Part shown: one piece after another, positions 1-64,000 of the stretch | Layout of the letters: each line of letters opens with the position of its first letter | Position numbering within the stretch: position 1 is the stretch's first letter | Assembly: GCF_056712565.1 (NCBI RefSeq) | Contig: NZ_CM160072.1 | Strand: one strand, 5' to 3' | DNA length: 64,000 nt | Translations under genes and position numbers: made by a program | The notes under the pieces: model-generated | The model's database searches: none | Told to the model about the DNA's origin: nothing | What the model saw: the letters and a program-made list of their open reading frames with translations, nothing else

Positions 1-91
1 ATTGACATCCTCACTGCCCTAAAGGATGGGGATTTCGGTAATGCTGCCAACTTACTGATTTAGTGTATGATGGTGATTTTAAGGTGCTTGC

Positions 92-367
92 GTGGCTTCC
101 ATTTCCATCAGATGTCCTTCCTGCTCCGCTACTGAAGGCGTGGTGCGTAACGGCAAAAGCACTGCCGGACATCAGCGCTATCTCTGCTCTCATTGCCGTA
201 AAACATGGCAACTACAGTTCACTTACACCGCCTCTCAGCCCGGTACGCACCAGAAAATCATTGATATGGCCATGAATGGCGTCGGATGTCGCGCCAGTGC
301 ACGCATTATGGGCGTTGGCCTCAACACGGTTTTACGTCACTTAAAAAACTCAGGCCGTAGTCGGTAA
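92..367 (+). CDS. insA: IS1 InsA (transposition repressor / N-terminal part of InsAB' transposase)
   Basis: 91-aa ORF with zinc-finger CPSCS...CSHC and helix-turn-helix typical of InsA. Confidence 0.9.
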
Positions 368-393
368 CCTCGCGCATACAACCGGGCAGTGAT

Positions 394-789
394 GTGATTG
401 TCTGCGCTGAAATGGACGAACAGTGGGGCTACGTCGGTGCTAAATCACGTCAGCGCTGGCTGTTTTACGCGTATGACAGGATACGGAGGACGGTTGTGGC
501 GCACGTCTTCGGTGAACGCACTCTGGCCACACTGGAGCGTCTTCTGAGCCTGCTGTCGGCCTTTGAGGTCGTGGTATAGATGACGGATGGCTGGCCGCTG
601 TATGAATCACGCCTGAAGGGAAAGCTGCACGTTATCAGCAAGCGTTACACTCAGCGCATTGAGCGACATAATCTGAATCTGAGACAACATCTGGCAAGGC
701 TGGGACGGAAGTTACTGTCGTTCTCAAAATCGGTGGAGTTGCATGACAAGGTCATCGGGCATTATCTGAACATAAAACACTATCAGTAA
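394..789 (+). pseudogene. insB: IS1 insB with in-frame TAG stop (577-579) splitting it into two ORFs (394-579, 580-789)
   Basis: ORFs ...SAFEVVV* and [36 protein letters not shown]... are contiguous in frame; recalled canonical InsB reads ...DVVIWMTDGW, so TGG to TAG is implied. Confidence 0.7.
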
Positions 790-876
790 GTTGGAGTCAT
801 TACCTCCTCCCGAACTCAAAGCTATCATACAGATAATTACTGGTTAACCCTATATAGGGCATTTTAAAGTGTTGTG

Positions 877-1250
877 ATCTTACCCAGCAATAGTGGACAC
901 GCGGCTAAGTGAGTAAACTCTCAGTCAGAGGTGACTCACAAGACAAAACAGTTTCAACCAGTAAAAAAACGTAAACACCATTCGCATGAATTTCGTAGTT
1001 AAGATCTGAAGCTTGCAGAATGCATCGGTGTTACTGCCGGAGTCCGTGAACTTAGTCTGCATTAATCACCACAGCTTTACATCTGTCGCAGTAAACAGCA
1101 AAATCAGCAAACTTACTTAATTATATCGAGTGCGATTACAATCGCTGGCGATGGTACAGTTGGTGTGGCGGTCTCAGTCCGGAACAATTTGAAAATCAGA
1201 ATCTCACTTAAAACGGCATCCATTTTACAAAAGATGGCCGTCTGTGTATT
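877..1250 (+). mobile_element. Degenerate IS3-family left-end remnant (terminal repeat TGATCTTACCCAGCAATAGTGGACACGCGGCTAAGTGAG plus decayed orfA 5' region)
   Basis: Terminal IR-like sequence at 877-915 followed by sequence resembling a decayed IS3 orfA start (no intact ATG or ORF); right limit approximate. Confidence 0.5.
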
Positions 1251-1549
1251 TATAATGAATACCTTCTACATGTTTAGAGTGCATAATCCACGACAAGGCG
1301 ATATCCTAAAAATTAGCTAGCAGGCAACTTTGATGGCATAGATAATGTTTTTAGTAAAAAAGAGTTGACTGAATATAATACAGCCTCTTCCTACATAAGA
1401 AGGAATGTGCTCACAAAAAAAACCATTAGTCTGCTTCCTGTTCTTACAATAATCAGTATTATGTATTTTATTTATATAGCAAAATATGCTTGTTACACCT
1501 GTCATAATTAGGCATGGTAAAATTATTGACTGAACCCTGGGGGAGAAAG

Positions 1550-1807
1550 ATGCACAGTGATTATTATAATATGGTTTTTGGTGAAAAATTGGCCAATATT
1601 TTATATGAAGCTAACTCTCAATTTTTTTACGAGAGAAATGTCATAGAAGAGGCAGTCAACGCTTTATTCTGTGAGCGTGAAATAATAAACAACAAGAACA
1701 TAATAAAGAAGCTGATGTTCTTTTTGTCAGATGTTAATCACACCAAGAAAGATGTTGTTCAGAGCGCACTTAATATTATCATTGACATTACATCAGGTGA
1801 TATTTGA
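1550..1807 (+). CDS. Small helical regulator of the YmgB/AriR-like family (hypothetical)
   Basis: ORF 1514-1807 with a GGGGGAG RBS-like sequence before the internal ATG at 1550; C-terminal NNKNII...SDV...K.DVV...L.IIIDITSGD resembles AriR/YmgB-type proteins; AT-rich, horizontally acquired context. Confidence 0.4.
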   Translation: MHSDYYNMVFGEKLANILYEANSQFFYERNVIEEAVNALFCEREIINNKNIIKKLMFFLSDVNHTKKDVVQSALNIIIDITSGDI

Positions 1808-2065
1808 GATTTTACATAAAAGATAATCTCTCAAGGAGTCTTATCTGAAAACGAAATATATAGTCCCTCTCGTTTTGTAATATCGATTGGCTTTGTTGAA
1901 TCGGTTACGTACCCCGGAGCCGGTCATATTTTCAGGTAATACACACGCTTTCAGACATTTCGGCTTTCGTCATTTTGGTATCATGGGCATAGCTTCTGCT
2001 ACCTGACCATCATAATCACGCAGCTTCAGTGAAGCAGTGACCACCTGTTTAACCCGGTGTATCGT

Positions 2066-2285
2066 TATGATCTTATCCAGCAATAATGGACACGCGGCTA
2101 AGTGAACCGCCCCGGGTTTCCTGGAGAGTGTTTTATCTGTGAACTCAGGCTGCCAGATCATCGTTTCCGATGGAAGCATAATAAGCTTTTTCTGCTTCTG
2201 CCGGTGGGATATGGCCCTGCCTTTCCAGCAATCGTCGATTGTTATACCAGTCCACCCACGTGAGTGTGGTCAGCTCATCATACTG
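2066..2285 (-). mobile_element. IS3-family right-end remnant (3' end of transposase orfB plus terminal inverted repeat)
   Basis: Minus-strand translation gives ...CQYDELTTLTWVDWYNNRRLLERQGHIPPAEAEKAYYASIGNDDLAA* followed by terminal repeat (2066-2104); upstream frame closed by stops. Confidence 0.55.
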
Positions 2286-2542
2286 ACACGTGCATTACCC
2301 CTACCGCGATAATGCAACCGTACAATATAGGGCGTTTCCTAAACGCAGCCCTCATCACTCCAATCCAACAAGACACAGCATTTTTGATCACGAAGAAAGA
2401 CAAATAATTTCCGTAAATGTTTCCGTTGTTACAAATAACAACAGTGTTTTACATTTCTTTGGCCTCAGGCCCGCGCATGTTGCCATTCGATGTCATTTTC
2501 CTGACTCGTTTCTTCTTTATGGTGTAGTGTGATCTTCACTTT

Positions 2543-3916
2543 ATGGATGCTAACAATATGAAAAGAAAAATTATTCCCGTGCTAATCGGTTGTACGCTCT
2601 CTTTCTCTGCCCTGGCGGCACAACCTACGGCTGAGCGCTATGTCGTCAGTTTTCCAGAAGGCACGCACGTGAACTACGCCGGCGCATTTGCCAGTGCATT
2701 CCCGAACGGCCTTCCGGTTGGGATAGGTTCTGGCCTGCTGTTCACCGGTAAACAGGGCGATGCCCTGACATTCGCAACCATTACCGATCGCGGTCCGAAC
2801 GCGGATTCACCGAAAGAGGGGAAAAACGAAACTAAAATTTTCGTTACGCCAGATTTCGCGCCGCTGCTGATGACGATTCGTGTACAAAACGGCAAAGCGG
2901 AGGCCATCGATCCCCGTCCTCTGCATGACGATAAAGGCGCGATCAACGGTCTGCCGCTGGCAAGCGACGTGATTGGCTCCACCAATGAAGTGGCCTTCAG
3001 CGACACGTTACATAGACTGAAGGGGGATAATCGCGGGCTGGATACGGAAGGGATCACTCCGGATGGTAAAGGAGGTTACTGGCTGTGCGATGAGTATGGC
3101 CCGTTCCTGATTAACATCGACAGTAAAGGGAAAATCCTGGCAATCCACGGTCCGCAGGCGGCGGAAGGGGAAAAAGCGATTGCGGGCGGTTTGCCAAATA
3201 TCCTCAAATGGCGTCAGGCGAACCGCGGCTTTGAAGGCCTCACCCGTATGCCGGACGGGCGTATTATTGTCGCCGTGCAAAGTACGCTGGATATCGACGC
3301 TAAGAGCAAGAAAAAGGCGCTGTTTACGCGTCTGGTGAGCTTCGATCCGGCAAGCGGAAAAACCGCGATGTACGGTTATCCTATCGACAGCGCGGCCTAC
3401 AGCAAAAACAGCGACGCTAAAATCGGAGACATCGTGGCGCTCGATAACCAGCACATCCTGCTGATCGAACAGGGAAGAGATAAAAACAACAGAATGCGTA
3501 ACCTGATTTACGAGGTCGATCTCAATAAGGCGAGCGACCTGTCAGGCTTCGACAAGCCGGGTGAGTATCCGGAGTTTGATGATGAGAAAACCCTGTCACA
3601 GCGCGGCATTACCCTTGCGCAGAAAACGCAGGTTGTTGATCTGCGCTCCTTGGGCTGGCAGCAGGAGAAGGCTGAAGGGTTGGCGCTGATCGACAGCAAA
3701 ACGCTGGCGGTGGCGAACGATAACGACTTTGGCGTGAAGGTGGCGATGCAACATCCGGTCGAGGGCAAGACATTCAAGGATTATCGGGTGAACGCGGAAG
3801 GAAAGCTGACGCTTGACGACAAGCAGGTTGAAACGACCCTCAGAGTGAAGCCACTGGAGAAACCGGAGTCTGACAGTGAACTGTGGATTGTGACGCTGCC
3901 GGAAGCGTTGAAATAA
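2543..3916 (+). CDS. Exported phytase-like / esterase-like beta-propeller family protein (signal peptide; alternative start at 2558)
   Basis: 457-aa ORF; N-terminal MKRKIIPVLIGCTLSFSALAA signal peptide; motifs DRGPN, GFEGLTRMPDG, NDNDFG reminiscent of phytase-like esterase domain proteins. Confidence 0.6.
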   Translation: MDANNMKRKIIPVLIGCTLSFSALAAQPTAERYVVSFPEGTHVNYAGAFASAFPNGLPVGIGSGLLFTGKQGDALTFATITDRGPNADSPKEGKNETKIFVTPDFAPLLMTIRVQNGKAEAIDPRPLHDDKGAINGLPLASDVIGSTNEVAFSDTLHRLKGDNRGLDTEGITPDGKGGYWLCDEYGPFLINIDSKGKILAIHGPQAAEGEKAIAGGLPNILKWRQANRGFEGLTRMPDGRIIVAVQSTLDIDAKSKKKALFTRLVSFDPASGKTAMYGYPIDSAAYSKNSDAKIGDIVALDNQHILLIEQGRDKNNRMRNLIYEVDLNKASDLSGFDKPGEYPEFDDEKTLSQRGITLAQKTQVVDLRSLGWQQEKAEGLALIDSKTLAVANDNDFGVKVAMQHPVEGKTFKDYRVNAEGKLTLDDKQVETTLRVKPLEKPESDSELWIVTLPEALK

Positions 3917-4119
3917 GTTTATAAGGTACGGACAGCAGTATCGCTTAGTTTTTCAAATTCATGTATGTGAACAATATTGGGGTTCCGGCGTAGACCCCCA
4001 ATGAAAGCGTCACCACGTGAAAACATGCCTGCACGGTTTACACGTCATCTCATGGTGGCAGCCGGTTAACTTTCCTGCTACACCAGTGGAAAAAGGCCAT
4101 AAGCAGTCCGAACAAAAGT

Positions 4120-5215
4120 AAGCGTACAGCGAGGGCCGTATTGACGGGGATGTGTTATTCAGCTGGCAGTGCTATGCGCCACGGAAGCAGTTCGCTGACC
4201 CGGTTGACCGGCCAGTCTGCTATGACGCCAGGCACATGGCGAAGGTAGCTTTCTGGATCCACGTCATTCAGTTTGCACGTCCCGATCAGGCTGTACAGTA
4301 GCGCTCCCCGCTCACCACCATGGCCAGAGCCGAAGAACAGGGTCTTCATCTTTTCACGCAACCAGCTTTCCAGGGATTTCAACAGCGGTTTCGTTTTTCG
4401 CTGACGTTCAGCAAGCCGCTGCTCTGCCGGCATTCCCCTTATATCCGCCTCTATGGCGTACAACTGACCGATCTGCTCTAGGGCTTCTTCCGTCAGTGCT
4501 GACGGGATGCGGACGTGCACATCGTGGATCTTTCGGCGGGCATGAGCCCAGCAGGCAGCTTCCGTTATCCCACCATTGCGATACAGCTCGTTGAACCCGG
4601 CGTACGCATCCGCTTGCAGCACACCGCTGAAGCAAGCAAGATGAGTCTGCGGATGGATGCCTTTTCTGTCCGGGCTGTAAGCGAACCACACTGCAGGTGC
4701 CAACGCTGACCCGGCATTGCGGTCATCACGAACATACGCCCACAACCGCCCGGTCTTCGTCTTCTTATTACCCGGCAGCAGTACCTGGACCGGGGTATCA
4801 TCGGCATGGAGTTTGCCGTCAGTCATGACATAGCCATGAAGCGCCTCTTCCAGCGGAGACAGCAGCCGGCAGCATGCATCCACCCAGCCCGACAGCAGTG
4901 AACGGCTCAGCTCCACACCTTGCCGGCCGTATATTTCTGACTGGCAATACAGCGGGGTGTGCTCTGCATACTTCGAGGTCAGCACGCGGGCCAGCAGCCC
5001 CGGTCCGGCGATACCCCGCTCGATGGGCCGCGAAGGTGCAGGTGCCTGCACGATGGCATCGCACTGAGTACAGGCATGTTTTTCCCGTACCGTCCGGATA
5101 ACCCGGAAGGCGCTACGCATCAACTCCAGCTGTTCGGCGGTATCAGTCTCCTCCTCGCCAGGAACGGGCTGACTCACTGTAACCACCTCCGAAAACAACT
5201 CTGCAATTATCAGAA
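4120..5215 (-). mobile_element. Truncated IS66-family element (right end with terminal GTAAGCG... repeat; 5' part missing)
   Basis: Contains C-terminal two-thirds of an IS66 TnpC-like transposase and an IS66-like terminal sequence near 4120-4150; no tnpA/tnpB upstream. Confidence 0.6.
4155..5198 (-). pseudogene. IS66-family transposase TnpC, N-terminally truncated (347 aa of ~520)
   Basis: ORF retains CxxC zinc-finger and DDE core region typical of IS66 TnpC but lacks the N-terminal leucine-zipper region and tnpA/tnpB partners. Confidence 0.7.
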
Positions 5216-5462
5216 CGCTAGTTTTCCCCTTGTCTCACGAAAGTCCTCCCTCCTTTATCGCGCGTGCGTGCGGAAGCATCTTTTCGCAACAACCCCCCGG
5301 GATTCCGCTACGGCTCTGCCATCGCAATCCCCCCGTTTATCTCCGGACAGCCACATTCCCGATTATTTTTTACGTTTCTCCCCGGTTGTTATGCCAGTGA
5401 AGGTGGCGCGCTGTTTTCATGACCACACCGGCTGGTTTAACAACATCCGGAGGAACATTCTC

Positions 5463-5669
5463 ATGGCTACCCCTGTTTCGCTGATGGATGACCAGATGGT
5501 CGACATGGCGTTTATCACTCAACTTACCGGCTTAACCGATAAGTGGTTTTACAAACTCATCAAAGATGGGGGCTTTCCTGCCCCCATCAAAATGGGGCGC
5601 AGCTCCCGCTGGCTGAAAAGTGAAGTGGAAGCCTGGCTGCAGGCGCGTATTGCACAGTCCCGTCCGTAA
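5463..5669 (+). CDS. alpA: AlpA-family prophage/island transcriptional regulator
   Basis: 68-aa product MATPVSLMDDQMVDMAFITQLTGLTDKWFYKLIKDGGFPAPIKMGRSSRWLKSEVEAWL...; the long upstream ORF extension (4959-) is a frame artefact. Confidence 0.85.
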   Translation: MATPVSLMDDQMVDMAFITQLTGLTDKWFYKLIKDGGFPAPIKMGRSSRWLKSEVEAWLQARIAQSRP

Positions 5670-5748
5670 TTTCTGACCGTTATCCGTTCACCCGCAGCAG
5701 ACGTAATCTCCGGCCTGCCGGCGGCATTCTGCTGCCTGTTATATCCCC

Positions 5749-6366
5749 GTGAGGAATATGAAAATGAAACAACAGTATCAGACCCGCTACGAATGGCTCC
5801 ACGAAAGCTACCAGAAATGGCTGACCGGCTTCACCCGGCACGCCGTATTCTGGGGCGTGTGTCATCCGAATATCTACTACTTCCATAATCTGACGCCCGG
5901 TTGGGTGTCATTCAATGGTGAAAAACCGGAGATTGCCATCGTACCCCAGAGCCTGCACCGGCTGATTTATGGCCCTGACAAACGGGCCACACCGCCCCTG
6001 GATGATGATCTGATAGTGAATTTATGCACCAGTGAACATCTGCTGGTTCATCATCCGATGCTGGAAGGCATTCTCCTGTCTGAATGTGAACGTCTGAGGC
6101 AGCGTTCTCTGGCAAATAAACTGATCAGCCTCTTCCGTCAGTTTGGTGGCACGGAGTTGCGCCTCAAACTGGTCTGGCTTTGCTGGCTTGATTTAATGAC
6201 CGGAAACTGCCTTGACGACTGGACGGAGAATCTGAAACGGAAATCAGAAAAAGAGCTGGAGGAATGGATCATCAACCGTCAGAAGCAGAGCGCAGCACTG
6301 ACGGATCTGATGGATCAGTACGTGCTCCTGTCATACCGCACAACGGTTGACGATAAGCGCACCTGA
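5749..6366 (+). CDS. Inovirus Gp2-like island protein (hypothetical)
   Basis: 205-aa ORF immediately after alpA, the position this family occupies in CP4-57/CP4-44-type islands. Confidence 0.6.
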   Translation: MRNMKMKQQYQTRYEWLHESYQKWLTGFTRHAVFWGVCHPNIYYFHNLTPGWVSFNGEKPEIAIVPQSLHRLIYGPDKRATPPLDDDLIVNLCTSEHLLVHHPMLEGILLSECERLRQRSLANKLISLFRQFGGTELRLKLVWLCWLDLMTGNCLDDWTENLKRKSEKELEEWIINRQKQSAALTDLMDQYVLLSYRTTVDDKRT

Positions 6367-6687
6367 TGCCAGTTGTTTCAGGGAAGCTGGTATCCGGGCA
6401 GGGTGCCAGGGCTGACTGAACGGCCTGTCTGCCTGCCGTTTCGCTCTCCGTGCGTTCTGTCACACGCTGCACCTGAACGCCGGACTGCGGGCACGCAGAC
6501 AGGAAAGTCGCAGGCTGGAACTTCTGACCGGCGGGTATCAGTTATATGCCTGTTGATTCATCACCACCACGCAGCTCCTGAGCTTTAGTTCATCACCGAT
6601 ATTCATACATCTGAATATCGGTGATGAAATCCCCATAATAATCAATCATCTAAGTCTGAAGCATAATGGAGAAAAACTGCTCACCGG

Positions 6688-8241
6688 TTACTTCGCTCTC
6701 AGCTTATTGTAGTGATAACCCGAGGTAAAAATACCAGAGACATCAGACAACTTTAAACTGGCTATCTGGGGAAGCAGAACATACATGGTTTTTCCTTCCG
6801 GCACGACAGAAAGCCTGAACTGAGATTCAAGAATGTTCAGCAATGCGTTCAGTTTTTTCCTGTTTCTGAACCGGCCCGGGCCACACTGGAGAATATAATT
6901 TTTCCTGACACGGGGCGGGCATTCTCCGCGGCACTCCTCAATGAGCCAGTCGAACAGCTCCTCGGCGTCCTTCTGCTGCAGTTCAGATTCATCAGGTAAC
7001 GCAAATAATTTTTTATATTCATCTGTGTACCACGAACTTATTACGACAGCAGACGTCATGATATCGGCAGAGATTTTCCCTTCACCATAGCTGAAATACT
7101 GAAATAACGCTGCAATTCTTGCAATGTTTTCTGTTTTTTTTGAAACATGTCCCCGAAACGGGCTTAAGGGTCCGGAAGGGGATAAATCCTGCTCCAGAAC
7201 ATTATAGTGCTCAATAAATATTTTTTGCGCTTCAGGCGAAAAATGCAGACAATACCGTTCATCCTCACTGGATTTTTCAATACTGCCTCTGGCCAGTTCC
7301 ATTAATCGTTCATGAAATGCCGTTAATGATCCTCCCGGAATCACAGCTCCGTTAATAAAGCGTTTCCCCTGCGTGGTTGCAGGTTTACTGATAAGACAAC
7401 GGGCAAGAAAACCACTGTCCCTGGCAACAGAACCTTTTCGCTCCATATATCGGTCAAAAAGACCGGGTTGCACCATGAGGGATAACGTCATTCTGGCATT
7501 TTCAATCATCTGTTCGGGTTCATTCTTTCTGTCCACAGACAATACAGAGCCATCCCACATTTTGTTAATAAAAGGCAACTCAGACAGGGTATATCCATCA
7601 AATATAATACCGGCTTCATCTGACATAATACCAACTGAACGCCATTTACCACAAAGCTGATTCTTAATTGCCGCAGTCGTGGCATCATTAAAAATGAATT
7701 TATACCTCACAGGTTCTTCCGCACTGTTTTTCTGAAGTACTTCCAGTTGTCTGAGGGTTTCTGACTCATCCGCGCCTTTGCGGAGTTCTTTATTCAGTTT
7801 TGACAACAATGCTTTTTTCTGAGCCTTTAAAAGCTCTTCCTTGTTTTTCCAGACAGCCAGTTCACTTTTGTATCTGGAATATAACTGCATCTCCTGCTGG
7901 TACAGGGGCTTCATTAATAATTTGTCCACTGCGGTTTTTCGTTCTCCGGACTCGGCAAGCGTCAGGAAAAAAAGAGAGACCGGCCCCCGCAGTGTATTCA
8001 GTCTGCAGACATCAATCAGATTCTGGCAGACAAGTGAAACAGCGCCCAGGGCAGACGCTGCCACAAGCCCAAGGGGAGCCTGCGTAATTTGCTGAGCTTC
8101 AATAACGGCATCACGAATGAGTGGAGGCAGCGAACTCAGGGGAAACTCATCACAAGGCTGACCGAATGACATAGTAACCTCACTATACACAGATATAAAA
8201 GCACTGCAATTCTGGCTATTAATAGCAAAAATAGCAGTCAA
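6688..8241 (-). CDS. YfjI-like island protein (DUF3987 family); true start may be internal (about 8172)
   Basis: 517-aa ORF; size and context match yfjI-type genes of CP4-57-like elements; contains an A8/T8 homopolymer at 7134-7141. Confidence 0.6.
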   Translation of the reverse strand: MTAIFAINSQNCSAFISVYSEVTMSFGQPCDEFPLSSLPPLIRDAVIEAQQITQAPLGLVAASALGAVSLVCQNLIDVCRLNTLRGPVSLFFLTLAESGERKTAVDKLLMKPLYQQEMQLYSRYKSELAVWKNKEELLKAQKKALLSKLNKELRKGADESETLRQLEVLQKNSAEEPVRYKFIFNDATTAAIKNQLCGKWRSVGIMSDEAGIIFDGYTLSELPFINKMWDGSVLSVDRKNEPEQMIENARMTLSLMVQPGLFDRYMERKGSVARDSGFLARCLISKPATTQGKRFINGAVIPGGSLTAFHERLMELARGSIEKSSEDERYCLHFSPEAQKIFIEHYNVLEQDLSPSGPLSPFRGHVSKKTENIARIAALFQYFSYGEGKISADIMTSAVVISSWYTDEYKKLFALPDESELQQKDAEELFDWLIEECRGECPPRVRKNYILQCGPGRFRNRKKLNALLNILESQFRLSVVPEGKTMYVLLPQIASLKLSDVSGIFTSGYHYNKLRAK

Positions 8242-9401
8242 ATCAATATGAGGTAAAATTTTTTGTTGATTTAATGGTTAAATAATAACCACAGTGTATT
8301 TTGCTGCTGAAGAAAGACAAAATGAATCTGTGTGTCCCCTCCTTCCCTTCGGAGCACATCCACTATTCAAATTTTACACAACCACGTACGAACAAAAAGC
8401 ATCATCCCGGGTATTGCAGATACCGGTTTCCTGCCGGGAAGAATCATAAACAGAACACCGGGAATAACGCCTTCAGGAATCACCCCCCCTCCTGAAGAAG
8501 AATAAAATAAAGAAGACTACAGTTCCTGCACTGAATGCTGAGTACAATATTTTATGGACAGGATGACATTTTTATAAATAACAAAAACCATTTAATACTG
8601 ATACATCAATAAAATACTTCTTCCCTGCTGACACAGATAAAATGCACCATTTTTTCTTCAAATACTTCTGTATAATCGCCAGCCAATGATGAGAATGGAT
8701 TAAAATAACACTTCTTCGACAAACACAAAAACAGCCTTCATTTTACATCATCATCCAGTTTCAGTTAACCCCGGACGAGCGACAGTGTTTCAGTACAGGA
8801 ATTAAAAGCCAGCTTTTGCTCAGTAAAACACACTCAACTAATAATATCTCAGCAGATATTATCCTGACCAGGACACCTCACATTACTGAATTCTCTTCCG
8901 ACAGTATCACTGCACAAATAAAAAGAACGGGATAAATATTCAGACCGGAAGAATGGTGTCACAAAAGCATTTAATCATTACGCATGACCAGGAAGGGAAA
9001 CACTTAACCACATGGTATCAACAGATATCATTACGTGTGCACTCTTATAAAAAACACACAGAAGAAGTAAGATAATTATAAACGTAAATTTAATATCTCC
9101 CACTGACATCTCCCCCACAATACACTAAAAAATACTCACAGCAGTAAACACAGATACACCTGATAATCATACAGCCGATAAATATTTTCCCCTTTACGGA
9201 GAAATCAGCCTGCTGTTTAACAATAACGGCGTATTTTCATGGAAGGAGATCACCCAGTAACGGATAAGTCCTGATCTCCTTCATGTTAATACGCAACAAT
9301 CCCATCGATTCAAAACAATTTCAGACAGATATTATCTCCGTGAATCCCCCGCCACCTTTCCGGTGCGCGGGGTTTTGTCTTTTTTCACCGGGAATACATG
9401 T

Positions 9402-10274
9402 ATGAATCCGTCTGATGCCATTGAGGCAATTGAAAAACCGCTCTCCTCCCTGCCTTACTCACTTTCCCGTCACATCCTGGAACATCTGCGCAAACTCACC
9501 AGTCACGAACCCGTGATTGGCATTATGGGTAAAAGCGGGGCCGGTAAATCCTCACTCTGTAATGCACTGTTTCAGGGGGAGGTCACCCCGGTCAGTGATG
9601 TTCACGCCGGCACCCGGGAAGTACGGCGCTTCCGTCTGAGTGGCCACGGTCACAGCATGGTTATCACTGACCTGCCCGGGGTGGGCGAGAGCCGGGACAG
9701 GGATGCAGAGTATGAAGCCCTGTACCGTGACATTCTGCCCGAACTGGACCTGGTGCTGTGGCTGATTAAAGCCGATGACCGCGCCCTGTCTGTGGATGAG
9801 TATTTCTGGCGACACATCCTGCACCGGGGACATCAGCAGGTGCTGTTTGTGGTGACGCAGGCCGACAAAACGGAGCCCTGCCATGAATGGGATATGGCCG
9901 GCATTCAGCCTTCTCCCGCACAGGCACAGAACATTCGGGAGAAAACGGAGGCGGTATTCCGTCTGTTCCGGCCCGTACATCCGGTTGTTGCCGTATCGGC
10001 CCGCACCGGCTGGGAACTGGATACGCTGGTCAGTGCGCTAATGACAGCACTTCCCGACCATGCCGCCAGTCCCCTGATGACCCGCCTGCAGGACGAGCTG
10101 CGCACGGAATCTGTCCGCGCTCAGGCCCGTGAACAGTTTACCGGTGCGGTGGACCGGATATTTGACACGGCGGAGAGCGTCTGTGTTGCCTCTGTTGCCC
10201 GTACGGTTCTGCGTGCCGTCCGTGACACGGTGGTCTCTGTTGCCCGCGCTGTATGGAACTGGATTTTCTTCTGA
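9402..10274 (+). CDS. yeeP: YeeP/YfjP/YkfA-family GTPase (50S ribosome-binding GTPase domain)
   Basis: P-loop GIMGKSGAGKSS, DLPGVGE switch region; canonical partner upstream of flu in CP4-44-type islands; appears intact here. Confidence 0.8.
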   Translation: MNPSDAIEAIEKPLSSLPYSLSRHILEHLRKLTSHEPVIGIMGKSGAGKSSLCNALFQGEVTPVSDVHAGTREVRRFRLSGHGHSMVITDLPGVGESRDRDAEYEALYRDILPELDLVLWLIKADDRALSVDEYFWRHILHRGHQQVLFVVTQADKTEPCHEWDMAGIQPSPAQAQNIREKTEAVFRLFRPVHPVVAVSARTGWELDTLVSALMTALPDHAASPLMTRLQDELRTESVRAQAREQFTGAVDRIFDTAESVCVASVARTVLRAVRDTVVSVARAVWNWIFF

Positions 10275-31813: not shown

Positions 31814-33127
31814 TTATTCCGATAATTCACGTTTACGTAAGAACAGCACGACGCTGGCGACAATACCGACCGCCACGACAACGCCAATAATCCCAAGCGA
31901 CATCAATTCAGAAATCGACCAACCGAACATATTGCCCACGGACAACGCTGAGATTTGCGCACTTTCACCGGCAAAACTGAAACCGCCTTTGAGCGCCATT
32001 TCAGTGAAGTAAGGCGCGAACTGGGTGGCGATCAGCAGGACGGTAATCATCACGATGACCCCGCTTATCAACGTCCTGACCAGGTCTCCGCGGTGGATAA
32101 CCGTAGCCATACAGATAAAGAACGGTGCTACCGGCAGGTCTGCGAGGGGTAACACTTTGTTGCCCGGTAAAATGCTGGCCAGAATTAACATAATGGGTAT
32201 CAGTAGCAGACCGACAGCAATGGTGGTTGGATGCCCCAGCGTCACAGCAGTATCCAGACCGATATACACTTCACGTCCTTTGAAATATTTCTGGAAGAAC
32301 TTTCTTGCACCGTCGGAGATGGGCAGCAGGCCCTCAACAATCAGGCGGATCATGCGCGGGAACAACACCATGATTGCCGCAACGGTAATCATCAGACTGG
32401 CGCAACCTTTAAAGCCTTCACCAGCCGCCAGGCCAAAAATCAGACCGAGCACTACGCCGATAATCACCGGATCGCCGACCATGCCGTAGCGTTTCTGGAT
32501 CTCCTGAGCATCGATATTGCGTCCCTTCATGAAAGGGATTTTTTCATAGATAGCATCAAGTAGAACGAAAAGCGGTACTGAACTGGAACCGTAGCCTTGC
32601 GGTATCGAAATACCTTCCAGCCCGACGATGTTCTGTACCCGTTTTGCCGTCCAGTCGGCCATTTTTAACGATAGCGCCGCATGGCAGATTGCCCCCAGCA
32701 CACCATAAATCAGGCTACCGGTCATAAGCTGGACCACCGTACCCGTAATGGCGTAGTGCCAGTAATTGTAAATATCGACGTTCATCGTTTTGGTCAGACG
32801 GGTGACCAGCATGGCGACATTGAGAAGAAAAATAACTGGGATAATCATGGCGCCAATGGCTGTCGCATAACCAACGCCGGAGGCAGGGCCTGCGCCAACG
32901 TCAAAGACATGCAGGGCTAGGCCGAAACGCTCAATCATCACTTTGATAGGGGGACTGAGGCTGTCGATCGCCATGACGATCACCAGTCCCATACCGACAA
33001 AACCAATCCCAACCGTTACCCCTGCCTTAATCGCCTGCAGCCAGGGGATGCGGAAGATAAGGCCAATCACGATCATGATGATAGGGACGAAAACGGTACC
33101 GCCGAGAGACAGGATGTAATCAAACAT
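31814..33127 (-). CDS. sgcC: PTS enzyme IIC component (galactitol-type)
   Basis: 437-aa polytopic membrane ORF. Confidence 0.8.
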   Translation of the reverse strand: MFDYILSLGGTVFVPIIMIVIGLIFRIPWLQAIKAGVTVGIGFVGMGLVIVMAIDSLSPPIKVMIERFGLALHVFDVGAGPASGVGYATAIGAMIIPVIFLLNVAMLVTRLTKTMNVDIYNYWHYAITGTVVQLMTGSLIYGVLGAICHAALSLKMADWTAKRVQNIVGLEGISIPQGYGSSSVPLFVLLDAIYEKIPFMKGRNIDAQEIQKRYGMVGDPVIIGVVLGLIFGLAAGEGFKGCASLMITVAAIMVLFPRMIRLIVEGLLPISDGARKFFQKYFKGREVYIGLDTAVTLGHPTTIAVGLLLIPIMLILASILPGNKVLPLADLPVAPFFICMATVIHRGDLVRTLISGVIVMITVLLIATQFAPYFTEMALKGGFSFAGESAQISALSVGNMFGWSISELMSLGIIGVVVAVGIVASVVLFLRKRELSE

Positions 33128-33138
33128 AATGCCTCCTT

Positions 33139-33417
33139 TTATTGAGTTAACAGAGCCTTGATTTGTTGTTTTAACGCGTCGTCGTTGATCCCTGTGAGCA
33201 GGGCGGCGCCATTAAGCGTAGGGATGCCGTAATCACTGTTGGTTCGCATGGAGGTTACAATAAGGTCCATACCGTTACAGTTAAGAGGGATCTCATTCAG
33301 ACAGCATTGGGCGGTAGTGGCTGAAATGCCCTGTTCAGTCAGGAACTCTTGCAGCTTGTGTGCAATCATGGTTGAAGTCGACATGCCGGTACCGCATGCC
33401 ACAAGGATCTTTTTCAT
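33139..33417 (-). CDS. sgcB: PTS enzyme IIB component
   Basis: 92-aa ORF with N-terminal cysteine (MKKILVACGTGMSTS). Confidence 0.8.
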   Translation of the reverse strand: MKKILVACGTGMSTSTMIAHKLQEFLTEQGISATTAQCCLNEIPLNCNGMDLIVTSMRTNSDYGIPTLNGAALLTGINDDALKQQIKALLTQ

Positions 33418-34565
33418 AATGGATGTGCCTCTTGTGTAGTGCCTGAATCAGGCTCAACGGGGAAATGTGCTGCTGACATACCTGCCAGAGCGGTCAATAG
33501 GCGGATGCAATCAGTCAAATCACGCAGGCTGGCAACCTCCGCCGGAGAATGGGTATAGCGACAAGGAATAGAGAGACTGGCGCAGGGAATACCATCCTGC
33601 TCAACCTGGATATAACCGGTTTCTGTTATCACGCCGGGAGCCACTTCTCGCTGCACCGGAATGTTGTGTTCAAGAGCCGTCTGTTCCAACATCCGTATCA
33701 GGCGAGGAGGCGTGATTAATCCGGCCAGCGTTCCCCGACCATGGTAGTTCAGGCAGGTGATCCCAACGCCCTGATTAATCCTGACCTCGGAATAATCGTG
33801 TAAATCAGGGGTGTCACACGATGGAGTGATATCAATACCAATCGCCAGGTCAGGTTTTACACGGCGTAATACGGGAACAATGCCGCGGATATTAAATTCT
33901 TCCTGTACCGAAGCCACCAGATAAACGGCGATATCAAGCCCCATAGTACTGATAGCATCCGCTACACCGAGCAGGGCAGTACAGCCTAGACGATCGTCTA
34001 GTGCTTTACTGCACACCAGATCGTTTGCCAGGAGTTGCGGCGGGTTATACAGAGTGACAGGCGTACCGACTTGAATGCCCATCCGTATAGCGTCGTCTTT
34101 GTCTTTGGCACCAATATCAATCCACAGTTTGTCGACAGAAGGTGACTGCGTGCGCTCGTCGCCTTTGGCAAAGTGGTAGGACTTAATGCCGATACACCCC
34201 ATGACTGGCCCTTTGTCCCCGGTGAGGGTGACGATGGAACCAGCCATAGTGACCTGCGCAGGACCGCCTACGCGTTCAAAGCGTAAAAATCCAGACGGCT
34301 CTATTTTGCGCACCATAAAACCGACTTCATCCATATGCGCAAAAATCATCAGTCGCAGCGCATCGGGTTTATCACTACCGTAGCGCGCGACGACATTCCC
34401 AAGCCTGTCTCGCCAGACCTCTTTTGCCTGACGCCTGAATTCGCACAGCATGACGTCAGCGACAGCGTTTTCGTGTCCTGAAATCGCATTGTGCTGCAAA
34501 AGCGAGAACAGGGTTTCCTGCACAGAAAATGACATAGCTATCTCCGTAGACCGTAAAACAATCAC
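33414..34565 (-). CDS. sgcX: M42-family peptidase/endoglucanase-like protein
   Basis: 383-aa ORF; start may be internal (MSFSVQ...). Confidence 0.75.
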   Translation of the reverse strand: MIVLRSTEIAMSFSVQETLFSLLQHNAISGHENAVADVMLCEFRRQAKEVWRDRLGNVVARYGSDKPDALRLMIFAHMDEVGFMVRKIEPSGFLRFERVGGPAQVTMAGSIVTLTGDKGPVMGCIGIKSYHFAKGDERTQSPSVDKLWIDIGAKDKDDAIRMGIQVGTPVTLYNPPQLLANDLVCSKALDDRLGCTALLGVADAISTMGLDIAVYLVASVQEEFNIRGIVPVLRRVKPDLAIGIDITPSCDTPDLHDYSEVRINQGVGITCLNYHGRGTLAGLITPPRLIRMLEQTALEHNIPVQREVAPGVITETGYIQVEQDGIPCASLSIPCRYTHSPAEVASLRDLTDCIRLLTALAGMSAAHFPVEPDSGTTQEAHPL

Positions 34566-34933
34566 TCGTTGAGCGTTTTATAGGCGCAGACTGGTCGAAT
34601 AATTGTGAGAACGTTCACGTGAAAACGCGCAAAGCTGAACAAATAAAAAATTATGTGAGCCGAGTGGAATAAAAGCGCTCAACGTTTGTGAAAGTTACGG
34701 GCTGGAGAGACCAGTGATTATGGTTGAAATAATGAGGATGAATAAAACGCGGTAACTGTTATAGCACCACTTTGTTGCAGGACGCTCCCTCTTCATTACG
34801 TCCTGCACGTGGATACCCCAGCATCTCCATCAGCGGATCTTAGAATGTAATGGCGCGTGGCAGGTCGTTGGTTCCCAGCATAATGTAAGAAAACATCGGA
34901 TCTCCTGAATAGATTCAGAGGGAGTATAGATAA

Positions 34934-35194
34934 TCAGCTCAAATCACTCTCCGCTTTATGAGCCCAGGCTGGCATTGCCGTCAGATAACGTTTTGCACGC
35001 TTATGTGCTTCCTCCGGGCCGACTTTTTGCCAGGAATCAAGGAAGCTGGCTAAACCTGATACCGCTTCTTCCCAGGGTTTGAGATTGCCGTTGCTGTCGC
35101 TGCATTACGCACAATATTGATCACTGGCACTGTGTGCATCTGGTGCCGACATCGGCATTCCGCAAGCCTGACAGAACTGTTCATGTTGTGACAT
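34934..35194 (-). pseudogene. Small zinc-ribbon protein gene interrupted by an in-frame TAA at codon 30
   Basis: AAGGAG RBS then ATG at 35194; translation MSQHEQFCQACGMPMSAPDAHSASDQYCA*CSDSNGNLKPWEEAVSGLASFLDSWQKVGPEEAHKRAKRYLTAMPAWAHKAESDLS*; the stop sits inside the second CxxC pair. Confidence 0.55.
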
Positions 35195-35320
35195 ATGATG
35201 CTCCTTATGGTGACATCTTGATTAATAAACATACTGAATATGTATTGTGCAGGTGATACATCAGATCAAAGCAAAGGTAAAGCCTCGATATTTCCAGCCA
35301 GAAATACCGGGAACCTGTTG

Positions 35321-36067
35321 TTACCGGGCGATGAGTGCGAACACGCCCCAGCCAAAGCATTCCCGCGCGTAGGTCACGTAGCGTTTCGGCGCGATGTTTA
35401 GTTCGGCCCTGACTTCGGCGGCGAAGTCATCGTCAGGATTCGCTTCCAGCCAGCGGCGCATGGTCAGCCATTTTGCGGCTTCATACCGGTCCCAGCCTTC
35501 CTGGTCTGCCAGTACCATTTCCACCACGTCATAGCCGAGATCGTCGAACGCTCCGACAAGTCCTGGCAGCGTCAGGAAATCGCTTGTCGAGCTGACGCCG
35601 CAGGCCTGGGCTATTTCTTCTGTTGCTGGTAGCTGACGCCAGTAGGGTTCGCCGATAAGCATGATCCCGCCCGGTTTCAGGCTTTGCGCTAGCAGCTCCT
35701 CCGCCCCGGCAAACCCACCGGCAATCCATGTCGCGCCGACGCAGGCCGCCACGTCACATTTTTCATTTGCGACGTAACCGGCCGCATCGTTATGAATAAA
35801 ATGTACGCGTTCGCTGACGCCGAGTTCTTCCGCGCGACGCTTTGCCTGCGCGGTGAAGAGCGAACTCATGTCGATGCCAGTCCCCGTAATGCCATGATCC
35901 CTGGCCCAGGTGCAGAGCATCTCGCCCGAGCCGCTGCCGAGGTCAAGAATGCGGGTGCCCGGCTTCATGCGCAGCACGCGACCCAGCGTGGCGTACTTCT
36001 CTTCGGTGAACGGGTTATGGATGCGGTGTTCACTTTCGCTGATGGTAAAAATACGTGGGATATCCAT
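35321..36067 (-). CDS. yjhP: SAM-dependent methyltransferase
   Basis: 248-aa ORF with LDLGSGSG motif I. Confidence 0.8.
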   Translation of the reverse strand: MDIPRIFTISESEHRIHNPFTEEKYATLGRVLRMKPGTRILDLGSGSGEMLCTWARDHGITGTGIDMSSLFTAQAKRRAEELGVSERVHFIHNDAAGYVANEKCDVAACVGATWIAGGFAGAEELLAQSLKPGGIMLIGEPYWRQLPATEEIAQACGVSSTSDFLTLPGLVGAFDDLGYDVVEMVLADQEGWDRYEAAKWLTMRRWLEANPDDDFAAEVRAELNIAPKRYVTYARECFGWGVFALIAR

Positions 36068-36122
36068 TATTTAATTCCTGTTATTGGGTTAAGCCTTAAA
36101 AAGGACACAACAAGATTGTTAT

Positions 36123-36668
36123 TCACGTCAGTGCTCCGGTTTCATCAGGGTCTGCGCACCGGATGTGGCCGGTCAGGGTCATGGGCTGAGCGGTGAGTGA
36201 TTGCATCATCCAGCAGGCTTTGTGCTCCTCCGGGATGGGATAAGGTGCCGGATAGCCTTTGTCTCCGGCACAGGGTTCGAACCCATGTCGGGGGTAATAG
36301 GTGGCGTGGCCGAGAACAAAAACCGTCTGGCAGCCCATCAACCTCAGGTGCTCGATGCCAGTGCGTATCAACCGTCCTCCCACGCCCATCCCTTGGTATT
36401 CCGGTATGAAAGCCAGGGGAGCGAGGATGTGCATCAACGGTGAATCCATTTCTCCTTTGAAGGTTGCCCGGGTAAATAAAATATGCCCGACGGCTTTGCC
36501 TTCATACCGGGCTAGCAGCGATAACGCGGGGCGCGCGCTTTCATCCTCAAGTAAAGAGGCCACTAAATCGGCTTCTTTGCCGAAGCCAAATGCGCGGGTT
36601 TCGACTTCCCGGATATCACTGGCATCACTTTTATCTGTGATATGAAAAGTGAAGTGGTGTACTGTCAT
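36123..36668 (-). CDS. yjhQ: GNAT-family acetyltransferase (putative antitoxin partner of TopAI)
   Basis: 181-aa ORF with GNAT motifs (…YQGMGVGGRLI…). Confidence 0.8.
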   Translation of the reverse strand: MTVHHFTFHITDKSDASDIREVETRAFGFGKEADLVASLLEDESARPALSLLARYEGKAVGHILFTRATFKGEMDSPLMHILAPLAFIPEYQGMGVGGRLIRTGIEHLRLMGCQTVFVLGHATYYPRHGFEPCAGDKGYPAPYPIPEEHKACWMMQSLTAQPMTLTGHIRCADPDETGALT

Positions 36669-36679
36669 AGAAACTCTCC

Positions 36680-36936
36680 TTAGCGATTATCGAGCTGAGC
36701 GCGAACTTTATTCAGCTCGGTGGTGTTGATTCGATAGGGCTGGCCATTGACGGACTTGATAAGTTTTTGGTTTTGAGTTTTTTGAAGACGGCGAGCGTGC
36801 AGTCGGTCAGCAACAGCCCTTCGCGGCTGTAGCATTCAACGGAAGTGACGCGGCCTGAAGAATCGCGGACGTGCGCAATACGTCTACCTTTAGCGAGAAC
36901 GTGTAAGGTATGTTGTTCCTGACGGGATAAATTCAT
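36680..36936 (-). pseudogene. topAI: topAI/yjhX-family topoisomerase I inhibitor toxin gene with a frameshift in an A-run
   Basis: ATG 36936 to stop 36680 is 257 nt (not a multiple of 3); annotated frame ends early (…[23 protein letters not shown]), while a +1 shift at ACCAAAAAC (about 36765) restores …[28 protein letters not shown] ending just before the yjhQ RBS. Confidence 0.7.
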
Positions 36937-37897
36937 ACTGAAGAACCTATTTAATCATCATGTGCAAAACGTGCAAACACACCGCGGTGTCCGCATTCGA
37001 TTTCGGCGCATTGATAATCAGTCCGGCCTGAAAAGGTCGGGGAACTGATTATCGGATGATTACATTCTCCAGCATCAAAGCCTCGGGTTGAGTTGAAAGG
37101 TATTTACGGAGCGAATATTAACACGTAGTTATAGGAGGGATATGTTTCAGTAGAAAAAGTGTGATGTACTTTGGAAATTGAATGCCAACCCATTTACTGG
37201 AAAAGGCAGATGACACTGACGAATGCATGTTGAAGTACGCCTGAAATGGCCTCATCGGCTTTTCCCTTCGGGAGATTATTCTCCTTTTGTTAAATCCAGA
37301 ACATAAATATGCTCACCCATATTCGATGCTTGAAAAATTGAAGCCAATCCTGATAAGTAATTTTTTTGAAAGGGTATTTTCCGGATTCACACCGGCTTTG
37401 ATGAGTGAAAAACCGTTCTCTTTTATTCAGTCAATCGTGGCGGTAATTGCTTCAATTGCATATCCCTGGCGAGCATAAGCGGGACTGATGGTATAGCCGA
37501 GCCAAAACACATCGCATTGCTGACGTAAATAGATATCACCAATCAAAACCTGCGTCATTTGTTGACAATGGCCAATTGAATATCGCGAGCAAGTGTAAGA
37601 ACTCCCAGCAAGACCCTGTAAATAATTCTGTGTAACTGCCCACGATTAAAGGTGGCCGCTCAGGCGGTCACCGTATTCGATAATAAATGGGTCTGGAAAA
37701 AGTGCAGCATCTGGCAGCGTAATGCAGGTAGCCCAGTTCAACTCTCACTACCAGTATGATCCCAAGTTCGAGCGCGGAATGTATCTGTATGAGCATCGTC
37801 GCTGTTTCAATAACATCATCGACTACTGTAACTCACTTTGCTATCACGGTAAGTTGCAGCCTAAAAGAGGGATGGAAAAAGGACGATTTTCCCCGCA

Positions 37898-38914
37898 ATG
37901 GGATATTTACATATTGATGGTAGAGGCATGAAGCCAAATGGAGGGAGCCGTCATAACCCTCTTGAAGCTGAAACAATAGCAGCATGGCTGGTGGCACATA
38001 AGGATGATATAGAGCGCCATTACGGGGAACCACTGTACAAAGTTGTTGGTGTTGTGACGCCATTTTCGGCGCAGGTTAATGCTATCAAAATGTCATTGCG
38101 TAAGCTGGAAATTAATGGCAAAGACGAGCAGGGTTTACTGACAGTGGGGACTGTGCACTCCTTGCAGGGGGCGGAAAGGGCGATTGTTCTCTTTTCTCCT
38201 GTCTACTCAAAACATGAAGATGGCAGGTTTCTTGATAGCAACAGCACTATCCTCAATGTTGCTGTCTCACGCGCTAAAGATAGTTTTCTGGTATTTGGCG
38301 ATATGGACCTTATCGAGATGCAGCCCGCATTTTCGCCGCGAGGGTTATTGGCAAAATATCTCTTTTCTTCAGATAATAATGCGTTGCAATTTGAGTTTCA
38401 GAAACGACAGGATTTAATTTCCGCACATACACAAATTTCAACGCTGCATGGTGTGGAGCAGCATGATGAATTTTTGAACAAGACTCTTGCCGGAGCTCAA
38501 AAGAAAATAACGATTATTTCCCCTTGGTTATCCTGGCAAAAAGTGGAGCAAACGGGATTTCTGGCATCAATGGCTTTGGCCCGTTCCCGGGGCATTGATA
38601 TTACCGTGGTGACGGATAAAAACTGCAATATAGCGCATGTCGATGATGATAAGCGTCAGGAGAAACAACATCTGCTGAATGATGCTGTTGAAAAGCTCAA
38701 TAAGATGGGTATCGCTACGAAATTGGTTAATCGTGTTCACAGCAAAATTGTGATTGAGGATGAAGAACTGCTGTGTGTCGGATCTTTTAACTGGTTCAGT
38801 GCTACACGGGAAGATAAGTATCAACGATACGATACGTCTTTGGTGTACCGTGGTGAAGGCGTAAAAAATGAAATAAAGGCAATATATGGTAGTCTGGATC
38901 AACGTCAGCTTTAA
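37898..38914 (+). CDS. yjhR: Helicase-remnant protein (C-terminal SF1 helicase domain plus PLD-like domain)
   Basis: 338-aa ORF; the preceding ORF 37722-37931 encodes an adjoining helicase segment in another frame, so this is a frameshifted fragment of a larger gene. Confidence 0.65.
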
Positions 38915-39496
38915 ATGTGATGAGCCGTTCATGATACAGGAGTAGTAAAGGGCATATTTTACCAATGTTAAGGCGACTTTCCGTTTTATTGTGAGTCGCC
39001 TTTCCTGATTATAAATCTTATTGTTTACCTAATCATTTTCCTTTGCATAATGCGCCTGGGATTAATGGCGGGTGCTTTTAGGAATGAAAGAAAATGCAAG
39101 CAATAATATAATAATGGCCTAATTTCTTTGAACATCATTAAGCATATCATCATCGTCTATTTGCCAGAATCCGTCGACTTATAATCGCCAGAACGGCATA
39201 TCAGGACGGTGCTGCGAACGCTGTGGCCCAAAACGTTCCAGTAAACTGTGTAGATGTTCGTAGATTTCCGAGCCATAATCGAAAAGGCGCGGATGTCTAT
39301 TAAGGCATCCGGCTAATCTGTAAGCAATAACAACGGTTTATGCGGTGCGCGTTTTTCACCCTTGTGCCAGATTATTATATTGGCAATTGCCTGCTGTTCG
39401 AGCCCGCAAGTGAAGAGATATTACCTTGATCTCATTTGTTTTTTGTTGTCTACTCTGAGAACGAACAAGGACATCCCCCATGAATAAACTCCCCGC

Positions 39497-40477
39497 TCAC
39501 CTTTCGCGCCAAAACTGCAAAATTGCTTCTACAAATCTGTCAGAAATAATCCCCCGACGGGCTGCAGTGCTGAAATGACTGCTTCGCAGTGCCGTCGTCC
39601 AGTTCTCCGGTGACCGGTACGCTGAACCGTAATATCCCGTGCTTAAATCGTCCGGGTCTTCATCAGGCGCGTTCGTCAGTCCTCTTTCACCTTGTTGCTG
39701 GAAGTCGACGAAAATAATATTGGCTAAAACATTATTTTGATAATTGCCATAAATAGCTTCATACGAATGCGGGAAATTTTCTTTCCAGTACCAGGTGGTA
39801 TCGCCGCAAAACCACGGCGCGTCAGTAATATTATTAAGCTGAGAATGGTATTGTTTTAGATCCCTACGAAAGGCTTCAACCATATGATTAAAGTGTTGAG
39901 GGTGTGACGCGTAGTCACTGGTCATTAAGTCAAATTCGCCTTGCATCCAGCATGCGCCGAGGAATTTGTTCTGCGGATTTTTTGCCAGTGCGGCTCGCGT
40001 TCTGCTGACTAAATCCTGGTACAGCGGAGTATCCGTTCCCCAACGACAAGCATCATGGCTGGCTCCGTGCCGTTCTGAATATGTCCCTTCGCTGCCCGCG
40101 GTAAAAGCCGATCCGCCACGGCAACACGGAACGATAAGAATCCCTGCATTATCAGGAATGAAGGGCAGTAATTTCCGTGCAATATGCAGTGCCTGGCCAA
40201 CGGTGCCGTACTGTGTTTGATGATTCGTTGCCAGAGGATGGTGATAACCCTGCATATCCTGAACATCGTGTGGGCAGTGAGTCAGTGGAATAATGTCGTT
40301 AAAGTGACATGGCGGGCCTCCGGGATGCGTATGCGCAAATCTCGCTAATTGTTTAATTCTGGGATGAGGCGCATCTTCCCTGTCCGGTAATGGCAGTCCT
40401 TCGCCATACGCCATGGCATTAGACTGACCAGCAACGGTAAGAACATAGTAATAATCGGGCGATATTATTGCGTTCAT
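39497..40477 (-). CDS. nanS: 9-O-acetyl-N-acetylneuraminate esterase
   Basis: Start MNAIISPDYYYVLTVAGQSNAMAYGEG...; SGNH-type esterase. Confidence 0.85.
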   Translation of the reverse strand: MNAIISPDYYYVLTVAGQSNAMAYGEGLPLPDREDAPHPRIKQLARFAHTHPGGPPCHFNDIIPLTHCPHDVQDMQGYHHPLATNHQTQYGTVGQALHIARKLLPFIPDNAGILIVPCCRGGSAFTAGSEGTYSERHGASHDACRWGTDTPLYQDLVSRTRAALAKNPQNKFLGACWMQGEFDLMTSDYASHPQHFNHMVEAFRRDLKQYHSQLNNITDAPWFCGDTTWYWKENFPHSYEAIYGNYQNNVLANIIFVDFQQQGERGLTNAPDEDPDDLSTGYYGSAYRSPENWTTALRSSHFSTAARRGIISDRFVEAILQFWRER

Positions 40478-40541
40478 ATAAATTTCGCGTAATTGAAATG
40501 ACAAATTGATAGCAGGGCCCCTTTACCGGGGCCCTGAAGCG

Positions 40542-41648
40542 TTAGTTTTGTACTGTGACTTTATTATCCTTCACAGTGATCAAAACTGAATCCGTCACCG
40601 CTTTGCCGCCTGCAGTTTCACCGCCAATAATCAATAGACTATTATTCCAGGGCAATGATACTCCGTAGGCCCGACCTTGCGATAATTCACCCGATTTATC
40701 CCATTTCCCGTTATGCCAAAGATGAATATCAGTGCTATATGATTTTTTCAGGCCTTCATGCGCATAGTTCTTACCGTTCTGGTAATTTTCTCGTGAACCT
40801 TTGAATCCGGCCCCTCCGGCAAATATAAGAGAATCATTGCTTATCCCCGCAAAACCGCCAGCTACGCCATCTGGTGATGAGACGGGAGCAAGCTTATTCC
40901 ATTTTAAATTATTACCGGTGAAATCAAGTTCAAATACGGCATCCGTTCGCAATCCTGGTTTGGCTTCGCCATTAATAAGCCAGGTTTTATCACCTTTATT
41001 CACAACCGCCGCACCAGCCGTTCCGTACCAGGGCGATTCGCCAGCGTAACTCCATTGCTGTGTTGAGGGATCAAAAGACAACAGAAACTTATTGAAGAAA
41101 TAATCTTCTGCTTTTTTGTCAAAATAGTGAGCATTGATTTTATCTATAGCGGTTGAATCTTTTCCAGCCTCGTTGAGATCTTCAAAATAGCCATTGAAGA
41201 TATTCTGGTTAACACCACCAGTAACATAAGCCTTGCCGTTGTGTACAAAAGTCACATGGCCCGCCATGCCCATCGGCGCGTGCGACATCAATTTAACCCA
41301 ACTATTGGTTTTGGGGTTGTATTTGTGTACGTCATTAAATACCTGAGTCAAGCCCTCGCTGTTTTTGCCAATGCCGCCAAACACATACAGATTGCCATCA
41401 ATAAATGCAGAGGTTGCTTGATCTCTTGGTCCGCCAGGGAATGCAGCTAACGCTGTCCATTTTTTATCTTTGGCCTGTGTATCCAGCTTGTACCATGCCG
41501 TACCTGCGCTACCTAAACCAATGTAGACAGTGTCGTTATCAATTGCTCCGGTACCACTTTTAAATGGCACAGGAGTTTCCGGTAATACAGATGCGTTTGC
41601 GGCAAATGAAGCCATCATGATAGCAAGCGCCGTTATTGTTTTATTCAT
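40542..41648 (-). CDS. nanM: N-acetylneuraminate epimerase (Kelch-repeat mutarotase)
   Basis: Start MNKTITALAIMMASFAANA (signal peptide); Kelch-type beta-propeller repeats. Confidence 0.85.
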   Translation of the reverse strand: MNKTITALAIMMASFAANASVLPETPVPFKSGTGAIDNDTVYIGLGSAGTAWYKLDTQAKDKKWTALAAFPGGPRDQATSAFIDGNLYVFGGIGKNSEGLTQVFNDVHKYNPKTNSWVKLMSHAPMGMAGHVTFVHNGKAYVTGGVNQNIFNGYFEDLNEAGKDSTAIDKINAHYFDKKAEDYFFNKFLLSFDPSTQQWSYAGESPWYGTAGAAVVNKGDKTWLINGEAKPGLRTDAVFELDFTGNNLKWNKLAPVSSPDGVAGGFAGISNDSLIFAGGAGFKGSRENYQNGKNYAHEGLKKSYSTDIHLWHNGKWDKSGELSQGRAYGVSLPWNNSLLIIGGETAGGKAVTDSVLITVKDNKVTVQN

Positions 41649-41667
41649 TGTGACTGTCTCCTGTCTA

Positions 41668-42384
41668 CTACAGTTTAAATGACACACCAATGCGATAACT
41701 GTTTTCCGATAAATTATCTCTGCCGTTGTAAACACCCTGACGGTCAAGGTAGTCATATTCTATGTATGGCGTAATATCGGGCGTCATATGGTATTGTAGA
41801 ACAAATGCATTTTCCGTCGCCCATTTCTTATGGTTTGCATAGCGATAATCGTTCTGTTTGCTGTATAGCGTCGTTTGCCATGCGAAGGTGAAATCACTAT
41901 TAATATGGTAAGTGACATATCCATCCCAACGATGAACGTTATCACGAGACATATCACCGGATAAGTCTTGTTGTCGGTAAGCTTTCCAGTCGTAACGATA
42001 GCGAATGCCAAAATTAAGATCTTTTGTCGCGTCCCAGGACAGTTTTACGTAGGGTCCGTAGCGTGTGCCGTTGCTGCTAAAATGCGTTAACATTCCCGGG
42101 CGCACCGTCCATTGATCATCAAGTTTAATCGCGTAATTAACTTCAACCTGAACATCATTGAGTGCGGCATTTTCCTTTTTATTATCATGAATGGTATTCC
42201 AGGTATTACTTTCCATGCTTGCCCACCATCCATTTTGCCATCCCTCACTGACTTTGAGTCGAGTCTCATAGGCGTGGCTTCCACTACGATATCCACCACG
42301 TACGTCCAGTGTCGCAGCCTGAGAAATTAATGGGGACGAAAAGCACAGTAATAATACGCCAGAAAGTATTTTAGCCTTTTTCAT
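41668..42384 (-). CDS. nanC: KdgM-family outer-membrane N-acetylneuraminic acid channel
   Basis: Start MKKAKILSGVLLLCFSSPLISQA; beta-barrel porin. Confidence 0.85.
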   Translation of the reverse strand: MKKAKILSGVLLLCFSSPLISQAATLDVRGGYRSGSHAYETRLKVSEGWQNGWWASMESNTWNTIHDNKKENAALNDVQVEVNYAIKLDDQWTVRPGMLTHFSSNGTRYGPYVKLSWDATKDLNFGIRYRYDWKAYRQQDLSGDMSRDNVHRWDGYVTYHINSDFTFAWQTTLYSKQNDYRYANHKKWATENAFVLQYHMTPDITPYIEYDYLDRQGVYNGRDNLSENSYRIGVSFKL

Positions 42385-43839
42385 AAATTTCACTCATTTG
42401 TAGGATACAGAAAGCAATACAAAGCCCGCATAAACAATTAGCATTTATGTTGTGTAATATTTTTTTGCCAGGCTTATAGTGTCTTTGGCAACCGGTAGCT
42501 GTATTTTATATTTTTTTGTATAAGGTCTCCTGTGAAAAATCTCTTTTCACATTATTTAAATAAACAGAGAACCAGATTAAATACCTGAGTATAAAATCTC
42601 TTCTGATGTTTAATTGATTTGAATGTTCGTAAGCTATATCACTTACTCAATCCATTTTACCCAGAGTCATAAAATAGAATGTCTGTTGATCTCATTTTCA
42701 TATTCCTTTCAGACTGAAGTGCGTTTTCATCACCCGATGAGAAAGAACTGAAGTGATGTTTGCCATAGATTGCGAGATGCCCTGTCTCATTGACTATCTT
42801 GGTGCACCTTTATACCTGTTATACCAGATCAAAAATCACGCAATCCATACAACAAAACCAGATTTGCAATTCGTGTCACAAAATATGTCGATCTTTTTCT
42901 AAGAGGAAGATGCCATGTGAAGCCAGACGAACACTTGCGGTGGTCTTCAAAAACTAAAGATCTTAGTTTAACTATTTGTTTTATAAATAATTTGTTTAGA
43001 GTCTAAACAAGGGGAGCTTTGCAAGCTAACTCAGTGAGCTTGGTGAAAATCAGTGTTTACCCGCCATCAGGCTGAGCATAATTCTCATCATGAAATATGT
43101 TTCCTGGTTTGTGGCTTGTAACTGGTCACTTCTGAAGTCGATCTGGAGAGGCTTGTTGATGTTGGTGTTTTCAGGATGATGTTTCACTTAGTTTGTTTGC
43201 CGTATCGCCCGGCGAATGGCTGTGATTGAGGAAGGTTTAAGTCGTAGTGACCAAAGCTATATTTACCAACGAATGTAGATGAAAAAATCATCTCCTGCGT
43301 TCCCCCATATCTCCAGGATAAAAAGGAATGTAACAATCTCATGGCGTAAGCTGACGAATCAGCAGGAATAATCGCTAGGGACCTAAGAATTAGCATGATA
43401 ATAGCCACTAAGAAATTACTGCGCTCCATGAAATAGCCATTTTGTGGCAAATGGAGTTGACTAATAATGTCATATGTGAGACGGCTAGTTGAACGAATAT
43501 TAAATTTTGCTGAATTTTTTATGTTGATTTTACTTGTTACAGAACATATCACATGATATATAGATAAGATTAGTTGCATTAATGATGAGGGTTATTATTA
43601 GATTCGTATCCGATTGATAAATATATAAAGGTACATAGCATGCAAGAGCATGGCGTTTGTATGGCAACGTTATTATAATTAACAGTTGCTACTCCATTTA
43701 AGTTCACTCAGAAGAACTGGTCCACTTACGTTAGTTATTAAGCAAACGTTCGCTTTTATAAACATAATCAGGATAAAAATGTTGGATTATTGCTAACCCA
43801 GCACAGCTAGTGCGCGTCTGTAATTATAAGGGAAAAACG

Positions 43840-44442
43840 ATGAAGAATAAGGCTGATAACAAAAAAAGGAACTTCCTGACCCATAGTGAAATCGAATCAC
43901 TCCTTAAAGCAGCAAATACCGGGCCTCATGCAGCACGTAATTATTGTCTGACTTTGCTTTGTTTTATTCATGGTTTCCGGGCGAGTGAAATTTGTCGATT
44001 GAGGATTTCGGATATTGATCTTAAGGCAAAGTGTATATATATCCATCGATTAAAAAAAGGCTTTTCAACAACGCACCCGCTATTGAATAAAGAAGTTCAG
44101 GCTTTAAAAAACTGGTTGAGTATCCGTACTTCGTACCCGCATGCTGAGAGCGAGTGGGTATTTTTATCACGTAAGGGGAATCCGCTTTCTCGGCAACAGT
44201 TTTACCATATTATCTCGACTTCCGGTGGTAATGCCGGGTTGTCACTGGAGATTCATCCGCACATGTTACGCCATTCGTGTGGTTTTGCTTTGGCGAATAT
44301 GGGAATAGATACGCGACTTATCCAGGATTATCTTGGGCATCGCAATATTCGTCATACTGTCTGGTATACCGCCAGCAATGCAGGGCGTTTTTACGGCATC
44401 TGGGATAGAGCCAGAGGACGACAGCGTCACGCTGTTTTATAG
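43840..44442 (+). CDS. fimB: Type 1 fimbriae tyrosine recombinase FimB (bidirectional switching)
   Basis: 200-aa product MKNKADNKKRNFLTHSEIESLL...; tyrosine recombinase motifs (…HMLRHSCGF…LGHRNIRHTVWYT). Confidence 0.95.
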   Translation: MKNKADNKKRNFLTHSEIESLLKAANTGPHAARNYCLTLLCFIHGFRASEICRLRISDIDLKAKCIYIHRLKKGFSTTHPLLNKEVQALKNWLSIRTSYPHAESEWVFLSRKGNPLSRQQFYHIISTSGGNAGLSLEIHPHMLRHSCGFALANMGIDTRLIQDYLGHRNIRHTVWYTASNAGRFYGIWDRARGRQRHAVL

Positions 44443-44919
44443 AGATAGTTGAGATACCAGGGATGGTGTTAAAAACTACATTATTCTTACGATATATCAA
44501 AAATGATTAACCATTTATTAATTGATGTTATTGTAAGTGTGATTCTTAATTATCATAATAAACATTAAGTTAACCATATCCATACAAAATACAATGGTTT
44601 ATGTTCTTCAAAATAAATAAACAAAATCATTCATAAATTTACACATCACTTAAAATCTCCTGTTTCCGCACTTTTTTCTTTATTTTTTAAGCAACTGGAA
44701 GTTAATCCACTGCAATCTATTGTTATATTGAATCAAATCAATGAAAATAGATGTTGTCACATCAGTGATATTTTATTTTTGTATGATATTTAATGTAATT
44801 GACTGATAGCCACATCACTCCGTGTGTGGTTATCTTTTTATCTATTGGGCTAATTTTGACCGATTGAGGTTTCCTATAGGTATTCATTCAAATATATCTC
44901 AGTTAGGAGTACTACTATT

Positions 44920-45516
44920 GTGAGTAAACGTCGTTATCTTACCGGTAAAGAAGTTCAGGCCATGATGCAGGCGGTTTGTTACGGGGCAACGGGAGCCAGA
45001 GATTATTGTCTTATTCTGTTGGCATATCGGCATGGGATGCGTATTAGTGAACTGCTTGATCTGCATTATCAGGACCTTGACCTTAATGAAGGTAGAATAA
45101 ATATTCGCCGACTGAAGAACGGATTTTCTACCGTTCACCCGTTACGTTTTGATGAGCGTGAAGCCGTGGAACGCTGGACCCAGGAACGTGCTAACTGGAA
45201 AGGCGCTGACCGGACTGACGCTATATTTATTTCTCGCCGCGGGAGTCGGCTTTCTCGCCAGCAGGCCTATCGCATTATTCGCGATGCCGGTATTGAAGCT
45301 GGAACCGTAACGCAGACTCATCCTCATATGTTAAGGCATGCTTGCGGTTATGAATTGGCGGAGCGTGGTGCAGATACTCGTTTAATTCAGGATTATCTCG
45401 GGCATCGAAATATTCGCCATACTGTGCGTTATACCGCCAGTAATGCTGCTCGTTTTGCCGGATTATGGGAAAGAAATAATCTCATAAACGAAAAATTAAA
45501 AAGAGAAGAGGTTTGA
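44920..45516 (+). CDS. fimE: Type 1 fimbriae tyrosine recombinase FimE (ON-to-OFF switching), GTG start
   Basis: 198-aa product MSKRRYLTGKEVQAMMQAV... Confidence 0.95.
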   Translation: MSKRRYLTGKEVQAMMQAVCYGATGARDYCLILLAYRHGMRISELLDLHYQDLDLNEGRINIRRLKNGFSTVHPLRFDEREAVERWTQERANWKGADRTDAIFISRRGSRLSRQQAYRIIRDAGIEAGTVTQTHPHMLRHACGYELAERGADTRLIQDYLGHRNIRHTVRYTASNAARFAGLWERNNLINEKLKREEV

Positions 45517-45565
45517 TTTAACTTATTGATAATAAAGTTAAAAAAAACAAATAAATACAAGACAA

Positions 45566-45892
45566 TTGGGGCCAAACTGTCCATATCATAAATAAGTTAC
45601 GACAAACTTTTTCAGTTTATTTGTTGGCTTAATATTCTATTGTTATCTTTATTTATAGATGTTTATATTGCATGAGGTGGTTTTTGGAGAGAAGAATGAG
45701 GAAGATGCGTCGAGCCACAGAAACGCATCTTCCTCATTCTTAGCTTTACATATAGCGGAGGTGATGTGAAATTAATTTACAATAGAAATAATTTACATAT
45801 CAAACAGTTAGATGCTTTTTGTCGTTTTTTAATATTTTTATGCTTGAGAAAAAATACGTAACTTATTTATGATATGGACAGTTTGGCCCCAA
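45566..45892 (+). promoter_or_regulatory. fimS invertible promoter element, oriented with the fimA promoter pointing at fimA (phase ON); bounded here by perfect 36-bp inverted repeats
   Basis: TTGGGGCCA at 45566-45574 and TGGCCCCAA at 45884-45892; -35 TTGAGA (45844-45849) and -10 TATGAT (45868-45873) read toward fimA; identity extends to TTGGGGCCAAACTGTCCATATCATAAATAAGTTACG (45566-45601) versus its exact reverse complement (45857-45892). Confidence 0.85.
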
Positions 45893-46011
45893 ATGTTTCA
45901 TCTTTTGGGGGAAAACTGTGCAGTGTTGGCAGTCAAACTCGTTGACAAAACAAAGTGTACAGAACGACTGCCCATGTCGATTTAGAAATAGTTTTTTGAA
46001 AGGAAAGCAGC

Positions 46012-46560
46012 ATGAAAATTAAAACTCTGGCAATCGTTGTTCTGTCGGCTCTGTCCCTCAGTTCTACAGTGGCTCTGGCCGCTGCCACGACGGTTAATGG
46101 TGGGACCGTTCACTTTAAAGGGGAAGTTGTTAACGCCGCTTGCGCAGTTGATGCAGGCTCTGTTGATCAAACCGTTCAGTTAGGACAGGTTCGTACCGCA
46201 TCGCTGGCACAGGAAGGAGCAACCAGTTCTGCTGTCGGTTTTAACATTCAGCTGAATGATTGCGATACCAATGTTGCATCTAAAGCCGCTGTTGCCTTTT
46301 TAGGTACGGCGATTGATGCGGGTCATACCAACGTTCTGGCTCTGCAGAGTTCAGCTGCGGGTAGCGCAACAAACGTTGGTGTGCAGATCCTGGACAGAAC
46401 GGGTGCTGCGCTGACGCTGGATGGTGCGACATTTAGTTCAGAAACAACCCTGAATAACGGAACCAATACCATTCCGTTCCAGGCGCGTTATTTTGCAACC
46501 GGGGCCGCAACCCCGGGTGCTGCTAATGCGGATGCGACCTTCAAGGTTCAGTATCAATAA
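46012..46560 (+). CDS. fimA: Type 1 fimbrial major subunit
   Basis: 182 aa, signal peptide, pilin fold, ...FKVQYQ C-terminus. Confidence 0.95.
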
Positions 46561-46624
46561 CCTACCCAGGTTCAGGGACGTCATTACGGGCAGGGATGCC
46601 CACCCTTGTGCGATAAAAATAACG

Positions 46625-47164
46625 ATGAAAAGGAAGAGATTATTTCTATTAGCGTCGTTGCTGCCAATGTTTGCTCTGGCCGGAAATAAATGGAATACCA
46701 CGTTGCCCGGCGGAAATATGCAATTTCAGGGCGTCATTATTGCGGAAACTTGCCGGATTGAAGCCGGTGATAAACAAATGACGGTCAATATGGGGCAAAT
46801 CAGCAGTAACCGGTTTCATGCGGTTGGGGAAGATAGCGCACCGGTGCCTTTTGTTATTCATTTACGGGAATGTAGCACGGTGGTGAGTGAACGTGTAGGT
46901 GTGGCGTTTCACGGTGTCGCGGATGGTAAAAATCCGGATGTGCTTTCCGTGGGAGAGGGGCCAGGGATAGCCACCAATATTGGCGTAGCGTTGTTTGATG
47001 ATGAAGGAAACCTCGTACCGATTAATCGTCCTCCAGCAAACTGGAAACGGCTTTATTCAGGCTCTACTTCGCTACATTTCATCGCCAAATATCGTGCTAC
47101 CGGGCGTCGGGTTACTGGCGGCATCGCCAATGCCCAGGCCTGGTTCTCTTTAACCTATCAGTAA
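46625..47164 (+). CDS. fimI: Fimbrial protein FimI
   Basis: 179 aa from [19 protein letters not shown]; pilin-like. Confidence 0.9.
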
Positions 47165-47200
47165 TTGTTCAGCAGATAATGTGATAACAGGAACAGGACA

Positions 47201-47926
47201 GTGAGTAATAAAAACGTCAATGTAAGGAAATCGCAGGAAATAACATTCTGCTTGCTGGCAGGTATCCTGATGTTCATGGCAATGATGGTTGCCGGACGCG
47301 CTGAAGCGGGAGTGGCCTTAGGTGCGACTCGCGTAATTTATCCGGCAGGGCAAAAACAAGTGCAACTTGCCGTGACAAATAATGATGAAAATAGTACCTA
47401 TTTAATTCAATCATGGGTGGAAAATGCCGATGGTGTAAAGGATGGTCGTTTTATCGTGACGCCTCCTCTGTTTGCGATGAAGGGAAAAAAAGAGAATACC
47501 TTACGTATTCTTGATGCAACAAATAACCAATTGCCACAGGACCGGGAAAGTTTATTCTGGATGAACGTTAAAGCGATTCCGTCAATGGATAAATCAAAAT
47601 TGACTGAGAATACGCTACAGCTCGCAATTATCAGCCGCATTAAACTGTACTATCGCCCGGCTAAATTAGCGTTGCCACCCGATCAGGCCGCAGAAAAATT
47701 AAGATTTCGTCGTAGCGCGAATTCTCTGACGCTGATTAACCCGACACCCTATTACCTGACGGTAACAGAGTTGAATGCCGGAACCCGGGTTCTTGAAAAT
47801 GCATTGGTGCCTCCAATGGGCGAAAGCACGGTTAAATTGCCTTCTGATGCAGGAAGCAATATTACTTACCGAACAATAAATGATTATGGCGCACTTACCC
47901 CCAAAATGACGGGCGTAATGGAATAA
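47201..47926 (+). CDS. fimC: Periplasmic pilus chaperone
   Basis: 241 aa, PapD-like chaperone. Confidence 0.95.
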   Translation: MSNKNVNVRKSQEITFCLLAGILMFMAMMVAGRAEAGVALGATRVIYPAGQKQVQLAVTNNDENSTYLIQSWVENADGVKDGRFIVTPPLFAMKGKKENTLRILDATNNQLPQDRESLFWMNVKAIPSMDKSKLTENTLQLAIISRIKLYYRPAKLALPPDQAAEKLRFRRSANSLTLINPTPYYLTVTELNAGTRVLENALVPPMGESTVKLPSDAGSNITYRTINDYGALTPKMTGVME

Positions 47927-47992
47927 CGCAGGGGGAATTTTTCGCCTGAATAAAAAGAATTGACTGCCGGGTGATTTTAAGCCGGAGGAATA

Positions 47993-50629
47993 ATGTCATA
48001 TCTGAATTTAAGACTTTACCAGCGAAACACACAATGCTTGCATATTCGTAAGCATCGTTTGGCTGGTTTTTTTGTCCGACTCGTTGTCGCCTGTGCTTTT
48101 GCCGCACAGGCACCTTTGTCATCTGCCGACCTCTATTTTAATCCGCGCTTTTTAGCGGATGATCCCCAGGCTGTGGCCGATTTATCGCGTTTTGAAAATG
48201 GGCAAGAATTACCGCCAGGGACGTATCGCGTCGATATCTATTTGAATAATGGTTATATGGCAACGCGTGATGTCACATTTAATACGGGCGACAGTGAACA
48301 AGGGATTGTTCCCTGCCTGACACGCGCGCAACTCGCCAGTATGGGGCTGAATACGGCTTCTGTCGCCGGTATGAATCTGCTGGCGGATGATGCCTGTGTG
48401 CCATTAACCACAATGGTCCAGGACGCTACTGCGCATCTGGATGTTGGTCAGCAGCGACTGAACCTGACGATCCCTCAGGCATTTATGAGTAATCGCGCGC
48501 GTGGTTATATTCCTCCTGAGTTATGGGATCCCGGTATTAATGCCGGATTGCTCAATTATAATTTCAGCGGAAATAGTGTACAGAATCGGATTGGGGGTAA
48601 CAGCCATTATGCATATTTAAACCTACAGAGTGGGTTAAATATTGGTGCGTGGCGTTTACGCGACAATACCACCTGGAGTTATAACAGTAGCGACAGATCA
48701 TCAGGTAGCAAAAATAAATGGCAGCATATCAATACCTGGCTTGAGCGAGACATAATACCGTTACGTTCCCGGCTGACGCTGGGTGATGGTTATACTCAGG
48801 GCGATATTTTCGATGGTATTAACTTTCGCGGCGCACAATTGGCCTCAGATGACAATATGTTACCCGATAGTCAAAGAGGATTTGCCCCGGTGATCCACGG
48901 TATTGCTCGTGGTACTGCACAGGTCACTATTAAACAAAATGGGTATGACATTTATAATAGTACGGTGCCACCGGGGCCTTTTACCATCAACGATATCTAT
49001 GCCGCAGGTAATAGTGGTGACTTGCAGGTAACGATCAAAGAGGCTGACGGCAGCACGCAGATTTTTACCGTACCCTATTCGTCAGTCCCGCTTTTGCAAC
49101 GTGAAGGGCATACTCGTTATTCCATTACGGCAGGAGAATACCGTAGTGGAAATGCGCAGCAGGAAAAACCCCGCTTTTTCCAGAGTACATTACTCCACGG
49201 CCTTCCGGCTGGCTGGACAATATATGGTGGAACGCAACTGGCGGATCGTTATCGTGCTTTTAATTTCGGTATCGGGAAAAACATGGGGGCACTGGGCGCT
49301 CTGTCTGTGGATATGACGCAGGCTAATTCCACACTTCCCGATGACAGTCAGCATGACGGACAATCGGTGCGTTTTCTCTATAACAAATCGCTCAATGAAT
49401 CAGGCACGAATATTCAGTTAGTGGGTTACCGTTATTCGACCAGCGGATATTTTAATTTCGCTGATACAACATACAGTCGAATGAATGGCTACAACATCGA
49501 AACACAGGACGGAGTTATTCAGGTTAAGCCGAAATTCACCGACTATTACAACCTCGCTTATAACAAACGCGGGAAATTACAACTCACCGTTACTCAGCAA
49601 CTCGGGCGCACATCAACACTGTATTTGAGTGGTAGCCATCAAACTTATTGGGGAACGAGTAATGTCGATGAGCAATTCCAGGCTGGATTAAATACTGCGT
49701 TCGAAGATATCAACTGGACGCTCAGCTATAGCCTGACGAAAAACGCCTGGCAAAAAGGACGGGATCAGATGTTAGCGCTTAACGTCAATATTCCTTTCAG
49801 CCACTGGCTGCGTTCTGACAGTAAATCTCAGTGGCGACATGCCAGTGCCAGCTACAGCATGTCACACGATCTCAACGGTCGGATGACCAATCTGGCTGGT
49901 GTATACGGTACGTTGCTGGAAGACAACAACCTCAGCTATAGCGTGCAAACCGGCTATGCCGGGGGAGGCGATGGAAATAGCGGAAGTACAGGCTACGCCA
50001 CGCTGAATTATCGCGGTGGTTACGGCAATGCCAATATCGGTTACAGCCATAGCGATGATATTAAGCAGCTCTATTACGGAGTCAGCGGTGGGGTACTGGC
50101 TCATGCCAATGGCGTAACGCTGGGGCAGCCGTTAAACGATACGGTGGTGCTTGTTAAAGCGCCTGGCGCAAAAGATGCAAAAGTCGAAAACCAGACGGGG
50201 GTGCGTACCGACTGGCGTGGTTATGCCGTGCTGCCTTATGCCACTGAATATCGGGAAAATAGAGTGGCGCTGGATACCAATACCCTGGCTGATAACGTCG
50301 ATTTAGATAACGCGGTTGCTAACGTTGTTCCCACTCGTGGGGCGATCGTGCGAGCAGAGTTTAAAGCGCGCGTTGGGATAAAACTGCTCATGACGCTGAC
50401 CCACAATAATAAGCCGCTGCCGTTTGGGGCGATGGTGACATCAGAGAGTAGCCAGAGTAGCGGCATTGTTGCGGATAATGGTCAGGTTTACCTCAGCGGA
50501 ATGCCTTTAGCGGGAAAAGTTCAGGTGAAATGGGGAGAAGAGGAAAATGCTCACTGTGTCGCCAATTATCAACTGCCACCAGAGAGTCAGCAGCAGTTAT
50601 TAACCCAGCTATCAGCTGAATGTCGTTAA
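47993..50629 (+). CDS. fimD: Outer-membrane fimbrial usher
   Basis: 878 aa usher. Confidence 0.95.
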   Translation: MSYLNLRLYQRNTQCLHIRKHRLAGFFVRLVVACAFAAQAPLSSADLYFNPRFLADDPQAVADLSRFENGQELPPGTYRVDIYLNNGYMATRDVTFNTGDSEQGIVPCLTRAQLASMGLNTASVAGMNLLADDACVPLTTMVQDATAHLDVGQQRLNLTIPQAFMSNRARGYIPPELWDPGINAGLLNYNFSGNSVQNRIGGNSHYAYLNLQSGLNIGAWRLRDNTTWSYNSSDRSSGSKNKWQHINTWLERDIIPLRSRLTLGDGYTQGDIFDGINFRGAQLASDDNMLPDSQRGFAPVIHGIARGTAQVTIKQNGYDIYNSTVPPGPFTINDIYAAGNSGDLQVTIKEADGSTQIFTVPYSSVPLLQREGHTRYSITAGEYRSGNAQQEKPRFFQSTLLHGLPAGWTIYGGTQLADRYRAFNFGIGKNMGALGALSVDMTQANSTLPDDSQHDGQSVRFLYNKSLNESGTNIQLVGYRYSTSGYFNFADTTYSRMNGYNIETQDGVIQVKPKFTDYYNLAYNKRGKLQLTVTQQLGRTSTLYLSGSHQTYWGTSNVDEQFQAGLNTAFEDINWTLSYSLTKNAWQKGRDQMLALNVNIPFSHWLRSDSKSQWRHASASYSMSHDLNGRMTNLAGVYGTLLEDNNLSYSVQTGYAGGGDGNSGSTGYATLNYRGGYGNANIGYSHSDDIKQLYYGVSGGVLAHANGVTLGQPLNDTVVLVKAPGAKDAKVENQTGVRTDWRGYAVLPYATEYRENRVALDTNTLADNVDLDNAVANVVPTRGAIVRAEFKARVGIKLLMTLTHNNKPLPFGAMVTSESSQSSGIVADNGQVYLSGMPLAGKVQVKWGEEENAHCVANYQLPPESQQQLLTQLSAECR

Positions 50630-50635
50630 GGGGGC

Positions 50636-51169
50636 GTGATGAGAAACAAACCTTTTTATCTTCTGTGCGCTTTTTTGTGGCTGGCGGTGAGTCACGCTTT
50701 GGCTGCGGATAGCACGATTACTATCCGCGGCTATGTCAGGGATAACGGCTGTAGTGTGGCCGCTGAATCAACCAATTTTACTGTTGATCTGATGGAAAAC
50801 GCGGCGAAGCAATTTAACAACATTGGCGCGACGACTCCTGTTGTTCCATTTCGTATTTTGCTGTCACCCTGTGGTAATGCCGTTTCTGCCGTAAAGGTTG
50901 GGTTTACTGGCGTTGCAGATAGCCACAATGCCAACCTGCTTGCACTTGAAAATACGGTGTCAGCGGCTTCGGGACTGGGAATACAGCTTCTGAATGAGCA
51001 GCAAAATCAAATACCCCTTAATGCTCCATCGTCCGCGCTTTCGTGGACGACCCTGACGCCGGGTAAACCAAATACGCTGAATTTTTACGCCCGGCTAATG
51101 GCGACACAGGTGCCTGTCACTGCGGGGCATATCAATGCCACGGCTACCTTCACTCTTGAATATCAGTAA
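50636..51169 (+). CDS. fimF: Fimbrial minor subunit FimF
   Basis: 177-aa pilin-like ORF (start possibly 50639). Confidence 0.9.
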
Positions 51170-51175
51170 CTGGAG

Positions 51176-51685
51176 ATGCTCATGAAATGGTGCAAACGTG
51201 GGTATGTATTGGCGGCAATATTGGCGCTCGCAAGTGCGACGATACAGGCAGCCGATGTCACCATCACGGTGAACGGTAAGGTCGTCGCCAAACCGTGTAC
51301 GGTTTCCACCACCAATGCCACGGTTGATCTCGGCGATCTTTATTCTTTCAGTCTTATGTCTGCCGGGGCGGCATCGGCCTGGCATGATGTTGCGCTTGAG
51401 TTGACTAATTGTCCGGTGGGAACGTCGAGGGTCACTGCCAGCTTCAGCGGGGCAGCCGACAGTACCGGATATTATAAAAACCAGGGGACCGCGCAAAACA
51501 TCCAGTTAGAGCTACAGGATGACAGTGGCAACACATTGAATACTGGCGCAACCAAAACAGTTCAGGTGGATGATTCCTCACAATCAGCGCACTTCCCGTT
51601 ACAGGTCAGAGCATTGACAGTAAATGGCGGAGCCACTCAGGGAACCATTCAGGCAGTGATTAGCATCACCTATACCTACAGCTGA
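51176..51685 (+). CDS. fimG: Fimbrial minor subunit FimG
   Basis: 169-aa pilin-like ORF. Confidence 0.9.
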   Translation: MLMKWCKRGYVLAAILALASATIQAADVTITVNGKVVAKPCTVSTTNATVDLGDLYSFSLMSAGAASAWHDVALELTNCPVGTSRVTASFSGAADSTGYYKNQGTAQNIQLELQDDSGNTLNTGATKTVQVDDSSQSAHFPLQVRALTVNGGATQGTIQAVISITYTYS

Positions 51686-51695
51686 ACCCGAAGAG

Positions 51696-52607
51696 ATGAT
51701 TGTAATGAAACGAGTTATTACCCTGTTTGCTGTACTGCTGATGGGCTGGTCGGTAAATGCCTGGTCATTCGCCTGTAAAACCGCCAATGGTACCGCTATC
51801 CCTATTGGCGGTGGCAGCGCCAATGTTTATGTAAACCTTGCGCCCGTCGTGAATGTGGGGCAAAACCTGGTCGTGGATCTTTCGACGCAAATCTTTTGCC
51901 ATAACGATTATCCGGAAACCATTACAGACTATGTCACACTGCAACGAGGCTCGGCTTATGGCGGCGTGTTATCTAATTTTTCCGGGACCGTAAAATATAG
52001 TGGCAGTAGCTATCCATTTCCTACCACCAGCGAAACGCCGCGCGTTGTTTATAATTCGAGAACGGATAAGCCGTGGCCGGTGGCGCTTTATTTGACGCCT
52101 GTGAGCAGTGCGGGCGGGGTGGCGATTAAAGCTGGCTCATTAATTGCCGTGCTTATTTTGCGACAGACCAACAACTATAACAGCGATGATTTCCAGTTTG
52201 TGTGGAATATTTACGCCAATAATGATGTGGTGGTGCCTACTGGCGGCTGCGATGTTTCTGCTCGTGATGTCACCGTTACTCTGCCGGACTACCCTGGTTC
52301 AGTGCCAATTCCTCTTACCGTTTATTGTGCGAAAAGCCAAAACCTGGGGTATTACCTCTCCGGCACAACCGCAGATGCGGGCAACTCGATTTTCACCAAT
52401 ACCGCGTCGTTTTCACCTGCACAGGGCGTCGGCGTACAGTTGACGCGCAACGGTACGATTATTCCAGCGAATAACACGGTATCGTTAGGAGCAGTAGGGA
52501 CTTCGGCGGTGAGTCTGGGATTAACGGCAAATTATGCACGTACCGGAGGGCAGGTGACTGCAGGGAATGTGCAATCGATTATTGGCGTGACTTTTGTTTA
52601 TCAATAA
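51696..52607 (+). CDS. fimH: Mannose-binding tip adhesin FimH
   Basis: 303-aa ORF (probable start MKRVITLFAVLLMGWSVNAWS at 51705), lectin plus pilin domain. Confidence 0.95.
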   Translation: MIVMKRVITLFAVLLMGWSVNAWSFACKTANGTAIPIGGGSANVYVNLAPVVNVGQNLVVDLSTQIFCHNDYPETITDYVTLQRGSAYGGVLSNFSGTVKYSGSSYPFPTTSETPRVVYNSRTDKPWPVALYLTPVSSAGGVAIKAGSLIAVLILRQTNNYNSDDFQFVWNIYANNDVVVPTGGCDVSARDVTVTLPDYPGSVPIPLTVYCAKSQNLGYYLSGTTADAGNSIFTNTASFSPAQGVGVQLTRNGTIIPANNTVSLGAVGTSAVSLGLTANYARTGGQVTAGNVQSIIGVTFVYQ

Positions 52608-52671
52608 AGAAATCACAGGACATTGCTAATGCTGGTACGCAATATTACCTGAAGCTAAAAACCTGCACGTT

Positions 52672-52780
52672 AGCCCTTTGTAGGCCAGATAAGACGCGTC
52701 AGCGTCGCATCTGGCATAAACAAAGCGCACTTTGCTGGTCTGTTCCCCTCACCCTAACCCTCTCCCCGGAGGGGCGAGGG
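52672..52780. repeat. REP/BIME-type palindromic repeats between fimH and gntP
   Basis: TGTAGGCCAGATAAGACGCGTCAGCGTCGCATCTGGCA (REP-like) and CCCCGGAGGGGCGAGGGG palindrome. Confidence 0.6.
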
Positions 52781-52849
52781 GACTGTCCGGGCACATTTTT
52801 AGACTTTGTCATCAGTCTGAGCCTGCCATTGGCAGGCTCTGGTGTCCTT

Positions 52850-54193
52850 TTACGCTACCATGCTAATAATCAGCACAATAATCAGCCCAACCACGGAGTT
52901 GACCAGCTCCAGCAGACCCCAGGTTTTCAACGTGTCTTTTACTGACAGGTCAAAGTAACCTTTGAACAACCAGAAAGATGCATCGTTAATGTGGGTGAGG
53001 GTGTTGGAACCCGCAGCCGTCGCCAGTACCAGCAGCGCCGGATTCACGCCAACCAGCTGACCAGTTGCTGGATCTAGGATTGCAGCACTGATAATCCCGG
53101 CGGCGGTCATCGCCGAAACGACACCCTGACCCGTCGCCAGACGAATTAGCACAGTGATCAGCCATGCCATGATGTAGGGCGAGATATTGCCGTGGGACAT
53201 CAACATGCCGATGGTGTCGCCAATGCCGGTGTCGATGATGGTCTGCTTCAGCACGCCACCCGCACCGATGATCAGAATCACCATTGCAATACTCTTCACC
53301 GCGCTTTCAAAAGCGTTCATCACCCACTGCATGTCATGACCACGTGCGGTGCCAAAGAGTACGAATGCAACCACCATCGCAATAAACATTGCAATCGGCG
53401 AGGAACCGATAAAGTTAACCACTTCCCAGGCAGGGGTATCTTTTACCAGCCAGATATTGGCGATGGTGGTAGAGATCATAATGATCGCCGGGATCAGCGG
53501 CACCAGAATCGAAACGCCGAAAGAGGGCAGATTATTCATATCTACCGGTTGATCTGCTTTCAGGAATGATGGCGTTGGGCGCTCAAGATTGCCGAGGAAC
53601 TTCGGCAGGATCAGACCTGCGCAGATTACACTTGGGATCGTCACCAGTACGCCATAGATATAAACCATCCCCATATCCGCGCCATAAGCATTCACCAGCG
53701 CCACCGGACCCGGCTGCGGTGGGAACAGTGAATGTGCGGTAGTGGCAGCTGCTACTGCCGGGATCGCCAGTTTCAGGAACGGAATTTTAGCTTCGGCGGC
53801 AATAACAATAACCAGCGGCGCTAACATGATAAAGGCCACTTCATAGAACATCGCCAGACCAAAAATCAGGCCGATGATAATCACCGACAGCTGTACATAG
53901 CGCAGACCGAGACGCGCCAGCAGCGTATGCGCTATCTGGTGAGCCGCGCCGGAGTCGACCATCAATTTACCGATGACCGCACCGAACACCACGATGATAG
54001 CCAGTTCCCCCAGCGTGTTGCCGAAGCCCGCTTTCATAGTGTGCAGCAGCGACATCAAATCCATGCCCGCCAGCATCCCGACGGACAGCGCCGCCACCAA
54101 CAAAGCCACCATTGAATTGATTTTGAACTTCAAATTCAGTACCAGCATCAGACCAATGCCGAATACCACCCAGAGAATGTTAAGCACATGCAT
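52850..54193 (-). CDS. gntP: GntP-family transporter
   Basis: 447-aa membrane ORF, divergent from uxuA. Confidence 0.85.
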
Positions 54194-54254
54194 AACGTTT
54201 TACCTTACCTGGTTGAACCGTTGTTATTTTGGGCGATATGTTATGTAAATTGGT

Positions 54255-54368
54255 CAACCATTGTTGCGATGAATGTCACATCCTCTGATCAATAACCATC
54301 GATTACCCTTTGCTGCAATTTGCAGCAACAACCATGAGAGTGAAATTCTTGTGATGTGGTTAACCAAT
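54255..54368. promoter_or_regulatory. gntP-uxuA divergent control region with two TTGGT-N-ACCAA type palindromes (candidate UxuR/ExuR operators)
   Basis: AAATTGGTCAACCATTG (about 54257-54273) and GTGGTTAACCAATTT (about 54356-54370). Confidence 0.5.
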
Positions 54369-54532
54369 TTCAGAATTCGGGTTGACATGTCTTACCAAAA
54401 GGTAGAACTTATACGCCATCTCATCCGATGCAACGCCACGGCTGCGGTCTGGTTGTTCATCCGGATACCTAAACAACTCCAGGGTTCCGCGTCTCTTTGC
54501 TGTGGAACCCACTATGTGAAAGAGGAAAAATC

Positions 54533-55717
54533 ATGGAACAGACCTGGCGCTGGTACGGCCCAAACGATCCGGTTTCTTTAGCTGATGTCCGTCAGGCGGG
54601 CGCAACTGGCGTGGTTACCGCGCTGCACCATATCCCGAACGGCGAAGTATGGTCCGTTGAAGAGATCCTCAAACGCAAGGCGATCATTGAAGACGCAGGC
54701 CTGGTGTGGTCTGTCGTAGAAAGCGTGCCAATTCACGAAGATATCAAAACCCACACTGGCAACTATGAGCAGTGGATCGCTAACTATCAGCAGACTCTGC
54801 GCAACCTGGCGCAGTGTGGCATTCGCACCGTGTGCTACAACTTCATGCCGGTGCTCGACTGGACCCGTACTGACCTCGAATACGTGCTGCCAGACGGCTC
54901 CAAAGCTCTGCGCTTCGACCAGATCGAATTCGCTGCATTCGAAATGCATATCCTGAAACGCCCAGGCGCGGAAGCGGATTACACCGAAGAAGAAATTGCT
55001 CAGGCAGCTGAACGCTTCGCCACTATGAGCGATGAAGACAAAGCGCGTCTGACCCGTAACATCATTGCTGGTCTTCCGGGCGCGGAAGAAGGCTACACCC
55101 TCGACCAGTTCCGTAAACACCTGGAGCTGTACAAAGATATCGACAAAGCGAAGCTGCGCGAAAACTTTGCCGTCTTCCTGAAAGCGATTATTCCAGTTGC
55201 TGAAGAAGTCGGCGTGCGTATGGCTGTTCACCCGGACGATCCGCCGCGCCCGATCCTCGGCCTGCCGCGCATTGTTTCCACCATTGAAGATATGCAGTGG
55301 ATGGTTGATACCGTAAACAGCATGGCAAACGGTTTTACCATGTGCACCGGTTCCTACGGCGTGCGTGCTGACAACGATCTGGTTGATATGATCAAGCAGT
55401 TCGGTCCGCGTATTTACTTCACCCATCTGCGCTCCACCATGCGTGAAGATAACCCGAAAACCTTCCACGAAGCGGCGCACCTGAACGGTGACGTTGATAT
55501 GTACGAAGTGGTGAAAGCGATTGTTGAAGAAGAACACCGTCGTAAAGCGGAAGGCAAAGAAGACCTGATCCCGATGCGTCCGGACCACGGTCATCAGATG
55601 CTGGACGACCTGAAGAAGAAAACCAACCCAGGTTACTCCGCAATTGGTCGTCTGAAAGGCCTGGCCGAAGTTCGCGGTGTCGAACTGGCGATCCAGCGCG
55701 CTTTCTTTAGCCGTTAA
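54533..55717 (+). CDS. uxuA: D-mannonate dehydratase
   Basis: 394 aa from [28 protein letters not shown]... Confidence 0.95.
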
Positions 55718-55797
55718 TATCCACCGGCATGGCTGCGCGCCGTGCCGGTTCCTTCTTCCTTGCCGTCACTCTTTGAAGACGGATTCTGGAGTTTACG

Positions 55798-57258
55798 ATG
55801 ACTACTATTGTTGACAGCAATCTGCCGGTTGCCCGCCCGTCATGGGATCATTCTCGTCTGGAATCACGCATTGTGCATCTCGGTTGCGGGGCGTTTCACC
55901 GCGCGCACCAGGCGCTGTATACCCATCATCTGCTGGAAAGCACCGACAGCGACTGGGGCATCTGCGAAGTTAACCTGATGCCAGGCAACGACCGCGTGCT
56001 GATCGAAAACCTGAAAAAACAGCAACTGCTGTACACCGTAGCGGAAAAAGGCGCAGAGAGCACCGAGCTGAAAATTATCGGTTCGATGAAAGAAGCGCTG
56101 CATCCGGAAATCGATGGCTGCGAAGGTATTCTCAACGCGATGGCGCGTCCGCAAACGGCGATTGTCTCTCTAACGGTCACGGAAAAAGGCTACTGCGCTG
56201 ATGCGGCAAGCGGTCAACTGGATCTCAATAACCCGCTGATCAAGCACGATCTGGAAAACCCGACTGCGCCGAAGTCCGCGATTGGTTACATCGTCGAAGC
56301 GTTGCGTCTGCGTCGTGAAAAAGGGTTGAAAGCGTTTACGGTGATGTCCTGCGATAACGTGCGTGAAAACGGTCATGTGGCGAAGGTCGCGGTACTGGGG
56401 CTGGCTCAGGCGCGTGACCCGCAGCTGGCGGCATGGATTGAAGAAAATGTCACCTTCCCGTGCACCATGGTTGACCGCATCGTTCCGGCGGCGACGCCAG
56501 AAACCATACAGGAAATTGCTGACCAGCTGGGTGTTTACGACCCGTGCGCCATTGCCTGCGAACCGTTCCGTCAGTGGGTGATTGAAGATAACTTCGTTAA
56601 TGGTCGCCCGGATTGGGATAAAGTGGGCGCACAGTTCGTTGCAGACGTTGTGCCGTTCGAAATGATGAAGCTGCGTATGCTGAACGGCAGCCACTCTTTT
56701 CTGGCGTACCTCGGTTACCTCGGCGGCTATGAAACCATTGCCGACACCGTGACTAACCCGGCTTATCGCAAAGCGGCCTTTGCCCTGATGATGCAGGAAC
56801 AAGCGCCAACGCTGTCGATGCCGGAAGGTACAGACCTGAACGCCTATGCGACGCTGCTGATCGAGCGTTTCAGCAACCCGTCTCTGCGTCACCGTACCTG
56901 GCAGATTGCGATGGACGGCAGCCAGAAGTTACCGCAGCGTCTGCTGGACCCGGTGCGTCTGCACCTGCAAAACGGCGGCAGCTGGCGTCACCTGGCGCTG
57001 GGCGTGGCTGGCTGGATGCGTTACACCCAGGGCGTGGATGAGCAGGGTAATGCCATTGACGTGGTCGACCCGATGCTGGCGGAGTTCCAGAAGATCAACG
57101 CGCAGTATCAGGGCGCAGACCGCGTGAAAGCGCTGCTGGGCCTGAGCGGTATTTTTGCCGATGATCTGCCGCAGAATGCCGACTTTGTTGGCGCAGTGAC
57201 GGCGGCATATCAGCAGCTGTGCGAACGCGGTGCGCGCGAGTGTGTGGCTGCGCTGTAA
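55798..57258 (+). CDS. uxuB: D-mannonate oxidoreductase (fructuronate reductase)
   Basis: 486-aa ORF, mannitol dehydrogenase family. Confidence 0.95.
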   Translation: MTTIVDSNLPVARPSWDHSRLESRIVHLGCGAFHRAHQALYTHHLLESTDSDWGICEVNLMPGNDRVLIENLKKQQLLYTVAEKGAESTELKIIGSMKEALHPEIDGCEGILNAMARPQTAIVSLTVTEKGYCADAASGQLDLNNPLIKHDLENPTAPKSAIGYIVEALRLRREKGLKAFTVMSCDNVRENGHVAKVAVLGLAQARDPQLAAWIEENVTFPCTMVDRIVPAATPETIQEIADQLGVYDPCAIACEPFRQWVIEDNFVNGRPDWDKVGAQFVADVVPFEMMKLRMLNGSHSFLAYLGYLGGYETIADTVTNPAYRKAAFALMMQEQAPTLSMPEGTDLNAYATLLIERFSNPSLRHRTWQIAMDGSQKLPQRLLDPVRLHLQNGGSWRHLALGVAGWMRYTQGVDEQGNAIDVVDPMLAEFQKINAQYQGADRVKALLGLSGIFADDLPQNADFVGAVTAAYQQLCERGARECVAAL

Positions 57259-57282
57259 CTAACTGATTACCCTACAGACTTA

Positions 57283-57327
57283 CTGGTCAATCAAACTGAT
57301 ATTTGGTTGACCAGTTTTCGTTTTTTT
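57283..57327 (+). terminator. Rho-independent terminator of uxuAB
   Basis: CTGGTCAA-loop-TTGACCAG followed by TTTTCGTTTTTTT. Confidence 0.75.
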
Positions 57328-57395
57328 GCCCACCTGTACGTGCCAACTTCCAGTGCTAATGGTATAGTTTGATATTAACGGGGGCCGTAAAATTG

Positions 57396-57440
57396 CCCGT
57401 TGTAGGCCGGATAAGGCGTTCACGCCGCATCCGGCAAAAA
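57396..57440. repeat. REP element
   Basis: GCCCGTTGTAGGCCGGATAAGGCGTTCACGCCGCATCCGGCA. Confidence 0.7.
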
Positions 57441-57472
57441 TTTGATTAACCGCACCTAACGGACACAACACC

Positions 57473-58246
57473 ATGAAATCTGCCACCTCTGCGCAAAGAC
57501 CTTACCAGGAAGTCGGGGCGATGATCCGCGATCTGATCATAAAGACGCCGTACAATCCTGGCGAACGGCTGCCGCCGGAGCGTGAAATTGCAGAAATGCT
57601 TGATGTCACGCGGACGGTGGTACGTGAAGCGCTGATCATGCTGGAGATCAAAGGGCTGGTGGAAGTACGCCGGGGTGCCGGTATCTATGTTCTTGATAAC
57701 TCAGGCAGCCAGAACACAGACAGTCCGGATGCCAACGTCTGCAACGATGCCGGTCCTTTTGAGCTGTTACAGGCGCGGCAGTTATTGGAGAGCAACATCG
57801 CCGAGTTTGCCGCTTTGCAGGCTACCCGCGAAGATATCGTCAAAATGCGTCAGGCATTGCAACTGGAAGAGCGTGAACTGGCTTCCAGTGCGCCGGGCAG
57901 CAGCGAAAGCGGTGACATGCAGTTCCATCTCGCTATTGCCGAAGCAACGCATAACAGCATGCTGGTGGAGCTGTTCCGTCAGTCCTGGCAGTGGCGGGAA
58001 AACAATCCAATGTGGATCCAGTTGCACAGCCATCTGGATGACAGCCTGTATCGCAAAGAGTGGTTGGGCGATCACAAACAGATCCTCGCCGCGTTAATCA
58101 AAAAAGATGCCCGAGCGGCGAAGCTGGCAATGTGGCAGCATCTGGAAAACGTTAAGCAACGTCTGCTGGAATTCTCGAACGTTGACGATATTTATTTTGA
58201 TGGCTATCTGTTTGATTCATGGCCGCTGGATAAAGTCGACGCCTGA
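57473..58246 (+). CDS. uxuR: GntR/FadR-family regulator of hexuronate utilisation
   Basis: 257-aa ORF with N-terminal GntR HTH. Confidence 0.9.
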   Translation: MKSATSAQRPYQEVGAMIRDLIIKTPYNPGERLPPEREIAEMLDVTRTVVREALIMLEIKGLVEVRRGAGIYVLDNSGSQNTDSPDANVCNDAGPFELLQARQLLESNIAEFAALQATREDIVKMRQALQLEERELASSAPGSSESGDMQFHLAIAEATHNSMLVELFRQSWQWRENNPMWIQLHSHLDDSLYRKEWLGDHKQILAALIKKDARAAKLAMWQHLENVKQRLLEFSNVDDIYFDGYLFDSWPLDKVDA

Positions 58247-58257
58247 CTTATTATAAT

Positions 58258-58286
58258 AAGCGCAAGGGTAAACGTTCCTTGCGCTT
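58258..58286. terminator. Hairpin between convergent uxuR and yjiC
   Basis: AAGCGCAAGG-GTAAACGTT-CCTTGCGCTT. Confidence 0.6.
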
Positions 58287-58386
58287 TCTTAAATTAAGAA
58301 GTCGCAATGAGTATTACTTTGTAAATTGCAGGGTATTGTTTAGCTATCTGTATAACCTGAATGTTAGTACTCATTCTTCCTGGTAG

Positions 58387-59217
58387 TTATTTACCAATAT
58401 AATTCCATTCACCATTTTTTAATTCAAACAGTTCTGGAAGAGATGACGGTTGCAGAGTCATACGTTTGAGTGGTGCATTTTCATCACCCGGGATAACTTT
58501 ATATCCCATTTTTGCATGGATCTCCGCGGTACCGGGATAGGCTTCTATACCAATTATTGGGTCATTACCCAACTCAATATTAGCATTAAGTAATGCGGCA
58601 AGGGCGAATCCGGAAGAATTTGCTACCCCTGTTACCGTCATTATCTGATCAATATAGATATCAATCCTTGGCTGCTCATTGGTCCATCTTTTTGCCTGAG
58701 AAGCTGGAAGGGTTGAAATATATCCTATCGTGGTTCCGGCATAACCAGGAACATTGCAACCAGGGCCTAATGTTATTTCATGAACTGTATAGTCCTCAAC
58801 AGGATCGAAAGGGCTCTTCATAAATAAATTTAGCCGTAAACCTTCTGCTAACTCTGTGGTAGCATGCGCCTTTTTACATATGCCACCATATATTTCGTCT
58901 AAAGCTGAGGTGATTTTCAAGTTCCGATAGAGCATACGTCCTGTTGTTGTAATACCATCGGATTCTCTGCATGCTCCTGTCACATAATTAAATGGCCAAG
59001 GCTCTTTACTAATATCAAGTTTTCTAATTTCGACAACGCTTTTTCCATCGTAATTATGGTTATTGCCACGAGTAAGAGGCGGAAGATAGATGTTTTCCGA
59101 ATCCATGCGTGCATATTTTAATTTACGTGTAAACTCACTGTCGACTATTGGGTGATGAAGGAAGTGAGCATCTGTAATAATTTGACTCTGAAGGGCATTG
59201 CTTAATGGCATAGACAT
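58387..59217 (-). CDS. yjiC: Uncharacterised protein YjiC-like
   Basis: 276-aa ORF; synteny after uxuR. Confidence 0.65.
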   Translation of the reverse strand: MSMPLSNALQSQIITDAHFLHHPIVDSEFTRKLKYARMDSENIYLPPLTRGNNHNYDGKSVVEIRKLDISKEPWPFNYVTGACRESDGITTTGRMLYRNLKITSALDEIYGGICKKAHATTELAEGLRLNLFMKSPFDPVEDYTVHEITLGPGCNVPGYAGTTIGYISTLPASQAKRWTNEQPRIDIYIDQIMTVTGVANSSGFALAALLNANIELGNDPIIGIEAYPGTAEIHAKMGYKVIPGDENAPLKRMTLQPSSLPELFELKNGEWNYIGK

Positions 59218-59890
59218 AATAGTTACCTTTTATGAGTATTTCACTGATGTTTAGAAAAATAGATAAATTTTTCTGTAGTAAAAAGAGAAGTAAACAAATG
59301 ACATGCATGTTTCTGTTGTAGTGATATCAACTCTACACGGTGATATTAAAGGGTAGGAAACACTCTAAAGTATCAAAAAAACGCTCATTTAAAATTATTT
59401 GCATGCAATTTAAAAGCATATCTTATTACTAATTGGAATTTGATGTTGCTATATTGAGGTCTATATTAATAATGCCTGTGAATGGTATTTTTGATGTATT
59501 TGATATGTTATCAATTTATATTATTTACAAACTAATTGTTTCAAATAATACATGGCTGATTATGCGGAAATAAATAATTTCCCACCGGAATTAAGTAGCA
59601 GCGGTGACAAGTATTTTCATCTACGTAACTATTCGGAATATTCAGAATATACTAGCGGTTTTTTTTTGAGTTTGATGATTTTTATCAAATCATGACTTTT
59701 TTCCTGAAAAGTCAGTAGATATTCATAGGCAAGTAAGGTTTTATACTTTGCTGACAGGATTCAGGCCTGTCTCAGACTGACATGGATGTAATGAACAAAA
59801 GGGAATGGCTATGGAAAATGAGCATCAATACAGTGGTGCCCGGTGTTCAGGGCAAGCCGCATATGTTGCTAAACGTCAGGAGTGCGCAAA

Positions 59891-60283
59891 ATGATGCGAC
59901 AATCACTTCAGGCTGTTTTACCTGAAATTTCAGGCAATAAAACGTCATCGCTGCGTAAATCGGTATGCAGCGATCTCCTCACTCTTTTTAATTCTCCTCA
60001 TTCGGCATTACCGTCATTACTTGTTTCAGGCATGCCCGAGTGGCAAGTGCATAACCCGAGCGACAAACATCTCCAGAGCTGGTATTGCCGTCAGCTGCGT
60101 TCTGCACTGTTATTTCATGAGCCACGGATTGCGGCGTTGCAGGTTAATTTGAAAGAAGCGTACTGCCACACTCTGGCGATCAGCCTTGAGATAATGCTGT
60201 ACCACGACGATGAACCGCTAACGTTTGATCTGGTCTGGGATAATGGCGGTTGGCGCAGTGCGACGCTGGAGAATGTCAGCTAA
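59891..60283 (+). CDS. iraD: Anti-adaptor protein IraD (RssB inhibitor)
   Basis: 130 aa from [17 protein letters not shown]...; ORF-track start 59882 is an upstream extension. Confidence 0.8.
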
Positions 60284-61187
60284 GCACAATCTCCAGCTCG
60301 CGCAGTTCACGCCAGAAGCGTTCGGCAACGGGATTCATGCGGGTATTCATCCGGTATGCATAGGCCTGAATCGGGATCACCAGTTCGTCCCGATTCAGTA
60401 CAACGAGCTTCCCGCTGCGAATTTCTTGTTGGATGGCGTACTCCGGCAGCCAGGCAATCCCACAGCCGTCGAGGGCAACCTGCTTTAAAAGCTCGCTCAT
60501 CGAAGAGACAAAAAAGGTGCTGAAACTTAACTCACTGTGGCGCGTCAGGGTGCGATTAATCAATCGCCCCATGTAGGAGTTGCGGCTGTAATTCAGTAAC
60601 GGAAAGTGTGGCTGCGCGAGGTTAAAAAGTGCTTCTCCGTGTTCGTCACTGGCGCAGACAGGGAACAATTGAGATTCAAATAAGCGAATGTGGTCAAACG
60701 GCGCTTCCAGCAAATCTTCGTCGTGAAAGGAAAAAATACAGTCACTTTGCCCTTCACGCAGTTTATCGACCGCTTCATCGACATCAATAGCTTCAATTGC
60801 CCAGGTAAAGAGCGGTGGCATCTGGCTGATAATGGACGGTAACAGCCCGAGGGAAAGAGAGTGTGCAGCGGCTATCTTGATTTTTCGTTGCGCGTAATCG
60901 CTGCCGCCACGCAGCTCTGCCAGATTGCTCTCTAACTGTTGCAACAGATGGCGGATCTGCGAATGGAAGATTTTCCCTTGTTCTGAGAGTTGCAGCGGCG
61001 TTACCTGGCGGTTAAACAATTCAACACCAATCGCCTGTTCCAGCGCACGGATGCGGCGGCTGAATGCCGGTTGCGAGACGTTGCGACTGACTGCCGCCTG
61101 GGAAAAATTGCGGCATTTTTCCAGGGTCAGAAAATCATAAAGCCATTTGGTTTCAATATTATGCAAAATCGCACCACAGTCATCCAT
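60276..61187 (-). CDS. hypT: LysR-family transcriptional regulator (hypochlorite-responsive HypT-like)
   Basis: 303-aa ORF with N-terminal LysR HTH. Confidence 0.8.
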
Positions 61188-61251
61188 TACGTTTTACTCT
61201 GTCAGCCGCCCTTGCGGGCATTCTACGTCCATTCGGGCGGCTGACAACCGT

Positions 61252-62424
61252 TTAAGCCGTTTCAAACGTTCCTTTCACGCAGGCTTTGCCGTCTTTGACC
61301 ATCAGTTTGCCGCGAGCGTATACCTGCTCAATGCGCAGTTCTGGCGTCATGACCAGCAAGTCAGCATCATTGCCTGGCAGAATTTCGCCTTTCCCGGTCA
61401 GGTTAAGGAAACCGGCTACGCTACTGGTGAGCGGGCGCAGGGCATCGCTGATACTGAAATCATAGTCTTTGACCAGCACCTGCACGGTTTCCAGCAACGT
61501 TTCAAAACCGGCAACACCGATATGGGTTAAATTCCCTTCGTCATCGAAGAACGGCTGGCTACCGTTGCCGTCGGAGCTGAGGGTGACGCGTGCCAGCGGA
61601 ATACCCGCCTGAACGGCGCGGGCAATACCTTCGGCAGGGGCGACCGGTTCGTCAATGCTGCTGGTGATATCGATGGTGCCGCCTTTGCGCGCGAACTCCA
61701 GCGCCTGCTCAAACAACGGTACGTTGCGGTTAACGTGGGTCGGCAGCAGCTTGCTGATCGGCACATCGCAGTTTTCCAGCAGGTCATAAATAGGCTGTAA
61801 CGCCTTTTTACTGTCGCCCATGTGGAACACGGTGACGCCAGGTTTACCGCCGAGCAAACCGCCAACGCGGGATTCTGCCGCCATATTGGCCAGGTGATAA
61901 ACGTCCGGTGCGGCAGAACGGTGATCAGAGATGGCGCATTTCACGCCAATCACACGATCGATAATCGCCACGTCTTTTTCCACGGAACCCGTAATGGTGC
62001 GGGAAGGGACATGATAAGCGCCGGTCAGCATCCAGGCGCTGATGCCTTCTTCATTGAGCGCACGGGTCTTGGCGAGCAGGGATTCCGGGTGGCGAGAGAT
62101 AGAGTCGGTGCCCAGCAGACCAACCACTGACGTGACGCCCGCTTCCGTCAGGCGACTTAGCGCCACTTCCGGCGTGCGCGTCGTGGGACCTGCTTCGCCG
62201 CCACCGCCAATCAAATGGACGTGTTGATCAATAAAACCTGGGCAGAGGATCTGCCCACTGAGATCGACAACCGTGCAGTTCGGTACAATGTCAGAAGGGA
62301 TATTGCTGGCAACGGCGATAATTTTGCCGTTAGCGACGAGGACATCGCAAATTCCCCGATCTTCCGGCGCATACAAATGCGCTCCCTGCAGCAGGGTAAA
62401 ACCGGCTGCGGTATAATCAATCAT
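61252..62424 (-). CDS. iadA: Isoaspartyl dipeptidase (amidohydrolase superfamily)
   Basis: 390-aa ORF with metal-binding HxH motif. Confidence 0.85.
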   Translation of the reverse strand: MIDYTAAGFTLLQGAHLYAPEDRGICDVLVANGKIIAVASNIPSDIVPNCTVVDLSGQILCPGFIDQHVHLIGGGGEAGPTTRTPEVALSRLTEAGVTSVVGLLGTDSISRHPESLLAKTRALNEEGISAWMLTGAYHVPSRTITGSVEKDVAIIDRVIGVKCAISDHRSAAPDVYHLANMAAESRVGGLLGGKPGVTVFHMGDSKKALQPIYDLLENCDVPISKLLPTHVNRNVPLFEQALEFARKGGTIDITSSIDEPVAPAEGIARAVQAGIPLARVTLSSDGNGSQPFFDDEGNLTHIGVAGFETLLETVQVLVKDYDFSISDALRPLTSSVAGFLNLTGKGEILPGNDADLLVMTPELRIEQVYARGKLMVKDGKACVKGTFETA

Positions 62425-62436
62425 GGTAACTCCTTG

Positions 62437-62898
62437 TTAAACAATAAGCTGCATAACCCAGATCGACAGCAATGCGTTAATCACGCAGACCGTAATGATA
62501 TGCGGGTAATATTTGGCATTCACTTCGGCTGTCCCCAGGCAGCGACCGACATTTTGCACCGGGTTGCCCATTAAATACATCGCGGGCAGTAAAACGGTGA
62601 CATCGTGACCGGTTAATGCGCCAGCGGTTGCCAGACTGGCGGCAACACCGACTGCGCCACCCATACTCATTAATGCGGCTAAAAGGACGGTTGCCGCTTC
62701 ACCGGGTAATCCCCACAGCGCCATTACGGGTTCACAGATATGCCCCACCCAGTCGAGCAGGCCGGTAATTTTCAGCGCCTGAATGATGACAAACGCCATC
62801 ACCACGTTTGGCAGCAGGTTGGTCGTGGCGATAGTAAAGCCACGGCGCGCGCCATCGATAAACATATCCATGACGTTTTTGCGGACCTGAGTTGTCAT
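62437..62898 (-). CDS. yjiG: Inner-membrane protein YjiG (SpmB-like)
   Basis: 153-aa membrane ORF overlapping yjiH by 4 bp. Confidence 0.8.
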   Translation of the reverse strand: MTTQVRKNVMDMFIDGARRGFTIATTNLLPNVVMAFVIIQALKITGLLDWVGHICEPVMALWGLPGEAATVLLAALMSMGGAVGVAASLATAGALTGHDVTVLLPAMYLMGNPVQNVGRCLGTAEVNAKYYPHIITVCVINALLSIWVMQLIV

Positions 62899-63590
62899 GC
62901 TTGCGCTCCTTGCGTTGGGTTGCGACGTTCTTCGAAGTTAAGCCAGACGCGCAAAATGTTGGCTCCGACAAATTTAAACACCAGGATGACGGCTAAAGGT
63001 ACGATTACGGACGTGCCCAGAAAGGCAAACACCGCGACGCCGGAAGAGAAGTAGTTGGTGATGATGGCGCTACCGCTGGTTTGATATGCGGCGAAAATCA
63101 CTTTATCGCGTTCGGTAATTTCACCTTCCTGCGCCAGCTCTTTGGTCATACCGGCGGCGGCATCGGTGTTTTGCAGGTTAGCGATCAGCGCCAGCGAGCA
63201 GATCCCTGGAATGCCCAACAACGGTTTTAGCACAGGTGTCATTAACTGCTGCGCGGCGCGTAATCCACCAAGACCATCGGTAATTGAAATAATCCCCAGA
63301 GAGAGAATGACTGACGGTGCCAGCTCCAGCGCAAAGAGAAAGCCATCTTTAGCCCCCGCGCCACCCGCGCCGCGAAATGAGGTGGTGGCTCCGTTCGCAC
63401 CAGGCAGTTGCCCAAACGATCCGTTCAGAACGGAAAAATCAAAAACGCGCCACCAGCTGTCTGTTCCGGAAAAAACACCGGAAAAAAAGATTATGGTGAG
63501 AAAAAAGGCCAGATACCCTTTAATGCCCACTTTTTCTGTCGCCAGCTCCCCGGCTACAGCATCCCCTTGTTGTGTCATAACAATCCCCAT
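62895..63590 (-). CDS. yjiH: Inner-membrane protein YjiH (SpmA-like nucleoside-recognition domain)
   Basis: 231-aa membrane ORF. Confidence 0.8.
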   Translation of the reverse strand: MGIVMTQQGDAVAGELATEKVGIKGYLAFFLTIIFFSGVFSGTDSWWRVFDFSVLNGSFGQLPGANGATTSFRGAGGAGAKDGFLFALELAPSVILSLGIISITDGLGGLRAAQQLMTPVLKPLLGIPGICSLALIANLQNTDAAAGMTKELAQEGEITERDKVIFAAYQTSGSAIITNYFSSGVAVFAFLGTSVIVPLAVILVFKFVGANILRVWLNFEERRNPTQGAQA

Positions 63591-63827
63591 TGTTTTTTTG
63601 TGTTTGTGTGTTGCTTGAGCCAGGAAAATTCCTGGAACTGAAAAACCTTATCAGCCATGTGGGTATGGGGAAAATGCAAGTATGTTTCTGGCTATGCGTT
63701 TTTTGCATAGCGGAAAAATTACGCTGTGTGGAAAAGGCTCTGCGCAGGATTGAGTTGCAGAAAATTCATAAACCAAGTGACAATGACATCAGTAAATAAA
63801 AACAGAAAATCCAGGGACGAAAACGAG

Positions 63828-64000
63828 ATGGCAAAGTACAACGAAAAAGAGCTGGCGGATACGAGCAAGTTTTTAAGTTTTGTCCTCCGACACAAACCGG
63901 AGGCGATTGGTATCGTACTGGACCGTGAAGGATGGGCGGATATCGATAAGCTCATACTTTGTGCCCAAAAAGCGGGCAAGCGGTTAACCCGTGCATTGCT
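63828..64000 (+). CDS. kptA: RNA 2'-phosphotransferase KptA (5' partial; runs off the window)
   Basis: [42 protein letters not shown]... Confidence 0.8.

Follow-up and report, generated by a model that had tools for sequence, protein, structure and literature searches.

The UxuR motif has been known from comparative genomics for over 20 years, and its definition, together with that of the gntP operator, is ascribed to the papers of Rodionov in 2000, Bates Utz in 2004, Suvorova in 2011 and Blanco in 1986. Bates Utz et al. reportedly observed in 2004 the in vitro binding of UxuR to an operator that overlaps the gntP promoter, a complete loss of this binding with fructuronate, and a requirement of gntP for cAMP-CRP. 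These results, with a UxuR operator on the gntP promoter and a dependence on CRP, are exactly what the sequence described here suggests. Genomic SELEX with purified UxuR retrieved a single genomic target, the gntP/uxuA spacer, and glucuronate weakened the binding (PMC5934670), the resolution of this approach being the whole spacer and not single boxes. In deletion strains, loss of uxuR led to a strong increase of the UxuA protein and to a raised activity of the uxuAB promoter, whereas loss of exuR caused no noticeable change in the proteome (PMC9369180). Besides, both the gntP and the uxuAB transcripts were derepressed upon deletion of uxuR (PMC10016265).

Several operators of E. coli K-12 are close relatives of the two boxes that we describe below in the gntP/uxuA spacer. 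The uidR (AAATTGGTTAACCAATAG, with a perfect core), uidA (TGATTAGTTAACCAATTC) and uxuR (TATTTGGTTGACCAGTTT) operators share with both boxes the TTGGT-NN-ACCAA dyad and the A/T-rich flanks, and they likewise occupy promoter regions, in all cases of hexuronate or glucuronide genes. The uxuR and uidA operators are accompanied by a weaker second box 20 bp away, whereas the boxes between gntP and uxuA are 106 bp apart from centre to centre and each of them comes with a CRP site. An engineered counterpart is the synthetic operator AAATTGGTATACCAATTT of a fructuronate biosensor, which belongs to this dyad type too, is 18 bp long and confers UxuR repression when placed between the -35 and -10 elements, the repression being relieved by glucuronate feeding (PMC8092373). 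Full-text searches of the literature for the box sequences turned up this synthetic consensus alone. Its location in the -35/-10 interval is equivalent to that of box 1 in the putative gntP promoter. The natural boxes agree with AAATTGGTATACCAATTT at 14/18 and 13/18 positions, and a search of the window (the whole 64-kb stretch of DNA that was analysed) for sites with up to three mismatches to AAATTGGTATACCAATTT gave none, because the differences in the central NN and in the flanks total four to five. In addition, AAATTGGTATACCAATTT was described as a site of the uxuR promoter (PMC8092373), but the sequence upstream of uxuR in the window differs from it. The likeness to these characterised boxes speaks for the proposal, made in a preliminary description of this DNA, that the spacer harbors UxuR/ExuR operators.

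The gntP/uxuA spacer and the uxu locus

The DNA around the spacer is 100% identical to that of E. coli K-12 MG1655, and positions 54194-54532 correspond exactly to the divergent intergenic spacer of gntP and uxuA, which is 339 bp long. The gene gntP (52850-54193, minus strand) encodes a GntP-family permease (NCBIfam NF007459, 909 bits), which has been described in the literature as the fructuronate transporter. On the plus strand, uxuA (54533-55717, with its ATG at 54533; NCBIfam TIGR00695) codes for mannonate dehydratase and uxuB (55798-57258; NCBIfam NF011611) for fructuronate reductase; these three genes are also annotated. The cognate repressor gene uxuR (57473-58246, plus strand) lies 3 kb downstream of the spacer and encodes the Uxu operon regulator of the GntR/FadR family (NCBIfam NF007588, 583 bits; Pfam GntR and FCD domains). 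The UxuR protein is also hit by the ExuR model with 252 bits, and the next-nearest family models are those of LldR and PdhR. An Rfam scan of the spacer returned no RNA families, and scanning it for consensus sigma-70 promoters and terminators gave no matches.

We consider it very probable that the two boxes are operators for UxuR, which would bind as a GntR/FadR-type dimer, and that they are probably also recognised by the paralogue ExuR. The reading as UxuR operators draws on the motif match, the position relative to promoters and CRP sites and the conservation across genera, all of which come from the present analysis, on the uxuR gene 3 kb downstream, and on the UxuR binding and derepression known from the SELEX and uxuR deletion literature. 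What is seen here is thus the already known, ordinary UxuR regulation of E. coli K-12, and the preliminary description is confirmed in its observation and supported in its interpretation. As the UxuR regulon of E. coli K-12 is already established to include gntP and uxuAB, the finding is of little importance as a discovery; it serves as a useful positive control, in that a reading of the sequence alone picked two functional operators correctly. Added by the present analysis are the compact architecture, in which both operators are paired with a CRP site of their own, and the antiquity of one operator module that appears to be common to Enterobacterales.

Sequence and type of the two boxes

Box 1, the gntP-proximal UxuR-type operator, spans 54247-54264 (AAATTGGTCAACCATTGT) with the core TTGGTCAACCAT at 54250-54261 and its centre at 54255.5. 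Box 2, the uxuA-proximal one, spans 54353-54370 (GATGTGGTTAACCAATTT) with the core GTGGTTAACCAA at 54356-54367 and its centre at 54361.5. The strings originally quoted for them, AAATTGGTCAACCATTG and GTGGTTAACCAATTT, are located at 54247-54263 and 54356-54370, respectively, and both boxes are handled here as 18-mers. They had been presented as TTGGT-N-ACCAA palindromes. Both strings are indeed present in the spacer, but the dyads are imperfect, with one core mismatch each (TTGGT-CA-ACCAt in box 1, gTGGT-TA-ACCAA in box 2), and their half-sites are separated by two nucleotides instead of one. In this corrected form both boxes have the features of UxuR/ExuR operators, namely an approximately 18-bp dyad with a TTGGT-NN-ACCAA core and A/T-rich flanks, a place in the promoter region of hexuronate genes in a genome that carries the regulator gene, and conservation between orthologous control regions that have diverged in the non-coding DNA around the boxes.

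ExuR belongs to the same FadR subfamily and acts in the same pathway as its paralogue UxuR, and its box is related (GTGGTA..AACA). The promoters of uxaCA/exuT and of uxaB contain no TTGGT-NN-ACCAA within two mismatches, and a weak version is found upstream of exuR. Instead, the ExuR-regulated promoters (exuR, uxaB, uxaCA/exuT) carry AAAGTGGTA.AAC and reach scores of only 2.5-11.5 with the UxuR weight matrix described below. Judged by these sequence features, both boxes classify as UxuR-type rather than ExuR-type operators. Because ExuR-only promoters carry such a different-looking box, it is old genetics only that argues for the ExuR part of the operator assignment. Cross-regulation between ExuR and UxuR and the probable formation of heterodimers have been summarised (PMC9369180), and GTGGT, which forms the left half of the E. 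coli box 2, is similar to the AAAGTGGTA half-site common to the exuR and uxaB upstream regions. Both points would fit boxes that are mainly sites for ExuR or for ExuR-UxuR heterodimers, with UxuR alone being a minor occupant in vivo, at least of box 2. We regard this as improbable, in view of the selection of the spacer by purified UxuR by itself and of the differing outcomes of uxuR and exuR deletion cited above. Moreover, the GTGGT half is not conserved, as Citrobacter has TTTGGT and E. albertii TATGGT at this place, and the ExuR-only promoters are devoid of TTGGT-NN-ACCAA within two mismatches.

The half-sites TTGGT and ACCAA are also identical to those of the PdhR operator at the pdhR promoter, which is a perfect TTGGTAAGACCAA, and PdhR is a member of the FadR subfamily as well. 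Together with the rank of the PdhR and LldR models as the nearest ones to UxuR after ExuR, this would allow the boxes to be assigned to PdhR, LldR or another member of the FadR subfamily that has a TTGGT/ACCAA motif. We find such an assignment hardly credible, since gene context and the SELEX result point to UxuR. As for PdhR, its regulon is a different one, and the PdhR-type dyad has a spacer of 3 nt against 2 nt in both boxes; no TTGGT-N3-ACCAA match with up to two mismatches exists in 54194-54532, and the identity of the boxes as PdhR-type operators was ruled out on these two grounds.

Placement and significance of the boxes in the window

A generic inverted-repeat search of the spacer listed nothing for the boxes because their arms are only 5 bp long. 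The pattern TTGGTNNACCAA with at most one mismatch was seen three times in the window, with 2.7 occurrences expected per 64 kb. These numbers, the short arms with one mismatch each and the empty repeat search would suit the notion that the palindromes are functionless chance matches. All three pattern matches, however, fall into two spacers of the uxu locus, two of them between gntP and uxuA and one, at 57303-57314, between uxuB and uxuR. The two spacers make up 553 of the 64,000 bp, and the probability of such a placement of 3/3 matches is about 6e-7. The third match belongs to a pair of UxuR-type boxes upstream of uxuR (TTACTGGTCAATCAAACT and TATTTGGTTGACCAGTTT, 57280-57317), which lie 20 bp apart from centre to centre. 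As plain palindromes the boxes are thus too short to be significant, and the signal resides in the placement of the matches and in the wider motif.

The wider motif was captured in a weight matrix trained on sites that excluded both boxes as well as their orthologues. The training sites had been chosen with the TTGGTNNACCAA pattern, so that the matrix, although independent of the boxes under test, depends on this pattern. Among 63,983 positions of the window, box 2 ranked first with a score of 23.2, followed by the uxuR-upstream box with 21.0 and box 1 with 15.0 in third place; the two uxuR-upstream boxes scored 12.2 and 21.0 with the site left out of the training. For 100 random sequences of 64 kb, the mean of the best scores was 13.3 and the maximum 20.4. 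Box 2 outscores all 100 random controls, which makes it significant even against the window as a whole. For box 1, significance is reached only when its location is taken into account, at roughly 1.5e-3 for the 339-bp spacer, and its score alone falls within the range of the best chance match in 64 kb. With the experimental literature placing UxuR on the spacer and the conservation of the boxes across genera while the neighbouring DNA diverges (see below), the latter effectively refuting chance, we give the notion of chance matches practically no weight.

CRP sites, putative promoter elements and a model of repression

A CRP site directly abuts box 1 at 54265-54280 (TGCGATGAATGTCACA, centre 54272.5). 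It matches the TGTGA-N6-TCACA consensus at 9/10 positions, and 11 of its 16 columns are invariant in the spacer alignment. In ETEC H10407, the identical 16-mer was reported beneath a ChIP-seq peak of CRP at gntP/uxuA (PMC4287617). Besides, published CRP targets include gntP and uxuA, and multiple CRP sites were reported in the gntP-uxuAB spacer (PMC3105977). A second, CRP-like site at 54350-54365 (TGTGATGTGGTTAACC, centre 54357.5), which agrees with the consensus at 8/10 positions and overlaps box 2 by 13 bp, may be one of these reported sites, and its TGTGA half is conserved beside the box in several genera.

The failure of consensus promoter scans is usual for CRP-dependent promoters. As the consensus scan of the spacer had found nothing, we deduced promoter positions from CRP spacing and conservation. 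For gntP, sequence and spacing point to TAACAT at 54238-54243 on the minus strand as the putative -10 hexamer, the opposite strand of which, ATGTTA, is conserved in Escherichia and Citrobacter. Transcription of gntP would then start near 54231, and relative to this start the CRP site would lie at about -41.5, followed by box 1 at about -24.5 (approximately -33 to -16). The abutting CRP site thus combines the TGTGA-N6-TCACA dyad with the ChIP-seq occupancy of its 16-mer and, counted from this presumed start, with a class II distance, and it is likely to be a class II activator site for gntP. On the other side, a perfect consensus -35 hexamer, TTGACA (54382-54387, plus strand), begins 11 bp after the end of box 2 and is invariant in the spacer alignment. 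It is followed after 17 bp by GAACTT (54405-54410, plus strand) as a presumed, weak -10 hexamer, of which GAA and TT are conserved. With uxuA accordingly starting near 54417, the position would be about -55 for box 2 and about -60 for the CRP-like site.

From these positions a model of repression can be drawn, the exact steric mechanism of which would depend on the predicted start sites. Without inducer, a repressor on box 1 would cover the gntP promoter from approximately -33 to -16, between the class II CRP site and the -10 hexamer, and would thereby exclude RNA polymerase from it. A repressor on box 2 would sit immediately upstream of the uxuA -35 hexamer and over 13 of the 16 bp of the CRP-like site, so that CRP-dependent activation of uxuAB, and probably also upstream contacts of the polymerase (alpha subunit), would be blocked. 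Fructuronate or glucuronate would release the repressor and allow CRP to activate both divergent promoters, and the transporter and the catabolic enzymes would thus be induced together and only in the absence of glucose. Both boxes had previously been proposed as candidate operators placed to control both gntP and uxuAB. Control of both divergent promoters is upheld in this model, but with a division of labour, box 1 serving gntP and box 2 serving uxuAB. A location at about -55, as that of box 2, is unusual for simple steric repression, and anti-activation or help from another site is assumed here.

The overlap at box 2 also has to be weighed in another respect. As TGTGATGTGGTTAACC matches the CRP consensus at 8/10 positions, uxuA is CRP-dependent and several CRP sites were reported in the spacer, box 2 could essentially be a CRP site and not an operator, with UxuR binding to box 1 only and controlling uxuAB indirectly. 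This is very unlikely in our view, given that box 2 is the best match to the UxuR motif in 64 kb and that its conservation runs on through AATTT, past the CRP 16-mer. Moreover, near-identical boxes occur without TGTGA, for example the uidR operator given above and the second box in locus L046. We therefore retain box 2 as a UxuR operator that overlaps a candidate CRP site.

Conservation of the boxes

A scan with UxuA, using one genome per species, yielded 80 loci, and the gntP-uxuAB-uxuR arrangement with divergent gntP was present in E. albertii and Citrobacter. The spacers of E. coli K-12, one divergent E. coli, E. albertii and four Citrobacter were aligned. Invariant columns are strongly enriched in the boxes (29/36, compared with 95/303 elsewhere; Fisher p = 1.5e-8), amounting to 13/18 in box 1, with 11/12 in its core, and to 16/18 in box 2, whereas the stretch between the boxes has just 4 invariant columns out of 69. 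Among six diverse E. coli (96.8-99.1% identity), 20 SNPs were found in the spacer and none of them in the boxes, the CRP site or the -35 hexamer; as about two SNPs would be expected in the boxes by chance, their absence is weak when taken alone, and consistent rather than decisive. Searches of 5,426 E. coli genomes with 36-bp tiles revealed a frequent SNP at 54371, immediately outside box 2.

Orthologues of box 2 are found upstream of uxuA in many Enterobacterales, so that its conservation extends beyond the aligned genera. In Citrobacter, Enterobacter and Cedecea, the box is embedded upstream of uxuA in a module of the form TGTGA-TGGTTAACCAA-N11/12-TTGACA, which beyond Escherichia and Citrobacter, that is in Enterobacter and Cedecea, can be written TGTGA-t.TGGTTAACCAAtt-N11/12-TTGACA. 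In loci L007, L012, L013 and L020, 11-12 bp separate the box-2 orthologue from the hexamer TTGACA that follows it. Erwinia and Providencia have kept TGTGA and the box part, without TTGACA at that spacing. The gene facing uxuA in Enterobacter and Cedecea encodes an ExuT-like MFS transporter or something else. The recurrence of the box-2 module in genera with another divergent gene argues that box 2 is an old, conserved control element of uxuA, whichever transporter gene faces it. The module of box 2, CRP half-site and -35 hexamer would hence be ancient and common to Enterobacterales whatever transporter gene lies opposite.

Spacing of the operators and possible looping

Two operators and CRP are also combined in sugar regulons that are repressed through DNA looping, such as those of NagC at nagE-nagBACD, of GalR with OE and OI, and of the lac operators O1 and O3. 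As at gntP-uxuA, the two operators in these systems are roughly 90-115 bp apart and CRP sites lie between or beside them, and in the case of NagC the promoters are divergent as well. They differ from the present case in that UxuR is described as a homodimer (PMC8092373), that the operator spacing in other lineages is not uniform, and that looping at gntP-uxuA is only hypothesised. We found no evidence in the literature for UxuR tetramers or higher oligomers, nor any account there of looping as an established property of FadR-subfamily sugar-acid repressors. A tentative and rather doubtful idea is that UxuR dimers bound to the two operators act cooperatively by looping the DNA, the CRP sites and the two promoters being trapped in the loop. 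If it were true, repression of the transporter gene and of the catabolic operon would be coupled, and its confirmation would add mechanistic detail for a well-used biosensor repressor. The operator spacing of about ten helical turns gives a testable hint of selection on it.

This hint comes from the comparison of lineages. In six lineages of Enterobacterales a partner box is found 102-106 bp from the box-2 module, upstream of it in two and downstream in four, while the DNA between the partner box and the module is not conserved. The upstream partner beside gntP lies at 106 bp in Escherichia and at 104-105 bp in Citrobacter. The downstream partner in the uxuA leader lies at 106 bp in Enterobacter sp. 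R1, at 102 bp in Cedecea and Enterobacter Ag1, at 104 bp in Erwinia mallotivora and at 102 bp in E. psidii. Short box spacings of 20 bp and of 30-34 bp recur as well. These recurring spacings suggest binding on the same face of the helix and perhaps looping. Considerable evidence stands against it, however. A clustering by helical phase was nominally significant with a repeat of 10.3-10.5 bp and null with 11 bp, the distances and the lineages being non-independent. In other lineages the partner spacing is 115, 124, 135 or 142-144 bp. A metagenome scan with the Citrobacter/Erwinia form of box 2 identified four loci, two of them Citrobacter-like with 104 bp and two from new lineages with 115 and 135 bp, and the latter two spacings therefore weaken a strict rule of 102-106 bp.

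Operator-like elements in and around the gntP-uxuA region

The spacer of the uxuA core promoter contains a conserved half-site, ATGTCTTACCAA (54387-54398). It is separated by 31 bp from the centre of the UxuR-type operator on the uxuA side of the intergenic region, box 2 (54353-54370). Alignment of Escherichia with Citrobacter revealed that the uxuA -35 to -10 stretch is unusually conserved (33 of 44 columns), and full boxes were found 30-34 bp from the equivalent of box 2 in Providencia, in the comparison locus L020, in Enterobacter R1 and in Vibrionaceae. The half-site may represent a weak third operator. In the Vibrionaceae loci L051, L056, L063, L069 and L074, UxuR-type boxes form arrays of three to four, and the spacings between them (112-116 bp, 34 bp and 84-104 bp) are conserved. 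The arrays occupy a spacer located upstream of uxuA at a distance of about 2 kb, which shortens to about 0.5 kb in L074.

On the gntP side, the four Citrobacter loci (L007-L010) carry a third dyad, TTGGTTGAACCA(T), around position -238 as counted from the uxuA ATG. It lies 41 bp from box 1, the gntP-proximal operator (54247-54264 in K-12), in the direction of gntP, with a half-site about 20 bp along, between this dyad and box 1 (scores 10-12 on the UxuR weight matrix). The K-12 counterpart of the third dyad is TGGTTGAACCG in the gntP leader (54211-54221), which is degenerate and is better fitted with a 3-nt spacer.

The gntP gene does not adjoin uxuA in the E. coli strain SCPM-O-B-8794 (locus L005, 2435-4000), where the products of the divergent neighbours of uxuA resemble NanM (382 aa) and NanS (335 aa). 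The junction falls within the would-be gntP leader, and box 1, box 2 and the CRP site are all retained.

UxuR-type and possible ExuR-type boxes at related promoters

Two UxuR-type boxes with a spacing of 20 bp, scoring 12 and 21, were identified upstream of uxuR (57280-57317), an arrangement that would fit autoregulation. In K-12, uidA is preceded by a comparable pair, also 20 bp apart (6097-6134 of locus L003). The K-12 promoters linked to ExuR, namely those of exuR, uxaB and uxaC/exuT, share AAAGTGGTA.AA (L002 5606-5623, L004 5859-5876 and L002 3875-3892) rather than the symmetric UxuR dyad. A conserved TTGGTATAACAA is observed about 23 bp before uxuA in many uxuB<>uxuA spacers of the Enterobacter and Klebsiella types. 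Taken together, these two sequence patterns suggest that the UxuR and ExuR box types can be distinguished.

Other palindromic and structured elements

The perfect 9+1+9 palindrome TTGCTGCAA-T-TTGCAGCAA (54310-54328) lies between the two CRP-like sites, in the centre of the gntP/uxuA spacer, which is not conserved. Palindromes of this quality occur at six places in the window, compared with about 0.8 expected per 64 kb. No SNP was detected in it among the six E. coli strains compared. In the alignment it is decayed in one divergent E. coli and in E. albertii and missing from Citrobacter; a full-text search of the literature did not find the sequence in print. Another perfect palindrome, the GC-rich GAGCCTGCCATTGGCAGGCTC (52819-52839), lies a short way past the gntP stop codon and probably forms the gntP terminator hairpin.

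The uxuA 5' leader contains an insertion of about 80 bp (54432-54510), which in the alignment is confined to Escherichia and lacking in Citrobacter. Two hairpins, one of them GGGTTCC...GGAACCC, are predicted in the insertion (minimum free energy -38.1 kcal/mol, z = -2.2), and no Rfam match was obtained for it. The majority of the spacer's SNPs among the six E. coli strains are located in this insertion.
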